From the NCBI GenBank assembly GCA_036381015.1, contig DASVDR010000001.1:5325-69324 (forward strand): 64,000 nt of DNA, given 5' to 3'. Under the pieces are notes generated by a model. That model was not told the origin of the DNA, ran no database searches, and saw only the letters and a program-made list of their open reading frames with translations. Position 1 is the stretch's first letter; every line of letters begins with the position of its first letter. Of the stretch, positions 1 through 64,000 are shown piece after piece. Source of the stretch: Gammaproteobacteria bacterium (lineage in GTDB: Bacteria; Pseudomonadota; Gammaproteobacteria; Steroidobacterales; Rariloculaceae). The translations under genes were made by a program, and so were the position numbers.

Positions 1-410
1 GCCGCGTAGTACACGACATCGACAGTGTCGCCTTCTCCGATATTCGCGAGATCGACATCGTCCCCCGCTTGCACCGTGAACTCTTCACCGTCGTCGGCCC
101 GCAGTGAAACGATCCGCGTCTCGGGTTCGACTTCCATGACGGTTGCGCGGGCTTCCTCGGTCTCCTCGACGAACGCTGGCTCGTCGAGAAGCGCGACTTC
201 CTGCTCCTGCTGTTGCCCTTGCTGCGCTTGCGGTTGCCCTTGCTGCGCTTGCTGCTGCCCCTGCGGCGCCTGCTGCTGGTCCTGCCGCTGTCCTTGCTGC
301 TCCTGCGCGAACGAGCCGGCCGCGAGCAACGCGGTGCCGGCCGCGGCGACGATCAATGCACTTCGGCTCGAGACAGGCGACCCCATGCGGGTCATGGGTC
401 GGTGCTTCAT
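1..410 (-). CDS. secreted Gln-rich protein, N-terminal part only (gene runs off the left window edge)
   Basis: Absent from the ORF track because it is open at the edge. My reverse-complement translation from ATG 410..408 reads MKHRPMTRMGSPVSSRSALIVAAAGTALLAAGSFAQEQQGQRQDQQQAPQGQQQAQQGQPQAQQGQQQEQEVALLDEPAF...TVQAGDDVDLANIGEGDTVDVVYYA with no stop down to base 1. SD AGGGAGAA lies just upstream. The N-terminus looks like a signal peptide. Confidence 0.6.
   Translation of the reverse strand, partial: MKHRPMTRMGSPVSSRSALIVAAAGTALLAAGSFAQEQQGQRQDQQQAPQGQQQAQQGQPQAQQGQQQEQEVALLDEPAFVEETEEARATVMEVEPETRIVSLRADDGEEFTVQAGDDVDLANIGEGDTVDVVYYA
213..254. repeat. 2 x 21-bp tandem repeat (20/21 identical) encoding the Q-rich QQAQQGQ segment
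   Basis: ttgcccttgctgcgcttgcgg (213..233) is followed directly by ttgcccttgctgcgcttgctg (234..254). Confidence 0.8.
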
Positions 411-864
411 CGATTTCTCCCTTCTGACGACGTTCCGAAACACTCCTTTCCGGCAGCGGTCGCGACGAGCGACAGTGCTGTCCGAAAGGGCGGAGTTCGC
501 CATGGTCACCGGTCTCGGACAATGCGACCTTCGTCCTACTCCCCGGCTCTCTCGGAACCTTCGGGTGCCGCCTCGCTCGCGTATCCGTGACTGACTGCCG
601 ACCGCCGCATGAGACCAAGGATCAACTGCAACCGCTGCGGGTAAGCGCAAGGCTCGTGCGTCACGGCCCGCATCGACCATGGCAGCCTCGGCCGGTGACG
701 CCTGGGCATCTCGTGTGGGTTGCCGACCAGAGAATTGGACTTTGGGCCGATGTCCGGACGGCCCCCGCGGGGAATACTCTGCTCCGCTATGACGCCTCGA
801 GCTCGTACTTGCGCGGGCGTCGAAGCAGCTTCGTGATAGGACGTCCGATCGAGCAGATCATTCG

Positions 865-1878
865 ATGAGAATGAAAGCTTCGAAGCAGCTCGTCGTGCTG
901 ACGTGCACCTACCCGATGCTCGCAGCCACGAGCATCGCGCAGGACGATGCCCTCCCCTCCTGGAACGAAGGCCCCACGAAGGAGGCGATTCTCGACTTCG
1001 TCGCGAGCGTGACGACCGAAGGCTCCGAGGACTTCGTTCCCGTCGACCAGCGCATCGCCACCTTCGACAACGACGGGACATTGTGGTCGGAGCAGCCGAT
1101 CTACGTGCAGCTCGCGTTCGCCCTCGATCGCGTCAAGACGCTTGCGCCCGAGCACCCGGAGTGGAGCTGGCAGGAGCCGTTCAAGTCGGTCCTGGCCGGC
1201 GACGTCGAGCACGCGCTCGCCGGCGGGGAGCAGGTGATCGTCGAGATTCTCGCCGCGACGCACGCCGGGATGACGACGGACGAGTTCGAGCAGATCGTCA
1301 CCGACTGGATCGCCACGGCCCGGCACCCGCGGACGGGCAGGCTCTATACCCAGATGGTCTATCAGCCGATGCTCGAGCTCCTCGAGTACTTGCGGGCCAA
1401 CGGCTTCAAGACGTACATCGTCTCCGGCGGCGGCGTCGAGTTCATGCGCCCTTGGACCGAGCGGACCTACGGCATTCCCCCCGAGCAGGTCATCGGCAGC
1501 CGGGCGGAGCTCAAGCTGGACACGCGGGACGGCACGCCGGTGCTGATCAAGGAGCCGGAGGTCGACTTGGTCGACGACGGTCCCGGCAAGCCCGTAGGCA
1601 TCGAGCAGATGATCGGCCGCCGCCCGCTGATGGCGGTCGGCAACTCGGACGGCGACCAGGAGATGCTCGAATGGGCGACCGCGGGCGAAGGGCCGGGATT
1701 CGCTCTGCTCGTCCACCATACCGACGGCGAACGCGAGGTGGCCTACGATCGCGACTCGCCGATCGGGACCCTCGACGAGGCGCTCGACGCGGCGACCGAA
1801 CGAGGCTGGACGATCGTCAGCGTCGAGAACGACTGGAACACGGTCTTCCCGCCGGCGCGGATTACCGATGCGCGATGA
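865..1878 (+). CDS. secreted HAD-superfamily hydrolase (phosphatase-like)
   Basis: 337-aa ORF with a signal-like N-terminus (MRMKASKQLVVLTCTYPMLAATSIAQD). HAD motif I is FDNDGTLW (DxDGT). Later motifs are IVSGGG and an acidic GNSDGD. Confidence 0.85.
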   Translation: MRMKASKQLVVLTCTYPMLAATSIAQDDALPSWNEGPTKEAILDFVASVTTEGSEDFVPVDQRIATFDNDGTLWSEQPIYVQLAFALDRVKTLAPEHPEWSWQEPFKSVLAGDVEHALAGGEQVIVEILAATHAGMTTDEFEQIVTDWIATARHPRTGRLYTQMVYQPMLELLEYLRANGFKTYIVSGGGVEFMRPWTERTYGIPPEQVIGSRAELKLDTRDGTPVLIKEPEVDLVDDGPGKPVGIEQMIGRRPLMAVGNSDGDQEMLEWATAGEGPGFALLVHHTDGEREVAYDRDSPIGTLDEALDAATERGWTIVSVENDWNTVFPPARITDAR

Positions 1879-2118
1879 CCCCGCGGCTCTGTCTCGTCGT
1901 GCTCGATCATGCCGTCCATATATTCGCTGTCGCCGCGCTTGTAACGGCCGCGATGCTCCGCCCGGACATGCGTGCGCAAGTACGTGCGCCCGCGGCGTCG
2001 GCCGAAGGTCCAATCGAAAGCTCGACCGAGGAGGCTGTTGAAATCGTCGACTCCACCGCGCCTCGACTGATTCCGCAGCGAGGTGCGGGAAGCCCACCTC
2101 GAGAAGGCGTGACAGCAC

Positions 2119-2856
2119 GTGACTGAAAGTACAGGTATCTTCTTGACGAGCGGTCTGGGTGCACTGCTCTTCTGCGCAGCCTTTCTCTTCGGCGACAAGA
2201 TTCGCCCGTTGCGGGCGGTCATCCACGATCCGCGCAGCATCGCGTCCTTCGGGGCGGGAGTCTCGACGGCGTACGTCTTCGTGCACCTGATGCCCGAGCT
2301 TGCCGAGGCGCGGGAAGCGGTCGCCTCTTCGGCGTCGCGCACGCTTCGCTACGAGGGAATGGTGATTTATGTCGTCGCCCTTACCGGATTCCTGGCTTTC
2401 TATGGGCTCTTGCACTTTCGCAAGCGTGTGCGGGCGAAGAGCGCGGAAGGCGGCGAGGCCGCCTTCCGAGTCGACATGGCTGGATGGGGCTGCTACGTGG
2501 CGATCGCGGCCTACCTTCTTTCGCACACTCTCGACGGGACAACGGCTTCCACGCTCACCTACGCGGTGGCCATCGCTTTTCATCTCGTGGCCGCGGATCA
2601 CGCATTTCGGCGGGAGCACGGCGCCGCTTACGCGGGCAAGGGCCGGCTCGTTCTCGCGGCCGCCGCGCTCGCCGGGTGGTTGCTCGGCGTGCTCGTTGCG
2701 CTGCCGTTGACCGTGACCGCTGCCGCCGTCGCTTTCGTCTCCGGCGCAGTGATCATCAACAGCGCCGTCATGGAGTTGCCCGCGGAGAAGGATGGCCGCT
2801 TCTTCGCCTTCGCGATCGGCAGCGCCGCCTATACGGTGATCCTGACGCCCCTCTGA
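2119..2856 (+). CDS. polytopic membrane protein, possibly a ZIP-like metal permease
   Basis: GTG start, 245 aa, multiple hydrophobic helices. His/Glu-bearing helices (FVHLMPELAE, AFHLVAADHAF, NSAVMELP) resemble ZupT/ZIP proteins. The product call is tentative. Confidence 0.55.
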   Translation: MTESTGIFLTSGLGALLFCAAFLFGDKIRPLRAVIHDPRSIASFGAGVSTAYVFVHLMPELAEAREAVASSASRTLRYEGMVIYVVALTGFLAFYGLLHFRKRVRAKSAEGGEAAFRVDMAGWGCYVAIAAYLLSHTLDGTTASTLTYAVAIAFHLVAADHAFRREHGAAYAGKGRLVLAAAALAGWLLGVLVALPLTVTAAAVAFVSGAVIINSAVMELPAEKDGRFFAFAIGSAAYTVILTPL

Positions 2857-2967
2857 CTGAATCCGGCGCCGGGCGGCAGAGCCGGTAAAGTTGGACCAGA
2901 GTCCAATAGCCGGCCGTGTTCGTAAGAGCTTAACATTGCGGCTCGTGTCGAGACCGATCGCGCCGTC

Positions 2968-3462
2968 GTGGCACACACCCCTTCGAGAAATCAGGCCTTC
3001 CTCGCGAAGACGGCGATGGCGCTCATCGTCGCGGGCATCGTTGCGGGCTCGCTGTGGTACGGCTTCTCGTCGGACGTCGAGCAACGGATCTGGCGGGATC
3101 TAAGCGAGCGCCCCGGCGGACCGATGACCTTCCGTTTGATCCTCCAGCCCGCGATGGCCGCGTTGGTCGCGATGCGCGACGGTATGGAGGACGCCAGAAC
3201 CGGCCGTTCGCCCTATTTCTGGACGCTGCTCGTCGATAGGCGGGAGCGCGGCCCTCGGTTGCGGGAAGGCGTCATCGCCACTTCCAGAATCATTCTTCTC
3301 GGTCTCGTCATGGACGTCGTCTATCAGCTGACAGTTCTCGACTCGTTCTATCCCGGCGAGGCCGTCATCGTTGCGCTGCTGCTCGCCTTCGTGCCCTACC
3401 TGCTCCTCCGCGGACCGTTCGCTCGCATCTCAGCGTGGTGGCACGCGCGCCATTCCGGTTGA
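2968..3462 (+). CDS. hypothetical membrane protein
   Basis: 164 aa, GTG start (alternative ATG at 3016), 3-4 hydrophobic segments. No family recognised. Confidence 0.5.
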   Translation: MAHTPSRNQAFLAKTAMALIVAGIVAGSLWYGFSSDVEQRIWRDLSERPGGPMTFRLILQPAMAALVAMRDGMEDARTGRSPYFWTLLVDRRERGPRLREGVIATSRIILLGLVMDVVYQLTVLDSFYPGEAVIVALLLAFVPYLLLRGPFARISAWWHARHSG

Positions 3463-3712
3463 CCCCGAGACGGGAGCGCTGCGCCCCGGCGACGAGCTGC
3501 CGGGGCTTCTCGCCGAGAAGCTCGTGATCAACGCGAATACCGTGTACGCAGCATCCGCGGGCCGGAGCCGGCTCCCGTTGTAGAGCCTAGAGCCGGCGCC
3601 CGAAGTGGGAAGGTAGCCGGAGACACGGCGGCGGTTGCCTGAAGGGGCACTGTCCCGAACCGGGCCCCGGCGATGGAGCCCGGTTCGGGCGATGGCCGCC
3701 GGTGCGGGCCGC

Positions 3713-4516
3713 CTAGGTGCAGTCGGCACCCGTTGGATTCGGTCCGATCGGACAGGCCTCTACGACGGCTGCGTTGTCTTCCGCGTCGTCGCTGCCGACT
3801 CCGCATTTCGGATGACCGAAGCCGCTCGGGCTGCTTGCCGCGGGGGTACCGTGCTCGTCCGGCGCGAGATCGTAGATGATGTTGTCGGTGCCGTCGGGGG
3901 CTACGCCGCCGGGCACGTTGTCGAGCTCGAGCGCGTCGCGGAGCCGCCAAGCGATATTGTGATCGGCGCACGACGAATCGCCGCTCACACCGACTGCTCC
4001 GAGCAGGGTGCCGTCCTGTGCATAAAGCGCGAGACCGCCGCCGAAGACGTTGACGCCGCCCACGAATTTGCCGACGAGCGGGTCCTGAGCCGTGCCGTAT
4101 TGCTGCGGATTCGGACCGTAAGCGACGCTCGGGTCCACAGGGTTGCTGTGTTGAAGCCCGAATAGGCTTTGGCCGGACTGTGTCGCGAACCACAAGTTCG
4201 CCGTCGAGAGCGCGAGGTTCGGCAGACTGAAAGCATTTGCCGTGTTCGCTTTCTGGGCCGAGATGACTCGGCTGCCGGGCCATTGATCGCCGCGGTCAGA
4301 GCCCGTCATCGCGACGGCGCAGACGACACCATCGCGGTTCACGATGCTGCCCCACATGTTCAATCCGAATCCGCCGTTATCGCGGGCCTGCGCCGCTGAC
4401 AGAGCCGTTTGGAGCTCGTCGTGCGAAGGTAGGTCGTTACAGTCCTGACCTTGCGCCAAGACGGTCGAAACGACGCCCAACGACAAAGCCGTCGCGAAGC
4501 ACACTTTTGCGCACAT
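3713..4516 (-). CDS. secreted GlcG/HbpS-like (DUF336) heme-binding family protein
   Basis: The track ORF extends to 4609. I start at ATG 4516 because a strong SD (AGGAGG) sits 8 nt upstream and it gives a signal peptide MCAKVCFATALSLGVVSTVLAQG. Family-typical segments are GGFGLNMWGSIVNRDGVVCAV, QWPGSRVISAQKANTANAFS and GAVGVSGDSSCADHNIAWR. Confidence 0.8.
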   Translation of the reverse strand: MCAKVCFATALSLGVVSTVLAQGQDCNDLPSHDELQTALSAAQARDNGGFGLNMWGSIVNRDGVVCAVAMTGSDRGDQWPGSRVISAQKANTANAFSLPNLALSTANLWFATQSGQSLFGLQHSNPVDPSVAYGPNPQQYGTAQDPLVGKFVGGVNVFGGGLALYAQDGTLLGAVGVSGDSSCADHNIAWRLRDALELDNVPGGVAPDGTDNIIYDLAPDEHGTPAASSPSGFGHPKCGVGSDDAEDNAAVVEACPIGPNPTGADCT

Positions 4517-5083
4517 CGCCGGGATCCTCCTACACCGAACTGCGATAGATTGCGACCTCATCGTCGCGGCCGGCGCACTACTCGAGGACTTGCGTAAAAG
4601 CCAGAACACATGTCCGGCCCCGCCATTGAGGCTCCGATGGACCTGCGAGCCGCTGGGGAGACGCTTCGGGACAGCTTCCCCAGCCTACAGCGAGTGTGTC
4701 GTGCTCATGCTGACCCCAGACTCGGGTGCAGGTCGCGCTTTTCGCGCCGGAAGAAGGTAGCACTCGTCGGCCGGCGTCGGCAGCCGGTGCTCGTGCCCAT
4801 GCCATCCCCCGGCGGGCGTACACTCTCTGCCATGAACTTCGTCGGGAGAGTCCTCACCCTGCCCTTCCTCGCGGTGATGATCCTAGCCGTGTGCTTCCTG
4901 CCCTTCTCTCCGATCGTGATGCTGGTGGACCCGTCGGCCGAATCAGCGCTCGTGCTTCTCGTGCTGCTCGGGATGTGGCCTCACGCGGACCGCCTTCCTG
5001 CTCGCCCGCAGGGCCGGTCGCGTCAGGCGCCCAGCTCGAATGGCGCGGGGTCCCGTGCCATGGCGATAATGTCGAGAGACGCT

Positions 5084-5536
5084 CTACTCATCCGGCGGAT
5101 GGCTCCAGTAGTAGTGAATCTGGAAGGCATAGCCGTAGGCTAACCAGAGGCAGCCGGGCGCCAGGACGGCCATCAGGAATGCGAAAAAATACCGGACATC
5201 ACCGGTCCCCGGCCTGACGAAGACCAGCAGGTAGAGCAGGGCGAGGCCGGCCAGGAGACCCGCCAGCGCCATCGTTCCCATCACGGCCGTCGCCAGCACC
5301 TTGACGGCCGTATTCCTCGTCTTCGCGAGCGCGTGCGGCGCGAGCACGATACCGAAGAAGATGCTTGCAGCGAGGGCTGCGATGGCCCCGGACCTGAGCG
5401 TGCCGTCGAGCACCCAGAATACCGCGAACAGCATGGCAATCATGAACACGGCATACCCCGGACCTCGCGGGGTATTGTCCGAGTAGCGGCCGAACCGGCT
5501 CCCGATGACGAAGGGATAACGCCTTTTCTTATCCAT
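5084..5536 (-). CDS. hypothetical membrane protein
   Basis: 150 aa with four hydrophobic helices. No clear SD and no family recognised. Confidence 0.5.
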   Translation of the reverse strand: MDKKRRYPFVIGSRFGRYSDNTPRGPGYAVFMIAMLFAVFWVLDGTLRSGAIAALAASIFFGIVLAPHALAKTRNTAVKVLATAVMGTMALAGLLAGLALLYLLVFVRPGTGDVRYFFAFLMAVLAPGCLWLAYGYAFQIHYYWSHPPDE

Positions 5537-5791
5537 GCCGCCGGGGATGACCGTACGAATGCCACACCGACTGCCGGCTTTCAGTCAAAGCAGGCCGCCG
5601 CCGTCTGTCTTTCTGCATCGAGCCTCTCCAGCAATCTGCCCGTCCACGGCAGGTTGTCGATCACCACAGTGCCCGCACCTGGCTTCAAGCGTGTCTACTC
5701 CGATGTCGGCGTCAGTCATTGATTGCTCATACCGGGCGGCGCGCCGTCTTCCGCTTCTTTTCTCTCGATCTATTCGGCAGGACCCATGCCT

Positions 5792-6085
5792 TTACGCATC
5801 GCAGAAAACCATTCCAGAAAAACAGCTTCTCTTCAGGCGCCGGCCGGTGCACGGGTTGAGCGCGCCAGAGGGCACCCCTTTCAGGGTAACCGCCAGGAGC
5901 GTGTACAGCGTATACCCGTTGATGGCATTCGGGCTGCTGACCACGTATACGGGAATAATCGGCTCCTTTTGGTTGAATACTCGCCACGCGATGTTATAGA
6001 GGTAGATTGGCCATAGCACGACAAACCCGATCACCGGGATCAGCACGAACAGCACGATAAATACCCAGACCAATGCGTCAGGCAT
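5792..6085 (-). CDS. small hypothetical membrane protein
   Basis: 97 aa with SD GAGGAAGG upstream of the ATG. N-terminal TM segment is ALVWVFIVLFVLIPVIGFVVLW. It lies in a visibly lower-GC patch. Confidence 0.5.
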   Translation of the reverse strand: MPDALVWVFIVLFVLIPVIGFVVLWPIYLYNIAWRVFNQKEPIIPVYVVSSPNAINGYTLYTLLAVTLKGVPSGALNPCTGRRLKRSCFSGMVFCDA

Positions 6086-6128
6086 GGAAGCCTTCCTCGT
6101 TCAGCTGACCTGAATGATCAGGGGGCGC

Positions 6129-7043
6129 TCAGGCCTTGCGCACGTTGCCAGGTTTGCACAGGAAGCCCTGGACTTCACACTCGTTTGTTACAGGTTCGCT
6201 GCGGTCGCCATTCCAGCATCTGAGGGGAATCGTGTGGTGCCCTGGGCTGAGCCGCCAGTAGCCGGCAGATATCTGGTGAAAAATCGAATCGAATCGGGGT
6301 TGATCGGTAAGCGCTTCCAGGTCGATGGAGATTGGCGGGGTTTCAGCAAGGAGGGCCATGCCCGGCGGCACCTCGGCAATCGGCGCCGCAAAATCATCGC
6401 CGGCATGAGGTGCGCAGTCACAAGGCACGCGATGCTCGAACCAGTAGCGGCCGGTCTTGTCCTTGCCATCGACAAGGCTTCCTTTGCAGTGGGGCTCGAA
6501 CGTTTCCGGGTCCGCCCCCTGTATGACATCGGCAAACACATAAACCCGGCTTTTGTCCTTCGCCAGAATCGTTGTCAGGGGCTGGAGAGTCTGAGGATCG
6601 GCTCCAGGAATCCGGATGTCGCCCTCATAGGCGCAATGTTTATCGACCTGGTGGTTCAGACCGATATCCCGATACGTCCTGTAATCGCATACGAGGGCGC
6701 CTCTCCTGTCGCCACTGTATATGGTTCCGCCCGCGGGATCAGGTTTCGGCTGCCCGGGGTTGTACTGCCCGATGAAGGCGTCGGGCAGGGCACCGCTTAA
6801 CCGGTAGATGCCGTTCTTGTCCCGTCCATATTCGTACGTGAGCTGCTCGAAAGTCGATGGGTCGGCGCCGGCAACTTGTTCGACTTCCCCGGTACCGTAC
6901 TGGTAGTAAACAGCGTCGCTCTCTATCCGGTATCCCGGATCGTATTCGCAGGCGATCACAGTTACCCCAGCACCTATGGCCACAGCCGCGGTGCGAAGGC
7001 TCATGATGCCCGTTAACCCGCGTTTGTTTTTGTCTATGCGCAT
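6129..7043 (-). CDS. DKNYY-family lipoprotein
   Basis: Repeated family motifs: GADPSTFEQL...DKNGIY, GADPQTLQPL...DKSRVYV, GADPETFEP. Lipobox-like AGVTVIAC. An alternative start at 7004 gives MSLRTAAVAIGAG. Confidence 0.8.
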   Translation of the reverse strand: MRIDKNKRGLTGIMSLRTAAVAIGAGVTVIACEYDPGYRIESDAVYYQYGTGEVEQVAGADPSTFEQLTYEYGRDKNGIYRLSGALPDAFIGQYNPGQPKPDPAGGTIYSGDRRGALVCDYRTYRDIGLNHQVDKHCAYEGDIRIPGADPQTLQPLTTILAKDKSRVYVFADVIQGADPETFEPHCKGSLVDGKDKTGRYWFEHRVPCDCAPHAGDDFAAPIAEVPPGMALLAETPPISIDLEALTDQPRFDSIFHQISAGYWRLSPGHHTIPLRCWNGDRSEPVTNECEVQGFLCKPGNVRKA

Positions 7044-7593
7044 TTCGATTGCCCCGCGATCGGAGACTCATCACGGCTGTCAAACGGCAAAGCCGAGCTC
7101 CCGGAAGGGCTTGGCCAACCTGCCGGACCCGGCCAACCAGTCGACAGCGTCCAGCAGGCCGGGACCGATCCTGTACACGTTTTCTTCGTTGCGAAGGAGG
7201 ATATTGCGCACGGTTTAGAGGATCCCGAGCGCATCCTCGCATCTCGAGCGCCCGGCCGATGAAGACGACCGCACCCCCTTCGCTTCGCGCGCCCTCGCCT
7301 CAGTCGCCGTCGCGGTGAGCAGGCACCCGGCGCTCCAAGCTCGCGACGCTTGCGGGCGGCTTCGCTGCGCCCATGCGCTGGAGCGGCATCGGGCATTGGC
7401 CTTGAGTCCAACAGCGTACGGCCGGCCGTATGGCTACCATCGACCGCATCCTGACAGTTTGACGCTTGTACCGGGAGGTCAGCGGTCGAACCGGGAATAG
7501 ACCACCGCGCACCCTCACTGTGTCGGTGCTCAAGAGCTCGACCGGGCCGTCCCGTCGCAGTGTCGTGTGCAAAGCCCGCGAAAGGAGAAATTC

Positions 7594-8077
7594 ATGTTTG
7601 CGCACCTCTTGTCACGCTTCTGGTGGCTGACGTTGCTGCGAGGAGTTCTATGGATACCGTTTGGCTTCATCGTTTTCTCTCAGCCCGCCCTCTCGCTCCT
7701 TTGGCTCACGCTGCTCCTTTTCGAACCCTGCGATCACGGGGCTCGCGCTGCTGTTCTACATCGCCGTGTGGGCATTGGTTACCGGCTTTCTCGACGTGAT
7801 CGCCGCGATTCGTCTGCGCCGAGAAATCACCGGTGAATTCTGGCTCGTCCTTGCGGGACTGCTATCGATCGGCTTTGGAGCGCTCCTCATGGCACGACCG
7901 GGGGCCGGCGCACTGGCCATCCTTTGGCTCATTGCAACCTACGCAATTCTCTTCGGCGTGATTTTGGTCGCTCTTGCGGTAAAGGCGCGAGGCTTCGCGA
8001 GGAGGATCGAGACGGCCGTCGGCGGGTCTGCGCAGTCGGCGCACGACGACGCGATGGTTCGGCCGACCATGCGGTAA
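7594..8077 (+). pseudogene. HdeD/DUF308-family membrane protein, reading frame broken near 7675..7760
   Basis: ATG 7594 has SD AAAGGAG. The N-terminus MFAHLLSRFWWLTLLRGVLWIPFGFIVFSQP (frame 1) matches the DUF308 WW..L.G signature, then runs into Arg-rich nonsense. The remaining repeats (NPAITGLALLFYIAVWALVTGFLDVIAAIRLR, FWLVLAGLLSIGFGALLMARPGAG, LAILWLIATYAILFGVILVALAV) continue in frame 2 to the stop at 8077. Confidence 0.65.
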
Positions 8078-8169
8078 TCGATTTAGGCGTGCAGTGGAGC
8101 GGCCGCGCAGGGCGAATTCACGCACCACGCATAAGGACCAGAAGGTCATCGGCGAAAGGAGAATTTTCG

Positions 8170-10539
8170 ATGAGCGACAACGAGAAGCACCGTTCGCATC
8201 TTCCGATGCCCACTGCGAAGCGAACCGGTCCGCTGTTTTACGATGCCAAAGACCCCGACGCGAAATGCTCGAAGATCGAGAAACTGCTCCCGCCCCGAAA
8301 CGCCCCGAACGTCCTCATCATCCTTCTCGATGACGTCGGGTTCGGTGCTGCGAGCGCCTTCGGCGGCCCATGCAGAACGCCGACGGCGGAGAAGCTCGCC
8401 GGGGGCGGACTGAAGTACAACCGCTTTCACACCACCGCGCTATGCTCGCCGACCCGGCAGGCGCTCCTCACCGGACGCAACCACCACTCCTGCGGCATGG
8501 GCGGCATCACGGAGATCGCCTCCGGCCACCCGGGCTACAGCTCCGTGCTGCCCAACACGATGGCGCCACTGGCCAAGACGCTCAAGCTCAATGGGTATTC
8601 CACGGCGCAATTCGGCAAATGCCACGAGGTCCCGGTATGGCAGACGAGCCCCGTCGGGCCGTTCTATCAGTGGCCGACAGGCGGCGGCGGCTTCGAGTAC
8701 TTCTATGGCTTCATCGGGGGCGAGGCGAATCAGTGGTATCCCACGCTCTTCGAGGGCACCACGCCGGTGGAGCAGAAGCGAACGCCGGAGGAGGGATACC
8801 ACCTCATGGAGGACATGACGGACAAGGCGATCGCGTGGGTCGGCCAGCAGAGGGCCCTCGCACCCGATAGGCCGTTCTTCATGTATTTCGCTCCCGGAGC
8901 CACTCACGCGCCGCATCACGTTCCGAAAGAGTGGGCCGACAAGTATCGGGGCGAGTTCGATCAAGGCTGGGACAGGCTGCGCGAGGAGACCTTGGCGCGG
9001 CAGAAGAAGCTGGGAGTCGTTCCGCCGGATTGTCGGCTCACGCGTCGGCATGACGAGATTCCGGCGTGGGAGGAGATGCCCGAGGCGCTCAAGGCGATTC
9101 TGTGCCGGCAGATGGAGGTTTATGCGGGCTTTCTCGAGCACACCGATCATCACGTCGGGCGGCTGATCGACGCGCTCGAGAAGCTGCACGTGCTCGATGA
9201 TACGCTCGTCTACTACATCATCGGCGACAACGGCGCCTCTGCAGAGGGCACCATCAACGGCACGTTCAATGAGATGCTCAACTTCAACGGACTGGCCGAC
9301 ATCGAATCGCCGCAGTACCTCATGGCCCGTCTGGACAAGCTAGGCGGCCCCGAGTCATACAACCATTATGCGGTCGGCTGGGCGCATGCGATGTGCGCGC
9401 CTTATCAGTGGACCAAACAGGTCGCGTCGCATTGGGGCGGCACCCGCAACGGCACCGTCGTGCACTGGCCGAATGGGATCAAGGCGCGCGGCGAGATCCG
9501 GTCGCAGTTCTGTCATGTCATCGACGTCGCATCCACGGTCCTCGAAGCCGCAGGCCTTCCCGAGCCCATCTCCGTGGACGGCGTGCAGCAGGCACCGATC
9601 GAAGGCATCAGCATGCTGTACTCGTTCGACGACGCGAACGCGCCCGAGCGGCACGAGACGCAGTATTTCGAGATGTTCGGTAACCGCGGCATCTACCACA
9701 AAGGATGGACGGCGGTGACCAAGCACGGTACGCCGTGGGTTCTGGTCGGACGGAAGACCGTGCCGTTCGACGAAGACATATGGGAACTCTACGACACGCG
9801 CGAAGACTGGAGTCAGACAAACGATCTTGCTCGCGAGATGCCGGAGAAACTCCACGAGCTCCAGCGACTTTGGCTCATCGAGGCGGCGCGCTACAACGTG
9901 CTGCCGCTCGATGACGACCCGGCGCATCGCTTCAATCCCGAAACGGCTGGCCGGCCGACGCTCATCACGAGGAACAGCCAGGTCCTCTTTGCCGGCATGG
10001 GACGTTTGTCGGAGAACTGCGTCGTGAACGTCAAGAATAAGTCGCATTCCGTGACAGCTGAAATCGTCGTGCCGGAGCAAGGCGCCGAAGGCGTGATCAT
10101 CGCCCAGGGCGCGAACATCGGCGGCTGGAGCCTGTATGCGAAGGACGGCAAGCTCAAGTACTGCTACAACCTCGGCGGAGTGAAGCGCCTCTACATCGAA
10201 GGCGCAAGCATTTCAAAGGGCCAGCATCAGGTGCGAATGGAGTTCAAGTACGCCGGCGGCGGACTGGGAAAGGGCGGTAGGGTGACGCTTTACACCGACG
10301 GCGAAAAGGTCGGCGAGGGCGAAGTGTCGGCTACGCTCGCGATGGTCTTTTCCGCCGACGACGGCTGTGACGTCGGCGAAGACAGCGGCGCGCCCGTCTC
10401 CGAGGACTACGGACCGCGCGGCAACATGTTCAACGGGCTCATCAAAGGCGTGCTGCTCGACATCTCGGAGAGGCCTGAGAATATCGCCCACCTCGTCAAG
10501 CCGGAGGAGGCGATTCGCATCGCAATGGCGCGTCAATGA
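8170..10539 (+). CDS. arylsulfatase (type I sulfatase, formylglycine-dependent)
   Basis: The track ORF starts at 7924. I start at ATG 8170 (SD AAAGGAGAA). Motifs are NVLIILLDDVGFG and the sulfatase signature CSPTRQALLTGRNHH (C-x-P-x-R). About 789 aa. Confidence 0.9.
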   Translation: MSDNEKHRSHLPMPTAKRTGPLFYDAKDPDAKCSKIEKLLPPRNAPNVLIILLDDVGFGAASAFGGPCRTPTAEKLAGGGLKYNRFHTTALCSPTRQALLTGRNHHSCGMGGITEIASGHPGYSSVLPNTMAPLAKTLKLNGYSTAQFGKCHEVPVWQTSPVGPFYQWPTGGGGFEYFYGFIGGEANQWYPTLFEGTTPVEQKRTPEEGYHLMEDMTDKAIAWVGQQRALAPDRPFFMYFAPGATHAPHHVPKEWADKYRGEFDQGWDRLREETLARQKKLGVVPPDCRLTRRHDEIPAWEEMPEALKAILCRQMEVYAGFLEHTDHHVGRLIDALEKLHVLDDTLVYYIIGDNGASAEGTINGTFNEMLNFNGLADIESPQYLMARLDKLGGPESYNHYAVGWAHAMCAPYQWTKQVASHWGGTRNGTVVHWPNGIKARGEIRSQFCHVIDVASTVLEAAGLPEPISVDGVQQAPIEGISMLYSFDDANAPERHETQYFEMFGNRGIYHKGWTAVTKHGTPWVLVGRKTVPFDEDIWELYDTREDWSQTNDLAREMPEKLHELQRLWLIEAARYNVLPLDDDPAHRFNPETAGRPTLITRNSQVLFAGMGRLSENCVVNVKNKSHSVTAEIVVPEQGAEGVIIAQGANIGGWSLYAKDGKLKYCYNLGGVKRLYIEGASISKGQHQVRMEFKYAGGGLGKGGRVTLYTDGEKVGEGEVSATLAMVFSADDGCDVGEDSGAPVSEDYGPRGNMFNGLIKGVLLDISERPENIAHLVKPEEAIRIAMARQ

Positions 10540-10802
10540 CGAGCTGAAAGCTTCGTCCCGCCCGCCTGATTCGACGCGAGTCGATGTTGCGGGAGCTGCG
10601 GCAACGCATCCGCGAAGCCAAGGGCCCGACGAGTTGCTCTACCTGCTTACGGACGAAGAAGACGGCGCGCTGCTGCGTCTCGAGCCGGCGCCTTGATCGA
10701 CGCACGATCGACGACGCCTGTATGTGCGGGCCGCGCGCGACTATGATGGCGCCCGCCGCCCACCGGGCGGCGCGGGCTTCAACGACTTGAGAGGAGTCTT
10801 CG

Positions 10803-11303
10803 ATGGCCATCGATGTCTACGATCAACTGGTCACGTTCAACGCGATGCTCGGCAATCTCGACCGGATCCTGAGCAAGGCCGAGGCCGACGCGGAGGCGCG
10901 CAAGATCGATCCGCAAGTGTTCCTGCACGGGCGCCTCGCGCCCGACATGCTGCCCTTCACACGGCAGATCCAGATCATGTCCGACCAGGCGAAGGCCGGC
11001 TCGAGCCGTCTGGCCGGCCGCGAGCCGCCCAAGTGGGCCGACGACGAGCAGACCTTCGCCGACCTGCACGCGCGGATCGCGAAGACGATCGATCACGTGA
11101 AGACGTTCGGGCCCGATCAGTTCGCCGGCTGGGAGACGCGCGACGTGGAGCTCAAGTTTCCGAACGGCACGCTCAGCTTCAAGGGCAAGGACTACTTCCT
11201 GGGCTTCGTGATCCCGAACTTCTATTTCCACTACACGACGGCATATCTGATCTTGCGCCACAACGGCGTGCAGATCGGCAAGCGCGATTACCTGGGCAGC
11301 TGA
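10803..11303 (+). CDS. DUF1993 domain-containing protein
   Basis: 166 aa. Similar along its full length to the DUF1993 pattern (LAPDMLPFTRQIQIMSDQAK ... IPNFYFHYTTAYLILRHNGVQIGKRDYLG). Confidence 0.85.
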   Translation: MAIDVYDQLVTFNAMLGNLDRILSKAEADAEARKIDPQVFLHGRLAPDMLPFTRQIQIMSDQAKAGSSRLAGREPPKWADDEQTFADLHARIAKTIDHVKTFGPDQFAGWETRDVELKFPNGTLSFKGKDYFLGFVIPNFYFHYTTAYLILRHNGVQIGKRDYLGS

Positions 11304-11327
11304 AAGCCCCGGCGCGCTTCGCCGTCG

Positions 11328-11353
11328 GGCCCCGGGGCGGCGACCCCGGGGCT
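11328..11353. terminator. GC-rich hairpin between convergent genes (candidate bidirectional terminator)
   Basis: GGGCCCCGGGG-cggcga-CCCCGGGGCTC gives an 8-10 bp stem and a 6-nt loop. It lies between the stops at 11303 (+) and 11382 (-). There is no U-tract. Confidence 0.35.
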
Positions 11354-11381
11354 CGGCCTCGATGGTGGATGCGCGCGGCCG

Positions 11382-11978
11382 TCAGTCCGCAGGCGTGATC
11401 GTGATCGCCTCCGCGCGGCTGTAGGTGACCATGACCCGATCGCCCGGCTTGAGCGCGGCCACGAAAGCGCGCATCTCGGGCTGCTGCACGGCCACCTCGG
11501 TGGGGAAGCCTTCGGGTCCGCTGATCCGCACGATGTTGCGGGTCGAATCGATGGCCTCGATCGTGACGACGCCGGTATACGTCCGGCTCCGAGTGGCACC
11601 TGGCCGGTTGCCGTCCGAGCCGAGCTCGCGGGTGGACACCGGATCCTCGCCGCCGGCCGGGGCATCGGTGACCTCGGCGGCCACGGCTTCGTAATAGCTC
11701 GACGTGATGCGGTCGCCGACCTCGATGCGCTCGAAATCGCTCACCTCGTCGGGCACGAGGAGCGTCAGCGGCCGGCCCTCGTCAGTCGTGACGCTGATCA
11801 GCCGCGTCTGCGGATAGACTGCGGTGACCGTGCCGGTGACGTCCCGGCGCTGCGCCGTCGACACGGGCTCCGGCGGCGGGGCTGCGCAGGCCGCGAACGC
11901 GGCTGCGATGGCGCCGAGCGCCGCGTGCGCACGCTTGCTCGAAGCTCGCGTGTGTTGCTTCGTCGGTAACGAATCCAT
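11382..11978 (-). CDS. lipoprotein with two tandem copies of a ~55-aa beta-rich domain
   Basis: Start moved to ATG 11978 (SD GGAGG). Lipobox is AAFAAC. The repeats TGTVTAVYPQTRLISVTTDEGRPLTLLVPDEV...GDRITSSYY and TGVVTIEAIDSTRNIVRISGPEGFPTEVAV...GDRVMVTY resemble the C-terminal part of the partial gene at 1..410. Confidence 0.65.
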   Translation of the reverse strand: MDSLPTKQHTRASSKRAHAALGAIAAAFAACAAPPPEPVSTAQRRDVTGTVTAVYPQTRLISVTTDEGRPLTLLVPDEVSDFERIEVGDRITSSYYEAVAAEVTDAPAGGEDPVSTRELGSDGNRPGATRSRTYTGVVTIEAIDSTRNIVRISGPEGFPTEVAVQQPEMRAFVAALKPGDRVMVTYSRAEAITITPAD

Positions 11979-12176
11979 GGCGTCCCTACCTCCGGCGCGG
12001 AACCGCCCGCTCGATGTCCTTGCAGCGTAAATGTCCGTCCCTCGCGAGGGCATTGGTCGAAGGGCGTAGCAAACCGGTGCGGCCGCGCCGAGGTCGGTCG
12101 GCGCAACGGCACGGCGCCCGGGAGAGGTCCTAAAGACGCGCACCGCGGCGCGCGAAGGCGCCGCTCGCAAGCGCGC

Positions 12177-15100
12177 TCACCACATCCGCACGCGCTCGTC
12201 GGGCGCGAGATAGAGCGCATCGCCCGGCTCGACACCGAACGCGTCGTACCAGCCGTCGAGGTTGCGGACCGTCGCCGCGCGGAAGCGCCCGGGGGCATGC
12301 ACGTCGGTGCTCACGCGCTCGCGGAGCGCGGCCTCGCGCATCTGGGTGCGCCACGTCTGCGCGTAGGCGATGAAGAAGCGCTGCTCTCCCGTGAGCCCGT
12401 CGATGATCGGTGCGGGCTTGCCTCCGAGCGACTTCTGGTACGCGAGGAACGCGGCCGCGAGGCCGGCCCCGTCGGCGATGTTCTCGCCGAGCGTCTGGCG
12501 CCCGCTCAGATGGATCCCGGGCAGCGGCTCGTAGGCATCGTACTGTGCCACGAGCGCCTCGCCCTGTTCCTTGAAACGCGCGGTATCCTCCGGGGTCCAC
12601 CAGCTCAGGAGCCGCCCCTGCGCGTCGAACTCGGCGCCGAGGTTGTCGAAGCTGTGGCTGATCTCGTGCCCGATGACGGCGCCGATCGCGCCGTAGTTCG
12701 CGGCCGGGTCCGCGTTCGCATCGAAGAACGGCGGCTCGAGGATCGCGGCCGGGAAGTTCAGCGCGTTCTGGAGCGGCAGGTTCACGGCGTTGACGGTCTG
12801 CGGCGTCATCCACCACTCGCCGCGGTCGACGGGCCGGCCGAGCTTCGCCTCGACGCGCGCGAGCTCGTGCTGCTCCGCGCGCAAATGGTTCCCGAGCGCG
12901 TCGTCGGGCCGGATCTCGAGCGAGGAGTAATCGCGCCAGGTGTCGGGATAGCCGACGCCGACGCGCAGCGCCGCGAGCTTTTCCTTCGCCTTCCGCTTCG
13001 TCGCGGGCGTCATCCACTCGAGGGCATCGATGCGGGCGTCGAAAGCCGAGCGCAGGTTCGCGACGAGCTTCTCGACCTCGGCCTTTGCCGACGCCGGGAA
13101 ATACTTCTCGACGTAGAGCCGGCCGACGGCGTAGCCGAGATCCGCGTTCGTGTAGCTCACGGCACGCTTCCACCGCTCCTGCTGCTCGGGAACGCCCCGG
13201 AGCGTGCGGCCGTGAAAGTCGAACGCGAGGTCGGCGTAAGTCTTCGGCAACAGCGGCGCATAACGATCGAGCGTGTGGAAGCGCAGCAGCGTCTTCCATG
13301 CCGCGAGCGGCGCCTCGCCCACGAGCTTCGCGAGGCGTGCGATCGCCTCTGGCTGCCACACGCCGATGCGCTCTTGATCGGAAAGGCCGGCCGCCTCGAG
13401 GTAGCGCGCCCAGTCGAGGCCCGGCGCATTCGCCGCGAAGTCCGATGGCGTCCATAGCGTGTTCGCCTTGTGCACGTCCTCGCTCTCGACGAGCGTCGCC
13501 TGGGCTGCGGCGATTTGCGTCTCGAGGTCGAGCACGGCCTCCGCGTCCGCGTCGGCGTTCACCGAGCCGGCGGCGCGGAGCAGGGCGGCGACGTAGGTGC
13601 GGTACTCGTCGCGGATGTTCCGCATCGCCGCGTCGTCGGAGAGGTAGTAGTCGCGGCCCGGCATCGCGAGGCCGCCTTGGAGCAGATAGGCGATGTTGTG
13701 CGACGGGTCTTCGAGCCCTTGAGCGACGAAGAGGCCGAACAGGCGGTCCGTCTGGAAGTCCGTGTTGTTGATGGGATCGACGTCGGCCAGGAGCCGGCTG
13801 CCGAGCACGCGCGCAAGATCCGCGCGCGACGAGATCCCCTCGATCGCCGAGAGCTCCGCCTCGAGCGGCTCGAGCCCGCGGCGCTCGATCGACGCCTCGT
13901 CCATGAAGGCCGCGAAATAATCGGCCACTTTGCGCGCGTCGTTGCCCGCGGGCGGGTTCGACTCCCCGGCCTCGCGGATCACGTCCGCCGTCCGGCGCTC
14001 GGCCTTCTCGTAGACCTGCAGAAACGTCCCCGTGCTCGCACGGTCGGCCGGAATCTGCGTCGACGCCTGCCAGCGTCCGTTCGCGAACGCGTAGAAATCA
14101 TCGCCCGGATTCACCGAGCGATCCATGCCGGCGAGATCGATGCCGATGGCCGCAGTGGCGGGCGCGCTGCGCGTTTCGGGCGCGCCCGCACCGGCGCTCC
14201 CGCCGCTCGGCGATCCGGCCGTCGCGCCGCTCGGCGACTCGCCCGCTCCGCCGCTCTCGCGGCTGCGCGTGAGCTCGTCGAGCAGCGCGTCTTGCCCGTA
14301 AACCTTGCGCAAGGCCTCCGTGACGGCCGCGGTCGAGACCGATACGGAGCGGTTGACCGCCGGATCGAACAGGAACGTTCCTCCGAGGCTCTCGATGTTG
14401 CCGTCGAAGATCGCGCCGACGACATTCGCGTTCGCGTCGATGAGCGGTGAGCCCGAGTTGCCGCCGACGACGTCGTTGTCGCTGACCATGTCGAGCACGA
14501 CGCGGTGATCGACGACGCCCTCGGCCTCGACCCACCTCGGCGCGAGATCGTACGGGAACTTGCCGGTCGCCCGCTTCCAGAGGCCGTCGAAATACGTGAA
14601 CGGCGGCACGGTCGTGCCGTTGTCGGTCCAGCCCGCGATCTTGCCGTAGGAGATGCGCAACGAGAACGTCGCGTCCGGGTACGTGCTCGTGCCGTAGATC
14701 GCGAACCGCGCCTTCGCGATGCGCTCCGCCGCGCGGTCCGTCGGCCCCTCGACGAGCGCCTCGTACTCCTTGCGCACGGCGCGCGACGCCTCGTCGGTCT
14801 CGAGCACGAAGCGGATCATCGGGTCGTCGGAGGATTCGACGGCGGCGCGACCGCCGTCCCAAAGCTCTTTTCTATATGCGGCGTCCGCGAGCTTCGAGCG
14901 AGCGAGCGCGGCGGCGAGGTCCTCGGGCGAGTCCTTGCCGAGGAAGGTTTGCGTGGCCGGCGCATCGGCCGTCAGATACTCGCGCAGCTTCGAAAGCCAG
15001 AACTCGAGGTGGAGCTCCTCGAGCTCGGGATAAACAGGCCGCTCGTCGAGCAGCCGCTTCTCGAGCAACGGCAGCCGGCTGTCGGTGTACTCCGGGAGGC

Positions 15101-16334
15101 GCTCTCCGTTCGGCTTCGGCCGTTCCTCTGCGGCGCGCACGAGGGCGCGCGCGTACCCGAAGAGCTCGGAGCCCGAGCCCGCGTTCGACTCGAGGAAGGT
15201 GTAGGGGTAGTAGAGGCGCTTGCGGTCGGCCTGGGCTGCGGCGATGTCGGCCCATGGGTCGCCGATCTCGCCCGCGAGCTTCGGGTCGGCGGCGACCTTG
15301 GCCGCGAGCTCCTCGTCGGCGCGGCGCTTCGTTGCAATGAAATCCGGCTCGAGCAGGGCCTTTTGCATTCCCCGGTACGCTTTGAGCGTGTTCTCCGTGC
15401 CGAAGAGCGCATCCTCGGCGATGCGCGCGTGCTCGGCGCTCTCCTCGCGGAAGCGGATGAGACGGCCGCGCAGCTCCGAGAGCAGGATCAACGAGTGCGG
15501 CAAGCTGAGATCGCGCAACGTCTCGAGCTGCTCGGCCGTGAGCAAGCGCCGCGTCGTGCCGGGGTTCCCGACGACGAAGACGGGCTCGCCGTCGGCCGGC
15601 GCCGTCGTGCTCCAATTCAAATGATCCGGCGACGCGATCGGCCGCCCGTCCTCGTAGAGGCGCACGAACGAGAAGTCGAGGTCGTAGCGCGGAAAGTTGA
15701 AATTATCCGGATCGCCGCCGAAGAACGCGGTCTGAAGCTCGGGGGCGAATACGAGACGCACGTCGGAGAATTTGCGATACGTATACAGCTTGTACTGCCC
15801 GCCGTGGTAGAGCGTGATGACCTGACAGCGATACTTCGCTTCGCGGCCGTCGCAGGCCTCGCGCTCGACGGCGGCGATCTCGGCATCGCGGGCTTTGACG
15901 TAGTCGCTCCCGGTCTTTCCGGCTGCGGCGTCGCTGACGCGCTGCGTCACGTCCGTAATCGACGCGAGAATCTCGGCCTGCATGCCGGGGCAGCTTCGCT
16001 CGCCTTCTCGGCCGTTCGCGACGAAGCCGTTCTTGACGTAGTCGCCGCTGCCCGTCGAGAGGGCCTGCGCGCACTCGCGCACGCAATGATGATTCGTGAA
16101 CACTAGCCCTTCATCGCTCACGAGCGAGGCCGAGCAGCCCGACGAGAGCCGGACCGCGGCGTTGCGCACGCGATCGAGCCAGGCTCGATCGATCGTTACG
16201 CCGTACTTGTCCTTCACCGCGGCGGCAGGGAAATTGTCGAACGTCCACATGCCTTCGTCGCCGAGGACGGCGGGCGAACGCAGCGACGCGGCGGCGATCA
16301 GCATGGCGAACGCGAGCGGCAGCAGTTTCTTCAC
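12177..16334 (-). CDS. single ORF fusing an S46 (DPP7/DPP11-type) serine dipeptidyl-peptidase to an M13 (PepO / endothelin-converting-enzyme-type) zinc metallopeptidase
   Basis: The track ORF is 12177..17342, and its first 336 codons are antisense junk. Start is GTG 16334 with SD GGAGGAGG, giving signal peptide VKKLLPLAFAMLIAAASLRSPAVLG. S46 motifs are DEGMWTF, TNHHC and GGNSGSP. A Gly/Ser/Ala linker follows (RESGGAGESPSGATAGSPSGGSAGAGAPETRSAPATAA). M13 features are GIDLAGMDRSVNPGDDFYAFANGRW, HEISHSFD (HExxH) and a C-terminal W. There is no stop codon between the halves. Confidence 0.8.
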   Translation of the reverse strand: MKKLLPLAFAMLIAAASLRSPAVLGDEGMWTFDNFPAAAVKDKYGVTIDRAWLDRVRNAAVRLSSGCSASLVSDEGLVFTNHHCVRECAQALSTGSGDYVKNGFVANGREGERSCPGMQAEILASITDVTQRVSDAAAGKTGSDYVKARDAEIAAVEREACDGREAKYRCQVITLYHGGQYKLYTYRKFSDVRLVFAPELQTAFFGGDPDNFNFPRYDLDFSFVRLYEDGRPIASPDHLNWSTTAPADGEPVFVVGNPGTTRRLLTAEQLETLRDLSLPHSLILLSELRGRLIRFREESAEHARIAEDALFGTENTLKAYRGMQKALLEPDFIATKRRADEELAAKVAADPKLAGEIGDPWADIAAAQADRKRLYYPYTFLESNAGSGSELFGYARALVRAAEERPKPNGERLPEYTDSRLPLLEKRLLDERPVYPELEELHLEFWLSKLREYLTADAPATQTFLGKDSPEDLAAALARSKLADAAYRKELWDGGRAAVESSDDPMIRFVLETDEASRAVRKEYEALVEGPTDRAAERIAKARFAIYGTSTYPDATFSLRISYGKIAGWTDNGTTVPPFTYFDGLWKRATGKFPYDLAPRWVEAEGVVDHRVVLDMVSDNDVVGGNSGSPLIDANANVVGAIFDGNIESLGGTFLFDPAVNRSVSVSTAAVTEALRKVYGQDALLDELTRSRESGGAGESPSGATAGSPSGGSAGAGAPETRSAPATAAIGIDLAGMDRSVNPGDDFYAFANGRWQASTQIPADRASTGTFLQVYEKAERRTADVIREAGESNPPAGNDARKVADYFAAFMDEASIERRGLEPLEAELSAIEGISSRADLARVLGSRLLADVDPINNTDFQTDRLFGLFVAQGLEDPSHNIAYLLQGGLAMPGRDYYLSDDAAMRNIRDEYRTYVAALLRAAGSVNADADAEAVLDLETQIAAAQATLVESEDVHKANTLWTPSDFAANAPGLDWARYLEAAGLSDQERIGVWQPEAIARLAKLVGEAPLAAWKTLLRFHTLDRYAPLLPKTYADLAFDFHGRTLRGVPEQQERWKRAVSYTNADLGYAVGRLYVEKYFPASAKAEVEKLVANLRSAFDARIDALEWMTPATKRKAKEKLAALRVGVGYPDTWRDYSSLEIRPDDALGNHLRAEQHELARVEAKLGRPVDRGEWWMTPQTVNAVNLPLQNALNFPAAILEPPFFDANADPAANYGAIGAVIGHEISHSFDNLGAEFDAQGRLLSWWTPEDTARFKEQGEALVAQYDAYEPLPGIHLSGRQTLGENIADGAGLAAAFLAYQKSLGGKPAPIIDGLTGEQRFFIAYAQTWRTQMREAALRERVSTDVHAPGRFRAATVRNLDGWYDAFGVEPGDALYLAPDERVRMW

Positions 16335-16796
16335 GGCATTTTCCTCCTCCGCTACGAGAGTATCACGAGCCCGGCTCGCGGCGTCTCGTCCGCGCCCGGC
16401 GCGGTCGGCGTTCGCGGACCCGGTGCCGGTCTTTACTATGTCGACAAGACCAGCGCGCCGGTTCTCGACCTCGAGATCGGCTCGTCGATCAGCGGAATGG
16501 GATGTGACGTCTTCGAGACTCCCTCGCCCTTCTTCGCTCCGCTTTCGCCGGCGCTGCCGAACGACCCATCGACCACGGGCGTATCCGAGCTGTCCTATCA
16601 ACCCCCGATAACGATACGGCGTTCGCAATAATGGCCGAAGTGCTCCGCGTCGAATGATCGACGGCGGAGCCGAGACACTCGGGCGCCCGAGCACCGAAGC
16701 AGGAGCCGAACGCTCGCGCCGCGCGACCGGTGGACGCCGGTCGCGTCGCTCGGCGTAGACTGAGCGCCTGATCACCCCGGAACTCGGAGGGCGCAA

Positions 16797-17327
16797 GTGG
16801 ACGTTCTTTCGCCATCGCCTTACACCTTGATCCTCAACGACCTTCAGCCGATGCACTGGGCCATTGCCGGCGCGGCGATCGGCCTGATCACGCTGTGCCT
16901 GCTTTTCGTCGCGAATCGCCGGCTCGGCATCTCGACCGGATTCGAGGACCTGTGCAGCTTCGTGCTGCGCCGGCCGTACTTCCGGCGTCGCGCGGTCGTC
17001 TCGGGCCGGACGTGGCGGCTGCCGTTCCTCGCCGGCCTCGTGCTCGGCGGCGTCCTGTCGGCCGTGCTCGGCGGCGGGTGGGCGCTCAGATGGGACGCCG
17101 GCATGCTCGACACGGTCTTCGCGCTCGGAGCGGGCGCGAAGCTGATGTGGATGTTCGCCGGCGGGCTGCTGATCGGTTTCGGCACTCGGCTCGCGGGGGG
17201 CTGCACGAGCGGCCACGGCATCTTCGGGCTGTCGAACGCCGAGGGCTCGGGCCTTGCGACGACACTGGCCTTCATGGCCGGGGGCGTGCTGACGACGCAG
17301 CTGCTGTATCGCGTCGTCGCAGGCTGA
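16797..17327 (+). CDS. YeeE/YedE-family sulfur-compound transporter component
   Basis: GTG start 6 nt after SD GGAGG. 176 aa with the conserved LAGGCTSGHG motif. Confidence 0.85.
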   Translation: MDVLSPSPYTLILNDLQPMHWAIAGAAIGLITLCLLFVANRRLGISTGFEDLCSFVLRRPYFRRRAVVSGRTWRLPFLAGLVLGGVLSAVLGGGWALRWDAGMLDTVFALGAGAKLMWMFAGGLLIGFGTRLAGGCTSGHGIFGLSNAEGSGLATTLAFMAGGVLTTQLLYRVVAG

Positions 17328-17343
17328 AAGGGAGCAATGCACG

Positions 17344-17790
17344 ATGACGATGCTCTATCTCATCCTCGGCACGCTGTTCGGGTTCGTCCTGAGCCGCTCG
17401 GGCGCCGGCGACTACGACATGATTCAGGGCATGTTCCTGTTCGAGCGTTTTCAGCTCTACGGGGTCATCGGCGTCGCGATCCTCGTGACCGCGCCGGGCC
17501 TGTGGCTGTTGAAGCGACGCGGCCGCTCGCTGCTCGGTCGCCCGCTCGAGCTCGAGAGCAAACCGCGGCATCGCGGCAACATCGCCGGCGGACTTTTGTT
17601 CGGCATCGGCTGGTCGATCACCGGGATGTGCCCCGGTCCGATCCTCGTGAACATCGGCGAAGGCAAGCTGTATGCGATCGCCGCGCTGCTCGGCGCTCTG
17701 CTCGGCGCCGGCGCTTTCGGTACGCTGTACTCGCGGCTCGAGCGCGCGTTCGCGCTGCCGCCGCTCGTGAAAGGCACCGGCGACGGTTGA
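17344..17790 (+). CDS. YeeE/YedE-family partner membrane protein (second half-transporter)
   Basis: 148 aa, starting 17 nt after the previous gene. Motif GWSITGMCPGP is typical of the paired YedE-like half. Confidence 0.8.
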   Translation: MTMLYLILGTLFGFVLSRSGAGDYDMIQGMFLFERFQLYGVIGVAILVTAPGLWLLKRRGRSLLGRPLELESKPRHRGNIAGGLLFGIGWSITGMCPGPILVNIGEGKLYAIAALLGALLGAGAFGTLYSRLERAFALPPLVKGTGDG

Positions 17791-17937
17791 GCTCGGCAGT
17801 GCCGATCTCCGCCGATGGAATCCGCGCCGCACGGCCGCGCGATCCCGCCGAGCACCGCTTCCGCCGGCCGGCGGGATCGCCGGGCACTCATCCTCGAGCG
17901 CGCTGCGCCGGAGCTCGGCCGGCGCCGATTGCCCACG

Positions 17938-18315
17938 CTATGCTTTCTTCGGCGCTCTCTTGGACACGATCGGCGCGATGATGCCCGTGTAGATGATGAC
18001 GAGCGCGCCGCCTATGGTGGCGGAGTACGGCACGACGTCGAACGCGCCCGGAGTGGTCATGGCCCAGATCACGAATGCGATCGTGGTAATGATGAGCTGC
18101 CAGCCCTGCTTCACGTCCTGGCCGTATCGGAGCCACACGGGACACAGGACGAGCAGAACGCCGAAGATGACCCAGTACACCCAATTCGGCGTTTGTGCGT
18201 TCGCGGCGAGCATGCCGTTGAGCGCAAGATAGACGCCGATGATCTCGGACGGAATGTTCTTGAGAAGGCGCTTACTGTATTCCTGTTCGTCCTGCTGCGT
18301 AATCGCTCTCGCCAT
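17938..18315 (-). CDS. hypothetical membrane protein
   Basis: 125 aa, SD GGGAGGGA, four hydrophobic segments. Its GC content looks lower than the flanking DNA. Confidence 0.55.
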   Translation of the reverse strand: MARAITQQDEQEYSKRLLKNIPSEIIGVYLALNGMLAANAQTPNWVYWVIFGVLLVLCPVWLRYGQDVKQGWQLIITTIAFVIWAMTTPGAFDVVPYSATIGGALVIIYTGIIAPIVSKRAPKKA

Positions 18316-18479
18316 GGTTTGATTCCCTCCCTACCATTTGACGTTCGTTCAAGCAGAGCAGTTGCCCCGACGCGACGATATCACAAGCGGATGGACGAGT
18401 GCTTGCCGATATTAGAGCTTGAACTTATCTCGAAATCGGCGAATTCTATAGGGCCCGGTGCGGTTACTTTTTATCAGCT

Positions 18480-27310: not shown

Positions 27311-27761
27311 CGAGGTCCCGCCCTTGTAGATCGAGATCGAGCTGCATCGACGCGATCTCGCTCGTCGCGCGCACGCGGTACTCGAGGCGCACGGCGAGGC
27401 GGCCGCTCTCGGCGTCGATGTCGGCACCGGGCTCCGTGACGAGCGAGAGGATGTCGATGCGCGGCTCCCATCGCGTCAGCGCGCTGCGTATGTAGTGAAT
27501 CGCGAGCCCCGCGGTCGCGGCGTCGTTCGGCTCGAACGCGAGCCGATGCAACGGACAGCCGTAGTCCGGGCGCATGAGGCGCTCGCCGGGGCGCGTGGAC
27601 AGCAGGATCATGATCGCCTGCCGGATCGCGGCCGAGCCCTCGAGCAGCGCGAGCCCGCCCGAGGCGGACAGCTGGAACCCCGCCGAGGCGGACGCCTCGC
27701 CGCCGCCCGCATCGAACGGCAGGTCGAAGCGCACTGTCCGGAGCTTCGCGGCGGCGTTCAT
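27291..27761 (-). CDS. GPW/gp25-family baseplate wedge protein (Afp9-like)
   Basis: Start at ATG 27761, forming an ATGA overlap with the upstream stop. 156 aa. Family core is AIRQAIMILLSTRPGERLMRPDYGCPLHRLAFEP. Confidence 0.85.
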   Translation of the reverse strand: MNAAAKLRTVRFDLPFDAGGGEASASAGFQLSASGGLALLEGSAAIRQAIMILLSTRPGERLMRPDYGCPLHRLAFEPNDAATAGLAIHYIRSALTRWEPRIDILSLVTEPGADIDAESGRLAVRLEYRVRATSEIASMQLDLDLQGRDLDAVSDA

Positions 27762-28099
27762 TCGCCGCTCACCCAATTCTGCCCGCTGCGGTGCACGGAG
27801 TAATGCACCCGTCCGGGCGGCGTCCCGTCCGTCAACCCCTCGACGGACGAGAGGCAGATCGGCCGCCCGGAGATGCGCACGAAGGCCGAGTACCCTTTGT
27901 CGACCTTCAGCGTCTTCAGGCAAGGCTTGATGCCCGCGGGCGGATTGTAGTTCTTGCAGTTATGTATCGTGCGGCCGACGGGATCGCCGTGGACCAGCAC
28001 CGGCACGTCCTCGATGCGAACGAACGACTGCCGCGCTTTGGGGTCGGCACGGCCTTCGTGCTCGCAAAGAAAGTAGGCGTCTTTCGTCAGGACCAGCAT
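27758..28099 (-). CDS. small PAAR-like spike-tip protein (Afp10 position)
   Basis: 113 aa, SD GGAGAGG, placed between the spike and gp25 genes. The beta-rich segments VLVHGDPVG and VRISGRPICLSS resemble PAAR-type repeats, but no canonical PAAR motif is present. The call rests on position and size. Confidence 0.5.
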   Translation of the reverse strand: MLVLTKDAYFLCEHEGRADPKARQSFVRIEDVPVLVHGDPVGRTIHNCKNYNPPAGIKPCLKTLKVDKGYSAFVRISGRPICLSSVEGLTDGTPPGRVHYSVHRSGQNWVSGE

Positions 28100-28102
28100 C
28101 CG

Positions 28103-29626
28103 CTAACCTCTCCGGAAGTCGATTCTGTCGGCAACGATCGTGATGCGCCGGCCCGGCGCCGCGATGCGGAGATCCGCCTCGCTCTGCAGCACGACCCCGT
28201 CGGGATCGAGGTCGAAGACGCCGCCGCGCGATTTGAGCTCGATGGCGCCTTGCTGGTCGTCGAGGCGCAGCAGCTGTCCGCCGCTCGTGCGCAGCGAGCA
28301 CGGCCGCGGCCGGTTCTGGCCCACGTCGTCGTCGTGCAGCGGATGGGCGCCGAACAGGCCACCGATCACGACGCCCTGCGCCGGATTGTCGTTCGCAAAT
28401 GCAACGAGCACGTCGTCGCCTTCCTCGGGCTGCAGCACGAATCCTTTGCTCGCCCCGGCGCCCAAGCTGCAGACGTTGAGCCAATCCGACTCGGCGTCCT
28501 TGAACGCCTTGAGCCGGACCTTGACCCTGCCGGCGCGTGCCGGATCGTTCGTATCGCTCACGACCCCGACGCTGATGGCGGGTCCGATCCGCCGCTCGGG
28601 GTCCGCCGGCGGCTCCGAGGAAAGCGCGCAGACATAGCCGCTCTCCGCGGCGTAGCGATGCTCGACGCGCGTCAACGCGAATTCGCCCTCGAGGCCGTCA
28701 CGCTGCCCTTTGAGCGCGATCCGAGCGCCGGGCTTGAGGCGCGCGTCGCCCTCGGCGAGCCCTTCGAAGCGGTAGGCGCGCTTCACGGCCCGCTCGAGAT
28801 CGGCCTGCGCGACCCGCGACACGACGTCTTCGCTTTGCGGTCCGGCGCCGCCGACGATGTCTCTGCCGATCTCCTTCAGGCTCGCCGGCGCGGTCTCCCA
28901 GTCGCGCTCGACGTCGAGCGTCAGATCCAGGGCCGAGGCGCTGTACGTCTCGACGTTGAGCGGGTTCCAGGCGCACGCCGTCGCTTCCGTGCGGAGCGAG
29001 AGGGCGTCCGATTCGATCGACGCTTCGAAGAGGTTCTCGTCGAGGCCGAGCTCGATAGGGGGGCCGCTCCAGCCTTCGAGGGACATGAGCCGAAGCGTGC
29101 CGCCCTCGAGAGAGAAGTACCGGCCATAGGCCGCGCAGAGCGTCGCCATCCAGTCGAGGTCGCTGGTGTTCCATTGAATCATGAGCGGCAGCTTCGGCCC
29201 GTCCTCGTCCACGGCGATCGCAACCTCGAGGCCGAGGCCGGAAACGAGCGTCGTGACGACGCCCGCGAGCGTGTCGGGACGGCGGACGGTCATCGTCTGG
29301 CGCCGGCGAAGCTGCTCGAGCGCATCGCGTGCGCGGACCGTCAGCACGCGCAGGCCGTCCGCGCGCCTCTCGCGGCGAATCGAGGTCACGGCGCCCGCGA
29401 AAATGCGAACGCCGTTGCCGTCGGCGAGCTCGAGCTCCGCGCCGAGCCGCAGCGCGTCGGCACCGGAGGGGTCGGGATCGTGAAAGCGCAGCACGCAGAC
29501 CGACGGCTGCGAGAGCTGCTGTGACACACGCCAGCCCGACAGCGCTTCGATGAACGAAGCCGGGGCGGCTTCGCCGGCGACGCGGAACGAGAACGCGGGC
29601 TCGAAGACGTCGCGCGGCCGGCTCAT
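28103..29626 (-). CDS. VgrG-like spike/hub protein (phage gpD + gp5 OB-fold; Afp8-like)
   Basis: The track ORF (1199 aa) has a 692-aa Arg-rich false extension. The real start is ATG 29626 (ATGA overlap), giving MSRPRDVFEPAFSFRV. It has a late-control-D-like N-terminal half and a gp5 OB segment GVVSDTNDPARAGRVKVRLKAF...DWLNV...GFVLQPEEGDDVLVAFANDNPAQGVVIGGLF. Confidence 0.85.
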   Translation of the reverse strand: MSRPRDVFEPAFSFRVAGEAAPASFIEALSGWRVSQQLSQPSVCVLRFHDPDPSGADALRLGAELELADGNGVRIFAGAVTSIRRERRADGLRVLTVRARDALEQLRRRQTMTVRRPDTLAGVVTTLVSGLGLEVAIAVDEDGPKLPLMIQWNTSDLDWMATLCAAYGRYFSLEGGTLRLMSLEGWSGPPIELGLDENLFEASIESDALSLRTEATACAWNPLNVETYSASALDLTLDVERDWETAPASLKEIGRDIVGGAGPQSEDVVSRVAQADLERAVKRAYRFEGLAEGDARLKPGARIALKGQRDGLEGEFALTRVEHRYAAESGYVCALSSEPPADPERRIGPAISVGVVSDTNDPARAGRVKVRLKAFKDAESDWLNVCSLGAGASKGFVLQPEEGDDVLVAFANDNPAQGVVIGGLFGAHPLHDDDVGQNRPRPCSLRTSGGQLLRLDDQQGAIELKSRGGVFDLDPDGVVLQSEADLRIAAPGRRITIVADRIDFRRG

Positions 29627-30486
29627 GGCGTGTTCCCCCGCAGCACGTCGGGCGGCGGCGTCAGCAAGACACGCCCCGGCTCGAGAGACCAGAAGTCGTC
29701 CACGCCGTTGAACTCGAGCAGCGGATGCAGGAGGCGCAGGTCGCCGTAGACGCTGTCGCAAATCAGATCCGGCCGTGAGCTCGACGTCGGGTCCGTCAAC
29801 ACGACGGATTCCGGCAACGACGCCGGCGCACGGGCGCTCGCCGACGTGGTCAGCGTTGTCGAGAGATCGGGCGCACGGGCCGCTCGCTCCGGCAAGCGCG
29901 TGCGGCGCAGGTGAATCCGCATCCAGCTGCGAAGCGGCGTGCCGTCCGAGGCGAACTGATCGAACCGCTCCGCGACGGCGAGCGCGACGCACGGGACGTT
30001 CCATGCGGCGCCCCAGATGAAGTAGACGATCGGCGGTCCCGTGGACGCGGCATCGCCTTCGCCGTTCTCCGTCAATCTCCAGAGCGGACCGCTGAGCTCT
30101 CTGACGTCCTTGACGGCGAGCGGTGCCGCGGGCGGCGCTCTCGTGACGTCGCTCTCGCTCGACGCCCCCTCCACCGGGAGCGACAGGGGCGCTCGCGCCT
30201 CGGCCGGCGGCGCTTGCAGATGGGTGCGAAAATCCGGCGCTTGCGAGAACGACGGCGAGCTGCGCGCGAGCAAGTCCACGTCGAAGAGCAGATTGAGCTT
30301 GAGGTCCGTGATCCCGCCGCCCACATGGATCATCGGATCGTCGGACCGGTGCGCGGCGGCGAGCGGCCGGTCGCGCCATTGACGCGTGCGGACTCCCGAC
30401 TGGCGCTCGAACGTGAGCTCGTCGGGATTGACCATGGCGAAGACGCGCTCGCCCGTTTGCTCGATCAGAAAGGCAACGCGTTCCAT
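29623..30486 (-). CDS. CIS tube-like / tube-initiator protein with a C-terminal LysM-like domain (P2 gpX / Afp7-like)
   Basis: Start at ATG 30486 (MERVAFLIEQTGERVFAMVNPDELTFER...VGGGITDLKLNLLFD is a tube-fold N-terminus). The C-terminus RPDLICDSVYGDLRLLHPLLEFNGVDDFWSLEPGRVLLTPP is LysM-like. Confidence 0.8.
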   Translation of the reverse strand: MERVAFLIEQTGERVFAMVNPDELTFERQSGVRTRQWRDRPLAAAHRSDDPMIHVGGGITDLKLNLLFDVDLLARSSPSFSQAPDFRTHLQAPPAEARAPLSLPVEGASSESDVTRAPPAAPLAVKDVRELSGPLWRLTENGEGDAASTGPPIVYFIWGAAWNVPCVALAVAERFDQFASDGTPLRSWMRIHLRRTRLPERAARAPDLSTTLTTSASARAPASLPESVVLTDPTSSSRPDLICDSVYGDLRLLHPLLEFNGVDDFWSLEPGRVLLTPPPDVLRGNTP

Positions 30487-31739
30487 CGATCCGGTCTCTC
30501 CGTGCGCAGCGGCTCGGCGAAGTACGATCGCGCGCCGTCGTCGGCAGGCCCGGCGTCGGGACCGGCGCCCCGGCTCGCGGGCAGCTCGGGCCATTTCGGC
30601 TCGTCGGGCCTGCTCGCCGTGATGACGGCGTTGGCGAGGGCTGCGATGGCCGTCGCCGCCGGCGTTCTCGGCGTTTCGAATCGCGGCGGCGTTTCGAATC
30701 GCGGCGGTCGGCTCGACTCGCCGGCCGGGTGCTCAGCGGCCCGCGGTCGAGCGGGCAGCGGTTGTCGCCGCGTACCGCCGTCCCGATTCGGCGCCGCCGT
30801 CGAGGCCGCGGTGGGTGCGAATCGGCTCGCCTCGGCGCCGCTCGCGGCGGCAGGTGCCGGGCGGTGCATCGGCGCTGCCCGCCGTCGCACGGGATCCGCC
30901 TCGTAGTGCGCCGGACGGGCCGGCGAAGCCGCTCGATCGGGAGGCGGAGCCAGCGTTGCGTCGGCTTCGGCGCGGTGTGCCCGCGCGATCCGGCCGAAGC
31001 CGGGCGCGCTCCCGGCGGGGTCCGTCGAGCCGGTGTGGCCGGAGGAGCCGGCAGGGAAGCGGAAGCGAGTCGATACGCGTGGAGTCTGTTCGGCCGTTTC
31101 GGCCGTCCCGACCTGACGAAAGTCAGGAAGGCCGTCCCGGCGCGGCCCGGTGCCGGCGGCGGCGACATGGCCGGCTCCCGCCTTCGGCCCTTGCTCCGCC
31201 GCGGCCCGGGGGCGGAAGCGCGGGCGCACCACGAATCGATCCGACAGCCGCGCGACGCGCGACGGACCATCCGCGGGGCCGCCAACGGGGCCGTCAAGGG
31301 TGCCGCGAACGGGGCCGCCCACCGGGCCGCCCGGCGAGCCGCGCAAGGCGTGGGCCGACGCACGGCCGGGCGGTCGGGCCGGCGATTCGTCTCCGCGCTC
31401 CGCGCGAGCCGGCTCGCGCGTGCGGAGCGCGCCGCGGGTCCGCTGCTCTGCCGTCGCGTCGTCGGCGCTGCCTGCCGCATCGTTCGGACTCGCGGCCTCG
31501 GAAGCCGCTGCCGTGGACGCGCGAGTGTCGCTCGTGGAGAGGCCCGACGTGCGCTCGGCAACGAAGCGGAGCCAGTGGTCGGGTGCGTCGGGATAGCGGC
31601 GGCGCAGCGCCGCGAGCGTTCGTTCGAGCGGATCGCGCCCCGGCGCGCCGTCGGTTCCGGCTCGCCCCGCGCTGCGTCGCTCGAGCGCCTCGGCGGCGGC
31701 ACGCAGCCATCGCGCGACGAATGCGCCGACGTCGTTCAC
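30465..31739 (-). CDS. low-complexity Pro/Ala/Arg/Gly-rich protein in the tape-measure slot (putative tail-length determinant)
   Basis: GTG start. 424 aa filling the only gene-sized gap between the tube and gpX-like genes. Its composition (D/E present) is more protein-like than the two alternative frames, which are Arg-rich. The ends look structured (N: FVARWLRAAAEALE; C: AIAALANAVITASRPDEPKWPELP...RPDRWNALPF). Confidence 0.55.
   Translation of the reverse strand: MNDVGAFVARWLRAAAEALERRSAGRAGTDGAPGRDPLERTLAALRRRYPDAPDHWLRFVAERTSGLSTSDTRASTAAASEAASPNDAAGSADDATAEQRTRGALRTREPARAERGDESPARPPGRASAHALRGSPGGPVGGPVRGTLDGPVGGPADGPSRVARLSDRFVVRPRFRPRAAAEQGPKAGAGHVAAAGTGPRRDGLPDFRQVGTAETAEQTPRVSTRFRFPAGSSGHTGSTDPAGSAPGFGRIARAHRAEADATLAPPPDRAASPARPAHYEADPVRRRAAPMHRPAPAAASGAEASRFAPTAASTAAPNRDGGTRRQPLPARPRAAEHPAGESSRPPRFETPPRFETPRTPAATAIAALANAVITASRPDEPKWPELPASRGAGPDAGPADDGARSYFAEPLRTERPDRWNALPF
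30671..30706. repeat. 2 x 18-bp perfect tandem repeat (encodes PPRFET PPRFET)
   Basis: gcgtttcgaatcgcggcg occurs twice in tandem. Confidence 0.8.
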
Positions 31740-31771
31740 GTCATTCCGCCCGCATCAGGTCATCAGCCCCA

Positions 31772-32248
31772 TCAGGAGCGTGACGACGCGTCTCTCGAAA
31801 TGCCTTCGTAGATGAGCTTGATCTCCTCGATGGCCGCCTCCGTGCCGGCCGCATGCAGCGACGGGGCGGTGAGCTGCGTGATCCATGCGCCGGAAAGATT
31901 GATGTTGAATTCCGGCGTCACGCCGTCGGGTTGCAGCATGACGACGGAGACTTCGCGGCGCTTGACCACGCCGCGCTTCGCCTCCTCGAACCAGTCCCAC
32001 AGGACGCTCGCGGACTGCGTGACCCCATACCGGAACGTCGCCTCGTTGTAGTCGACGCGGCCGGTCAGGTAGCGCACGGTCTCTCCGGCGCCGCCCGAGC
32101 AGAAGCGGATCGGAGTGACTCGCGCGCCGAGCCCGTAGCATTCGGTAAAGAGCACGCGATCGCCGGCGCCGAGGTCGACGATGAAGTTGTAATTCCGCAA
32201 GGGCTCGAGCCTCGCGACCGTCGCGGACTGCTTCTCAGCTTCTGGCAC
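31772..32248 (-). CDS. contractile tail tube protein (T4 gp19-type / Afp1-like)
   Basis: GTG start with SD AAGGAGA. 158 aa. The N-terminus LRNYNFIVDLG...FTECYGLG is typical of the eCIS/phage tube family. Confidence 0.85.
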   Translation of the reverse strand: MPEAEKQSATVARLEPLRNYNFIVDLGAGDRVLFTECYGLGARVTPIRFCSGGAGETVRYLTGRVDYNEATFRYGVTQSASVLWDWFEEAKRGVVKRREVSVVMLQPDGVTPEFNINLSGAWITQLTAPSLHAAGTEAAIEEIKLIYEGISRDASSRS

Positions 32249-32310
32249 GGCTTGTCTCCTTTATAGGCCGCTCGCGTACGAATGTAGATCGCTCATGCAC
32301 GAACGCGGCG

Positions 32311-33501
32311 TCATGCGGCTTCGAGGTACGCGCCCGACGGCGTCTGACCGATCTTGAAGATGACGAATTCCGCCGGCTTCACCGGGGCGACGCCGATGAC
32401 CGTGATGACCTGTCCGGCATCGATCGTCTCTTGCGGGTTCGTCTCGCGGTCGCATTTGACGAAGAACGCCTCCTCGGGCGTCGCCCCCATGAGCGCGCCT
32501 TGCCGCCAGAGGATCGTCAGGAACGCCGAGACGTCGCGCTTGATCTTCGCCCACAGGAAGTAATCGTTCGGCTCGAACACGACCCAGCCCGTGCCGCGCT
32601 CGATGGAAAGGCGGATCAGCATCATGAGCCGCTTGACGTTCACGTAGCGGTTCTCGCTGGACGAGGCGGCCAAGGTGCGCGCGCCGTAGAGCTTGACGCC
32701 TTCGCGCGAGAAGAACCGCAGGCAGTTCACGCTGGCAGGATTCAGGACCGCCTGATCCGCTTTCGTGATCGGCTGCGTCACGTCGAGCGCGCCGCGCACG
32801 ATCTCGTTGGCCGGCGCCTTGTGCACGCCGCGGCGGAAGTCGGTGCGCGCATAGATGCCGGCGACGTAGCCCGACGGGTAGGTTTCGATGATCTGATTCG
32901 GATCGAGCGCGTCCCGCGTCACGATGCCGCACGCGATCTGTGCGCCGCAGCCCTGCGGGGACTCGCGGGCGCGAAGCCCGCCTTTCGAGCCTTCAGCTTC
33001 CGCGTCCTCCGGCGGTTTCGCGCTCACGCGTGCGACCTGCGTCAACCGGTTGATGTCGGGCACGTGGAGCGGGGAATCCAGGATCGCAAACCGGTCGCCC
33101 GTTTTCTCCGCCGAGGTCAGCAACGCGTCATAGGATTTCGCGTCCGTCTTGCCCGGCGCGGCGATGATGGCGACGTCGTCGAGCTTCTCGAGCACGTCGA
33201 GACCCTTGCCGTTGCCGGTGATCGCGTCGTCCTGCCCCGTATTGACGATGTAGCAACGCGCGCCGCCGTTCAGGAAAAATCCGAGCACGGCCTGTGCCAA
33301 TGGCGTCGACTTGTCCTTTTCGCCGACGTACAGCGAGCGGAACTGCGTCCAATTCGTCACGGCCACGGCCTCGTTCACGCGCGCATCGATCTTCGGCGCT
33401 TGGCCGACGAAGCCGGCCGTGCTGGTCCCGACGGCCTCGATGGGGCGGGCGCCGCTTTCGACCTCCTCGACGTAGACGCCGGGACTCAGGTATTCAGCCA
33501 T
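32311..33501 (-). CDS. contractile tail sheath protein (Afp2-like)
   Basis: 396 aa. The hallmark N-terminus is MAEYLSPGVYVEEV. Further motifs are PSGYVAGIYARTD and RYVNVKRLMMLI. SD GAGGAGACGGAG. Confidence 0.9.
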   Translation of the reverse strand: MAEYLSPGVYVEEVESGARPIEAVGTSTAGFVGQAPKIDARVNEAVAVTNWTQFRSLYVGEKDKSTPLAQAVLGFFLNGGARCYIVNTGQDDAITGNGKGLDVLEKLDDVAIIAAPGKTDAKSYDALLTSAEKTGDRFAILDSPLHVPDINRLTQVARVSAKPPEDAEAEGSKGGLRARESPQGCGAQIACGIVTRDALDPNQIIETYPSGYVAGIYARTDFRRGVHKAPANEIVRGALDVTQPITKADQAVLNPASVNCLRFFSREGVKLYGARTLAASSSENRYVNVKRLMMLIRLSIERGTGWVVFEPNDYFLWAKIKRDVSAFLTILWRQGALMGATPEEAFFVKCDRETNPQETIDAGQVITVIGVAPVKPAEFVIFKIGQTPSGAYLEAA

Positions 33502-34273
33502 GCTCCGTCTCCTCTGGTATCACAACGAGAACTTCCGCCTGCTTCTCGGCATCGACCGAGACATCCACGGATCTGTCGCGGGCTCGCACGGTCAGCGACA
33601 GCGTCCCCTTCGCGGGCGCGCCCGAGATCGTGAAGCGCCCGGCGGCATCCGAGAGCACGCGCTTGTCGAGCGAGCGCGCGTCGATCTCGGCGCGCATGAC
33701 GGGGACGCCCGCCCGCGTGACGACCCTTCCGGTAATGCGTCCGAGCGGCCGCATGCGCACCTCGAGAGGATGGGTGACGATGCCGGGCGCCGAGGCCCGC
33801 TCTCTGCGTACGAGCCGCGCGGTCAAAGCGAGCGTGGCCGGACCGCCGTCGAGCGCGGGCAGGATCGCCCTTGCCCCCTGCCTCGGCGGCGACGCGATGT
33901 CGAAGTCGGCGCTCTCGTGAGCGGCAAAATAAATTGCGCTGTAGATTCGCTGGCTCGCGAAGGCGTCCGCAGCGGTCACTCTGAGCAGATACGTCAGCAG
34001 AAACGTCTCGTCTCTGTTGAGCGACGCCCGATCGGGCTTCTCGGCCGTGATGGCTTGGAAGCACACCTCGATGCGCGGCCGCGCGGCGGCGGCGTCGGGA
34101 GCCTCCGTTCCGGAAGCGGGAGCGGCCGCTTGCGCGGGGGCGGTCGTGAAGTGCGAAACGAAGGCGAGGTCGAACGCCTCCGAGCCGTGTGCGGTCGAGA
34201 TCGTATGCCTGAGCCACGCATCCAACCGGCGACTGAAGTCGTCGATATGGGCCTCGACACCAGGGACGGGCAT
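33494..34273 (-). CDS. DUF4255 (Pvc16_N / Afp16-like tail terminator-cap family) protein with a C-terminal carboxypeptidase-regulatory-like beta-sandwich
   Basis: The track ORF runs to 35482. I start at ATG 34273 (SD GAGGAGAAAGG). The N-terminus is MPVPGVEAHIDDFSRRLDAWLR...LTYLLRV. The C-terminus GRITGRVVTRAGVPVMRAEIDA...SDAAGRFTISGAPAKGTLSLTVRA fits the CarboxypepD_reg pattern. It is the first gene of the operon. Confidence 0.7.
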   Translation of the reverse strand: MPVPGVEAHIDDFSRRLDAWLRHTISTAHGSEAFDLAFVSHFTTAPAQAAAPASGTEAPDAAAARPRIEVCFQAITAEKPDRASLNRDETFLLTYLLRVTAADAFASQRIYSAIYFAAHESADFDIASPPRQGARAILPALDGGPATLALTARLVRRERASAPGIVTHPLEVRMRPLGRITGRVVTRAGVPVMRAEIDARSLDKRVLSDAAGRFTISGAPAKGTLSLTVRARDRSVDVSVDAEKQAEVLVVIPEETEHG

Positions 34274-34536
34274 CCTTTCTCCTCGAACCGCTCTCGGCGC
34301 CGCGAGCACGCACGAGGGCGATCCAATGGATCGAGACAACGATTTCGTCGCTATGCCGCAACTCTTTAGTTGTTCTGCGAAAAAACCTGCTAAGGGTTGC
34401 GGCGCGCGGATAGTTTCGTCCGGGACGAACGGGCAGGTCAAGTTTGACGTGCTATCGAACGTGCGAGCAGCGCCGGACGCGCAGAACCGTCGTGCGCTCA
34501 TACGCACGATCCGCTGCCGGCCGAGTGCCGGAGCCG

Positions 34537-35148
34537 TTACCGGCTCGAGAGATCGGGTTGCTCGGATACGACAGCGACCACGAAATCCATCACCCCACGG
34601 GCAATGAATTGCCATCTTTCGGGCGCGCTCAGATAGATGTAGGACCGATGAGCGTAGAGGCCGAAGTGCATGTTCCCGATCTTCCGCGCAACGTTCCCTT
34701 TTTCGACCGGCTTCACGAGGCGCACTGCGACGTCGGCTTCGCGACGGCTCAGTGAGATCTGCTGGCCTTGTGCCGAAAGGGAAAGCCGGATGTCCGGATA
34801 ATCTTTCCGGAAGCGTGCCACGTGCTCGGCAAACAGATGGGTGACCAGCACCGGCGGAGCGCTGAGCGTAACCCGACCCGAGAGTGGAGCGTGTGCCGAC
34901 CTGGCGAGCCGGCTGATGTCGTGCGCCGCGGATTCCATTTCCATCGCGCGCTCGAGCACATTCCTTCCGATTGCCGTGAGGCGGCATGCTCGCGGCAGCC
35001 GATCGACCAGCCGAACGTCGAGAGCCGCCTCGAGCGCGGCAAGTCGCCGACTCACGGTCGCGTGATCGACTTTGAGCTTGCGCGCGGCGCCGGAGAGCGT
35101 GCCGCTCTGCGCCACCGCGAGGAAATGGCGGATGTCTTCCCAATTCAC
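34537..35148 (-). CDS. LysR-family transcriptional regulator, apparently C-terminally truncated
   Basis: GTG start. The HTH is NWEDIRHFLAVAQSGTLSGAARKLKVDHATVSRRLAALE. It is only 203 aa where the family is usually about 300. The last ~25 aa (ARGVMDFVVAVVSEQPDLSSR) do not look LysR-like. Confidence 0.75.
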   Translation of the reverse strand: MNWEDIRHFLAVAQSGTLSGAARKLKVDHATVSRRLAALEAALDVRLVDRLPRACRLTAIGRNVLERAMEMESAAHDISRLARSAHAPLSGRVTLSAPPVLVTHLFAEHVARFRKDYPDIRLSLSAQGQQISLSRREADVAVRLVKPVEKGNVARKIGNMHFGLYAHRSYIYLSAPERWQFIARGVMDFVVAVVSEQPDLSSR

Positions 35149-35252
35149 GATCTGTGCGAAATCTCAGACACCGTCCGCGAATTTGGGGATTTTCGCATGG
35201 ATCGGACGGGCGTATTTTGCAGACTTCGTGAGAAGAACGAGCACGGAACGCC

Positions 35253-36380
35253 ATGCCGAAACACCGCCTTGGGGTTGGAATCGTCGGCGTCGAGCCGGGC
35301 AGAAGTTGGGCTGCACGAACCCACATTCCCGCCCTGCGAGCATTGTCCGATACCTTCGAGCTCGTTGGTGTAGCCAACAGAAGCAAAGCGAGCGCTGCAG
35401 CGGCGGCCGCCGCAACCGGATTACCTCGGGCGTTCGCCAGCGTCGCCGAGCTGGTGACGGCGCCGGAGGTCGACATCGTCACGGTCGCCGTAAAGGTGCC
35501 GCCTCACCTGGAGATCGTGAAGGCTGCAATCGCTGCAGGAAAGCACGTCTATTGCGAATGGCCGCTCGGCAAGAATTTGGCGGAGGCCGAGGAAATGGCC
35601 GCGCTCGCTGGCGCCAGTGGCGTGATCGGCGTGGTAGGCACGCAGGCGCGTGTCGCGCCGGAAATCGAATATCTGAGACATCTGATCGCGGACGGCTTTG
35701 TAGGGGATATCTTATCCACCACGCTGGTTGGGCGAGGCGGCGCTTTGCAGGGAGGCGGCAGCATCCCCGACAGGAAAACCTGGGCCTACCTGCTCGACCG
35801 ATCCAACGGCGCCACGTTGCTGACTATCCCGGTGGGCCACACGCTGGCCGCTCTGCGGGATGTGTTCGGCGAGCTCGCAGAAGTTTCTGCCGTGTTGGCC
35901 GTGCGACGTCCGGTGGCGCTGGTAGCCGATACGGGGGAAGAGCTCCCCGTAACAGCCCCCGATCAAGTGCTCGTCAGCGGCGTATTCGCTTCCGGCGTTC
36001 CCATCTCGATCCATTATCGGGGCGGCGCGGCGAGAGACGGCGATGGCCTCTACTGGGAGATAAGTGGCACCGAGGGCGACATCCGGATCTCGGGCTCGTC
36101 CGGGCACACGCAGATGGTTCGACTCTCCGTCGAAGGCGCGCGCGGCGACGAGAAGGCATTCGAGCCGCTCGAGGTCCCTCTGTCGTATCGTGCCGGTTGG
36201 CCTGAAGACGTAGAGTCGGGGAACGTCGCCCGCGTCTACGCCAGGATGGCCCGTGATCTGCGGGAGGGCGCTCGCTCGGCCCCAAGTTTCGAAGACGCGG
36301 TGGCGGTTCATCGGATCATCGCGGCAATCGAGCGCGCGGCTGAATCAGGGAGGCGTATTGCGCTCACCGAGCTCAAGTAG
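35253..36380 (+). CDS. Gfo/Idh/MocA-family NAD(P)-dependent oxidoreductase
   Basis: 375 aa. The Rossmann N-terminus is LGVGIVGV...WAARTHIPAL, with the motif EWPLG. It is divergent from the LysR gene. Confidence 0.85.
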   Translation: MPKHRLGVGIVGVEPGRSWAARTHIPALRALSDTFELVGVANRSKASAAAAAAATGLPRAFASVAELVTAPEVDIVTVAVKVPPHLEIVKAAIAAGKHVYCEWPLGKNLAEAEEMAALAGASGVIGVVGTQARVAPEIEYLRHLIADGFVGDILSTTLVGRGGALQGGGSIPDRKTWAYLLDRSNGATLLTIPVGHTLAALRDVFGELAEVSAVLAVRRPVALVADTGEELPVTAPDQVLVSGVFASGVPISIHYRGGAARDGDGLYWEISGTEGDIRISGSSGHTQMVRLSVEGARGDEKAFEPLEVPLSYRAGWPEDVESGNVARVYARMARDLREGARSAPSFEDAVAVHRIIAAIERAAESGRRIALTELK

Positions 36381-36416
36381 GGTGGTCACCGGCACACTGG
36401 CTTCGGCTCAGGCCGC

Positions 36417-36683
36417 TCATAAGGCCGGGCACTGGCACCACTGCGCGGAGAGCCGGCCCGAGCCGAAACTGCACACCAAGTACTGCCCTTCCAAGCAGAA
36501 GACCTGATCGCGCACGGCGGGATCGAGCCAGACTCCGCGACTCGATTCCAGGTAAATCGCATCCGGCCGCAGTTGCGGCGCCGGCGGGTCCACTATCGTG
36601 CACCCGACGAAGGGAATCAAAGCCGCCGCCAAAATCGCACTGCCGTGAGTGTTGATGGCTCGCATCGACGTTCTCCGGTTCAT
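36417..36683 (-). CDS. small putative lipoprotein
   Basis: The N-terminus MNRRTSMRAINTHGSAILAAALIPFVGC has a lipobox. About 88 aa, weak SD. Confidence 0.4.
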   Translation of the reverse strand: MNRRTSMRAINTHGSAILAAALIPFVGCTIVDPPAPQLRPDAIYLESSRGVWLDPAVRDQVFCLEGQYLVCSFGSGRLSAQWCQCPAL

Positions 36684-37161
36684 TGCGTGATCGAGCTCGG
36701 TGTCGTGTCGATGTCGTACGACAGGCATCCGAGACGCCGACAAGTCGTCGTCCAGTCCGTTGGATGCCGCCGATCCTCGATCGGCTGACAGGGAAGCGCG
36801 GGCGGCTGCGCGCAGTATCGATTACCGGCGGGCGGCGGGTGAGGTTACATGGAGTGCCGCGAGCGCGGCGCCGACGATCTCGGCTTCGTCGACGGCGCGC
36901 TAGCCGAGGCGAGACGCGGTGGCGCCCGCGTCAGCCGGATACAGAAGCCGACGTTGTCCCCCGGGTTTCGGGGACGATATCGGGCGCGGCCGATCGGCCG
37001 CTCGCCGGCAGCGCCGGCGGCGGCCGTCGAATCATGACCGTCACGACGCGGCCGGAGTCATCCCGGCTCGCGCCCGCCGCATGCCGATGAGCTGAACCTC
37101 CGCAATGGCTGCGACTGCGATCGCCTGAGCGACGACGGGCCGATCGACGCCGAGCCGGGAA

Positions 37162-37800
37162 ATGCTGCTGCGCCTCGCCAAGCGGCTCGAGGTGCCGCTC
37201 CGCCAGCGCAACACGCTGCTCGTCGCCGCGGGCTATGCGCCGCGTTTCCCGGAACGTCGCCTAAACGACGAAGAGCTCGCGGCTGCATACCGTGTCGTGC
37301 AGCTCGTCCTGAAGGGACACGAGCCGTTCCCCGCGCTTGCGATCGACCGGCATTGGCATCTCGTCGCGCAAAACGATGCGGTTGCGCCGCTCCTATCCGG
37401 CATCGACCCCGCGCTCCTCGCGCCGCCGCTGAACGTGCTGAAGCTGAGCCTGCATCCGGAGGGGCTTGCGCCGAGAATCGCGAATCTCGCGGAGTGGCGC
37501 GAGCACTTGTTCGATCGGCTGCGCAAGCAAATCGAAGCGACGGCGGATCCGGCGCTCGCTGCACTGCTCGACGAGCTCGAGACTTACCCGGCGCCGCACG
37601 AATCGGCTCACGTCAGCACGATTTCGCAGTACGCGGGCATTGCGGTGCCGCTCAGGCTCGTCGTCGACGACGTCGAGCTCGCGTTCTACAGCACCACGAC
37701 GGTTTTCGGCACGCCGCTCGACGTCACGCTGTCCGAGCTCGCGATCGAGGCGTTCTTTCCTGCGGACGAGCGTACTGCAGCAGCGCTCCGTGGAGGGTGA
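37162..37800 (+). CDS. MmyB-like regulator ligand-binding domain, lacking the N-terminal XRE helix-turn-helix (probable truncated remnant)
   Basis: PSREMLLRLAKRLEVPLRQRNTLLVAAGYAP plus the downstream region match the MmyB-like family. In-frame upstream codons read ATTGRSTPSRE and are preceded by TGA at 37126..37128, so the ~50-aa HTH is missing. Confidence 0.6.
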   Translation: MLLRLAKRLEVPLRQRNTLLVAAGYAPRFPERRLNDEELAAAYRVVQLVLKGHEPFPALAIDRHWHLVAQNDAVAPLLSGIDPALLAPPLNVLKLSLHPEGLAPRIANLAEWREHLFDRLRKQIEATADPALAALLDELETYPAPHESAHVSTISQYAGIAVPLRLVVDDVELAFYSTTTVFGTPLDVTLSELAIEAFFPADERTAAALRGG

Positions 37801-37970
37801 TGTCGCGCGCGTTGGCCGCACGGCGGCCGACGACAGCCGCGCCTCAGCCTTTCCCCGCTTTCGGCTCGTAGATCTGGATCAGGTTGCCGCAGGTATCGGA
37901 GAACACCGCGATCGTGACATGCCTGTGACCAAAGGACGGTCGAGGAAGGCGGCCCCCCCGGCCGCGAACG

Positions 37971-38594
37971 TCAGAATCCGGAGGCGAGCGTTTGCCGGTA
38001 CGCGTCGAGCTCGGCGGCCGCGACGGCGCGCTCCTCCCGCAGCGCGTCGTTCTCGGCCGATAGCTCGCCGTGGCGCTTGCCGAGCTCGGCTGCCTCGGCC
38101 ACCAGCCGGACGCGCTCCTCCGTCGACGTCTCGCTGCTCGCGATGGACGCCGCGATCTCGGTCAGCTCCTGCTTGATGCGTTCCTGCTCGCGCGCGTTGC
38201 TCGCGATCAGGCCGTCGATGCGGCTCACGCTCGACTCGAGCTCGTAGAGCCGGCGGCCCGATTGATATGCGGCGAGGAATTCCGGCTCGAGATCCGCCGG
38301 GCACACGCCGCGGTACAGGCCCCCGCTGCGACCGACGTCGAACCCGCGGCCGGGCCGGCAGTAGACCTCGAGGCCTTCGGAATGACCGGCGCGGTAGCTC
38401 TCGAGATCGGGCGAGACGCCGTGTTTCGCGCACGCCTCGCGATAGCGGCCGATCGTGCCGACGGGCCGGCCGGCTGCGCCGTCCTCGAAGCCCACCGTCC
38501 TCCAATCGGATACCAGGCAGGCCTGCTCGCTCATCGCGGCACAGCCGGAGAGGACGAGCGCGGCCGCGATGCAAGGCGCCGTGCGAAACATCAT
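37971..38594 (-). CDS. DUF2799-family lipoprotein with a C-terminal coiled coil
   Basis: Start at MMFRTAPCIAAALVLSGC (lipobox). The core is DWRTVGFEDGAAGRP...YREACAKHGV...Y..G...GLEVYC. Confidence 0.75.
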   Translation of the reverse strand: MMFRTAPCIAAALVLSGCAAMSEQACLVSDWRTVGFEDGAAGRPVGTIGRYREACAKHGVSPDLESYRAGHSEGLEVYCRPGRGFDVGRSGGLYRGVCPADLEPEFLAAYQSGRRLYELESSVSRIDGLIASNAREQERIKQELTEIAASIASSETSTEERVRLVAEAAELGKRHGELSAENDALREERAVAAAELDAYRQTLASGF

Positions 38595-38731
38595 CGTTGC
38601 ATCCGAAATGACGACGCGGGGAGTATCGGCGACGGACCGGCGCGGCCACAGGATCGCGGTCACACTCCGTGATGCGCGGGGCTCCGGAAGCTCTCGGCCC
38701 GAGGGCCGCCCGCGCCGGGGCGACGAGCGAA

Positions 38732-39544
38732 TCAGTAGCTTTCGTCGTCCGACGGAAACGAGCCGCTTCTGACGTCGTCGCCGTACCGGCGGAACGCGTC
38801 TTCCATCGTCGCGGCGAGCTCCGCGTAGCGCCGCACGAAGCGCGGTCGAAACTTCGTGAAGAGACCGAGCATGTCGGGCGTCACGAGAATCTGACCGTCG
38901 CAGAACGGCCCGGCGCCGATGCCGATGACCGGCACGTCGACGCTCGTCGTGACCTCCTTCGCGAGCGCGGCCGGCACCTTTTCGAGCACGAGCGCAAAGA
39001 CCCCGGCCTCTTCGAGCGCCTTCGCGTCGCGCAGAATGCGTCGGGCTTCGGCATCCGCGACGCCGCGTGCCTTGTAGCTGCCGAACTGGTGAATCGATTG
39101 CGGCGTCAGGCCGAGGTGACCCATGACCGGGATGCCCGCATCGACGATCCGCTTGACCGTCGGGCAGACGGGCTCCCCGCCCTCGAGCTTCACGGCTTCG
39201 GCCAGCGCTTCCTTCACGAAGCGGCCCGCGTTGCGCAGGGCGTCCTCTTCGCTGACCTGGTAGGACATGAACGGGAGATCCCCGACGACGAGCGCGCGAT
39301 TCACGCCGCGCGTTACGACCTGCGTGTGGTAGAGCATCTGCTCCATGGTCATCGGGATCGTCGTGTCGTGGCCGGCGAACGCATTGCCGGCGCTGTCCCC
39401 GACGAGGATGAGATCGATTCCCGCGCGATCGAGAATGGCGGCGGTGAGATTGTCGTAGGCCGTGAGACAGGCGATCTTCTCGCCGCTCGCCTTCATTTCC
39501 CGCAGGCGCTGCGTCGTGACCTTGCGGCCGGCCGTGGACGTCAT
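38732..39544 (-). CDS. panB: 3-methyl-2-oxobutanoate hydroxymethyltransferase
   Basis: Start at ATG 39544 (SD GGAG). Motifs are [24 protein letters not shown] and IGIGAG. 270 aa. Confidence 0.9.
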
Positions 39545-39722
39545 CCGTCGTCTCCGTCGTTCGATGCGCGCATTATGCCCTCTATCGGGCAGCCGGCCCC
39601 ACCTCGTCGCAGACCGCCTGCGTGCGCCTCTTTTTCGCGAGCCCGACTCGGGACCGGCGGGGGATCGGGGTCCGCGACGCGGCTGCTGGACTGGCCCTGA
39701 CCCGACATCTATCCTTGAGCCG

Positions 39723-42203
39723 ATGAAACGTTCTCGGCTCTTCCTCGGCAGCGTTCTCGCCGCCGGCGGTGCCGTCCTCGCCGCCGGCATCGTCGTATAC
39801 CGAGCCGGTTTCATCGGTCGATCCGCAGAGCGGCAATGGGCGATGCTCGACCGTTACTGCACGGACTGCCACAACCCGGTAGACCGGGCGGGCGAGGTCG
39901 TCTTCGAGGGTCTCACGCCGGCATCGGTCCCCGCGCATGCCGCGACGTTCGAGGCGGCGGTGCGCAAGCTCCGCGGGCGCCTGATGCCGCCGCCGGGCGC
40001 CCCGCAGCCCGAGCAGGAGCAGCTCGACGCGTTCGTGGCGTTCCTCGAGGACACGATCGACGCGACCGCGCCGGCGCAAACGGCCGGGCACGTGCCGATC
40101 CAGCGATTGAACCGGACGCAATTCGCGATCACCGTGCGCGATCTGCTCGGCGTCGAGGTCGACGCGGAGGAGATTCTGCCGGCCGAGATCGAGGTGGACG
40201 GCTTCACGAACGTCGCTGCGGCCCTGAGCGTCTCGCCGACGTTCCTCGAGCAGTACCTCACTGCCGCGCGCACGATCGCCCGCCTCGCCGTCGGAACGCC
40301 GGAGCCGAAGGTCCAGAGCGAGGCTTACCCGCCGCCGGCCGGCGATCAGGACGACTACGTCGACGGCATGCCGCTCGGCACGCGCGGCGGCACGCGGTTC
40401 GAGCACTATTTCCCCGCGGACGGGGAATACCGGATCACGGTCACCGATCTCGATGTCGGGCTCTACCCGCGGTCGCTCGAGACCGAGCAAACGCTCGTCG
40501 TCCTGATCGATCGCGACGAGGTGTTCCGGGCGAAGCTCGGCGGCGCCGAGGATCTCGCGTTCGTCGATCGCGGCGGCGCGCCGGCCCGGGCCGAGATCAT
40601 GAAGCGCTTCGCCGACATTCCGGTGCACGTGAAAGCGGGGAGGCACGAGGTCGTGGTCACCTTCATCGAGCGCTCGCGCGCGGCCACCGACACGCGCATT
40701 CGCGGATTCGTGCCTTACGGCGGCTTCAACTACGTCGGCGAGATGCGGGTTCCGCGCGTGATCGGCCCGATCGAGGTGGCGGGCCCGTTCGGTCCGACCG
40801 AGCTTTCGCGCACGGAGAGCCGCGACAAGATTTTCATCTGCGAGCCGGAGGTGCCGGCCCGGGAGCGCGCGTGCGCCGAGCGCATCGCCGCCCGTCTCGC
40901 GCGGCGCGCCTTCCGGCGGCCGGTCACGCAGGACGACCTCGCGTGGCTCATGCCCTTCTACGAGGCCGGCCGCGCGGACGGCGGCAGCTTCGACGCCGGC
41001 GTCGAGCAGCTCGTCACCGCCGTGCTCGCGAGCCCGGATTTCCTGTATCGGGCGATCACGCCGCCGGAGAACGCGGCCGACGCCGAAGTCTTCGCGCTCG
41101 ACGATCTCGAGCTCGCGTCGCGCCTTTCGTTCTTCCTGTGGAGCAGCGGGCCGGACGACGAGCTGCTCGAGCTCGCCGAGGCCGGCAAGCTCCGGGAGCC
41201 GGCGACGCTCGAAGCGCAGGTCGAGCGGATGCTGGCCGATCCCCGCGCGGAGAACCTCGTCACGGACTTCGCGCTCCGCTGGCTCGATCTCGACGACCTC
41301 GATGCGGTCGAACCGGACGCCCGGCTGTTCCCCGAGTGGAGCGACGAGCTGCGCGCGGACTTCGCGACGGAGATCCGGCTCTTCCTCGCGAGCATTCTGC
41401 TCGAGGACCGCGACGTGCGCGATCTGCTCACGGCCGATCATACGTTCCTGAACGAGCGGCTGGCCGAGCACTACGGCATCGAGGGCGTGCACGGCGCGCA
41501 GTTCCGCCGCGTCACGCTCGAGGACGAGGCCCGCAAGGGGCTGCTCGGCAAGGGCGCCGTGCTGCTGCGCACGTCCTACGGCGACCGCACGTCGCCGGTG
41601 CTCCGCGGCGCCTGGGTGCTCGAGAAGATCATGGGCACGCCGCCCGCGCCCCCGCCGCCGAACGTCGAGACCGATCTCTCGACGCCGAAGGGCGAGCGCC
41701 CGAAGACGATCCGCGCGCGCCTCGAGGCGCATCGCCAGAGCGCGACGTGCAATGGGTGTCACGGCGTGATCGACCCTTACGGCCTCGCGCTCGAGAACTT
41801 CACCGTCACCGGGCGGTGGCGCGACTTCGACACGGAGGCGCAGGCGCCGATCGACGCGAGCACCGTTCTCCCGGGCGGCGTCTCCGTGACCGGGCCCGTG
41901 GAGCTTCGCGAGGCGCTGCTCCGGCGGGAGGACCAGTTCGTGCAGGCGCTGACGCGGCGCCTGATGCAGTACGCGCTCGGCAGGAAGCTCGAGTATTACG
42001 ACATGCCGCAGGTGCGCGCCGTCGTGCGCGAGGCCGCCGAAAAGGACTACCGCTTCCCGGCGATCGTCGCCGGCATCGTGAAGAGCGACGCGTTCAGGAT
42101 GCAGGCGATGCCTCCGCGGGACGACACCGATCCGGCGCGCGTCGCGGCTGCCGCAACTGCCGCGACCGGCGTCGCGACGTCGGCGGCTGCAACGCCCGAT
42201 TGA
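39723..42203 (+). CDS. DUF1592/DUF1588/DUF1587/DUF1585/DUF1595-family protein with two CXXCH motifs (copy 1)
   Basis: Start at ATG 39723 ([22 protein letters not shown]). The N-terminal motif is DRYCTDCHN and the C-terminal one is [21 protein letters not shown]. 826 aa. Confidence 0.85.
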
Positions 42204-42217
42204 GCAGGAGTCAGGTC

Positions 42218-43567
42218 ATGTTTCTCACGAGGAAGCACCTTTCCCGCCGAACGGTTCTCAAAGGGACGGGCGTCGCGGTCGGGCTGCCGCTGCTCGACGC
42301 GATGATCCCCGCCGCCACGGCGCTCGCCGACACCGCCGCCGCGCCGCAGCTTCGCGTCGGCTTCTTCTATATTCCGCACGGCGCGATCATGTGGAACACC
42401 GCGCACGGCCCGGAGATGGACCAGTGGACGCCGAGCGGGGCCGGCGAGAGCTTCCGCTTGAGCCCGATCCTCGAGCCGCTCGAGCCGTTCAAGCGTTACG
42501 TCGCGTCGTTCTCGAACCTCGAGAACAAGGCGGCGCGGAATTCCGTGCACACGCTCGTGCCGGCGACGTGGCTGAGCGCTGTGCGGCCCGACACGGACGC
42601 AAGCGGCGCGAGCATGGCCGCGACGATCGACCAGATCATCGCGGGCCGAATCGGGCAGGAGACGCCGCTGCCGTCGCTCGAGGTCGCCTCCGAGAACACC
42701 ATTCAAGCGGCCGCATGCTCGGTCGGCAGGGGAGGCTGCTACTACAGCTCCACGCTGTCGTTCCGTACGCCGACGTCGCCGCTGCCGATGGAGTTCAACC
42801 CGCGCAAGGTCTTCGTGCGGCTGTTCGGCGAAGGCGATACGCCGGAAGAGCGCGAGGCCGTCGCGCGGCAGACCAAGAGCCTCCTCGACCTGATCGCCGA
42901 CCGGACGAAGGCGCTCGAGCGCAAGCTCGGCGCCGGCGACCGCGTGATTCTCGGCCGCTACCTCGATACCGTGCGCGAGATCGAGCGGCGCATCGAGATG
43001 GCCGAGCGGCGCGACCTTTCGGGGATCGAGGTGCCGGAAGCGCCGATCGGCGAGCTCGACTCGTTCGACGAGCAGGTCAAGCTGATGTTCGATCTGATCG
43101 CGCTCGCCTTTCAGGCGAACCTCACGCGTGTTGCGTCCTACATCATGGTGGCGGAAGGCACGAACCGCACGTACAACCACATCGGCGTGCCGGACGCGTT
43201 CCACCCGCTGTCGCACCACGCGAACGATCTCGAGCGGCTCCGCAAGCTCGTGCGCATTCAGCGCTATCACGTCGAGCGCTTCACGGAGTTTCTCGCGAAG
43301 CTCGACTCCATCCCGGACGGCCAAGGCACGCTGCTCGACCATTCGATGCTGCTCTACGGGTCGAACATGAGCAACAGCGACCGGCACAACAACTATCCGC
43401 TGCCGACCCTCCTCGTCGGGGGCGGCTGCGGAACGTTGCAAGGCGGCAGGCACATAGAGCTGCCCGAGCACACGACACTCGCGAATCTGCACCTCACGGT
43501 GCTGAACAAGGTCGGCTTCGAGCTCGCGAGCTTCGCCGACAGCACCGGCGAGATCGCCGGAGTCTGA
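42218..43567 (+). CDS. DUF1552 domain-containing Tat-signal protein (copy 1)
   Basis: Start at ATG 42218 (SD GCAGGAG). The N-terminus MFLTRKHLSRRTVLKGTGVAVGLPLLDAM is the typical DUF1552 start. 449 aa. Confidence 0.85.
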   Translation: MFLTRKHLSRRTVLKGTGVAVGLPLLDAMIPAATALADTAAAPQLRVGFFYIPHGAIMWNTAHGPEMDQWTPSGAGESFRLSPILEPLEPFKRYVASFSNLENKAARNSVHTLVPATWLSAVRPDTDASGASMAATIDQIIAGRIGQETPLPSLEVASENTIQAAACSVGRGGCYYSSTLSFRTPTSPLPMEFNPRKVFVRLFGEGDTPEEREAVARQTKSLLDLIADRTKALERKLGAGDRVILGRYLDTVREIERRIEMAERRDLSGIEVPEAPIGELDSFDEQVKLMFDLIALAFQANLTRVASYIMVAEGTNRTYNHIGVPDAFHPLSHHANDLERLRKLVRIQRYHVERFTEFLAKLDSIPDGQGTLLDHSMLLYGSNMSNSDRHNNYPLPTLLVGGGCGTLQGGRHIELPEHTTLANLHLTVLNKVGFELASFADSTGEIAGV

Positions 43568-43630
43568 GATGCCGTCGAGAACGCGGGCGCCCGCGCATCG
43601 GGCGCGGAAGATCGAGCGATCGCGTTCGGC

Positions 43631-44557
43631 GTGATGAACCGCAGGTCGCTGCTGAAGAGCGGATTGACGGCGCTCGCTGGGGCCGCGCTACGCTGCCCGC
43701 CGCGCGCGGCCTTCGCCGCGGAAGCGCTCTCGGTCACCCCCGTCGCCGACGGTATCGTCGTGATCGCCGGCGCCGGGGGCAACGTCGTCGCGAAGGCGAC
43801 TGCGCAGGGGCACGTGCTCGTCGACAGCGGCGCCGAGGCCGCCGGGAACGCGCTGCTCGCCGCGCTCGGCGGGCTTCCGGGCGGCGAGCGCGTCGGCACG
43901 CTGTTCAACACGCACTGGCATCGCGAGCAGGTCGGGTCGAACGCGGCTTTGGGACGGGCCGGCGCGACGATCGTCGCGCACGAGAAGACCCGGCAGCGCC
44001 TCGCCGTCGGCTACTACGTGCCGGCCGAGGATCGCTACGAGAAGCCGTTGCCCCCGGAAGCGCTCCCCACGGAGACCTTTTACACGCGCGGCGAGACGGT
44101 CGCCGGCGGCGAGCGGATCGAGCACGGCTATCTGCTCGAGGCGCACACGGATGGCGACATCTACGTGTTCTTCCGCGACGCGAACGTCATGGCGGTCGGC
44201 GGCGCCGTGTCGCCCGTTCGGGACCCCGAGCTCGACTGGTTCGGCGGCGGTTGGATCGGCGGGCGCGTCGATGCGCTCGCGATGCTGCTCGAGATCAGCG
44301 ATGCCGAAACCCGGTTCGTTCCGAGCTACGGTCCGGTGATCGGCCGCGCCGAGGTGCAGGCCGAGCACGATCTGATGCTCACGCTGTTCGAGCGCACGGT
44401 CGAGCTGCTGCGGAAGGGCTACAGCGCCGAGGACATGCTCGCGGCCGGCGTGATGGACGGGCTCGGCCGGCAATTCGACGATCCGCTCGCGTTTCTGGAC
44501 GCGGCTCACAGGAGCCTATGGGCACATCACAACACGCTTTCGCACGACATCGTCTGA
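43631..44557 (+). CDS. Tat-signal MBL-fold protein with a degenerate metal-binding motif
   Basis: The N-terminus is MMNRRSLLKSGLTALAGAAL. The MBL motif-2 position reads NTHWHREQ instead of HxHxDH. A later segment is EAHTDGD. Confidence 0.75.
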   Translation: MMNRRSLLKSGLTALAGAALRCPPRAAFAAEALSVTPVADGIVVIAGAGGNVVAKATAQGHVLVDSGAEAAGNALLAALGGLPGGERVGTLFNTHWHREQVGSNAALGRAGATIVAHEKTRQRLAVGYYVPAEDRYEKPLPPEALPTETFYTRGETVAGGERIEHGYLLEAHTDGDIYVFFRDANVMAVGGAVSPVRDPELDWFGGGWIGGRVDALAMLLEISDAETRFVPSYGPVIGRAEVQAEHDLMLTLFERTVELLRKGYSAEDMLAAGVMDGLGRQFDDPLAFLDAAHRSLWAHHNTLSHDIV

Positions 44558-46089
44558 TGCCGCGCGCAATCCCGGCTTTCGCGTCGGTCGTCGTCGCTTG
44601 GGCCGCGGTCTCCACCGCGGCCGCGGACGAGAGCCTCGCGGATCTGATTCAGGCGGGCGACCGCGAAGCCGCGCTCGAGATGATCCGCGCGGGCGCCGAT
44701 GTCAACGCCGCCCAGGGCGACGGCACGACGCCGCTCCACTGGGCCGTCTACCGGATCGATCCCGAGCTCGTGTCCGTGCTCCTCGAGCGCGGCGCGAAGG
44801 CGGATGCCGTGAACCTTTACGGCTCGAGCCCGCTCGCCGAAGCCGTGAAGGTCGGCCATGCGGGTCTCGTCGAGACGCTGCTCGAGGCTGGCGCCGACGT
44901 CGAGTCGCCGAACCAGGACGGGCAGACGGCGCTGATGCTCGCCGCCCGCGCGGGCGCGCTCGAGGCCGCGAGGATCTTGATCGAGCACGGCGCGGACGTG
45001 AACGCGCGTGAAGCATGGCGCGGCCAGACGGCGCTGATGTGGGCGGCCGATGCCCGCCAGCCGGAGATCACGCGGCTTCTGATCGAGCACGGCGCGGACG
45101 TGCACGTGCGCGCGCTCGCGAACGACTGGGCCACGCAGGTCACGTCCGAGCCGCGCGCGCAGTATCGGCCGACCGGCGGTCTCACGGCGCTGCTCTACGC
45201 CGCCCGCTCCGGATGCACGGCCTGCGTCGACGCGATCCTCGACGCCGGGGCCGACATCGATCGGCCCAACCCGGACGGCGTGACGCCGCTGATGATCGCG
45301 ATCGACAACTTCGCGTTCGAGACGGCGAAGCGCCTGCTCGAGCGCGGTGCGAACCCGCACTACTCGGACTGGTGGGGGCGGACGGCGCTCTACATCGCCA
45401 CGGACATCAGCTCGTTCAACTCCCGCGGCCCCACGCCGCCGCCCGAGGAGCGCGGCGAGGTCGACGCGATCGACGTGATCCGGATGCTGCTCGAGGCGGG
45501 CGTCGATCCGAACCCGCAGCTGAACATGCATCGGCCGAGCCGCGGCGGAAACATCGGACGCTTCGTGGACGACCTTTTGACGACGGGCGCCACGCCGCTG
45601 CTCCGGGCCGCGATCGGGCACGACGTCGAGGCCGTGCGGGCGCTGCTCGAGCACGGAGCGCTCGTCGATCTGCCGAACGTGATGGGCGTGACGCCGCTGA
45701 TGGCCGCCGCCGGCATGGGGGTCTCGGGCCGCGACCGCAGCGCCGACTACGGCGGCGACGTCGAGAGCCGCGCGATCGCGACGCTCGAGCTCTTGCTCGC
45801 GGCCGGCGCGGACGTCAACGCGCGCGTCACGGACATCACGAGCCGGACGGCGCGTATCGCGCGCCCGAGCACGATGACCGAGCGCGAGGGGCAGACGGCG
45901 CTCTACGGCGCCGTGAAGTTCGGGTGGGCACGCGTCGTGCAGTACCTGATCGACCACGGGGCCGAGGTCGATATCGTCGACGCGCTCGGCGTTTCGCCGG
46001 TCGACGCCGCGCTCGGCAGGATCGGCGGCCGCGACAACACGGTGTCGGAGGAAGTCGCAGCGATCCTCCGCAACGCCGGCGGGGAGTGA
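44557..46089 (+). CDS. secreted ankyrin-repeat protein (copy 1)
   Basis: The ATG overlaps the MBL stop (TGATG). Signal peptide is MPRAIPAFASVVVAWAAVSTAAA. There are at least eight ANK repeats (G.TPLH.A...G......LLE.GAD.N). Confidence 0.85.
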   Translation: MPRAIPAFASVVVAWAAVSTAAADESLADLIQAGDREAALEMIRAGADVNAAQGDGTTPLHWAVYRIDPELVSVLLERGAKADAVNLYGSSPLAEAVKVGHAGLVETLLEAGADVESPNQDGQTALMLAARAGALEAARILIEHGADVNAREAWRGQTALMWAADARQPEITRLLIEHGADVHVRALANDWATQVTSEPRAQYRPTGGLTALLYAARSGCTACVDAILDAGADIDRPNPDGVTPLMIAIDNFAFETAKRLLERGANPHYSDWWGRTALYIATDISSFNSRGPTPPPEERGEVDAIDVIRMLLEAGVDPNPQLNMHRPSRGGNIGRFVDDLLTTGATPLLRAAIGHDVEAVRALLEHGALVDLPNVMGVTPLMAAAGMGVSGRDRSADYGGDVESRAIATLELLLAAGADVNARVTDITSRTARIARPSTMTEREGQTALYGAVKFGWARVVQYLIDHGAEVDIVDALGVSPVDAALGRIGGRDNTVSEEVAAILRNAGGE

Positions 46090-46094
46090 ACGTC

Positions 46095-46131
46095 CCGTTC
46101 GGCCGCCCGCCGCCCCGGGCGGCGGGAACGG
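46095..46131 (+). terminator. GC-rich hairpin after the ankyrin gene (candidate terminator)
   Basis: CCGTTC..CCCGCCGC-cccgg-GCGGCGGG-AACGG, found 6 nt after the stop. There is no U-tract. Confidence 0.35.
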
Positions 46132-46354
46132 CGATCTCGGCCTCGACGGAACCGCGCACGGGCTGCTATAAACGCCCGTCGTTCCCGCGTCCGACGAAGA
46201 GGCCTCGAATTTGCGCTCACTTTCAGCCGACATCGCCCGAGGCGGCGCCAGCGCGAACGCTCCGCCGCGCGCTTCCGCGCGGAGGCTCGGACGTCGGGGC
46301 TTGCGCCCTCGGGCCGTACGCTGCCGCGGGTAGGCCGACGCGAGTCCCTCGGCG

Positions 46355-48955
46355 ATGGGCCCGATAGAAGGCGCATTGGCGTTCTGTGCACGCCTCGTCC
46401 TCCGTTTCCGCGGCACGGTGATCGTCGTCGGCATCGTCGCCGCCGCGGCGAGCGCTTATTACGCCGCGACCCGCCTCGGCATCAACACCGATACGGCCAA
46501 CATGATCTCGGCCGAGCTGCCGTGGCGCCGAAATTTCATCGATTACCGCGCGAGCTTTCCGTCGCGGGACCGAAACATCGTCGTCGTCATCGACGGGCCG
46601 TCGACCGAGGCGGTCGACGCGTTCTCGTCCGCGCTCGTCGAGCGGCTTCGCCGCCGCCCGGACCTTTACCGCTCGGTCTTCGCCGCCCGCTCGGACGAGT
46701 TCTTCGAGCGCAACGGGCTGTTGTACTCGTCGGTGGAGGAGCTCGAGGACCTCGGGGACCGTCTCGCGGCCGCGCAACCGCTGATCGGTCTCCTGCGGCC
46801 CGGGCTCGACGGCGCCGCCGTCGTGAACGTCGTCGACAGGACGTTGACCGCTGCGGACGGCGAAGGGGGCGACCCGCTCGCGAATGCGCTTTACGGCGAG
46901 CTCACGGGCGCCGTCACCGCCGTGCTCGACGGAGGCCGCGATCCGATCGACTGGCGGCGACTGATCGCCGGCGGTGCGGCCGCGGAGGGCACGCGGCGCA
47001 CGATCCTGCTCCAGCCCGTGCTCGACTTCGACAGCGTGCGTCCGGCCGCCGCGCCGATGGAGCACCTTCGCGCGGCGATCGATGCGCTCGCCACCGGCGA
47101 GCTCCGCGGCGTCACCGCCCGCCTGACCGGCGCCGTCGCGATGGAGCACGAGGAGATGCTGAGCGTCCGGCAGGGCGCGAACGTCGCCGGCGTCGTCTCC
47201 TTCGTCCTGGTCGTGTTTCTGCTCTACGCGACGCTCCGGTCGTGGAAGCTGCTCGCGATCTCCGCCACCACGCTCGTCGCCGGGCTGACCGGCGCGGCCG
47301 CGTTCGCGGCCGCCGCCGTCGGGCATCTGAACCTGCTCTCGGCGGCCTTCGCCGTCATGTACATCGGGCTCGGAACGGACTTCATCATCCACGTTTGCCT
47401 GCGCGTGAAGGAGCTCCTCGCCGAGGGCGTCGCGCTGGACGACGCGATCGTCCGTACCGTCGGCGGCATCGGATCGTCGCTCGTGATCGCCGCCGTGACG
47501 ACGGCCGCCGGCTTCTACGCCTTCATCCCGACGGCCTTCGACGGCGTATCCGAGCTCGGCATCATCTCCGGCACGGGAATGTTCATCAGCCTGTTCGCGA
47601 GCCTTACCCTGTTGCCGGCCTTGCTCGGCCGCTTCCTGACGCCGGCCGACTGCCGGCCGCGCCCCGCCTGGATCGGCACCCTCGGCTTCAAGAGGTTGAC
47701 GGCACGGCCGCCGATCGTGCTCGGCGTCACGGCAGTGATGCTCCTGACGACGTTGACGGCATTGCCGTTCACCGAGTTCGACAGCAATCCGCTCCACATG
47801 CGCGACCCGGAGTCGGAATCCGTGCGCGCGCTCGAGGAGCTCGCCGCGGACAGCGAAGCCGCGCTTTTCAACATGGTGGCGATTGCGCCGGACCACGACA
47901 CGGCGCTCGAGTGGGCGGCGGCGCTGCGCGGCCTGGACACCGTGCGCCGGGTGAGCACGGTCGATACGCTCGTGCCGGAGCAGCAGGCGGAGAAGGCGCT
48001 CGTGCTCGAGGACATCGCGCTGCTGATGGGACCGGGGTTCGCCGACTTGAAGCGCACACCGGCCGATCCCGAGCGGCTCCATGACGCTTTCCGCGCGCTT
48101 CACGACGATCTCGAGGGCGCGACCGGCCGCGGCGCGGCCGCAGGCGAGCTGCGGAAGGCCGTCGACGCGCTGCTCGCGGCGCTCGGCACGCACGACGAGC
48201 CGGAGCGGACGCGCACGCTCGTCGCCCTCGACGAAGCCGTCGTCGGCGACCTGCCGCGCGAGCTCGAGCGCCTCGCGAAGGGTCTCGGCGCCCAACCGTT
48301 CGACCGCGACGCGCTGCCGCCGGCGCTCCTCGAGCGATGGGTCAGCGCCGACGGACGCGAGCTGATCGAGATTGCGCCGCGCGAGGACGTGAGCGACAAC
48401 GGCGAGGCCGCCCGTTTCGCCGACTCCGTGCGAAGCATCGTGCCCAGCGCCACCGGCCTGCCGGTCGTTTATCGCGAAGCGTCGCGCACGGTCGTGCATG
48501 CCTTTCAGCTCGCGCTCGTCTACGCGCTGGTCATGGTGACGATCCTGCTGTGGGTTTTTCTGCGGCGGGGGAAGGACGTGCTGCTCGTCATCGTGCCCAT
48601 TCTGCTCGCGACGGCCGCGACGCTGGCCGTCACGGTGCTGCTCGGCGTTCCGTTGAATTTCGCGAGCATCATCGGGCTGCCGCTCCTCGTCGGCATCGGC
48701 GTCGACAACGGCATTCACATCGTGCACCGAATGCGCACGCATCCGACGGCCGACGGCGAGCCGTTCGGCACGAGCACGTCGCTCGCCGTGCTCGCGAGCA
48801 ATCTCACGACCGTCGTCAGCTTCGGCACGCTCGGGCTGTCGGCGCACCGCGGCATGGCGAGCTTGGGGCAGCTGCTGACGTTGGGCATCGTGATGACTCT
48901 CGCGGCCAGCATGGTCTTGCTGCCGGCATTGCTGAAGCTTCGGCCCTTTCGGTGA
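46355..48955 (+). CDS. MMPL/RND-superfamily transporter (HpnN-like)
   Basis: 866 aa. The N-terminus (TM, then LGINTDTANMISAELPWRRNFIDYRASFPSRDRNIVVVIDGPS) resembles hopanoid-associated HpnN-type MMPL proteins. It has two 6-TM bundles. Confidence 0.8.
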   Translation: MGPIEGALAFCARLVLRFRGTVIVVGIVAAAASAYYAATRLGINTDTANMISAELPWRRNFIDYRASFPSRDRNIVVVIDGPSTEAVDAFSSALVERLRRRPDLYRSVFAARSDEFFERNGLLYSSVEELEDLGDRLAAAQPLIGLLRPGLDGAAVVNVVDRTLTAADGEGGDPLANALYGELTGAVTAVLDGGRDPIDWRRLIAGGAAAEGTRRTILLQPVLDFDSVRPAAAPMEHLRAAIDALATGELRGVTARLTGAVAMEHEEMLSVRQGANVAGVVSFVLVVFLLYATLRSWKLLAISATTLVAGLTGAAAFAAAAVGHLNLLSAAFAVMYIGLGTDFIIHVCLRVKELLAEGVALDDAIVRTVGGIGSSLVIAAVTTAAGFYAFIPTAFDGVSELGIISGTGMFISLFASLTLLPALLGRFLTPADCRPRPAWIGTLGFKRLTARPPIVLGVTAVMLLTTLTALPFTEFDSNPLHMRDPESESVRALEELAADSEAALFNMVAIAPDHDTALEWAAALRGLDTVRRVSTVDTLVPEQQAEKALVLEDIALLMGPGFADLKRTPADPERLHDAFRALHDDLEGATGRGAAAGELRKAVDALLAALGTHDEPERTRTLVALDEAVVGDLPRELERLAKGLGAQPFDRDALPPALLERWVSADGRELIEIAPREDVSDNGEAARFADSVRSIVPSATGLPVVYREASRTVVHAFQLALVYALVMVTILLWVFLRRGKDVLLVIVPILLATAATLAVTVLLGVPLNFASIIGLPLLVGIGVDNGIHIVHRMRTHPTADGEPFGTSTSLAVLASNLTTVVSFGTLGLSAHRGMASLGQLLTLGIVMTLAASMVLLPALLKLRPFR

Positions 48956-49019
48956 CCGGCGGCGTTTTCGAGGAATGCGGTGGTCGACCGCCGCGCCGCC
49001 TCTGCTAATATTCGCGCCC

Positions 49020-50402
49020 ATGTCCAATCACCACACGCCGCGGGACGGGACCTCCGTGCTCGCTTCGGTCGGGCTGCGTCTCTCCGACTGGTTCGAAAAA
49101 TGGTTTCCCGACGCGTTCGCGCTCGCGCTCGCGGCCGTCGCCATCGTGTTCGTCGCGAGCCTCGCGGCGGGCCACTCCGTTCTCGACACGGCGGAGCGGT
49201 TCGGCACCGGCTTCTGGGATCTCGTCGCGTTCACGATGCAGATGTCGATGATCATCGTCACCGGCTACGCGGTGGCGACGGCGCCGGCGGTCTACCGCGT
49301 GATCCGGCGCATCGCGGCGCTGCCGCAGACGGGCCCGGGCGCCGCCGCGTACGTGGGCGTCTTCTCGATGCTGGCCTCGCTCGTATCGTGGAGCTTCAGC
49401 CTGATCTTCAGCGCACTGCTTGCGCGCGAGGTCGCGCATCGCGTCAAGGGCGCCGATTACCGGGCGATCGGCGCGGCGGCATATCTCGGCGTCGGCAGCG
49501 TCTGGGCGCTCGGGCTCTCCTCGTCGGCCGCGCTGATCATGGCGACGCCCGACTCGCTTCCGGATGCGATCGAGAACATCAGCGGCGTGATCCCGTTGAG
49601 CCAGACCCTAGGCCTCTGGCAGAGCCTGATGGTCGCGGGGGTATTGATCGCCGTATCCGCGGCGATCGCGTTCTACTCGTCGCCGCCCGAGTCACGGGCC
49701 CGCGGCATGGCGGACATGGGCGTGGAGTACGCGGAAGCGGATACCGGTATCGGCAGGCACGAGAAGCCGGGCGAGTGGCTCGAGCACAGCCCGCTGCTCA
49801 CGATCGTCGTCTGCACGCTCGGCCTCGGCTACTTGATCCGCGAAGTGATCGCCGGCGGCTTGGGCGTGCTGCTCCAGCTCAACCATTACGTGTTCCTGTT
49901 CCTGATCGTGGGGCTGCTGCTGCATTGGCGGCCGAAGTCGTTCGTCAACGCGATTGCGGCGTCGGTGACGCCCGTGGGCGGCGTGCTCATTCAGTATCCG
50001 ATGTACGCCGGCATCGTGCGGATGCTCACGGATTCGGGACTCGCGACTCAGATGTCCGATTTCTTCGTCTCGATCTCCACGCACCACACGTTTCCGGTCA
50101 TGGTCGGCATCTACTCGGCGTTCCTCGGGCTCTTCATTCCGTCGGCCGGCGGCAAATGGCTGATCGAGGCGCCGTATCTCCTCGAGGCCGGCAAGTCGCT
50201 CGACATGCATCTCGGCTGGGTCGTTCAGACGTACAACGCCACCGAGGCGCTCGCGAATCTGATCCACCCGTTCTGGATGCTGCCGTTGGTCGGGATTCTC
50301 GGGCTGAAGGCGCGCGACATCGTCGGCTACTCGATGCTGCAGTTCATCGTGCACGTCCCGCTCGTGCTGCTGCTCGTCTGGGCACTGAATTACACGCTCT
50401 AA
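49020..50402 (+). CDS. short-chain fatty acid transporter (AtoE-like)
   Basis: Start at ATG 49020 (MSNHHTPRDG). WFEKWFPDAFALALAAV and FIPSAGGKWLIEAPY are typical of the AtoE family. 460 aa. Confidence 0.8.
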   Translation: MSNHHTPRDGTSVLASVGLRLSDWFEKWFPDAFALALAAVAIVFVASLAAGHSVLDTAERFGTGFWDLVAFTMQMSMIIVTGYAVATAPAVYRVIRRIAALPQTGPGAAAYVGVFSMLASLVSWSFSLIFSALLAREVAHRVKGADYRAIGAAAYLGVGSVWALGLSSSAALIMATPDSLPDAIENISGVIPLSQTLGLWQSLMVAGVLIAVSAAIAFYSSPPESRARGMADMGVEYAEADTGIGRHEKPGEWLEHSPLLTIVVCTLGLGYLIREVIAGGLGVLLQLNHYVFLFLIVGLLLHWRPKSFVNAIAASVTPVGGVLIQYPMYAGIVRMLTDSGLATQMSDFFVSISTHHTFPVMVGIYSAFLGLFIPSAGGKWLIEAPYLLEAGKSLDMHLGWVVQTYNATEALANLIHPFWMLPLVGILGLKARDIVGYSMLQFIVHVPLVLLLVWALNYTL

Positions 50403-50415
50403 AAAAGATGTCTGG

Positions 50416-50443
50416 GAAAAAAGGTGTCAGAACGCCTTTTTTC
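50416..50443. terminator. bidirectional rho-independent terminator between convergent genes
   Basis: GAAAAAAGGTG-tcagaa-CGCCTTTTTTC forms an 11-bp stem (one G-U pair) flanked by an A-run and a T-run. It is an AT-rich island in GC-rich DNA, lying between the stops at 50402 (+) and 50442 (-). Confidence 0.6.
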
Positions 50444-51689
50444 AGATACCGGAGAACATCAGCCAGCAGAGCGTCGCGCCGACGACGGTCATCGAAAGCC
50501 CCCAGGCGAGGAGCTGGTTGAAGAGGCGCCGGCTGGCGTCCCCGGCCGGCACCGACGCCACGCACAAGGCGCCGATCGTCGAGAGCGGGGACACGTCGAC
50601 GAGGTGCCCCGCCACGTTCATCGTGGACGCGAGCGCGAGCGGGTCGCCGCCGCCGAGGTTCTCGACTAGCCCCGGCACGGTCGGCAGGAACGCCGGCAGG
50701 ATCACGGCCGACGTGCTCGAGTACGCCGAGATCAGCCCGATCGTGACACCGATGAACGGAATGATCGTCGCCGGCGTCGCAGCGGTGGACAGGAGCTTCG
50801 CGAAGAGATCCATCCCGCCGGTCTGCTCCAGCAGCCCGATCAGCAGCGTCACCCCGCAGACCATCAGGATCGTGCTCCACGGCATGCCCTTGACCGCGGC
50901 TTGCTCGTCCGCGGCGCGCAGCAGCGTGAGGATCACGGCTCCCGAGAACGCCGCCATGCCGATGTCGACGCCGACGAAGATGACGCCGACGATCAAGAGG
51001 CCGATGATCGCGAGCGTGAGCCGCTGATGGAGATCGAGCGCCGCGGTCTTCCCGTCCGTCGCGAGCGCGACGCGGTCCGTGCGCGCGAGCAGCTTCCACC
51101 CGCCGAACAGAAAATACGCGCCGAATGCGACGATCGCGTGCGCGCCGAGATTGTAGAGCCAGGTGTTCACCTCGAAGCCGGGCAGCCCGATGCGCTCCAT
51201 GAGGCCCGTGACGATGATGCCCGAAGGGGCGAGCGGCGACAGCGAGCCGGCGTTACAGCCGTTGCCGACCATGACGGCCATCAGAAAAGGCGGGATCCCG
51301 GCCCGGAGCGCGGTCGCCATCGCCATCGGGGCGAGCAACCCGGTCGTCGCGATGTTGCCCGGCCCGGCGGACGCGACGGCCGCGCCGAGCGCGAAATACA
51401 TGATCGGCACGAGCCCGACGCGGCCGCGACAGAGGCGCGTGGCGTTGTGCGCGACGATGTCGAGCGTCCCGTTGACGTGCGCCTGGCTGAACAGCAGCGT
51501 GACGCCCGCGAGCGTGAGGAACAGGCCGACGGGGAACCCGTCGGTCACGTCTCGGACGGAAAGACCGGCGCCGTAGACGCCGATGACCCAGGCGAGCGCG
51601 ATCGCGATCAGGCCGACGTTGAGCCGCGTGGTGCAGCTCAATACGATCGCGATCGCCAAAGCGGCGAGCGTGACGACCGCGAGGCTCAT
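50442..51689 (-). CDS. ion-transporter-superfamily permease (SLC13/DASS or ArsB/NhaD-like)
   Basis: Start at ATG 51689 (ATGA overlap with the dedA stop). 415 aa and highly hydrophobic. Motif GNGCNAGSLSPLAPSG. Confidence 0.7.
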   Translation of the reverse strand: MSLAVVTLAALAIAIVLSCTTRLNVGLIAIALAWVIGVYGAGLSVRDVTDGFPVGLFLTLAGVTLLFSQAHVNGTLDIVAHNATRLCRGRVGLVPIMYFALGAAVASAGPGNIATTGLLAPMAMATALRAGIPPFLMAVMVGNGCNAGSLSPLAPSGIIVTGLMERIGLPGFEVNTWLYNLGAHAIVAFGAYFLFGGWKLLARTDRVALATDGKTAALDLHQRLTLAIIGLLIVGVIFVGVDIGMAAFSGAVILTLLRAADEQAAVKGMPWSTILMVCGVTLLIGLLEQTGGMDLFAKLLSTAATPATIIPFIGVTIGLISAYSSTSAVILPAFLPTVPGLVENLGGGDPLALASTMNVAGHLVDVSPLSTIGALCVASVPAGDASRRLFNQLLAWGLSMTVVGATLCWLMFSGI

Positions 51690-52333
51690 GCGGCCGGGTG
51701 CCTGCCGTTGCGCGCCCGCCATGCCTCGTACGTGACGGGCAGGAGCGAGATCACGATGACGGCGAGAATCACGAAGCCGAAATGCTCCTTCACGATCGGC
51801 TGATTGCCGAAAAAGTAACCGAGCAGCAGGAACCCTCCCGCCCACGCGCACCCGCCGCCGACGTTGAAGGCCAGGAAGCGCGGGTAGCGCATCGCGCCGA
51901 CCCCCGCCACGAACGGCGCGAAAGTGCGCACGATCGGCACGAAGCGGGCGAGCACGATCGTCTTTCCGCCGTGGCGTTCGTAGAAACGCTGCGTGCGCAG
52001 CAGGTGCTCGCGGTTCAGCAGCCGGCGGTGCTCCGTGAACACTCGCGGCCCCAAGGCGCGGCCGATCGCGTAATTCACGCTGTCGCCGAGGATCGCCGCG
52101 GCGGTCAGAAGCAGAAGGAGCACGCCGATATCGACCGCTCCGGCGGCCGCGAGCGCGCCGGCCGCGAACAGCAGGGAGTCCCCGGGAAGGAAAGGCGTGG
52201 CGACGACGCCGGTTTCGAGGAAGATGATCGCGAACAGCAGCGCATAGATCCACGCGCCGTACGTCGTCGCGACGTCGACGAGGTGCTCGTCCAGATGGAG
52301 GAAGAGATCGAGCAGCGTGGAGACGATTTCCAT
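51686..52333 (-). CDS. DedA-family membrane protein
   Basis: 215 aa with FLETGVVATPFLPGDSLLFAAG and ARFVPIVRTFAPFVAG. Confidence 0.9.
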   Translation of the reverse strand: MEIVSTLLDLFLHLDEHLVDVATTYGAWIYALLFAIIFLETGVVATPFLPGDSLLFAAGALAAAGAVDIGVLLLLLTAAAILGDSVNYAIGRALGPRVFTEHRRLLNREHLLRTQRFYERHGGKTIVLARFVPIVRTFAPFVAGVGAMRYPRFLAFNVGGGCAWAGGFLLLGYFFGNQPIVKEHFGFVILAVIVISLLPVTYEAWRARNGRHPAA

Positions 52334-52355
52334 GCGACGTTCGACTGTCCGCCGG

Positions 52356-53711
52356 CTACGCCGTTTCCTCGCGCAGCGGCATCGCGGCGCTCGGCGACCT
52401 CAGCAGGAAATGAAGCGCGAGCATCACGAGCGTCGAGACCACGGCCGGCAGCGCGAACACGAGAAACAGCTGCCGGGTAGACCAGTCGAGATCGAGAAGC
52501 TGGCCGCCGATGAAGGGGCCGATGATCGCGCCGATCCGGCCGATTCCGAGCCCCCAGCCGATTCCCGTGGAGCGCATATACGTCGGATAGTACGTGGCCG
52601 CCAAGGCGTTCAGCCCGGGCTGGCCGCCGATCACCGACCACCCCGCGAGGAACACGATGATCGTGAGCAGCGGCACGATCGCGAGGACGAAATCGGTGCC
52701 GATCAGCGCGATCGCGACGGACGCCGTGGCGAACGTCAGCGTCAGCATCGGCGTGAACCCCTTCTTCGCGATCAGCCACGCGAGACCGAACGTGCCGATC
52801 GTGCCGCCGGTCTGCATTGCCCCGCCGATCAGCGCGGACGTCGACGAGGAGAGCCCGTTTTGGCTCAGGATCGTCGGCAGCAGGCCGGCGAGGAAATAGA
52901 GGTTCAGCAGGTTCGTGAAGTTGACGAGCCAGTAGAGCAGCGTGACCGGCGCGCGCCCTTCCGTGAGCAGATGCTTGACCGGCACGCCGCCTTTGCTCTG
53001 CTCGGCGGCCACGTACTCGACGCCGGGGCCGACCGGCGCGTTCCGGTCCACGCGCGCGAGCCATCGTGCGACCTTGTCGAGCTTGCGGCGCACGACGAGA
53101 AACTGCAGCGACTCCGGAAGCCAGAAGATCATCAGGATGCCGACGACCAGCGGGATGATGCCGCCGAAGTAGAAGACCGACCGCCAGCCGAACAGCGGCA
53201 TGAGCCAGGCCGCGACGAAGCCGCCGAGAGCGGCGCCGGCCGTGAACCCGACGGTAATCGTCATGATCAGCGTCACGCGCACGCGCTTCGGGCTGTATTC
53301 GCCGATCAGCGCCGTCGCATTCGGAATGATCGAGCCCATGCCGACGCCGCCGATGAAGCGCAGCCACAGGAGCTCGGTCGCGGAGCCGGCGTTCGCCGTC
53401 AGAATCGTGATGATCGCATAGAAGAACGTGCCGATGATCAGCACCGGCCGGCGGCCGATCTTGTCGGCCAGCATCGTGAACAGCAGCGACCCGATCAGCA
53501 CGCCGACGTTCGCGGCGGCGAGAATCGTGCCGAGCTGGGCGCCCGACATTCCGAGCTCCGGGATGGCCTCAGGCGCGACGTAGCCCATCGCCTGCACGTC
53601 GAAGCCGTCCATGATCAACGACATCGCGCAGAGCGCGAACAGCATGATCTGAAAGCGACCGACCCTGCTGTCGTCGATCAGATCGGACACATTGACTCTA
53701 GTTGCCGCCAT
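52356..53711 (-). CDS. MFS transporter (aromatic acid:H+ symporter-like)
   Basis: Start at ATG 53711 (MAATRVNVSDLIDD). Motifs are MDGFDVQAMGYVAP and LADKIGRRPVLI. 12 TM segments. Confidence 0.85.
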   Translation of the reverse strand: MAATRVNVSDLIDDSRVGRFQIMLFALCAMSLIMDGFDVQAMGYVAPEAIPELGMSGAQLGTILAAANVGVLIGSLLFTMLADKIGRRPVLIIGTFFYAIITILTANAGSATELLWLRFIGGVGMGSIIPNATALIGEYSPKRVRVTLIMTITVGFTAGAALGGFVAAWLMPLFGWRSVFYFGGIIPLVVGILMIFWLPESLQFLVVRRKLDKVARWLARVDRNAPVGPGVEYVAAEQSKGGVPVKHLLTEGRAPVTLLYWLVNFTNLLNLYFLAGLLPTILSQNGLSSSTSALIGGAMQTGGTIGTFGLAWLIAKKGFTPMLTLTFATASVAIALIGTDFVLAIVPLLTIIVFLAGWSVIGGQPGLNALAATYYPTYMRSTGIGWGLGIGRIGAIIGPFIGGQLLDLDWSTRQLFLVFALPAVVSTLVMLALHFLLRSPSAAMPLREETA

Positions 53712-53866
53712 GCAGGCCCCCCCGGGTTCGCGGTCGAAGACGTTCCGAGCAGACGCGATGGTAACAGGCTTTGGGGCGCCCACGGTCCGCGCCGTTGCCG
53801 TCCCTCCCGGGCTTCGCTACTCTTGCCCGACCCCGCCGAAGCAGGCGGTCCGAGAAAAAGAAGGCC

Positions 53867-54061
53867 GTGCCGCGGTCGCTCCGCCACAAGATCAACGCCT
53901 TGATCTGCGTGCTGATCGCCGCGCACGCCGTGTATTGGTTCGCGACGGGCCGAATGGAAACGGCGACCTCGCTGCGCACCGGCCTGGTCGTCGCGCAGGC
54001 GGTCGTCGGCGCGATCGGCGCGATCTGGTTCTGGCGCCGCGCCCGCGCCGCTCGGGACTGA
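53867..54061 (+). CDS. possible small two-TM membrane protein
   Basis: A GTG within the 53771..54061 ORF. Two hydrophobic helices (INALICVLIAAHAVYWF, LVVAQAVVGAIGAIWFW). Weak support only. Confidence 0.3.
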   Translation: MPRSLRHKINALICVLIAAHAVYWFATGRMETATSLRTGLVVAQAVVGAIGAIWFWRRARAARD

Positions 54062-54268
54062 CGGCGAGCGCCGGCTATACCGGCTCGGCAACACCCCGGG
54101 AACGCCGCCGTGCGCGGCTTTCGGCGCTCAAGGGTTGCCTCGAGCGCCGGAATCGTTCAGGGTTCGGCCTCGGCAAATCGAGACGACCCGCGAGCGGGCC
54201 CGTAAAGGGATTCGCTCGTCCAACGGAGACCGGGAGGGATTCCGGCGCCGCCACGGCCGGCGCCGATC

Positions 54269-56008
54269 GTGATGCGGGAGCCCAATTCGACAGCTCCGCC
54301 GGTGCGCGGGGGCGCTCCGGCGCGCCGACGGGGGCCGGCGCTTCTTCGTCACGCCTCGGAACGCACGGACCTCGTCGTCTTCGCCGCCGTGGCCGCGATC
54401 ATGTTCACGCTCGTCGCCTGGGGCGGCTTCGCCACGGACTCTCTCGCCGCCGTCACGGCGCGCGCGCTCGAGTGGCTGATCGTGAACCTCGGCTGGTTCT
54501 TCGTGCTCTCGGCCACGGGCTTCGTCGCCTTCGCGCTGTATCTCGCGTTCAGCCGCTTCGGCCGAATCCCGCTCGGCCGCGACGACGAGGAGCCCGAGTT
54601 CCGCACCGTGTCGTGGATCGCGATGATGTTCAGCGCGGGCATGGGCATCGGGCTGATGTTCTTCGGCGTCAGCGAGCCGCTGTCGCACTTCGTCAGCCCG
54701 CCGCCCGGCACGGTGCCGCTCGCCGCCGACGGCACCGTCGCCGCGGGCGCCGAAGCCCAAGCGATCCGCACGGCAATGGCGACTACGCTGTTTCACTGGA
54801 CGCTGCATCCGTGGGCGATCTACGCGGTCGCGGGTCTCGCGATCGCGTACAGCGCGTTCCGCAAAGGCCGCAGCCAGCTCATCAGCTCGGTATTCGCGCC
54901 GCTTCTCGGAAGCCGCGCGCATGGCCCCGCCGGCAAGCTGATCGACATCCTCGCGCTCTTCGCCACCCTCTTCGGCTCGGCGGCCTCGCTCGGGATCGGC
55001 ACGCTGCAGATCAGGACCGGCCTGATCGAGGCGGGGTGGATCGAAGGCGCGGGCGCGGGCGTGCTCGTGCTGATCATCGTCGCGCTCACGATCTGCTTCA
55101 TCGCGTCCGCCGTTTCCGGGGTGGCGAAAGGTATCCAGTACCTGTCGAACATCAACATGGTCCTCGCCGTGCTGCTCGCCGTGTTCGTGTTCGTCGTCGG
55201 GCCCACCGTGTTCATGCTGAACCTCGTGCCGACGTCGATCGGCAGCTACCTGAGCGACTTCGGCTTGATGGCGTCCCGCTCCGGGGCGACCGGCGGCGCC
55301 GCGATGAGCGCCTGGCTGCAAAGCTGGACCGTCTTCTACTGGGCCTGGTGGATCTCCTGGACGCCGTTCGTCGGAATGTTCATTGCGCGCATCAGCCGCG
55401 GACGCACGATTCGCCAGTTCATCGGCGGCGTCCTGCTCGTGCCGAGCGTGATCAGCGTGCTGTGGTTCTCGATCTTCGGCGGCGCCGCGATCGGTCTCGC
55501 CCGCGCCGGCGCGCCCGTGGTCGAAGGCGGCGCGGAGGCGCAGACGTTCAACGTGCTCGCCGAGCTGCCGCTCACGGGCATCACGTCCGCGATCGTGATC
55601 GTGCTGGTCGCGATCTTCTTCGTCTCGGGCGCGGACGCCGCGTCGGTCGTGATGGGCACGCTGTCCCAGCGCGGCTCCCTGTCGCCGTCCCGCTGGGTCG
55701 TGGTCTTCTGGGGCGCGGCGACGGGCGCGGTGGCCGCGATCATGCTCGCGATCGGCGGCAACGCCGCGCTCACCGGCATCCAGAACCTCACGTTCATCGC
55801 GGCGTTGCCGTTCACGGTCGTCATGGTCGCGATGTGCTACGCGCTGATGAAGGATCTCCTGCGCGATCCGATCGTCTTGCGGGAGAACAAGGCCACGGAG
55901 CTGCTCGACGCCGCCGTCGCCCAGGGCATCGAGGAGCACGACGGCGAGTTTCAGCTCGAGATCTCGCAGGCGGGCGGGACGAGCGCCGGATCGAGGACGC
56001 TACGCTGA
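54269..56008 (+). CDS. BCCT-family (betaine/carnitine/choline) transporter
   Basis: 579 aa with WIAMMFSAGMGIGLMFFGVSEP and WTVFYWAWWISWTPFVGMFIARISRGRTIR. The exact start is uncertain (GTG 54269 or ATG 54272). Confidence 0.9.
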   Translation: MMREPNSTAPPVRGGAPARRRGPALLRHASERTDLVVFAAVAAIMFTLVAWGGFATDSLAAVTARALEWLIVNLGWFFVLSATGFVAFALYLAFSRFGRIPLGRDDEEPEFRTVSWIAMMFSAGMGIGLMFFGVSEPLSHFVSPPPGTVPLAADGTVAAGAEAQAIRTAMATTLFHWTLHPWAIYAVAGLAIAYSAFRKGRSQLISSVFAPLLGSRAHGPAGKLIDILALFATLFGSAASLGIGTLQIRTGLIEAGWIEGAGAGVLVLIIVALTICFIASAVSGVAKGIQYLSNINMVLAVLLAVFVFVVGPTVFMLNLVPTSIGSYLSDFGLMASRSGATGGAAMSAWLQSWTVFYWAWWISWTPFVGMFIARISRGRTIRQFIGGVLLVPSVISVLWFSIFGGAAIGLARAGAPVVEGGAEAQTFNVLAELPLTGITSAIVIVLVAIFFVSGADAASVVMGTLSQRGSLSPSRWVVVFWGAATGAVAAIMLAIGGNAALTGIQNLTFIAALPFTVVMVAMCYALMKDLLRDPIVLRENKATELLDAAVAQGIEEHDGEFQLEISQAGGTSAGSRTLR

Positions 56009-56041
56009 CGACAGGGCAGAGCCCCGCCAACCACGGGAGCA

Positions 56042-57190
56042 TCAATCTCGGCGTGCTGTTCCAGCTCGACTACGAGGGCGCCGAATAGCCGCGCGCTCGG
56101 CCGCAGCTCGCGCTCGGCGTTTGGCTTCGAGCAGCCAGTGCGGGCAGCGGGCACGATCCGCATAAAGCCGCTCGCAATCGTCGCAGCGCACGCACTCGGT
56201 GACGACGATCCGCCGATTGCGGATCGCGCCCCACTCGCAGGTCTTCTCGCAGAGCCTGCACTGGCCGCACTCCGGCCAGCGCTTGATGCGGAAGACGGTC
56301 AGCATCGACAGCAGGCCGAGGGCGGCGCCGACCGGGCAGAGAAAGCGGCAGTAGAGGTTGCGTACGAAGACGCTCGCGACGAGCAGCGCGCCGAGGGCGA
56401 CCCAGAGCGCCGTCGACGCCTGGAAGGTGAACATCCAGAACGGCTCGATGTAGCGATAAAAGCCGATCTCGCGCGTCGCGAGGTAATAGGCGACGGCGCC
56501 GAGCAGAATCGCGTACTTGATGAAGCCGGCGCGCCGCTCGAGCGTCTCTGGAATGCGCAGCTGCCACCGCTTCGGCACGACCGCGTCGATCAGCTGCGTC
56601 AGCGCGCCGAACGCGCAGATCCGCCCGCAGTAGAGCCGGCCCCACAGCACGGTCGTGACGACGGCGAACGCCGCGAACGCGTACCACGCCAGGCTGTAAG
56701 AGAAGATCGGCAGGTTGCCGGTGACGGCGCCGAAGACGTTGACGATCGACAGCAGCTGGCTCTTGTAGACCCCCATGTACAGCACCGCGGCGACCAGCGT
56801 CAGGTACTTGAGCGCGACGCTGCGGCGCCAAAAGCCGATCATCGCGAGCGCGGCGAATGCCGCGAACAGCCCGAGGTCGACGGCCTGAGCGGCGGCGATC
56901 TCGAGAAACGCCGGCTCGACCTCGTCGACGTCCTCGAAGCTCCAGAGCTCGTCCCCGGCCGGCGCCTGCGATCCGCCGGCGAGGTCGTCCGCGGCCGGGG
57001 CCTGCGCGGGCGGCTCCGGCGCCTCATCGCCCGGCTGGGCGCGCGTGACGCCGAGCGCGAGCGCCGCGACGAGCAGCGCCCGCGCGAGAAGCGCCGCGCC
57101 CCGCCATGCGCTGCGGAGGCCGTCCGGAGGGCGGCGGCGCGGCCGCGCGTTCGGTCGTGCTGCGCGGGCCGGCTGCGGAATCGCCGTCAC
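56042..57190 (-). CDS. membrane-bound 4Fe-4S protein (NapH/NosR/NirI family, membrane + ferredoxin part)
   Basis: GTG 57190 overlaps the upstream stop (GTGA). Motifs are CGRICAFG, CRFLCPVG, CGQCRLCEKTCEWGAI and CVRCDDCE. Confidence 0.75.
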   Translation of the reverse strand: MTAIPQPARAARPNARPRRRPPDGLRSAWRGAALLARALLVAALALGVTRAQPGDEAPEPPAQAPAADDLAGGSQAPAGDELWSFEDVDEVEPAFLEIAAAQAVDLGLFAAFAALAMIGFWRRSVALKYLTLVAAVLYMGVYKSQLLSIVNVFGAVTGNLPIFSYSLAWYAFAAFAVVTTVLWGRLYCGRICAFGALTQLIDAVVPKRWQLRIPETLERRAGFIKYAILLGAVAYYLATREIGFYRYIEPFWMFTFQASTALWVALGALLVASVFVRNLYCRFLCPVGAALGLLSMLTVFRIKRWPECGQCRLCEKTCEWGAIRNRRIVVTECVRCDDCERLYADRARCPHWLLEAKRRARAAAERAAIRRPRSRAGTARRD

Positions 57191-57711
57191 GGCTTCGGCG
57201 GCGTGAGATAAGCGCGAGCGATGCGGCGCGAGCTGTTGCGCACCGCGCGGCTCGCGCTCGTGACGGTGATCGTGGCGCGCGTGATCGCGTCGATGTCCTC
57301 GCCGACCCGGAAACGGTCGCGGACGCTCTTGCCCGCGAATTGCTCGGCGAATTCCGGCAGGTCGACCGAGAAGTAGCCGTAAGGCTCGCGATGATCGGTG
57401 ACCACGATGCCTCTCAGAACGCCGTTCGTATCGATGCCGACGAGCATCTTGATCGGCCCGTCGTAGCCGCGCTCGAGCGGCTCGAGCTCGGTGGTCCAGT
57501 AGGCGAGACCGAGCAGCTGCGGCGACTTGCCGGGCTCGGCCGGTCCGAACGCCTTGTAGTGCGGCGGGCTGCCTTCCTTCTTCGAGAAGCTCGCAGCGTC
57601 GGGAAAAAGCTTCGCGAGATGCGCGTGCACTTCCGGCTCGTCGACCGACTGGCTGCGGACGGCCGCCGACGCGACGAGACAGCAAGCGACGGCGAGCAGG
57701 ACGATTCGCAA
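57187..57711 (-). CDS. periplasmic FMN-binding domain protein (NosR N-terminal-like)
   Basis: 174 aa with signal peptide MRIVLLAVACCLVASAAV. DAITRATITVTSASRAV matches the FMN_bind motif (Thr attachment site context). Confidence 0.75.
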   Translation of the reverse strand: MRIVLLAVACCLVASAAVRSQSVDEPEVHAHLAKLFPDAASFSKKEGSPPHYKAFGPAEPGKSPQLLGLAYWTTELEPLERGYDGPIKMLVGIDTNGVLRGIVVTDHREPYGYFSVDLPEFAEQFAGKSVRDRFRVGEDIDAITRATITVTSASRAVRNSSRRIARAYLTPPKP

Positions 57712-57873
57712 CGTGATTCTCCTTCCCCCCGATCCGATTATCCGAACCGCCGGCTTCCGCGGTCAATTTGCCGGCGGAATGGCCAAGGGCGTCTCGGCAT
57801 GCTAAGACTGGCACCGGCGATCGGCGGCCCGCCGGCGGCTCCGATCATGTCCACGACTATCGCACGGAACGAA

Positions 57874-58347
57874 ATGAAGAAGATCATTCCTTTCGCGCTC
57901 GCTTCCTTTACGGTGCCGCTCCTCGGCGGCTCGGACGTCGCGACGGCCCAGTCCGGTCTCGAGGATCGCCTGGCGGCGGCGACGCGGGTCGATTGCCGCT
58001 TCACGGCGCTCGCCACGGGCCGATGGGATGGGGCCGAGGCCACAGCGACGCTCGGCGACGCTGATCTCGAAACGTCGTTCTTCGACATCGACGTCAATGA
58101 AGGCACGGCGGAGGCCGACAGCGCGCTAGGCGCGATGTTCATCGTCGTCCGCTACTCTCACGGCTACTTGCACTTCCTCGAGATGAGCGACGCCGGCCCG
58201 CTTCACGTCACGACCGTTCTCGCGCAGGAGACGGTCGACGGCCGCATGAAGGCCGTGCACACCCGCCACGAGTACTCGCCGATCGAGCTGCCGGGGTTCA
58301 CGTCGCGCCCCGAGATGTACGTGGGCGATTGCGCGGTCGAGGGTTGA
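57874..58347 (+). CDS. secreted hypothetical protein
   Basis: Signal peptide MKKIIPFALASFTVPLLGGSDVATAQ. An alternative start is at 57847. No family recognised. Confidence 0.55.
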   Translation: MKKIIPFALASFTVPLLGGSDVATAQSGLEDRLAAATRVDCRFTALATGRWDGAEATATLGDADLETSFFDIDVNEGTAEADSALGAMFIVVRYSHGYLHFLEMSDAGPLHVTTVLAQETVDGRMKAVHTRHEYSPIELPGFTSRPEMYVGDCAVEG

Positions 58348-58445
58348 CGGCGCGCGGCCGATAGGGCGACTCGGCGCGAATCGATCTTGGAGAACGAAAG
58401 GCGGCGGCCGGCCGTGCCCGGACCGCCGCCGCCGGAATGCGGCCG

Positions 58446-59777
58446 TTAGGTGAGCTGCAGCCGGCCGGTGCTCGTGCCGATCGAGTCGACCTCGCAGCCC
58501 GCGAGGTCGGCCAGCGCGAGCAGCAGGTTCGCGGTGGGCTCCTCGTGCTGAACGGCGATGTGGAGGTTGCCTTCCAGGCGCCCGTTCGCTTTGCCGAGCA
58601 GCAGCGCCGGCGCGTTGTGGCGGTCGTGCTCGTTGCCGTTGCTCATGCCGCTGCCCCAGTAGATCACGGCCGCATCGAGCAGCGTGCCGTCGCCGTCCAG
58701 CGTCGCGCTCAGCTTCTCGGCGAACTCCGCGAGCTTCACGATCTGGTACGTCGTGATCCGCGCGTACTTCTCGATGCCTTCGGGCTTGTCGCCGTGATGC
58801 GAGACCGGATGGTGCGGCTCCGGAATGCCGATGTGCGCGTAGCTGCGGCTGCTGCCTTCGTGCCCGAGCATGAACGTGAAGACGCGCGTGAGGTCGGCCT
58901 GGAACGCGAGGTGCAGCAGATCGTAGGTAACGCTCAGATGCTCGTCGAACTGATCGGGAATGCCGACCGGTGCCGACGGCAGGTCCGTGAGCGAATGGGC
59001 GCGTGCCTGCATCCGCTGAAGCTGCGTCTCGACGCGACGCACGTTCGTGAGGTACTCGTCCAGGATGGCGTTGTCCGACGGGCCGAGCTTGCGCTCGAGC
59101 TTCTTCGCCTCCTCCATGACCGAGTCGAGCAGGCTTTGCTTCTGCTCGAGGCGCGCGAGACGCTGCTCGGCGGTGCCCGGATCGCCGAACATGCGCTCGA
59201 ACGTGACTTGCGGATTGATGCCGACCGGCAGCGGGCTCGTGTCGTCGCGCCAGGAGATCGTGTTGAAGAACACGCACGGGAAGCCGTCGCAGGCGCCGGT
59301 CGACGTGCCCATGTCCTCCGTGCCGACCTCGAGCGAGCGCAGCGGCGTATCCTCCGCGATCGCGTCGGCGATGTATTGATCGACGGTCTTCCGCGACTCG
59401 ATCCGGCTGAAGCTGCCGTGGTCGCCGACCGGACCCACGCCGTTCAGCCAGGCCGCGCTCGCTCCCATGTGCACGCCGCCCATGTCCGGTCTGCCGTCCG
59501 GCGCCTTCAACTTGCTGATCGTGGTCACGTAGTCCCGGTACGGCTCGAGCGCCTTCATGATCGGCTGGAACTCGAAGTCGCGCCCGACCTTCTCGGGATG
59601 CCACAGCTGCGGATAGACCCCGTTCGGCATGTAGACCGCGCCGAACCGGAACGGCCGCGGGGCCGCGCTCTGCGCGAAGGCCGGCACCATTGCATCCAGG
59701 AACGGCAAAGCCACCATCGAGCCCAACGCGCCGCGGAGGAAGGTGCGGCGATGCAGATGCTTCTTCGTGACGAACAT
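58446..59777 (-). CDS. DUF1552 domain-containing Tat-signal protein (copy 2)
   Basis: The N-terminus is MFVTKKHLHRRTFLRGALGSMVALPFLDAM. It is collinear with copy 1, with roughly one-third identity by eye. Confidence 0.85.
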   Translation of the reverse strand: MFVTKKHLHRRTFLRGALGSMVALPFLDAMVPAFAQSAAPRPFRFGAVYMPNGVYPQLWHPEKVGRDFEFQPIMKALEPYRDYVTTISKLKAPDGRPDMGGVHMGASAAWLNGVGPVGDHGSFSRIESRKTVDQYIADAIAEDTPLRSLEVGTEDMGTSTGACDGFPCVFFNTISWRDDTSPLPVGINPQVTFERMFGDPGTAEQRLARLEQKQSLLDSVMEEAKKLERKLGPSDNAILDEYLTNVRRVETQLQRMQARAHSLTDLPSAPVGIPDQFDEHLSVTYDLLHLAFQADLTRVFTFMLGHEGSSRSYAHIGIPEPHHPVSHHGDKPEGIEKYARITTYQIVKLAEFAEKLSATLDGDGTLLDAAVIYWGSGMSNGNEHDRHNAPALLLGKANGRLEGNLHIAVQHEEPTANLLLALADLAGCEVDSIGTSTGRLQLT

Positions 59778-59781
59778 GGTG

Positions 59782-62214
59782 CTACTCCCGGTTCTGCGCG
59801 ATGCTCTCGGCCGCGTCGGCGGCCGCGGGCTTGGACCTCATCTGGAACGGAAGGCTGTCGACGATGCCGAGTATGATGGACATCATCCGGTAATCGTCCA
59901 CGGCCGCATTTCTCAGAATCCGCCGGACGGCCGGCATGTCGGCCGGTTTGAGCCCCCGGCCGAGGGCATAGGTCAGAAGCTTCTCGGTGACCGTGCCGGC
60001 AAAGACCTCGGGCTTCGCCAGGATCGCCTCGCGAAGCTCGACCGGGCCGTTCACCTCGGTGCCGTCGACCAGCACGCCGGACGCGTCGATCTCGAGCCCA
60101 TCGCGCGTCTCGTCCCGCCACTGCCCGACGGCGTTGAAATTCTCGAGCGCGAAGCCGATCGGATCGATGTCGTCGTGGCAGCCGGCGCACACCGGATTCT
60201 TCCGATGGATCTCGAGCTGCTCGCGGACCGTCGAGGGCCGATTCTTCGGCGCGCTGTCCTCGAGCGCCGGGACCACGGCCGGCGGCGGGTCCGGCGGGCT
60301 GTTCAGGAGGTTCGCGAGCACGAACTTGCCGCGAATGATCGGCGACGTGCGGCTCGCGGCGGACGTGAGCGACAGGAAGCTGCCGTGGCCGAGCAGGCCG
60401 AAGCGGTTCGGGTCGGTGAGCTCCACGCGGCGGAAGCGCGTGCCGTACACGCCGGGAATGCCGTAGTGCCGGGCGAGGCGCTCGTTCACGAACGTGTAAT
60501 CGGCGGAGAGCAGCTCCAGCACGCTGCGGTTCTGCCGCACGACGTATCCGAACAGCATCTCCGTCTCGCGGCGAAAGGCCTTGCGCAGGTTGTCGTCGAA
60601 GTCCGGGAAGAGCAGCAGGTCCGGTATCACCCGCTGCTCGAGATTGCGCAGCTGCAGCCACTGCCCGGTGAAGTTCTCGACGAGCGCATCGGCACGCTCG
60701 TCGGCGACCATCCGGCGAACCTGCGCTTCGAGCACGTCTGGCTCGCGCAGCCGGCCCTGCTCGGCCAGGGCGAGCAGCTCCTCGTCCGGAATGCTCGACC
60801 AGAGGAAGAACGAGAGCCGTGACGCGAGCTCGATGTCGCTGATCGGGTGAACCGAGCCGGGCGCGAGATCCTCGGGGCTTCGCTCGGTGCGAAACAGGAA
60901 CGACGGGCTGACCAGAATCCGCGCAAGGCCTGCGCGGATGCCGTCCTCGAAATCGCCGCCGTCGGCGCGCGCGCCTTCGTAGAACTCGAGCGGCGCAGCG
61001 ATGTCGGCCTCGCCCACGGGCCGGCGGAACGCGCGCCGCGCGAGCGTGCCGAAGATCTCCTCGGCGCACGATCGCTCCTCGGTCGCGGATTCCGGATAGC
61101 AGACGAAAATGCGCGCCCGGCTCGGCGTGTCGCTGACGCCTCGCACGTCGTACGGCCCCTCGATGATGCCGAACTCGAGCCTCGGCAACCCGGAGGGGTT
61201 GTGTGCTTCCTGGGAGTCGCGCAGCGACGGCTGCCAGACGTCCTGCCGCATCGTCGGCTTCTCGACGAACGTGAAGCCGACGTCGTGCGGACCCGCCGTG
61301 ACCGGGATCGGCGGCGACGTCAGGCGCTCGTCCATCGTAGCGCGGGAGATCGTGATGTTGTCCGAGCTCTCCTGGTGGTCCTCGGGACCGCCGATGGGCG
61401 CGCGGAACACCTCCTCGCCGTCGATCAGCACGATGAACTCGTGCGGCTCGTCGTGACCTTCGACGCCGACGTAGCCTTCGGCCACGGTGCTGAGCAGCCG
61501 GCCGGCGAACACGTAGTCCGCGTCGGCCGGGAAATAATGGCGTACCCGCATGCCGCCGCGCGTGCCGAGCGGCAGCCCTTCCATGCGCGCGTCCTGTGTG
61601 ACCTCCGTGGGGATCTTGTACGTCGCGGCGGTCGGCACGGCGTCCGGATCACCGACGGCCAGCGCGCTCACGCGCAGTGCCGCCGTGAGGTACCGCTCGA
61701 GCAGCAGCGGCGACGTCGTGAGCGCGGCCGCGATGTTGTCGAAGCCGAAATCGCCCCCGTCGCTCGGCAAGAGCTCCGCCACGTCGACCTCGATGCCGAG
61801 CAGATCGCGGATCGCATTGCCGTATTCGGCGCGATTCAGGCGGTGCACGGGGGTGAACCCGGCATAGGGCCGCGCCTCGGCCGCGGCGTCGAGCGTGCCT
61901 TCGAGCGCGGCGACGAGCTCCGCGCGCACCTCGGGCGCGGGCTGCGGCCGGTCACGCGGCGGCATCATTCCGAGCCGCAGCTTGCGGATCGCTTTCTCGA
62001 ACAGCGCGGCGTGCCCCGGCACATCCTCCGGGCGGAGCGACTCGAACGAGATGTCGCCCGTGTACTCGGTATCGTTGTGACAGTCGACGCAGTAGCGGTC
62101 GAGCACCGCCCAGTCGCTGCGGAGCACCGCCTCGGGCGACCGGCCGATCCACAGATAAGCGCCCGCGGCGGCCGCAGCCGCGGCACCCGCTGCGAAATAC
62201 ACGCGACGCCTCAT
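59782..62214 (-). CDS. DUF1592-family protein with two CXXCH motifs (copy 2)
   Basis: DRYCVDCHN near the N-terminus and NPVCAGCHDDIDPIGFALENF near the C-terminus. 810 aa. ATGA overlap with the upstream ankyrin gene. Confidence 0.85.
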   Translation of the reverse strand: MRRRVYFAAGAAAAAAAGAYLWIGRSPEAVLRSDWAVLDRYCVDCHNDTEYTGDISFESLRPEDVPGHAALFEKAIRKLRLGMMPPRDRPQPAPEVRAELVAALEGTLDAAAEARPYAGFTPVHRLNRAEYGNAIRDLLGIEVDVAELLPSDGGDFGFDNIAAALTTSPLLLERYLTAALRVSALAVGDPDAVPTAATYKIPTEVTQDARMEGLPLGTRGGMRVRHYFPADADYVFAGRLLSTVAEGYVGVEGHDEPHEFIVLIDGEEVFRAPIGGPEDHQESSDNITISRATMDERLTSPPIPVTAGPHDVGFTFVEKPTMRQDVWQPSLRDSQEAHNPSGLPRLEFGIIEGPYDVRGVSDTPSRARIFVCYPESATEERSCAEEIFGTLARRAFRRPVGEADIAAPLEFYEGARADGGDFEDGIRAGLARILVSPSFLFRTERSPEDLAPGSVHPISDIELASRLSFFLWSSIPDEELLALAEQGRLREPDVLEAQVRRMVADERADALVENFTGQWLQLRNLEQRVIPDLLLFPDFDDNLRKAFRRETEMLFGYVVRQNRSVLELLSADYTFVNERLARHYGIPGVYGTRFRRVELTDPNRFGLLGHGSFLSLTSAASRTSPIIRGKFVLANLLNSPPDPPPAVVPALEDSAPKNRPSTVREQLEIHRKNPVCAGCHDDIDPIGFALENFNAVGQWRDETRDGLEIDASGVLVDGTEVNGPVELREAILAKPEVFAGTVTEKLLTYALGRGLKPADMPAVRRILRNAAVDDYRMMSIILGIVDSLPFQMRSKPAAADAAESIAQNRE

Positions 62215-63851
62215 TCGACGGAATCTCCGGCAGTGTCGGCGCTCGCCGTGCGAGGCGTGTACGGCTCGATCGGCACGCCGGCGGCGGCCATCAGCTCGCG
62301 CAGCGCGCCGGCCATCTCATCGAACGTGGCGTCGCCGCGGTTCGGCGGAGGCGCGCCGGCGGCCGGCGGCGGCTCCTCCGGCGGATTCTCGGCCAGCTGC
62401 AGCGGCGTGCGGCCCTCCGCGTCGACGACGTCGAGCGCGGCGCCCGCCTCGGCCAGCGCCCGGATCACGTCGAGGCGATGGCTCTTCACGGCGACGTGCA
62501 GCGCAGAATCGCCGTCCGGCGTTTTCGCGTCCGGGTTCGCCCCGGCCGCGAGCAGCAGCCTGACCGCCTCCGCCGGATCGCGCGTGCCCGGCTCGCGGAA
62601 CTCGGGAGGGCCGAGCCGCAGGTCGCCCGGCCCGCCGGACGGGGGCACGCCCTGGCCGCCGTTCATCGCGACGAGGATCGGCGCCTTGCCGACGTTCGCG
62701 TTCGGCCCCGGCCCGGCATCGGCCACGCGCGACGGGCTCCATTCGAGGTCCGCGCCGTGCTCGATCATGAGCGCGAGCGCGTCGAGGTCGGCGGCCACGG
62801 CCGCGCGATAGAACGGCGACGCGTTCGCGTACGTGTCGCAGCACATCGAATACGAATGCAGCTGGCCCACGAACGGCTGGTTCGGGTCGGCGCCGGCCTC
62901 GAGCAGCAACGCGATCAGGTCGAGCGCCGAGTGCTCGTTCGGGTGATCGGGCCGCAGGCGGGAGCCGTCGTGCGCGTACCAATCGGTCGTCGCGTCGCGC
63001 ATCTCGACGGCGTAGTACAGCGAGCCGTCGTTCGGGTCGGCGCCGTGCTCGAGCAGCCACGCGGCGAGGTCGAGCCGATCGTTCACGATCGCGATCATCA
63101 TCGCGGTCGCGCCGTCGCCGTTCTTCAGGTTCACGTTGGCGCCCGCCTCGACGAGCCGGCGGACGACCTCGTCGTGACCGTTGCGGGCGGCGAACATCAG
63201 CGCCGTGAAGCCGCCGGTGGGGAAGTCGGCGTTGATGCTGCGCTTGGTCAGCTCGCTGACGCGGGCTTGGCGATTCGGATCGGCGCCGGCGGCGAGGAGC
63301 AGGTCGACGACTTCCGTGTGGCCGTCGACCGCGGCCCACATCAGCGGCGTCTGCTCCTGGAACGCATCGGCCGCGTTCGGGTCGGCGCCGTGATCGAGCA
63401 GCAGCTTCACGGCCTCCGTGCTTCCGGTCCGGGCCGCGGCCATCAGCGGAGTGGCGCCCTCGGGGTGTGCGAGCGAAGCGTCGGCGCCGGCCTCGAGCAG
63501 CGCGCCGATCATCGCCGCGTCGCCGGTACGGCTCGCCTGAAGCAGCGGCGTCATGCCGAAGTCGTTCGCGACGTTCGGATCGGCACCGGCGGCGAGCAGC
63601 GCGCGGGCCATCTCGAGGTCGGACGCGTAGGATGCCCAGAGGAGGGCGGTGGAGCCGTCGTTGGCCGGCGCGTCGACGTCCGCGCCGTCGCGAATGAGGG
63701 CGAGAAGCGTCTCGAGATCGCCGTCGCGGGCGGCGTCGGCCGCCGGGCTGCCGGCGGCGAAGGCGGTGGGGCCGAGCAGGACCAGAGCGGCGAGCGCGGC
63801 GGACAGGGCCCGTGGGGCTGCCGCGCCGACGCGCGGAACCGGTGTTCGCAT
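62211..63851 (-). CDS. secreted ankyrin-repeat protein (copy 2)
   Basis: SD GGGGAGAAG. Signal peptide is MRTPVPRVGAAAPRALSAALAALVLLGPTAFAAG. It has many ANK repeats. Confidence 0.85.
   Translation of the reverse strand: MRTPVPRVGAAAPRALSAALAALVLLGPTAFAAGSPAADAARDGDLETLLALIRDGADVDAPANDGSTALLWASYASDLEMARALLAAGADPNVANDFGMTPLLQASRTGDAAMIGALLEAGADASLAHPEGATPLMAAARTGSTEAVKLLLDHGADPNAADAFQEQTPLMWAAVDGHTEVVDLLLAAGADPNRQARVSELTKRSINADFPTGGFTALMFAARNGHDEVVRRLVEAGANVNLKNGDGATAMMIAIVNDRLDLAAWLLEHGADPNDGSLYYAVEMRDATTDWYAHDGSRLRPDHPNEHSALDLIALLLEAGADPNQPFVGQLHSYSMCCDTYANASPFYRAAVAADLDALALMIEHGADLEWSPSRVADAGPGPNANVGKAPILVAMNGGQGVPPSGGPGDLRLGPPEFREPGTRDPAEAVRLLLAAGANPDAKTPDGDSALHVAVKSHRLDVIRALAEAGAALDVVDAEGRTPLQLAENPPEEPPPAAGAPPPNRGDATFDEMAGALRELMAAAGVPIEPYTPRTASADTAGDSVE

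Positions 63852-64000: not shown

What the first reader, a model, noticed from the sequence alone, without database searches (positions are those of the whole stretch)
12177..16334. S46 serine dipeptidyl-peptidase and M13 zinc endopeptidase encoded as one continuous ~1385-aa ORF
A complete S46 enzyme (signal peptide, DEGMW, TNHHC, GNSGSP, ending ...ALLDELTRS) runs without a stop into a Gly/Ser/Ala-rich linker at about 14151..14270. The ORF then continues into a complete M13 peptidase (GIDLAGMDRSVNPGDDFY ... HEISH ... terminal W).

The M13 half has no signal peptide or lipobox of its own. The only nearby Met (14126..14124) lies inside the conserved N-terminal motif. The linker resembles the flexible tether that normally follows the lipobox in M13 lipoproteins.

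This suggests a genuine fusion, a tandem endo- plus dipeptidyl-peptidase for sequential periplasmic peptide degradation, formed by loss of the intergenic region and signal sequence. It could still be an assembly or sequencing error that hides a stop.
Basis: partly seen in the sequence, partly recalled or inferred. Interest (0 to 1): 0.6.

Follow-up and report, generated by a model that had tools for sequence, protein, structure and literature searches.

The report
Real S46–M13 two-peptidase fusion gene
This soil gammaproteobacterium really does encode one secreted 1385-residue protein that joins a dipeptide-releasing serine peptidase to a zinc endopeptidase; it is a rare but conserved gene fusion, and it hints that the two enzyme families work together in peptide breakdown.

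Summary
One minus-strand ORF (16334..12177, 1385 aa) holds:
- a Sec signal peptide;
- a full-length S46 dipeptidyl-peptidase (Pfam E 1e-207);
- a 39-residue Gly/Ala/Ser/Pro linker;
- a full-length M13 endopeptidase with no signal peptide of its own.

It is not an assembly error. The same architecture occurs in two other independent assemblies, at 85-86% and 76-78% identity. Their linkers differ in sequence and length but stay in frame. Zero-mismatch contigs from two different soil metagenome studies span the junction.

Both halves keep their catalytic residues and evolve under purifying selection (dN/dS 0.12-0.23). The linker drifts (0.7-1.3).

A same-genus genome has the S46 gene alone, ending at "ELTR*", exactly where the linker begins. 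A same-family genome carries both halves as separate genes about 800 kb apart. Its M13 is a lipoprotein with a Gly/Ser/Pro/Asp tether.

So the fusion put the S46 enzyme where the M13 signal peptide and lipid anchor used to be.

It is rare: 2 of 85 family genomes, 3 proteins in the 5.8-billion-cluster search, none among the top 150 hits against 1.84 billion cluster representatives.

The sequential endo-then-dipeptidyl action in the periplasm is inferred, not shown. Verdict: a new domain architecture of two known families, of moderate interest.

The parts
16343..16350 (-). Shine-Dalgarno-like GGAGGAGG, 8 nt upstream of the GTG start
   Evidence: Read directly.
16260..16334 (-). Start codon GTG and Sec type-I signal peptide (residues 1-25, VKKLLPLAFAMLIAAASLRSPAVLG|DEGMW). 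It has no Cys, so it is not a lipoprotein signal.
   Evidence: The mature DAP BII chain (3woj) starts at the aligned GEGMW. Both orthologues start at the same position. No signal-peptide predictor was run; this is read by eye.
14265..16259 (-). S46 dipeptidyl-peptidase module (residues 26-690). Catalytic His83, Asp220 and Ser627. Phe643 and Gly645 mark the DPP7/DAP BII type.
   Evidence: Pfam PF10459, E 1.3e-207, full length. Full-length alignment to DAP BII 3woj, E 3e-69. Residue positions. The same-genus standalone gene ends at the aligned ...ELTR*.
14148..14264 (-). 39-residue low-complexity linker (residues 691-729, SRESGGAGESPSGATAGSPSGGSAGAGAPETRSAPATAA). It contains no start codon, stop codon or Cys.
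   Evidence: Its length and sequence vary among the three fusions, all in frame, with dN/dS 0.7-1.3. Zero-mismatch contigs from two runs cover it.
12180..14147 (-). M13 zinc endopeptidase module (residues 730-1385). It begins at the conserved IGIDLAGMD. Key residues: HEISH 1223-1227, Glu1284 and Asp1288 in GENIAD, His1346, Arg1352 and the C-terminal Trp. It has no signal peptide of its own.
   Evidence: Pfam PF05649 and PF01431. Alignment to Zmp1 3zuk/7k1v, E about 1e-150, over residues 729-1385. Residue positions.
12177..12179 (-). Stop codon of the fusion ORF

Best explanation
This is a genuine, selectively maintained gene fusion. It is translated as one precursor of about 150 kDa.

**Shown**
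- Continuous ORF.
- The architecture is conserved in three independent assemblies.
- Catalytic residues are intact in both halves.
- Both halves are under purifying selection.
- The M13 half has no signal of its own.
- Unfused homologues exist in related genomes.

**Inferred mechanism**
- The single N-terminal Sec signal peptide takes the whole chain to the periplasm.
- There a DPP7/DAP BII-type S46 dipeptidyl-peptidase and a neprilysin/PepO-type M13 oligoendopeptidase stay joined by a flexible 39-residue Gly/Ala/Ser/Pro tether.
- The S46 module sits where the M13 enzyme's signal peptide and lipid anchor used to be.
- M13 cuts oligopeptides internally and creates new N-termini.
- The tethered S46 module then removes dipeptides from those ends.
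- The dipeptides are taken up, for example by a POT-type transporter. One such gene lies directly downstream in one of the three fusion loci.
- The fusion would fix 1:1 stoichiometry and proximity of the two enzymes.
For: **Continuous ORF and full-length domains**
-.

**Same architecture in independent assemblies**
- G002/NCBI MAG (85-86% identity) and a JGI contig (76-78% identity).
- Junction contigs with 0 mismatches in runs X1 (13734-14414) and X2 (13691-14284 and 14270-14511). The two runs come from different samples and studies.

**Selection**
- dN/dS is 0.12-0.19 for S46 and 0.14-0.23 for M13. The linker gives 0.73-1.28.
- dS is 0.5-0.75, and all linker indels are in frame.

**Catalytic residues**
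- The S46 triad and the DPP7-type Gly align to DAP BII. PMC8048996 gives the Gly666/Arg673 rule.
- M13 HExxH, ExxxD and HxxxxxR align to Zmp1.

**Unfused states in relatives**
- The G009 S46 gene ends at ELTR*. Nucleotide similarity to the window stops at 14275.
- G061 has S46 (74%) and a lipoprotein M13 (67%) at separate loci.
- Every standalone M13 relative inspected has its own signal peptide or lipobox plus a spacer.

**Context and literature**
- A POT/PTR2 transporter gene lies directly downstream in L014.
- DPP7-type enzymes are periplasmic, prefer hydrophobic P1 and P2 residues, and feed dipeptide uptake (PMC8048996).
- Cleavage by M13 enzymes on the amino side of hydrophobic residues is established knowledge for neprilysin-type enzymes. 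It comes from memory and was not tested here.
Against: - There are no protein-level data. Nothing shows that the 150-kDa chain persists rather than being clipped in the linker.
- No RNA run holds the gene.
- Neither activity was assayed, and substrate hand-over between the modules is pure inference.
- The neighbourhood gives little support in the window itself. The POT gene is adjacent only in the JGI locus. In G000 the nearest POT homologue lies on another contig.
- The gene is patchy: 2 of 10 genus genomes and 2 of 85 family genomes.
- Its flanks differ between G000 and G002. It is therefore an accessory gene, not a core pathway component.
- Signal peptide cleavage was judged by eye only.
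Confidence: 0.82

Rival explanations
1. The chain is a polyprotein-like precursor. It is made and exported as one polypeptide, using the single S46 signal peptide. The exposed linker is then cut by itself or by periplasmic proteases, releasing two independent soluble enzymes. On this view the fusion serves co-export and equal dosage, not physical coupling.
For: - The linker is long, low-complexity and nearly neutral in sequence. Such a stretch is typically protease-accessible.
- The protein carries two peptidase activities of its own.
- The M13 half needs the upstream signal peptide, but nothing requires it to stay attached afterwards.
Against: - The linker has no conserved cleavage motif across the three fusions.
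- Gly/Ser/Ala/Pro tethers of similar composition persist uncleaved in M13 lipoproteins. This is inferred from their conservation.
- There is no direct evidence either way.
Confidence: 0.12
2. Assembly or sequencing artefact. Two separate genes, or two organisms' contigs, were joined through a GC-rich low-complexity stretch that hides a stop or frameshift.
For: - The window comes from a metagenome-assembled genome.
- The linker is GC-rich low-complexity DNA.
- Long open frames arise easily at 69% GC; the ORF runs spuriously up to 17342.
Against: - Three independent assemblies share the architecture. Their linkers have diverged but remain in frame.
- Zero-mismatch contigs from two different studies span the junction.
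- The M13 half has no signal peptide, start codon or RBS of its own, yet it is under purifying selection.
Confidence: 0.02
3. Decaying or non-functional fusion. An accidental join left one half, most likely the M13 half, inactive or mislocalised.
For: - The distribution is rare and patchy.
- The genome keeps a separate lipoprotein M13 paralogue on contig C46.
Against: - dN/dS for the M13 half is 0.14-0.23 across dS 0.5-0.75, about the same as for the S46 half.
- All zinc-binding and catalytic motifs are kept in all three fusions.
- The fusion is the only S46 gene found in G000.
Confidence: 0.04

Closest known systems
DAP BII of Pseudoxanthomonas mexicana and DPP7 of Porphyromonas gingivalis (family S46, MEROPS S46.001 type)
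   Same: - Full-length S46 fold, with the chymotrypsin-like domain interrupted by a helical domain, E 3e-69 to 3woj.
- The His/Asp/Ser triad, the Phe664-equivalent and the Gly666/675-equivalent that mark the hydrophobic-P1 DPP7 type.
- An N-terminal Sec signal, with the mature end at the conserved (D/G)EGMW.
   Different: - It carries a C-terminal 39-aa linker plus a complete M13 peptidase.
- Known S46 enzymes end at the position equivalent to ...ELTR.
- The score against the NCBIfam Dpp7 equivalog model is far below its cut-off: 201 versus 1200 bits.
- Activity is untested.
Bacterial M13 endopeptidases: Zmp1 of Mycobacterium tuberculosis (3zuk), PepO, and proteobacterial M13 lipoproteins
   Same: - Both M13 Pfam domains.
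- About 45% identity to Zmp1 over residues 729-1385.
- HExxH, GENIAD, VHAPxxFR and the C-terminal Trp.
- The domain begins at the same conserved G[IV]DLAG[IM]D motif as standalone relatives.
   Different: - It has no signal peptide or lipobox of its own.
- The tether hangs from an S46 enzyme instead of a lipidated Cys or a cleaved signal peptide.
- The score against the NCBIfam PepO equivalog model is 293 versus 1000 bits.
Other N-terminal fusions to M13 seen in the same database search: M28-M13 (P0008, P0011), M1-M13 (P0034) and alpha/beta-hydrolase-M13 (P0017)
   Same: - M13 is always the C-terminal module.
- The join lies immediately before the G[IV]D(L/I)xxMD motif.
- The partner is an exopeptidase-type or other hydrolase and, where the N-terminus is complete, it carries the only signal peptide.
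   Different: - The partner families differ.
- The junctions are short or not Gly/Ser-rich, except in P0017.
- These proteins were not checked for conservation or assembly errors here.

Membership tests
Peptidase family S46 (DPP7/DAP BII subtype) | Full-length match to the S46 family model | tested here: met
   PF10459, E 1.3e-207, model positions 2-697 of 698.
Peptidase family S46 (DPP7/DAP BII subtype) | Catalytic triad His/Asp/Ser at the positions of DAP BII His86, Asp224 and Ser657 | tested here: met
   His83 (TNHHC), Asp220 (RYDLDF) and Ser627 (GNSGSP) align with the DAP BII motifs. The DAP BII residue numbers are from memory.
Peptidase family S46 (DPP7/DAP BII subtype) | Gly rather than Arg or Ser at the S1-determining position (Gly666 in PgDPP7, Arg673 in DPP11) | tested here: met
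   FDGN in the query aligns to FDGN of wild-type DAP BII (3woj). Chain 4y06 reads FDRN at this position. The rule is stated in PMC8048996.
Peptidase family S46 (DPP7/DAP BII subtype) | Equivalog-level identity with Porphyromonas Dpp7 (NCBIfam NF053519) | tested here: not met
   201 bits against a cut-off of 1200. It is a family member, not an equivalog.
Peptidase family S46 (DPP7/DAP BII subtype) | Dipeptidyl-peptidase activity | not testable with these tools
   Needs an enzyme assay.
Peptidase family M13 (neprilysin/PepO) | Both M13 domains (PF05649 and PF01431) at full length | tested here: met
   E 5e-110 and 4e-59, with full model coverage.
Peptidase family M13 (neprilysin/PepO) | Zinc ligands HExxH plus the Glu of ExxxD, and the catalytic His and Arg near the C-terminus | tested here: met
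   HEISH 1223-1227, GENIAD Glu1284/Asp1288 and VHAPGRFR His1346/Arg1352 all align to Zmp1.
Peptidase family M13 (neprilysin/PepO) | Own export signal (signal peptide, lipobox or signal anchor), as in extracytoplasmic M13 enzymes | tested here: not met
   There is no hydrophobic segment, Cys or start codon in residues 691-737. Standalone relatives have one.
Peptidase family M13 (neprilysin/PepO) | Equivalog of Lactococcus PepO (NF052391) | tested here: not met
   293 bits against a cut-off of 1000.
Genuine gene fusion ('Rosetta stone' composite protein) | Uninterrupted reading frame across the junction, reproduced in independent sequence data | tested here: met
   Zero-mismatch contigs from two runs span the junction.
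Genuine gene fusion ('Rosetta stone' composite protein) | Composite architecture conserved in diverged orthologues | tested here: met
   G002 at 85-86% and the JGI contig at 76-78%, colinear end to end.
Genuine gene fusion ('Rosetta stone' composite protein) | Components occur as separate genes in related genomes | tested here: met
   G009 has S46 alone. G061 has S46 and M13 about 800 kb apart.
Genuine gene fusion ('Rosetta stone' composite protein) | Both components under purifying selection after the fusion | tested here: met
   dN/dS 0.12-0.23 in both halves.
Genuine gene fusion ('Rosetta stone' composite protein) | A single polypeptide detected in the cell | not testable with these tools
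   No proteomic data. No RNA run holds the gene.

The most novel reading that the evidence does not exclude
The S46-M13 protein may be one instance of a recurrent, undescribed design. In it the N-terminal tether of periplasmic M13 endopeptidases is a hotspot for capturing N-terminal exopeptidases: S46 here, and M28, M1 and an S33-like hydrolase in other lineages.

The result would be tethered endo/exo-peptidase machines. The M13 module cuts oligopeptides internally and passes the products directly to the attached exopeptidase. Because S46 enzymes are homodimers, the S46-M13 version would be an assembly of about 300 kDa with two M13 heads.
Probability: 0.25. Interest if true: 0.55.

Novelty: new variant of a known kind. 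Interest (0 to 1): 0.4.

Why it matters
- Both enzyme families are well known. S46 enzymes are studied as antibacterial targets, and M13 enzymes as bacterial neprilysin and ECE homologues.
- Their functional relationship in Gram-negative peptide catabolism is mostly inferred from Porphyromonas.
- A conserved, selected fusion is classic 'Rosetta stone' evidence that the two act in the same pathway and compartment.
- It offers a natural single-chain system for testing whether tethering an endopeptidase to a dipeptidyl-peptidase speeds conversion of oligopeptides into transportable dipeptides.
- It also shows that the lipoprotein tether of M13 enzymes can be swapped for a protein partner.
- The impact is modest. 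No new chemistry or fold is implied, and the gene is rare.

Tried and rejected
1. **Assembly error.** Rejected on three independent assemblies and on contigs from two runs.
2. **Independent internal start for M13.** The linker has no in-frame ATG, GTG or TTG, and no SD lies before M737. Such a product would also lack the conserved N-terminus and any export signal.
3. **Relic of a signal peptide in another frame of the linker.** The two alternative frames shown (ORFs 14111..14425 and 14098..14862) are Arg-rich, not hydrophobic.
4. **Fusion of two formerly adjacent genes.**
   - None of 160 related loci with up to 6 kb of flank has S46 next to M13, except the G002 fusion itself.
   - The matches of about 4.3 kb in Brevundimonas and Caulobacteraceae are tandem S46 paralogues.
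   - The L133 match 'residues 1-850' is a standalone S46 next to rpoC.
5. **M13 half acquired from Rhodanobacteraceae.** Rhodanobacter and Dyella M13s are 63-67% identical. A same-family genome (G061) has one at 67%, so import from outside the family is not needed.
6. **Conserved synteny.** The genes flanking the fusion in G002 and the JGI contig (M50, HK, RR, Exo_endo_phos, transketolase) have no orthologues anywhere in G000. The G009 flanks also differ.
7. **Promoter and terminator scan.** Uninformative.
8. **RNA evidence.** No run was found.
9. **Literature.** No paper mentions an S46-M13 fusion.
10. **Full-length structure prediction.** Not possible, because 1385 aa exceeds the 1200-aa limit. 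Partial constructs were judged uninformative and not run.
11. **Earlier scan notes near this place.** They concern a contractile injection system operon and other features, not this gene.


Full report
**1. The observation**

The minus strand carries an open frame from 17342 to 12177. The part upstream of 16334 is spurious. It overlaps two Sulf_transp genes on the plus strand (16797-17327 and 17344-17790). Both orthologues begin at the M/VKK that matches the GTG at 16334. A GGAGGAGG sequence lies 8 nt upstream of that GTG.

Translating 16334..12177 gives 1385 residues without a stop. Pfam finds three domains:
- Peptidase_S46 over residues 26-689 (E 1.3e-207, 697 of 698 model positions);
- Peptidase_M13_N over residues 743-1130 (E 5e-110);
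- Peptidase_M13 over residues 1182-1382 (E 4e-59).

The linker is residues 691-729 (window 14264..14148; 9 Gly, 9 Ala, 8 Ser, 4 Pro, no Cys). The only nearby Met is M737 (14126..14124), inside the conserved GIDLAGMD motif. The linker has no in-frame ATG, GTG or TTG.

**2. Is the fusion real or an artefact?**

A length-restricted search of 5.8 billion protein clusters found two other proteins with the same four Pfam domains and end-to-end colinearity:
- P0003: 1393 aa, 85% identity, from an NCBI MAG labelled 'Gammaproteobacteria bacterium SMAG_U2280';
- P0004: 1388 aa, 76% identity, from a JGI metagenome contig of 86.6 kb.

The genome search found the first again as G002, in the same GTDB genus. 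Both sit inside ordinary gene neighbourhoods on their contigs.

The three linkers differ in sequence and length. G002 has 7 more residues and the JGI protein about 21 fewer. All stay in frame.

Logan contigs of two soil metagenome runs from different samples and studies cover the junction with zero mismatches and zero gaps. In X1 a 681-nt piece spans 13734-14414. In X2 the pieces span 13691-14284 and 14270-14511. One of these runs may be the window's source, but not both. An assembly or sequencing error is therefore very unlikely.

**3. Is it functional?**

*S46 half.* It aligns over its whole length to DAP BII of Pseudoxanthomonas mexicana (3woj, E 3e-69).
- The catalytic residues are conserved: His83 (TNHHC), Asp220 (RYDLDF) and Ser627 (GNSGSP).
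- The mature N-terminus is the conserved (D/G)EGMW.
- The S1-determining position reads FDGN (Gly645), with Phe643 two residues before it.
- By the published rule this is the DPP7/DAP BII type, which prefers hydrophobic P1. It is not the Asp/Glu-specific DPP11 type. The rule sets Gly666 in DPP7 against Arg673 in DPP11 (PMC8048996).

*M13 half.* It aligns over residues 729-1385 to Zmp1 of M. tuberculosis (3zuk/7k1v, E about 1e-150). HEISH, GENIAD, VHAPGRFR and the terminal Trp are all conserved.

*Selection.* Nei-Gojobori estimates on the three fusion genes give:
- dN/dS 0.12-0.19 for the S46 part;
- dN/dS 0.14-0.23 for the M13 part;
- dN/dS 0.73-1.28 for the linker;
- dS 0.5-0.75.

Both enzymes have stayed under purifying selection since the fusion. 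The linker is constrained only in frame and composition.

**4. How did it arise?**

G009 is a complete genome of the same genus (GyrB 87% identical). It has an S46 gene of 72% identity that ends '...DALLEELTR*'. That is exactly where the fusion continues '...DALLDELTRSRESGG'. Nucleotide similarity to the window stops at 14275.

A scan of all 85 genomes held for the family found the fusion only in G000 and G002. G061, from another genus of the family, has the best standalone match to each half on one contig, about 800 kb apart:
- S46 at 74% identity, ending '...ELLAP*';
- M13 at 67% identity.

The G061 M13 is a lipoprotein: MKIHHPAFCAWSACLLLAAC|GGPGPGDSGDAASREARLDAPAGIDL....

The window's own genome also has a standalone M13 paralogue at 44% identity on contig C46. 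It has a lipobox (LALTGC) and a 36-residue Asp/Ser/Pro/Ala tether before GIDL. The Rhodanobacter and Dyella homologues (63-67%) have type-I signal peptides followed by Ala/Pro/Ser/Thr spacers.

So every standalone relative brings its own export signal and a low-complexity spacer. In the fusion the signal is gone and the spacer hangs from the last residue of S46.

The 'lost intergenic region' idea is not supported. Among 160 related loci fetched with flanks, only the G002 fusion holds both families. The longer matches in Brevundimonas are tandem S46 paralogues.

**5. Distribution and organism**

GyrB places the genome among unnamed soil Gammaproteobacteria. The next-nearest relatives are Steroidobacteraceae and Woeseiaceae. 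Genus members share 87-91% GyrB identity.

The fusion is patchy:
- It occurs in 2 of 10 genus genomes. Two complete genomes of the genus lack it.
- The genes flanking it in G002 and the JGI contig are M50-CBS, a PAS histidine kinase, a response regulator, Exo_endo_phos and a transketolase-like gene. None has an orthologue anywhere in G000.
- The window's flanks are a DUF1993 gene, an unannotated lipoprotein, two Sulf_transp genes and a contractile injection system operon further on.

It is therefore an accessory gene that has moved or been lost repeatedly.

An exhaustive phmmer search used residues 186-1385 against 1.84 billion cluster representatives. All of the top 150 hits (477 bits or more) are single-half proteins. 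No other S46-M13 composite of comparable similarity exists in that library. More divergent composites below that score cannot be excluded. The first search also scored only 8000 candidates.

No paper in the held library mentions such a fusion.

**6. Mechanism**

*Shown:* there is one ORF and one signal peptide, with two intact catalytic modules joined by a flexible linker.

*Inferred:*
- The precursor is exported by Sec and the signal is cleaved before DEGMW.
- The M13 module acts on oligopeptides, cleaving on the amino side of hydrophobic residues. This is established knowledge for neprilysin-type enzymes, recalled from memory and not tested here.
- The cut produces fragments with new N-termini.
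- The tethered DPP7-type module prefers hydrophobic P1 and P2 residues (PMC8048996). It trims those ends into dipeptides for uptake.
- In the JGI locus a PTR2/POT transporter gene follows the fusion on the same strand. That fits this pathway, but the adjacency is absent in G000 and G002.

The main rival is that the linker is cut after export, so that the fusion only provides co-export and 1:1 dosage. Sequence alone cannot decide this.

**7. Comparison with what is known**

Each half is an ordinary member of its family at the family level. Neither reaches the NCBIfam equivalog cut-offs for Porphyromonas Dpp7 or Lactococcus PepO. The new element is the architecture.

The same search also turned up other composites in which M13 is the C-terminal module, joined just before the G[IV]Dxx(M)D motif:
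- an M28 aminopeptidase (P0008, P0011);
- an M1 aminopeptidase (P0034);
- an alpha/beta hydrolase (P0017).

This suggests that the M13 N-terminal tether recurrently captures exopeptidase partners. That lead was only partly followed.

**8. Verdict**

This is a real, conserved, rare fusion of two known peptidase families, that is, a new variant of a known kind. Interest is moderate (0.4). It is useful Rosetta-stone evidence for endo/exo-peptidase coupling and a tidy experimental system, but it implies no new chemistry.

Noticed in passing
P0008, P0011, P0034, P0017, P0030 (proteins): Other composite proteins place M13 as the C-terminal module, joined just before the conserved G[IV]D..MD motif. 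The N-terminal partners are M28 aminopeptidase (two diverged sequences), M1 aminopeptidase with ERAP1_C, an alpha/beta hydrolase, and a metallo-beta-lactamase-fold domain. This suggests that M13 recurrently captures exopeptidase-type partners at its N-terminus.
   Followed up: partly
P0037, P0063/P0066/P0059/P0060, P0021 (proteins): S46 peptidases also occur with extra modules. Partners seen are a C-terminal tannase/feruloyl esterase, a C-terminal 3-keto-disaccharide hydrolase (DUF1080) domain in clusters with 129 and 45 members, and N-terminal TonB_C repeats.
   Followed up: partly
L014 12267-13790 (+): In the JGI fusion locus a PTR2/POT-family peptide transporter gene lies 100 nt downstream of the S46-M13 gene on the same strand. 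It is not adjacent in the window or in G002.
   Followed up: partly
L093 5923-8055 and 8235-10313; likewise L084, L088, L092, L095: Brevundimonas and Caulobacteraceae genomes carry two tandem, same-strand S46 paralogues 180 nt apart. These explain the matches of about 4.3 kb in the locus search.
   Followed up: yes
window 11382-11978 (-): About 200 nt downstream of the fusion, on the same strand, lies a gene for a protein of about 198 aa. It has a lipobox-like AAFAAC and no Pfam match. It is not found next to the other two fusions.
   Followed up: no
window 16335-17342 (-) versus 16797-17790 (+): The fusion's frame stays open for a further 336 codons upstream of the true start. This stretch overlaps two plus-strand Sulf_transp (YeeE/YedE-like) half-size genes. 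It is a typical high-GC shadow ORF that would inflate a naive gene call to 1721 aa.
   Followed up: yes
L013 and L014 flanks versus genome G000: The genes flanking the fusion in G002 and the JGI contig are M50-CBS, a PAS kinase, a GerE response regulator, Exo_endo_phos, a transketolase-like gene and Phosphodiest. None has an orthologue in G000, although GyrB is 88% identical. The fusion gene sits in variable genome regions.
   Followed up: partly
P0006: A 984-aa 'S46' protein from a JGI contig loses similarity to the other S46 proteins in its second half and then appears to restart an S46 N-terminus. It looks like a frameshifted or tandem S46 gene call rather than a real long protein.
   Followed up: no
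The rpoC region seems to be missing or masked in this 95.7%-complete assembly.
   Followed up: no
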